Below are positions 1 to 19,099 of a stretch of 19,099 nt of DNA, piece after piece; within the stretch, counting starts at the first letter, position 1, and every line of letters starts with the position of its first letter. The stretch comes from a virus. Below the pieces are notes generated by a model. That model ran no database searches and had not been told where the DNA came from. It was given only the letters and a program-made list of their open reading frames with translations. Made by a program: the position numbers and the translations under genes. Location of the stretch: the IMG/VR virus record IMGVR_UViG_3300031673_005827; one strand, 5' to 3'.

Positions 1-1485
1 GAGACCACCGAGGGCATCCGAGAGGTCTGCTACAACGGGGCGGAGTCGTGCCGCGTTGAGTTGGAGCTTCCATTCGTCACGATCGCGAGGTCGCAGAAGG
101 CGGATGGTACTAGCAACGAGATCACGATCGATGGTGGCCCGCGCACGCTGGCGGATTCCAAAGCGTACCTCGCGCAGGTCTTCCCACCGAAGGAGATCTT
201 CTGCTCGACGTTGATCCTTGGCCAGGGGGTGGCCGAGCGCCTGTCCTCCTGGACACCAGGCAACCGAGCCCAGCAGCTCTCTGAGTTGCTCGGGCTCGAA
301 CGTTGGAAGCAGGCTCGCTCTACGCTTGCCCAGGAGCGCAGGAAGCGCACCGGCGAGCTGCAGCAGCTACAAGGGTCCGCCAACACCCTGCGCAATCAGT
401 TGACGCAGCTCAGGGCAACACAGGCCCAAGTGCGTAGGCCGAGGGCCACGATCGTGGCGGAGATGACCACGGCCCAGCAGCAGGAGCAGGCGAGGAGCCA
501 GCAACTCGGCGCGGCCAACTCAAAGGTTCAGGGTGAGTCGACTCGCATAGGCCAGGCCATGGCTAACAAGAACAATACTGAGCGCCAGATTGCACAGCAG
601 AGGTCCTCGCTCCAGAGCATGACTGCGTGTCCGACCTGCAAGAGGCCCTACTCGAAGCAGGCGATTGAGTCTGCCCAGAAGACAGCGGCGAACGCGATCA
701 AGAAGCTCACGGCCGAGAACACTGAGTGTGCTCGGGTCATAGCGTCGAGCACCCTGGCCGATCTGAAAGCTGTGTCTGACAAGCTGCTTGCCGAGATCCA
801 GCACTACCGCATGCAGCTGCAGCAGCTTACTGGTGAGCTGGCCCAAGTAGACGCGGCTACAGAGCAAGTTACCTCGATCGAGCTACAGCTCACCCAGGTT
901 GAGACAGCAGTGGCGCAGACGACAGGCGAGGTTGCTGAGTTGGATCTGCTAGACGCTGCCTTCGCCGAGATCCCAATACGGAAGATGGGGTCGGTGCTGG
1001 ATGCAGTGAACACGAAGCTCGTCGAGATGTGCAACGATGTTTGGGAATCCGAGTTCCTGGCGCAGCTATGCACCGATCGCGAGCTGAAGAAGGGCACGAC
1101 CAAGGCCGAGATCAACCTGCTTGTGCAGAGCCGGGCCGGGCAGTACAAGAAGTCCTCGGTCGGTCAGCGAAGGAAGATCGACCTGAGTATCCAGGCCGCT
1201 CTGCGTGAGGTGCTTATGGGGACCTGGCCGAACCCGGTGCCGATCCTAGTCTGCGACGACGTTGTCGACGTACTTGATCCATGGGCGAAGCGTCGTCTCT
1301 ACAAGAACTATCTGTTGCCGACTGCTCAGGGCTCGGCTGTCTTCGTAATGAGCCCACAAGGAGAGTACCCGGTGCCGGTACGGCGGAAGATCGTTGTCAA
1401 TTACACCGAGAGCCAGGGCTCGTGGATAGGTGCATACAACGAGCCGGAACCAACGAAGCCAATGGTGGTTTTCAATGGGGCGTAG
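1..1485 (+). CDS. SbcC/Rad50/SMC-family coiled-coil ATPase, C-terminal portion. The gene is 5'-truncated by the window edge, since the frame is open from nt 1.
   Basis: The reading frame has no stop from nt 1. A long Q/A/L-rich coiled coil is interrupted by a CxxC zinc-hook-like motif (MTACPTCKRPY, nt ~628-639). An ABC-type signature-like segment (SVGQRRKIDLSIQAAL) and a Walker-B/D-loop-like segment (PILVCDDVVDVLD) lie near the C-terminus. GC3 is high. Confidence 0.6.
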   Translation, partial: ETTEGIREVCYNGAESCRVELELPFVTIARSQKADGTSNEITIDGGPRTLADSKAYLAQVFPPKEIFCSTLILGQGVAERLSSWTPGNRAQQLSELLGLERWKQARSTLAQERRKRTGELQQLQGSANTLRNQLTQLRATQAQVRRPRATIVAEMTTAQQQEQARSQQLGAANSKVQGESTRIGQAMANKNNTERQIAQQRSSLQSMTACPTCKRPYSKQAIESAQKTAANAIKKLTAENTECARVIASSTLADLKAVSDKLLAEIQHYRMQLQQLTGELAQVDAATEQVTSIELQLTQVETAVAQTTGEVAELDLLDAAFAEIPIRKMGSVLDAVNTKLVEMCNDVWESEFLAQLCTDRELKKGTTKAEINLLVQSRAGQYKKSSVGQRRKIDLSIQAALREVLMGTWPNPVPILVCDDVVDVLDPWAKRRLYKNYLLPTAQGSAVFVMSPQGEYPVPVRRKIVVNYTESQGSWIGAYNEPEPTKPMVVFNGA

Positions 1486-2125
1486 CGACTACAAGATGAA
1501 GGCGTTCCACGCGTACTGTGAGTATGCCGCTGGCAACGAGACGAGCATGCCCGAGGATCGGTGGGTTGCGATCTGGTCGGTGATCAAGCACTACGTCACT
1601 GCGGTCATCAAGGGTAAGGACTACAACTGTTCCGAGTTCGATCTCGATGACCACCTGGCCGAGCTGCAGTTGGAGCTATGGTCGAGGCTGTCCCAGCGGA
1701 AGATCCCTTGTGACAGTCCAAGTCTCTTTGTGGGGTCGGTGCGGGTTGTGACACAACAATTCCTGATCGGCAACCATCGGAAGACACAGGCCGAAGAGCG
1801 CTCGCGGGACAAGTACGCCGAGAGCACCGAGCCCGGGCAGGAGCCGAATCTGCACGGCAAGTTGTGGGCCGCGCATCTGGCGGGTTGGCACAAGGATGTG
1901 ATCGCGGAGAAGATGGCAGGACGTGCACGCTTCGACGTCGTGGACTTCGACCTGTGCCGTAACTACGTGGAGCTTGAATGCCGGAACGCAGACTCCAGGA
2001 CGATAGAAGAGATGATCATCGAGACGGGTTACTGGGACCCGGGCTTCATGTACACCTACCTGACTATACTCTACCGTTGGGTCTACTACGACGTGACCTA
2101 CGGACCAGAAGCATTGGTGGCATAA
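1475..2125 (+). CDS. Hypothetical protein that may be a region-2-only sigma-like factor. The start is uncertain: ATG 1475 overlaps the upstream stop, and ATG 1496 is the alternative.
   Basis: High GC3. The segment DLDDHLAELQLELWSRL...PSLFVGSVRVVTQQFLIGNHRKTQ resembles ECF sigma regions 2.1-2.4 (D-L-v-Q-E...W, then an R/N-rich helix). No region-4 HTH is present. The stop TAA at 2123-2125 overlaps the next start (TAATG). Confidence 0.5.
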   Translation: MGRSDYKMKAFHAYCEYAAGNETSMPEDRWVAIWSVIKHYVTAVIKGKDYNCSEFDLDDHLAELQLELWSRLSQRKIPCDSPSLFVGSVRVVTQQFLIGNHRKTQAEERSRDKYAESTEPGQEPNLHGKLWAAHLAGWHKDVIAEKMAGRARFDVVDFDLCRNYVELECRNADSRTIEEMIIETGYWDPGFMYTYLTILYRWVYYDVTYGPEALVA

Positions 2126-2526
2126 TGGGCATGCACATACCAAACGAGGTGTTTGAGATCTTCCACCGCAACAGGGAGCGGTTCGTCACTGCCCTGCACG
2201 CGGCGGTGTTGTTGGAGTGCCCGTTCGACGCGCTGCCGGAGATCTTCGACATCTTCGGAGACGACGCGCTGAAATTTGTCGAGATCTTTTCCGGTCGCAC
2301 AGTCGCGGTGCCGTCTGTTCGTGATCTCGTAACGAAGCTGAAGCAGGTGTCGGTATACACGGCAATGGGCAGCTGCGAGGGTGACAAAGAGAAGATCGAG
2401 CGGGTGGTAGAGCAGGTTGCGACCAGGCTGGGGATGCGCAAGACCGAAGTCCGACAGACCTACATCAACATGAAGAGCCTCATGGACAGCCTGGCTATGG
2501 AACTGAGACCACGCTCTGATGGCTAA
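2125..2526 (+). CDS. Mor/C-family (phage Mu middle/late activator-like) small HTH transcriptional activator. It could alternatively be a sigma region-4-like module.
   Basis: It is 133 aa from the ATG at 2125, which overlaps the upstream stop. The core GRTVAVPSVRDLVTKLKQVSVYTAMG matches the Mor-family G-x-x-V-Y-I-P...R-x-x-I pattern. The C-terminal HTH EKIERVVEQVATRLGMRKTEVRQTYINMKSL matches the Mor family or sigma region 4.2. Confidence 0.45.
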   Translation: MGMHIPNEVFEIFHRNRERFVTALHAAVLLECPFDALPEIFDIFGDDALKFVEIFSGRTVAVPSVRDLVTKLKQVSVYTAMGSCEGDKEKIERVVEQVATRLGMRKTEVRQTYINMKSLMDSLAMELRPRSDG

Positions 2527-3466
2527 GATGAAGAAGGCTGCAACCAAGAAGAAGAAGAAGAAGGCTGCCAAGAAGAAGGCGGCAACGCGGCGTGAGCTTT
2601 GGTTTGAGCAGAAGGCGAAGAAGAGGAAGCAGCCCGATGCCAAGATCTTGAAGCAGCTCGGTGTGCGTACCTGCTGGCTGTGCCACAAACACCTCAACGG
2701 CATAGCTGAATTCGAGAAGCACCTGAGCGAGGATCACGAGACGACGCTGCGTGAGTACGACAAGATGTATCCCGGCCAGTCGTTCTTCATCCCGTTCGAT
2801 AAGCGGGTCACTGGGGATCAGATCTACCGTGCGTACATGTACCGCATGACGAACGGACGCTGGCCTGATTGGTTCGACGGTAACCAGCAGATAGAGATCG
2901 ACAGCGCGGACCCTTCGTTGCTGCGTGCGGCGGCGAATATGCTGCTGACGTACCAGATGCACAGGATCGGTCCGATCATGGAGGCAAGCGCTGTAGCGTC
3001 ACGCAGGATGTTCGAGCTGGCTGACGCATCGGAACTCAACTACGACGATCTGTGGGACTTCATGGGGCACGCCAATGCCCACATCAAGGACGCGACCAAC
3101 GCGATACGATTACTTGCTGAGGTTGTGGAGAAGGCGACGCCCAAGCCGCCCAAAGGTGACGGCGGTACCGTGCGCATGGGTTTCGTAGCAGCTGGCACCA
3201 TCGAGTCTGGTGACAGCACCGACACCGAGGCGCGGAGGCAGGTTGAACAGCGGAGGCATCACCTGACCGCTTCGGTCAGTGAGTTCACCCAAGCCATGCA
3301 GGGATTCCTGTCCGGCGGCCCTGAGAACGGGCCGGACATACCGTCGAAGGTCGAGCGGGAAGTAGCAGTGGAGCAGATCAATGTTAAGGCCCGAGGTCGA
3401 CAGGCCGGTAGTGGGGAAGAAGAGAAATCTCCTCCAGCTGGCACTGACGGCTCACATAAACGGTGA
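2519..3466 (+). CDS. Lysine-rich DNA-binding protein with a C2H2-type zinc-finger pattern. By position it is a candidate terminase small subunit or DNA-packaging accessory protein.
   Basis: The N-terminus MAKMKKAATKKKKKKAAKKKAATRR is histone-H1/AT-hook-like and lysine-rich. The motif CWLCHKHLNGIAEFEKHLSEDH fits C-x2-C-x12-H-x4-H. GC3 is high over most of the ORF but degrades in the last ~25 codons, where the terminase frame takes over. It lies immediately upstream of, and overlaps, the terminase large subunit gene. Confidence 0.55.
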   Translation: MAKMKKAATKKKKKKAAKKKAATRRELWFEQKAKKRKQPDAKILKQLGVRTCWLCHKHLNGIAEFEKHLSEDHETTLREYDKMYPGQSFFIPFDKRVTGDQIYRAYMYRMTNGRWPDWFDGNQQIEIDSADPSLLRAAANMLLTYQMHRIGPIMEASAVASRRMFELADASELNYDDLWDFMGHANAHIKDATNAIRLLAEVVEKATPKPPKGDGGTVRMGFVAAGTIESGDSTDTEARRQVEQRRHHLTASVSEFTQAMQGFLSGGPENGPDIPSKVEREVAVEQINVKARGRQAGSGEEEKSPPAGTDGSHKR

Positions 3467-6398
3467 CGACGAGTTTGTCGCCGGTCTCGACCCGGATCTC
3501 CGCAGAGAGATTCTGAAGGTCTATTCATCCTTCGACGAGGTTGCGAACCTTGTCAGGGCAGAAGACTTCCAGCACCTCCGCGACTCGATTCCTCGTATCG
3601 TTGACGAGCTGATGCTTGATGGCTGGAGCGAGACTGCGGCTGGGATTGTCACACAGGACTACAAGGACATCCCGGTCACACCACGCCAGTTTCTCACTGA
3701 CCCATACTACGCGGGCCGCTTCGGTGAGGGTCTCTACCCAGTCAACTTCCGGGATGCGTGCTGGCTGCTCAACCCGAAGAACCGAGTCTTCGAGGTCGTC
3801 CTCACGGGCTCCACAAGGTGGGGCAAAGACCAGCCACTGACCTCAGAACTGATTACTTCTGGCGGCCTGAAGAAGATGGGAGACATCACTACCAACGATC
3901 TGGCAGCTGGCAGGGATGGCTACTTCTACCCTGTGACCGGTGTCTACCCACAGGGTGTTCGTGACGTCTACACTGTGACGTTCTCTGATGGACAGACGGT
4001 TCGGTGCGGCGCAGAACATCTCTGGTCTGTCTTCACGAAGTCTGACAAGCACTATAGGCGACCCCTGAGAACGAAGACTCTTCGGGAGATTTCATCAGAC
4101 CTGCACTATAGGGACGGCTCTAATAAGTGGTTCGTTCCAGTGGCTAACCCGATACAGTGGCCGGAACGACAACTTCCGCTCCACCCATACCTGGTGGGTG
4201 TGTTGATCGGTGATGGCGGTCTCACACAGAACACGCCAATATTGACGACCTCTGATAGGGAACTTCTGCATTGGGTGGAGGCTCTCTTACCTCCTGGTGT
4301 TCAGGCAAACCACAAAGATCGGTACGATTACTCGCTCTCCTCTGGCACGCGTGGTGGCAAGTCTAATCCGTTGATGCAAGCCCTCAAGTCACTCGACATG
4401 TGCCACCCAGCGCACGAGAAGCGATTACCGAAGGACTACCTCTATGGCAGCGTACAGCAACGGGCGTATTTGTTGCAGGGTCTCATGGATACTGAAAACG
4501 GTTCTGTTGAGCACAGCAACAACAAGCTGGAGTATTCGACTGCGTCGCCACGTCTTGCTGCCGATGTGCGTTTCCTGGTCGAAAGTCTTGGCGGTGTTTG
4601 CAGATATCTTGTTGGTCCTACGGCCGGTCGAGATCGGTATAGGCTGAGGCTGGCACTCCCATCATGGCTCTGCCCATTCCAGCTCACTAGAAAGAAGAAC
4701 CACTACAGGCCGAGGGCTCGATACGCTCCAAGTAGGGCCATTGTATCAGTTGAATACTCCGGTGCGGAAGAGACCCAGTGCATCTCAACGTCCGCGCCAG
4801 GTGGTCTCTATCTGACAGACCATTGTGTAGTCACACATAACACCACCCTGGCTACGATCATGGCCGGGTACCGGATCTATCTACTCTCGTTGCTGAGGGA
4901 CCCACAGGGATTCTTTGGTCTGATGCGTGGATCGAGCATCCGGTACGGCATCTTCAATATCTTCAAGTACAAGACCGGCGACATGCACTCGCGTATCCAG
5001 GCGATCATCGACGAGTGCCCGTACTTCGTGGAGAAGTTCCCTCGGCTGAGTGGCGAGCGCAGCAAGGAGCTGATCCTTCCGGACCATGTGTCGATCGTTG
5101 AGGGCGCCACCGAGCTTCACGCACTGGGTGAAACATTCATCGGCGGTATTCTCGACGAGGTCAACTTCATGCGCTCGGCTAAGGGCCGAAGCAGGGCGCA
5201 TGCAGAGGAATCGCTGGGTCAGGCGCAGAAGCTGTACGGCGCGATCCGAGGACGCCTCCGCAACCAGTTCGTAGCCAGCCCTGGCTCGGCCGCGCCATAC
5301 TTCATGTGCCTGCTCTCGCAGCGACGCGCCCAGACTGACTTCCTCGAAGAGCACATTACGAAGCACGGCCACGAGGACGGTGTCGCGGTAATTTCTCGTG
5401 CCATATGGGACGTTCAGCCCGAGGGCACATACAAGAGCGGAAGGACGTTCCGGGTCTTCTGTGGCGACGACACTGCGGAGCCTCGTATTCTCGTGGAGGG
5501 CGAGGACGAGGCTGACCAGGTAGACGAGGCCAATGTGATCACGGCCCCGTTGGAGCACAAGCCCGACGCCGAAAACAACATCGAAGACTTCATCCGCAAT
5601 ATCGCTGGGCGTGCGACGGTTGCGGCGAGCGGGTTGTTCCACAGGCCGGAAGTCATATACAACAACTACGACGAGAACTTGGTTCACCCGTTCAAGACCC
5701 AGTTCATGGTGATCTCGACGAACTCGCCTGTCCGCATTCAGGACGCTGTGCGCGAGGACATCATGTTCGAGACACACCTCAACCACTATCGGCCGAGGCT
5801 GCACCCAGAGGCTGGGCGCGTCATGCATATCGACCTTGCGGTGACCGGCTGCTCAGTGGGAATCGCGTGCGTGCACATGTGGACACCGCCACAGGGAGGC
5901 ATGCCGCTCACCTACCTGGACTTCGCATTCCGGATCGATCCGCCTCCGTACGGCCGGGGCGAAGTGGACTTCGACAAGATCATCGAATTCGTTGAGTACC
6001 TCCACCGGAACCATTACACGTTCCAGATGGTCTCCCTGGACAAGTACCAGTCAAGGCACTTCGTACAGAAGCTCCACAAGATGGGCATCGAGGCTGATTT
6101 TGTGAGTGTCGACGAATCGGATGATCCGTATATAAACTTGAAGGGTGTCTACGAGTCCGGGATAATCAGGACGTACCCGTACGAACCGCTCGAAACTGAG
6201 CTGAGGCACCTGTCGCACGACATAACGGCGAAGAAGGTCTTCAAGCCGCTCAGTGGGTCCAAGGACGTGAGCGACGCTCTGTGTGGGGCAGTCTACGGTC
6301 TGATCCCACCGAGGAAGAGGGCCAACAAGTTGGAGATGCAGCAACGGCTACCGGTCGGGGGACTACCGCAGGCACCGGCAATTTTGGTGGGAGGTTGA
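3381..6398 (+). CDS. terL: Terminase large subunit (ATPase plus nuclease) interrupted by an intein in the Walker A P-loop.
   Basis: The extein junction reconstructs a Walker A motif, GSTRWGK|TTLATIMAGY; compare T4 gp17 SRQLGKTTVVAIF. The Walker B motif is GGILDEVNF. The C-terminal region has RNaseH-like nuclease acidic motifs (HIDLAVTG...). A GGAG ribosome-binding site lies 9 nt upstream of the ATG. An in-frame alternative start exists at the ATG at 3612. Confidence 0.8.
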   Translation: MLRPEVDRPVVGKKRNLLQLALTAHINGDDEFVAGLDPDLRREILKVYSSFDEVANLVRAEDFQHLRDSIPRIVDELMLDGWSETAAGIVTQDYKDIPVTPRQFLTDPYYAGRFGEGLYPVNFRDACWLLNPKNRVFEVVLTGSTRWGKDQPLTSELITSGGLKKMGDITTNDLAAGRDGYFYPVTGVYPQGVRDVYTVTFSDGQTVRCGAEHLWSVFTKSDKHYRRPLRTKTLREISSDLHYRDGSNKWFVPVANPIQWPERQLPLHPYLVGVLIGDGGLTQNTPILTTSDRELLHWVEALLPPGVQANHKDRYDYSLSSGTRGGKSNPLMQALKSLDMCHPAHEKRLPKDYLYGSVQQRAYLLQGLMDTENGSVEHSNNKLEYSTASPRLAADVRFLVESLGGVCRYLVGPTAGRDRYRLRLALPSWLCPFQLTRKKNHYRPRARYAPSRAIVSVEYSGAEETQCISTSAPGGLYLTDHCVVTHNTTLATIMAGYRIYLLSLLRDPQGFFGLMRGSSIRYGIFNIFKYKTGDMHSRIQAIIDECPYFVEKFPRLSGERSKELILPDHVSIVEGATELHALGETFIGGILDEVNFMRSAKGRSRAHAEESLGQAQKLYGAIRGRLRNQFVASPGSAAPYFMCLLSQRRAQTDFLEEHITKHGHEDGVAVISRAIWDVQPEGTYKSGRTFRVFCGDDTAEPRILVEGEDEADQVDEANVITAPLEHKPDAENNIEDFIRNIAGRATVAASGLFHRPEVIYNNYDENLVHPFKTQFMVISTNSPVRIQDAVREDIMFETHLNHYRPRLHPEAGRVMHIDLAVTGCSVGIACVHMWTPPQGGMPLTYLDFAFRIDPPPYGRGEVDFDKIIEFVEYLHRNHYTFQMVSLDKYQSRHFVQKLHKMGIEADFVSVDESDDPYINLKGVYESGIIRTYPYEPLETELRHLSHDITAKKVFKPLSGSKDVSDALCGAVYGLIPPRKRANKLEMQQRLPVGGLPQAPAILVGG
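3828..4841 (+). mobile_element. Intein of 338 aa (D150-N487 of TerL) carrying a LAGLIDADG homing-endonuclease domain. It shows a class-3 splicing signature: no Cys/Ser/Thr at position 1 (Asp), Trp at block B:12 (CGAEHLW), Cys at block F:4 (ETQCIST) and Thr at block G:5 (VVTHN|T).
   Basis: It ends ...HCVVTHN immediately before the Thr that completes the GK[T] of the P-loop. Two LAGLIDADG motifs are present: LVGVLIGDGGL (aa 271-281) and YLLQGLMDTENGS (aa 363-375). A block-B-like segment, DGQTVRCGAEHLW, is present. The insert has visibly lower GC and GC3 than the flanking extein, with many A/T-ending codons between ~4100 and 4800. Confidence 0.8.
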
Positions 6399-6401
6399 TA
6401 G

Positions 6402-8258
6402 ATGGCGCAGGCACCGCAGGTGGTCAACGAAGAGATGCGACCCAGGCAAGGCTTTGGGACCCGTATCTACAACTTCATCCGAGGCGTCCTCTATGGAGCG
6501 CCCAAACCCTACATGCGACGACGGGACACCTCGGGGAAGGCTGCCGCGCCGTCGCTCGCGTCTGGCGAAGAAGGCCAGAACATGTACTCGTTCTACGGCG
6601 AGCGCATGCGTCTGGGCAAGACGAGGATGGAGATCTACGACGAGGTCGATGTCATGGACTCGGACGATCTCCCGTCGGCCGTGCTCGACACGTATACCGA
6701 GGACGCAATCCAGATCGACCCGGCAACGAACCGCATGCTCTGGGTGGAGGACTGCAACGAAGAGATCCGCCAGATCTGCGAGGAGTGCATCGAGACCACT
6801 CAGCTCGAAGAGTACGCGCCACTGGTCGGCAGAGGCCTCGGCAAATATGGCGACTTCCCTGTCGAACTCTTCTGGGAGCCCGGTACCGGCATTAGCATGC
6901 TGCGCTACCACCACCCGAAGCGGTTCCGCAGGTTTGAGGACTACGACACCGGAACGCTGCTCGGCTTCTACCTCGGCGAGACTGCTGGTGGTTCCTCGGA
7001 GCCGAACAAGCAGCCGTGGGAGATCGTGCACTTCAGGATCTTTGGATCGCTCTCGGCCATGTACGGCACCACGTTGCTCGTGTCATCTCGCAGGCCGTAC
7101 CGCAGGTTGCGCATGGCCGAAGACGCCGACGTCGTCTACATCCTTCAGCGCCATGCTGACCGCGACGTCTACTACGTCGACTGCACTGGCCTCACTGACG
7201 AGGAGACCTCGGACTACGTCGAGCGCTTCACGACGACGCTCAAGAAGACGAAGTACTACGACCCGAGCAGCGGCCAGCTCCGCGAGGACTGGAACCCGTG
7301 GACGGCGAACGAGGACCTCGTGATCCCTCAGGTGCAGGGACGCGAGACGAAGATCGAACGACTCAAGGGTTCGAGCAACGCGAATGAAGCTACGAACCTG
7401 CACTACTACCTGGCGCGGTATCACGCGTCGGTCCGCATCCCGCCCAGCTTCTTTGGCTACAACATCGAGGGCTCGACACCGTATGACCCCAGCCGGAGAC
7501 TCACACAGCAGGACAGTCGATACGTCCGCATCCCACAGAAGCTGCAGCGGTACTTCCTGCTTGGTGTTCACCGTGTCCTCCAGCTGAACCTGGCGTTTAG
7601 GGGGATCGACCCCCGAGATCCGGACAACCAGTTCACCCTGGCTATGGCGCCGGTCTCGTTCCTCGAAGAGCTGCACCGTCAGCAGCTGATCGAGATCCGC
7701 ATTGACATCATCGATCGCCTGCTCAACCTCGGACAACAAGTCAACTTCGACATGCAGATCTGGATCAAGTACGTGCTCAAGCAGTACGGACACCTGTCCG
7801 ACAGGCTGATCGACGAGTTGATCCTGCCGGGTGCTCCACAGCAACAAGGTGGCGAGCCTGGTGCGCCGCCAGCGCCGCCTCCTGAGATGCCACCGCCGGG
7901 CGATGTCAGTGCCGCCGGTCCGGGGCTGCCTCCGCCGCCGCCTCCGGCCGAAGGACCCTCGGGAGCACCAGGAGCAGAGTTCGAGAAGCTCCGGCCCGAG
8001 CTACGGCCATTGCTCATGGAGTTGGTCACGCGGCTCGGCCGGGTCAACCAGATGATGGAGTCACGCAAGGTCAAGCCTTCCGATGCGAAGCACTTCTTCG
8101 TGAAGGACCTTCGTGAGGACTGGTTCGGGAGGGAAGGCGACGAGGAAGAGGGTTCGGCTATTCCGAGCAAGGACACCAGCGGAGAGCTGTACAAGACTGA
8201 GGACCACCTCGATCTGGCGATGACCATCGACGAGACGAAGGACGAGAATGAATCATAG
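6402..8258 (+). CDS. Putative portal protein. The call rests on position immediately downstream of terL and on size. It has a proline-rich low-complexity segment near the C-terminus.
   Basis: The ORF is 618 aa with high GC3 and starts 4 nt after the terL stop. A proline-rich segment reads PGAPPAPPPEMPPPGDVSAAGPGLPPPPPPAEGPSGAPG. I see no motif that confirms the family without a search. Confidence 0.4.
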   Translation: MAQAPQVVNEEMRPRQGFGTRIYNFIRGVLYGAPKPYMRRRDTSGKAAAPSLASGEEGQNMYSFYGERMRLGKTRMEIYDEVDVMDSDDLPSAVLDTYTEDAIQIDPATNRMLWVEDCNEEIRQICEECIETTQLEEYAPLVGRGLGKYGDFPVELFWEPGTGISMLRYHHPKRFRRFEDYDTGTLLGFYLGETAGGSSEPNKQPWEIVHFRIFGSLSAMYGTTLLVSSRRPYRRLRMAEDADVVYILQRHADRDVYYVDCTGLTDEETSDYVERFTTTLKKTKYYDPSSGQLREDWNPWTANEDLVIPQVQGRETKIERLKGSSNANEATNLHYYLARYHASVRIPPSFFGYNIEGSTPYDPSRRLTQQDSRYVRIPQKLQRYFLLGVHRVLQLNLAFRGIDPRDPDNQFTLAMAPVSFLEELHRQQLIEIRIDIIDRLLNLGQQVNFDMQIWIKYVLKQYGHLSDRLIDELILPGAPQQQGGEPGAPPAPPPEMPPPGDVSAAGPGLPPPPPPAEGPSGAPGAEFEKLRPELRPLLMELVTRLGRVNQMMESRKVKPSDAKHFFVKDLREDWFGREGDEEEGSAIPSKDTSGELYKTEDHLDLAMTIDETKDENES

Positions 8259-8727
8259 GGAGTTGGTCGAGACCGTGGCCGCCCGTTGCGGCGCCCGGCC
8301 CGCCGATATTCATAGAGTCATGCGTGAGCTGGTCTCCGAGGTCCAGCGTCAGCTCGTGCTCGGAGAAGCGGTTTGTGTTACAGGCCTTGGACGCTTCCGG
8401 TGTCTCTCGACGCGATCGCAGCGCGGTGTGTCGAACCTACCCGGGCTCAAGGGCAAGTACGTCTTGCCCCGAGCGAAGAAGCGGATCAAGTTCGTGCAGT
8501 CGGTCAAGGCCACGCGAGAGATTTCGAGCAACGACATTGTGTCAGCGTTCGTGAGTGGTGCACACCTGGTCAGTGAGAAAGCGAGGAAGATTCCTATGGC
8601 CAAAAAGAAGGGGAAGCACATCACGGTTGATGTGCCTCGTGAGGTTGAGTCGGTCACGATCAATGTGGTCGACCAGCAGCCCAAGAAGAAGGGCGAGTCG
8701 TCGAGCAAGAGTCGCCTGCTCGGCTAG
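8248..8727 (+). CDS. HU/IHF-family (bacterial histone-like) DNA-binding protein with a lysine-rich C-terminal extension.
   Basis: The N-terminus MNHRELVETVAARCG...VLGEAVCVTGLGRFRCLSTRSQRGVSNLPGLKGKYVLPRAKKRIKF matches the HU fold signature (MN..EL...vA, GE.V.L.GFG.F, R.GRNP.TG). The C-terminal tail is MAKKKGKHITV...QQPKKKGESSSKSR. Its ATG overlaps the upstream stop (ATGA). Confidence 0.8.
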   Translation: MNHRELVETVAARCGARPADIHRVMRELVSEVQRQLVLGEAVCVTGLGRFRCLSTRSQRGVSNLPGLKGKYVLPRAKKRIKFVQSVKATREISSNDIVSAFVSGAHLVSEKARKIPMAKKKGKHITVDVPREVESVTINVVDQQPKKKGESSSKSRLLG

Positions 8728-8738
8728 AAGGGTCGGTC

Positions 8739-19099: not shown

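Follow-up and report, generated by a model that had tools for sequence, protein, structure and literature searches.

Introduction

Class 3 inteins are defined by a Trp-Cys-Thr (WCT) triplet, and the roles of their residues were described by Tori et al. 2010 (PMC2807308), according to whom the C-extein usually, but not always, starts with Thr or Ser. Their block F Cys is obligate and forms a thiol-labile branched intermediate. The prototype of the class, the Bethlehem intein MP-Be, is 341 aa long, has a HINT-LAGLIDADG-HINT layout and carries an internal Cys, Cys320, which is strictly required for splicing (PMC2807308). We located this intein in gp11 of the Bethlehem GenBank record, an ORF that adjoins the portal gene and encodes a large terminase subunit (TerL; TerL1-c in Kelley 2016, PMC5050341). 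The gp62 product of the same phage, annotated as a 'DnaB-like helicase', was rejected as the prototype's host because it is only 273 aa long and holds no intein.

Class 3 inteins with LAGLIDADG endonucleases have been described in TerL P-loops since 2010. The mycobacteriophage TerL1-a inteins separate the invariant Lys of Walker A from the Thr that follows it (Kelley et al. 2016, PMC5050341). Kostya gp9, a candidate TerL1-a example, reads ARKNGK/ALDVET…HHLW…VCIQ…TPTHN/TELL (slashes mark intein boundaries here and below), that is, no N-terminal nucleophile, a WCT triplet and a LAGLIDADG domain. These proteins belong to the Terminase_1 family and to phages of actinobacterial hosts. Beyond terminases, M. 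smegmatis DnaBi1 (6BS8) and M. chimaera DnaB-1 (6RIX/6RIY) carry the WCT triplet in mini-inteins that have no endonuclease and reside in a bacterial DnaB helicase. PI-SceI (yeast VMA1) and the archaeal VMA inteins combine HINT with a double-motif LAGLIDADG endonuclease inside an ATPase, but are class 1 (Cys1, Cys+1).

Here we describe a phage TerL whose sequence marks it, with little room for doubt, as the host of an intein of class 3 type. The 338-aa insert, with a LAGLIDADG homing endonuclease nested in it, lies between Lys and Thr of the Walker A motif (GSTRWGK/T). The kind is already known; what is new is this further example.

Results

An insert in the Walker A motif of a phage terminase

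The window, as we call the whole stretch of 19,099 nt analysed (IMG/VR virus record IMGVR_UViG_3300031673_005827), contains a terL gene directly upstream of a T4-type portal gene (6402-8258), and the genes neighbouring terL are intact and syntenic. The terL reading frame is divided as follows:

3381..6398, + strand: TerL precursor ORF, 1005 aa
3381..3827, + strand: N-extein, whose last residues are GSTRWGK of Walker A, with Lys149 at position -1
3828..4841, + strand: intein, 338 aa, 1014 nt, in frame, Asp1 to Asn338
4842..6398, + strand: C-extein, beginning TTLATIMAGY; rest of the ATPase domain and nuclease domain

Gene callers use an alternative GTG start at 3411, which gives a precursor of 995 aa, and database entry P0112, from a JGI contig, is this version. 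By tblastn, the ORF is 28-31% identical to phage proteins annotated as terminase large subunits, and a Vibrio phage TerL without intein has GGIGTAKTT at the position aligned to Walker A. Since megablast of terL against 50,697 phage records returned no match, the phage has no close cultured relative. Its host is probably proteobacterial, to judge from weak hints given by distant TerL relatives in proteobacterial MAGs.

The insert separates Lys149 from Thr488. It begins at D150 (nt 3828-3830) with DQPLTSEL and closes at N487 (nt 4839-4841) with VVTHN. A preliminary description of this DNA had claimed that removing D150-N487 restores a Walker A motif, GSTRWGK-TTLATIMAGY, and that the insert ends in THN followed by Thr and lacks an N-terminal Cys, Ser or Thr. 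The translation confirms each of these points: without residues 150-487 the protein reads ...VLTGSTRWGK/TTLATIMAGY, and a natural allele lacks the same 1014 nt. The distinct composition reported for the insert is also borne out, its GC being 0.539 and its GC3 0.577, against a GC3 of 0.725 and 0.774 in the exteins and 0.68-0.94 in the 13 other ORFs of the window.

Splicing residues

Alignment to MP-Be places the residues predicted to act in splicing:

4017..4025, + strand: block B His64-Leu65-Trp66 (B10-B12), in which Trp66 supplies the W of WCT; the MP-Be counterparts of His64 and Trp66 are His65/Trp67
4779..4781, + strand: block F position 4, Cys318 (TerL 467), predicted initiating nucleophile; aligns to Cys320 of MP-Be
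4821..4844, + strand: block G His332-Cys-Val-Val-Thr336-His337-Asn338 and Thr+1 (TerL 488), by alignment to MP-Be

The two inteins are 26% identical and align end to end (blastp E=6e-20 over residues 4-338), with H64/W66/C318/T336/H337/N338 falling globally onto H65/W67/C320/T339/H340/N341 of MP-Be, and Ile319 and Tyr328 onto Ile321 and Phe330, both functionally important in the prototype (PMC2807308). Both have a block B His-x-Trp, then Cys, Ile and an aromatic residue at block F positions 4, 5 and 15, the Thr-His-Asn end and Thr+1, as well as a non-nucleophilic first residue (Pro in MP-Be, Asp here). On the other hand, MP-Be sits at …SQDQ/P… rather than in a P-loop, in an unrelated TerL family, and has been tested biochemically. 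The residue-for-residue correspondence upholds the class 3 identity proposed in the preliminary description. The triplet's Trp is TerL residue 215 (intein 66) and its Thr TerL residue 485 (intein 336, block G position 5). The 'C468' of the preliminary description was off by one: residue 468 is Ile, and the Cys is residue 467.

Across an alignment of 53 inteins, Trp is present in 53/53, the block B His and the Cys in 50/53 each, and Thr in 49/53; at the C-terminal end His occurs in 50/53, Asn in 48/53 and a +1 Thr or Ser in 48/53. Cys318 is, moreover, invariant in alignment A2. At position 1, Ala predominates (34/53), nucleophiles are seldom seen and Asp is rare (2/53), and block A aligned across the family has Ala, Asp, Gly or Glu there.

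An in-frame insertion in a conserved motif that is contiguous in insert-free alleles, a predicted HINT fold with splicing blocks A, B, F and G, and a His-Asn end followed by Thr mark the insert as an intein. With a non-nucleophilic Asp1, Trp at B12, Cys at F4, Thr at G5 and Thr+1, every sequence-level feature of class 3 is found in it, which supports the class 3 assignment; Asp1 departs from the Cys, Ser or Thr of class 1, and the WCT triplet and Thr+1 depart from class 2 (KlbA type).

Among the Pfam models, only LAGLIDADG_3 matched the insert significantly; the HINT models stayed below threshold (Hom_end_hint E=0.23). In NCBIfam, models of intein-containing DnaB, Tes and GyrA matched weakly, and phmmer with the insert found gp41-1 and DnaB intein chains. 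Pfam and NCBIfam alone are insufficient, and the splicing domain was assigned from pairwise alignment, the family alignment and structure comparison. Matches of the insert to TerL, DnaC-like, primase and helicase families in PHROGs arise because those profiles contain inteins, and were set aside as uninformative on host-protein function.

Predicted fold and endonuclease motifs

The AlphaFold2 model of the intein (pLDDT 94.5, pTM 0.93) gave TliVMA, PI-SceI and PI-PfuI as best Foldseek matches. PI-SceI and the archaeal VMA inteins match the whole model best (E ~1e-17, TM ~0.75), at 14-18% identity and, unlike the window intein, with an additional DNA-recognition region. Taken separately, the HINT part finds two class 3 inteins, MchDnaB-1 and that of M. 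smegmatis DnaB, which resemble it in sequence as well as fold (27-28% identity over ~95 residues), and the endonuclease part finds I-DmoI. Foldseek also returned gp41-1. The predicted fold matches a HINT plus LAGLIDADG arrangement of PI-SceI type, with the endonuclease modelled between both halves of the HINT splicing domain:

4143..4682 (approximate; intein ~106-285), + strand: LAGLIDADG homing-endonuclease domain, from model secondary structure, Foldseek (I-DmoI; PI-SceI and PI-PfuI endonuclease domains) and Pfam LAGLIDADG_3
4191..4217 (intein 122-130), + strand: LAGLIDADG motif 1, LVGVLIGDG, with the canonical catalytic Asp129
4470..4502 (intein 215-225), + strand: LAGLIDADG motif 2, LLQGLMDTENG; Pfam LAGLIDADG_3 E=2.3e-7, above cut-off

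As expected of a double-motif enzyme, the model has two LAGLIDADG helices in a pseudo-dimeric alpha/beta fold. Motif 1 ends in a canonical G-D-G; its Asp is found in 46/53 inteins, and Gly-x-x-x-Gly-Asp-Gly is conserved. In motif 2, three inserted nucleotides, AAA (4495-4497), put Glu-Asn-Gly in place of the canonical Asp-Gly, so that the motif ends in T-E-N-G; 49/53 relatives have DTDG here, and the additional residue is unique to the window lineage. The two motifs announced in the preliminary description are therefore both present, but the second is atypical (DTENG), and for this reason the window endonuclease may be impaired. None of the 9 variants examined among related intein-bearing alleles has both motifs canonical, so homing may no longer operate.

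An insert-free allele and its flanks

Metagenome contigs P0001, L004 and L005 are 99.8-99.9% identical to the window over ~15 kb and lack exactly nt 3828-4841. The L004/L005 allele reads GSTRWGKTTLATILAGY and encodes GSTRWGK-TTLATILAGY. The search for intein-minus terL alleles advocated in the preliminary description was thus successful and defines the predicted homing site, 40 nt in L004: TCAACTCGTTGGGGCAAG before the junction and ACCACCCTGGCTACGATCCTG after it. Substitutions between the window and the insert-free genome are concentrated there, 6 of the 15 lying within 20 nt of the junction (Poisson P 2.6e-13):

3812..3827, + strand: 5' flank haplotype linked to the intein; 5 differences, all synonymous, TCC ACA AGG TGG GGC AAA against TCA ACT CGT TGG GGC AAG (insert-free)
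4842..4860, + strand: 3' flank; A/C difference at 4860, Met in intein-bearing and Leu in insert-free alleles

The intein-linked haplotype is common to all intein-bearing contigs (L006, L008, L013), and the clustering of the differences (-16 to +19) fits a co-conversion footprint. In the outgroup L007, AAG and a CGN Arg codon occur as in the insert-free haplotype; this is mild evidence that the intein-linked flank was imported. The difference may reflect a gain of the intein by the window lineage or its precise loss from the sister L004 lineage via recombination. The 'recent invasion' of the preliminary description draws support from the low GC3, the presence or absence of the intein at 99.9% identity and the flank cluster.

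The sequences of the cluster also support a foreign origin of the intein, since its GC3 is lower than that of the exteins and it differs between genomes with near-identical exteins. For instance, the exteins of the window and L013 are essentially identical, but the first 600 nt of their inteins differ at 40 sites. L013 is a clean recombinant of two intein alleles, with the breakpoint between 4425 and 4495. The L006/P0002 allele has Asn for Asp in motif 1 (D129N), and L013-type alleles bear both endonuclease lesions together; the endonuclease ORF is nevertheless intact in 9/9 intein-bearing variants examined. Between two intein-bearing genomes, dN/dS was 0.19 for the exteins, 0.16 for the N-terminal HINT part and 0.44 for the endonuclease region, all on small counts. 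The purifying selection on the exteins indicates that TerL functions with the intein in place, and hence that splicing is required.

Relatives of the terminase and of the intein

The insert is missing from about 30 of 42 TerL homologues, including one with 100%-identical exteins, and occupies the same site in 6. The nearest intein-bearing TerLs (P0002, P0011, P0016) were found by extein search; an intein-only protein search missed them, presumably because of a word-index limit. The TerLs of Rhodobacter phages RcTiptonus and RcDurkin and of Gordonia phage Gmala1 belong to the window's TerL family (about 25-28% identity) and are interrupted at the same K/T or K/S site. Their inteins, 28-29% identical to ours, have Arg or Gln at position 1, conserve H-x-W and Cys, and end in T/S-H-N. 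GenBank annotates these proteins only as 'terminase' or 'TerL', and no paper mentioning RcTiptonus was found in the literature searched. The Kostya gp9 intein is 31.6% identical to that of the window (tblastn). More widely, our family survey found one intein lineage, typically with an AQPL start and a THN/T end, at the GK/T or GK/S site of many unrelated P-loop ATPases.

Discussion

The anatomy of the element, its catalytic residues, its fold, a natural empty site, a flank footprint and separate histories of intein and exteins were established directly; the splicing chemistry and the endonuclease activity we infer. With Walker A split, normal ATP binding by the precursor would be impossible, and the phage would therefore depend on protein splicing. 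Going by the homologous Bethlehem prototype, Cys318, positioned with the help of His64 and Trp66, would attack the Lys149-Asp150 bond and form a thioester-branched intermediate. The N-extein would then be transferred to the Thr+1 side chain, cyclisation of Asn338 would release the intein, and an O-to-N acyl shift would leave a mature TerL of 667 aa with its P-loop intact. The element would spread, or until recently have spread, by endonuclease cutting of insert-free terL at the GK/TT codons, repair copying the intein together with ~15-20 nt of donor flank.

It is quite possible, though we lean against it, that splicing is retained while the homing endonuclease is inactive or a nickase, and that homologous recombination in co-infection maintains the polymorphism and the mosaic alleles. 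The window-type DTENG, the D129N change, the combination of both lesions in L013-type alleles and the raised dN/dS of the endonuclease region point in this direction; L013 is itself a mosaic, and RecA, SbcCD-like and 5'-3' exonuclease genes on related contigs could supply a recombination route. However, both window motifs keep an acidic residue, and Glu is the catalytic acid in some LAGLIDADG enzymes, such as I-DmoI. Furthermore, the footprint is very short and centred on the junction, as double-strand-break repair predicts, and no endonuclease ORF is broken. An inactive endonuclease would touch the mobility of the element only, not its identity.

We consider it unlikely that the intein is, beyond a parasite, a post-translational gate on DNA packaging. 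As splicing hangs on one internal Cys (C467) and rebuilds the P-loop, Cys oxidation or metal binding could keep TerL inactive under stress, and the M. smegmatis class 3 DnaB intein has been reported to sense oxidative stress (PMC6195587). The persistence of endonuclease-impaired alleles across many samples would be compatible with their being kept for a gating role.

In class 2 inteins, Cys+1 attacks the N-terminal junction directly. That our intein splices by such a route, or as a class 1 intein with shifted boundaries, seems very improbable. Thr5 and Ser6 do lie near its N-terminus (DQPLTS), and class 2 inteins likewise have no N-terminal nucleophile (PMC2807308). Nevertheless, the empty-site allele pins the boundaries to K149/D150 and N487/T488, and together with the family alignment of position 1 it rules out shifted boundaries and class 1; class 2 inteins lack the WCT triplet (PMC2807308), present here with Thr+1.

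Even less probable is a decayed, non-splicing HINT/LAGLIDADG insertion that makes terL the pseudogene of a defective phage. Splicing is indeed deduced from sequence, and one endonuclease motif is atypical. Yet all splicing residues are intact, the terL ORF is unbroken in the variants of the cluster assembled by JGI, ENA and Logan, purifying selection acts on the exteins where intein-bearing genomes are compared, and the neighbouring genes are intact and syntenic. Finally, a native accessory domain of the TerL family, the reading by which the preliminary description might have been overturned, is scarcely conceivable despite inserts at the same position in several distant homologues, as it is refuted by the insert-free allele and by the other homologues lacking it, would itself split Walker A, and has its closest relatives outside the TerL family (35-39% identity) in P-loops of unrelated ATPases including PhoH, DnaB, AAA+ and Snf2.

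A class 3-type intein thus remains our reading of the insert. In annotation terms, the 'hypothetical protein' of 1005 aa is the precursor of TerL, from which a mature motor protein of 667 aa would arise. Class 3 TerL inteins have been catalogued mostly in actinobacteriophages, whereas the phage of the window is probably proteobacterial. Intein-bearing and insert-free terL in 99.9%-identical genomes, with a 40-nt site and a junction-centred footprint, are of value as natural material and bring no new principle. Three intein alleles co-circulate, whose lesions differ across the two endonuclease catalytic motifs, and one of them is a clean recombinant. Altogether, these alleles seem to capture the homing cycle at one moment (invasion, decay of the endonuclease and possible loss) in an uncultured phage population, and the shared GK/T or GK/S site bears on a published proposal that inteins move from one host protein to another via codons shared by nucleotide-binding sites.

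A class 3-type intein in the Walker A motif of TerL

Small corrections aside, our analysis supports both the observation and the interpretation of the preliminary description, which proposed a class 3 intein with a LAGLIDADG homing endonuclease in the P-loop of the terminase large subunit (TerL). The features concerned are the following:

3381-6398 (+): TerL ORF, 1005 codons, matching annotated phage large terminase subunits in tblastn (28-31% identity)
3828-4841 (+): insert, residues 150-487 (338 aa), interrupting the Walker A motif
4191-4217: LAGLIDADG motif 1, LVGVLIGDG
4470-4502: LAGLIDADG motif 2, LLQGLMDTENG
6402-8258: T4-type portal gene, directly downstream of the TerL ORF

The split Walker A motif, the ends of the insert and the two LAGLIDADG motifs were all borne out by translation of the ORF and by Pfam, whose LAGLIDADG_3 match exceeds the model cut-off. 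The insert, flanked by …VLTGSTRWGK upstream and TTLATIMAGY… downstream, starts with DQPLTSEL and finishes with VVTHN, followed by Thr. Its distinct composition was also confirmed: GC3 is 0.577, vs 0.725 and 0.774 in the two flanking TerL parts (exteins), and 13 further ORFs of the window range from 0.68 to 0.94.

Class 3 inteins carry the WCT triplet: Trp at block B position 12, Cys at block F position 4 and Thr at block G position 5. All three residues named in the preliminary description were found, as Trp215, Thr485 and a Cys that is residue 467 of the TerL precursor, not 468. The prototype of the class, the 'DnaB' intein of mycobacteriophage Bethlehem (MP-Be), has 341 aa vs 338 aa in the window and could be aligned with our intein globally, end to end (blastp E=6e-20, 26% identity). 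In intein numbering, His64, Trp66, Cys318, Thr336, His337 and Asn338 of the window pair with His65, Trp67, Cys320, Thr339, His340 and Asn341 of MP-Be, respectively. In MP-Be, splicing strictly depends on Cys320, and at 30 °C His65 and Trp67 are indispensable as well; Ile321 and the F15 aromatic residue also play an important part (Tori et al. 2010, PMC2807308). Ile319 and Tyr328 of the window occupy these last two positions.

Furthermore, in an alignment of 53 related inteins gathered by database searching, the Trp is found in 53/53, the Cys in 50/53, the Thr in 49/53 and the block B His in 50/53. In 48/53 a Thr or Ser follows the intein as +1 residue, and 34/53 begin with Ala at position 1. 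Considering the WCT triplet, position 1, the C-terminal residues and the alignment to MP-Be, the insert therefore has all the sequence features by which class 3 is defined. Class 1 was rejected, as there is no nucleophile at intein position 1; class 2 was rejected as well, being defined by the lack of a WCT triplet, whereas the window intein has one.

The intein was modelled with AlphaFold2 together with five extein residues per side, and the model was confident (pLDDT 94.5, pTM 0.93). Its best whole-chain PDB matches are the endonuclease-containing inteins TliVMA, PI-SceI and PI-PfuI; the modelled splicing domain matches the class 3 DnaB inteins of M. chimaera and M. smegmatis, and the inner domain matches I-DmoI.

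In the Bethlehem record (L010, AY500153), the gene annotated as a DnaB-like helicase (gp62, 273 aa) has no insert. The MP-Be intein lies instead in 3261-5972, the gene that immediately precedes the portal gene. Its 903-aa product is recorded as a 'hypothetical protein', and this host protein is the terminase large subunit.

Proposed splicing pathway

On the model of the homologous Bethlehem intein (PMC2807308), splicing would start with the attack of Cys318 (intein numbering) on the Lys149-Asp150 peptide bond of the precursor, followed by transfer of the N-extein to the side chain of Thr488. Cyclisation of Asn487 would then free the intein, and an acyl shift would produce a Lys-Thr peptide bond, rebuilding GSTRWGKT. 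Between the window and L006, a second intein-bearing contig, dN/dS is 0.19 in the exteins and 0.16 in the N-terminal splicing region. TerL therefore continues to be selected in its intein-bearing form, which gives indirect support for splicing in vivo.

Distribution among TerL homologues and the natural empty site

About 30 of 42 TerL homologues are full-length proteins without the insert. A related insert occupies the same K/T position (slashes mark junctions) in six of the 42 (P0002, P0011, P0016, P0029, P0034 and P0042). Two others, P0035 and P0037, have a different, Cys1-type intein in the same P-loop, eight residues upstream (…M/CVPGDT…SGN/TGGIGIGKT), and in P0008 the nuclease domain is interrupted by a Cys1-type insertion at the G/SKD motif. 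The possibility of a native TerL domain is ruled out by the insert-free homologues and by a Vibrio phage TerL in which the motif is uninterrupted (GGIGTAKTTLA).

Among cultured phages, the TerL proteins of Rhodobacter phage RcTiptonus (L001 1429-4569) and Gordonia phage Gmala1 (L002 1204-4323) are interrupted at the same Walker A position (K/T or K/S) as in the window, in each case by an intein of class 3 type. Their records label the gene merely 'terminase' or 'TerL', and in one RefSeq copy it is named 'DarB-like antirestriction'.

Using the spliced TerL sequence as a query against a large protein collection, we found an insert-free protein, P0001 (657 aa), listed as 100% identical in the BLASTP summary. 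It is encoded on two contigs, L004 (ENA ERZ23498717, 47.5 kb) and L005 (Logan SRR7066494), which are 99.8-99.9% identical to window 1-3827 plus 4842-16079 and lack exactly the intervening 1014 nt. The contigs compared come from the metagenomes SRR8554511, SRR7066494, ERZ23498717/SAMN08473120, JGI 3300060480 and 3300009529.

The empty site reads TCA ACT CGT TGG GGC AAG / ACC ACC CTG GCT ACG ATC CTG, and the L004 junction is …GGCTCAACTCGTTGGGGCAAG/ACCACCCTGGCTACGATCCTGGCC…; with the intein taken out, the intein-linked haplotype is TCCACAAGGTGGGGCAAA/ACCACC…ATCATG. Only 15 substitutions separate the window from L004 across an alignment of 15,044 nt. Of these, five fall within 16 nt upstream of the junction, all synonymous, and one more, 19 nt downstream, changes Leu to Met; the Poisson probability of six differences inside 40 nt is 2.6e-13. 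Every intein-bearing contig (the window, L006, L008 and L013) has the intein-linked flank haplotype, and the more distant insert-free L007 has AAG and a CGN Arg codon as in the empty-site haplotype.

This pattern is what would be expected if the intein had been copied in together with a short donor flank (co-conversion). Alternatively, the empty site may reflect precise loss of the intein through recombination with an empty allele. In the case of gain and of loss alike, the insert acts as a discrete mobile unit.

State of the endonuclease

Motif 2 of the window reads D-T-E-N-G owing to a 3-nt insertion at 4495-4497. The motif is D-T-D-G in 49/53 of the related inteins, and the extra residue occurs in no other. 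The L006 allele (P0002), 98.2% identical to the window overall, has a canonical motif 2 and Asp129Asn in motif 1. A third allele (P0113, P0116, P0117; contig L013) combines both changes:

window: GDG + DTENG
L006: GNG + DTDG
L013: GNG + DTENG

In L013 (JGI 3300009529), terL lies at 6001-9018 and aligns to window 3381-6398. Its exteins are of the window type; the intein is of the L006 type at 40/40 variable sites over window positions 3833-4425 and of the window type over 4495-4835. The L013 allele is thus a clean recombinant. Moreover, over its first 600 nt the intein diverges by 6.7% between genomes with nearly identical exteins, and the intein and its host gene therefore have separate histories.

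It is conceivable, though we lean slightly against it, that in the alleles seen today the endonuclease has lost part or all of its activity. Each of the three has a lesion, none of the related alleles examined has both LAGLIDADG motifs canonical, and dN/dS in the endonuclease region is 0.44, higher than elsewhere, on small counts. Such a loss would concern the mobility of the element, not its identity.

Other features of the genome

A 900-aa ORF at 12095-14797 (+) gives a Pfam hit to the shoulder domain of the major vault protein (MVP_shoulder; 64.5 bits vs a cut-off of 25, E=1.1e-17) and a weaker one to the Vault_3 repeat; the gene has homologues in L004, L005 and L013. A vault-protein-like domain is unusual within a phage late-gene region. 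The C-terminal part of a small ORF at 10430-10963 (+) is similar to the glycyl-radical end of NrdD, the anaerobic ribonucleotide reductase, at a score slightly below the Pfam threshold (25.4 vs 26.2 bits, E=7e-6).

Just upstream of terL, an unannotated ORF (2519-3466, 315 aa) with a Lys-rich N-terminus differs from L004 by 3 nt (AAG) at ~2546, in a run of AAG Lys codons. The near-identity to L004 breaks off at 16079 (window 16079-19099 compared with L004 21655-21974). Past this point the window encodes a PAPS-reductase-like protein (16095-17108) and a DUF932 protein (17759-18817), and in L004 another gene, coding for 455 aa, begins. It looks as if one module had been replaced by another in genomes that are 99.9% identical elsewhere.

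Relation to known inteins

Seven TerL insertion sites have been described in mycobacteriophages, one of which separates the invariant Lys of Walker A from the Thr, and splicing and endonuclease activity have been demonstrated for several TerL inteins (Kelley et al. 2016, PMC5050341). Kostya gp9 likewise has a class 3-type intein at GK/T. A 2025 preprint lists 287 class 3 inteins in actinobacteriophages, nearly all in TerL and Cas4. With tblastn we found related inteins in 831 phage records; outside the TerL family of the window, the closest relatives (35-39% identity) sit at GK/T or GK/S of PhoH, AAA+, DnaB and Snf2 ATPases. Distant TerL relatives in proteobacterial MAGs weakly suggest a proteobacterial host.

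Altogether, the element is a further class 3 intein of an already described sort, in an uncultured phage. It offers useful material in the form of a natural intein-bearing/insert-free pair, a defined homing site and partly decayed, recombining endonuclease alleles.
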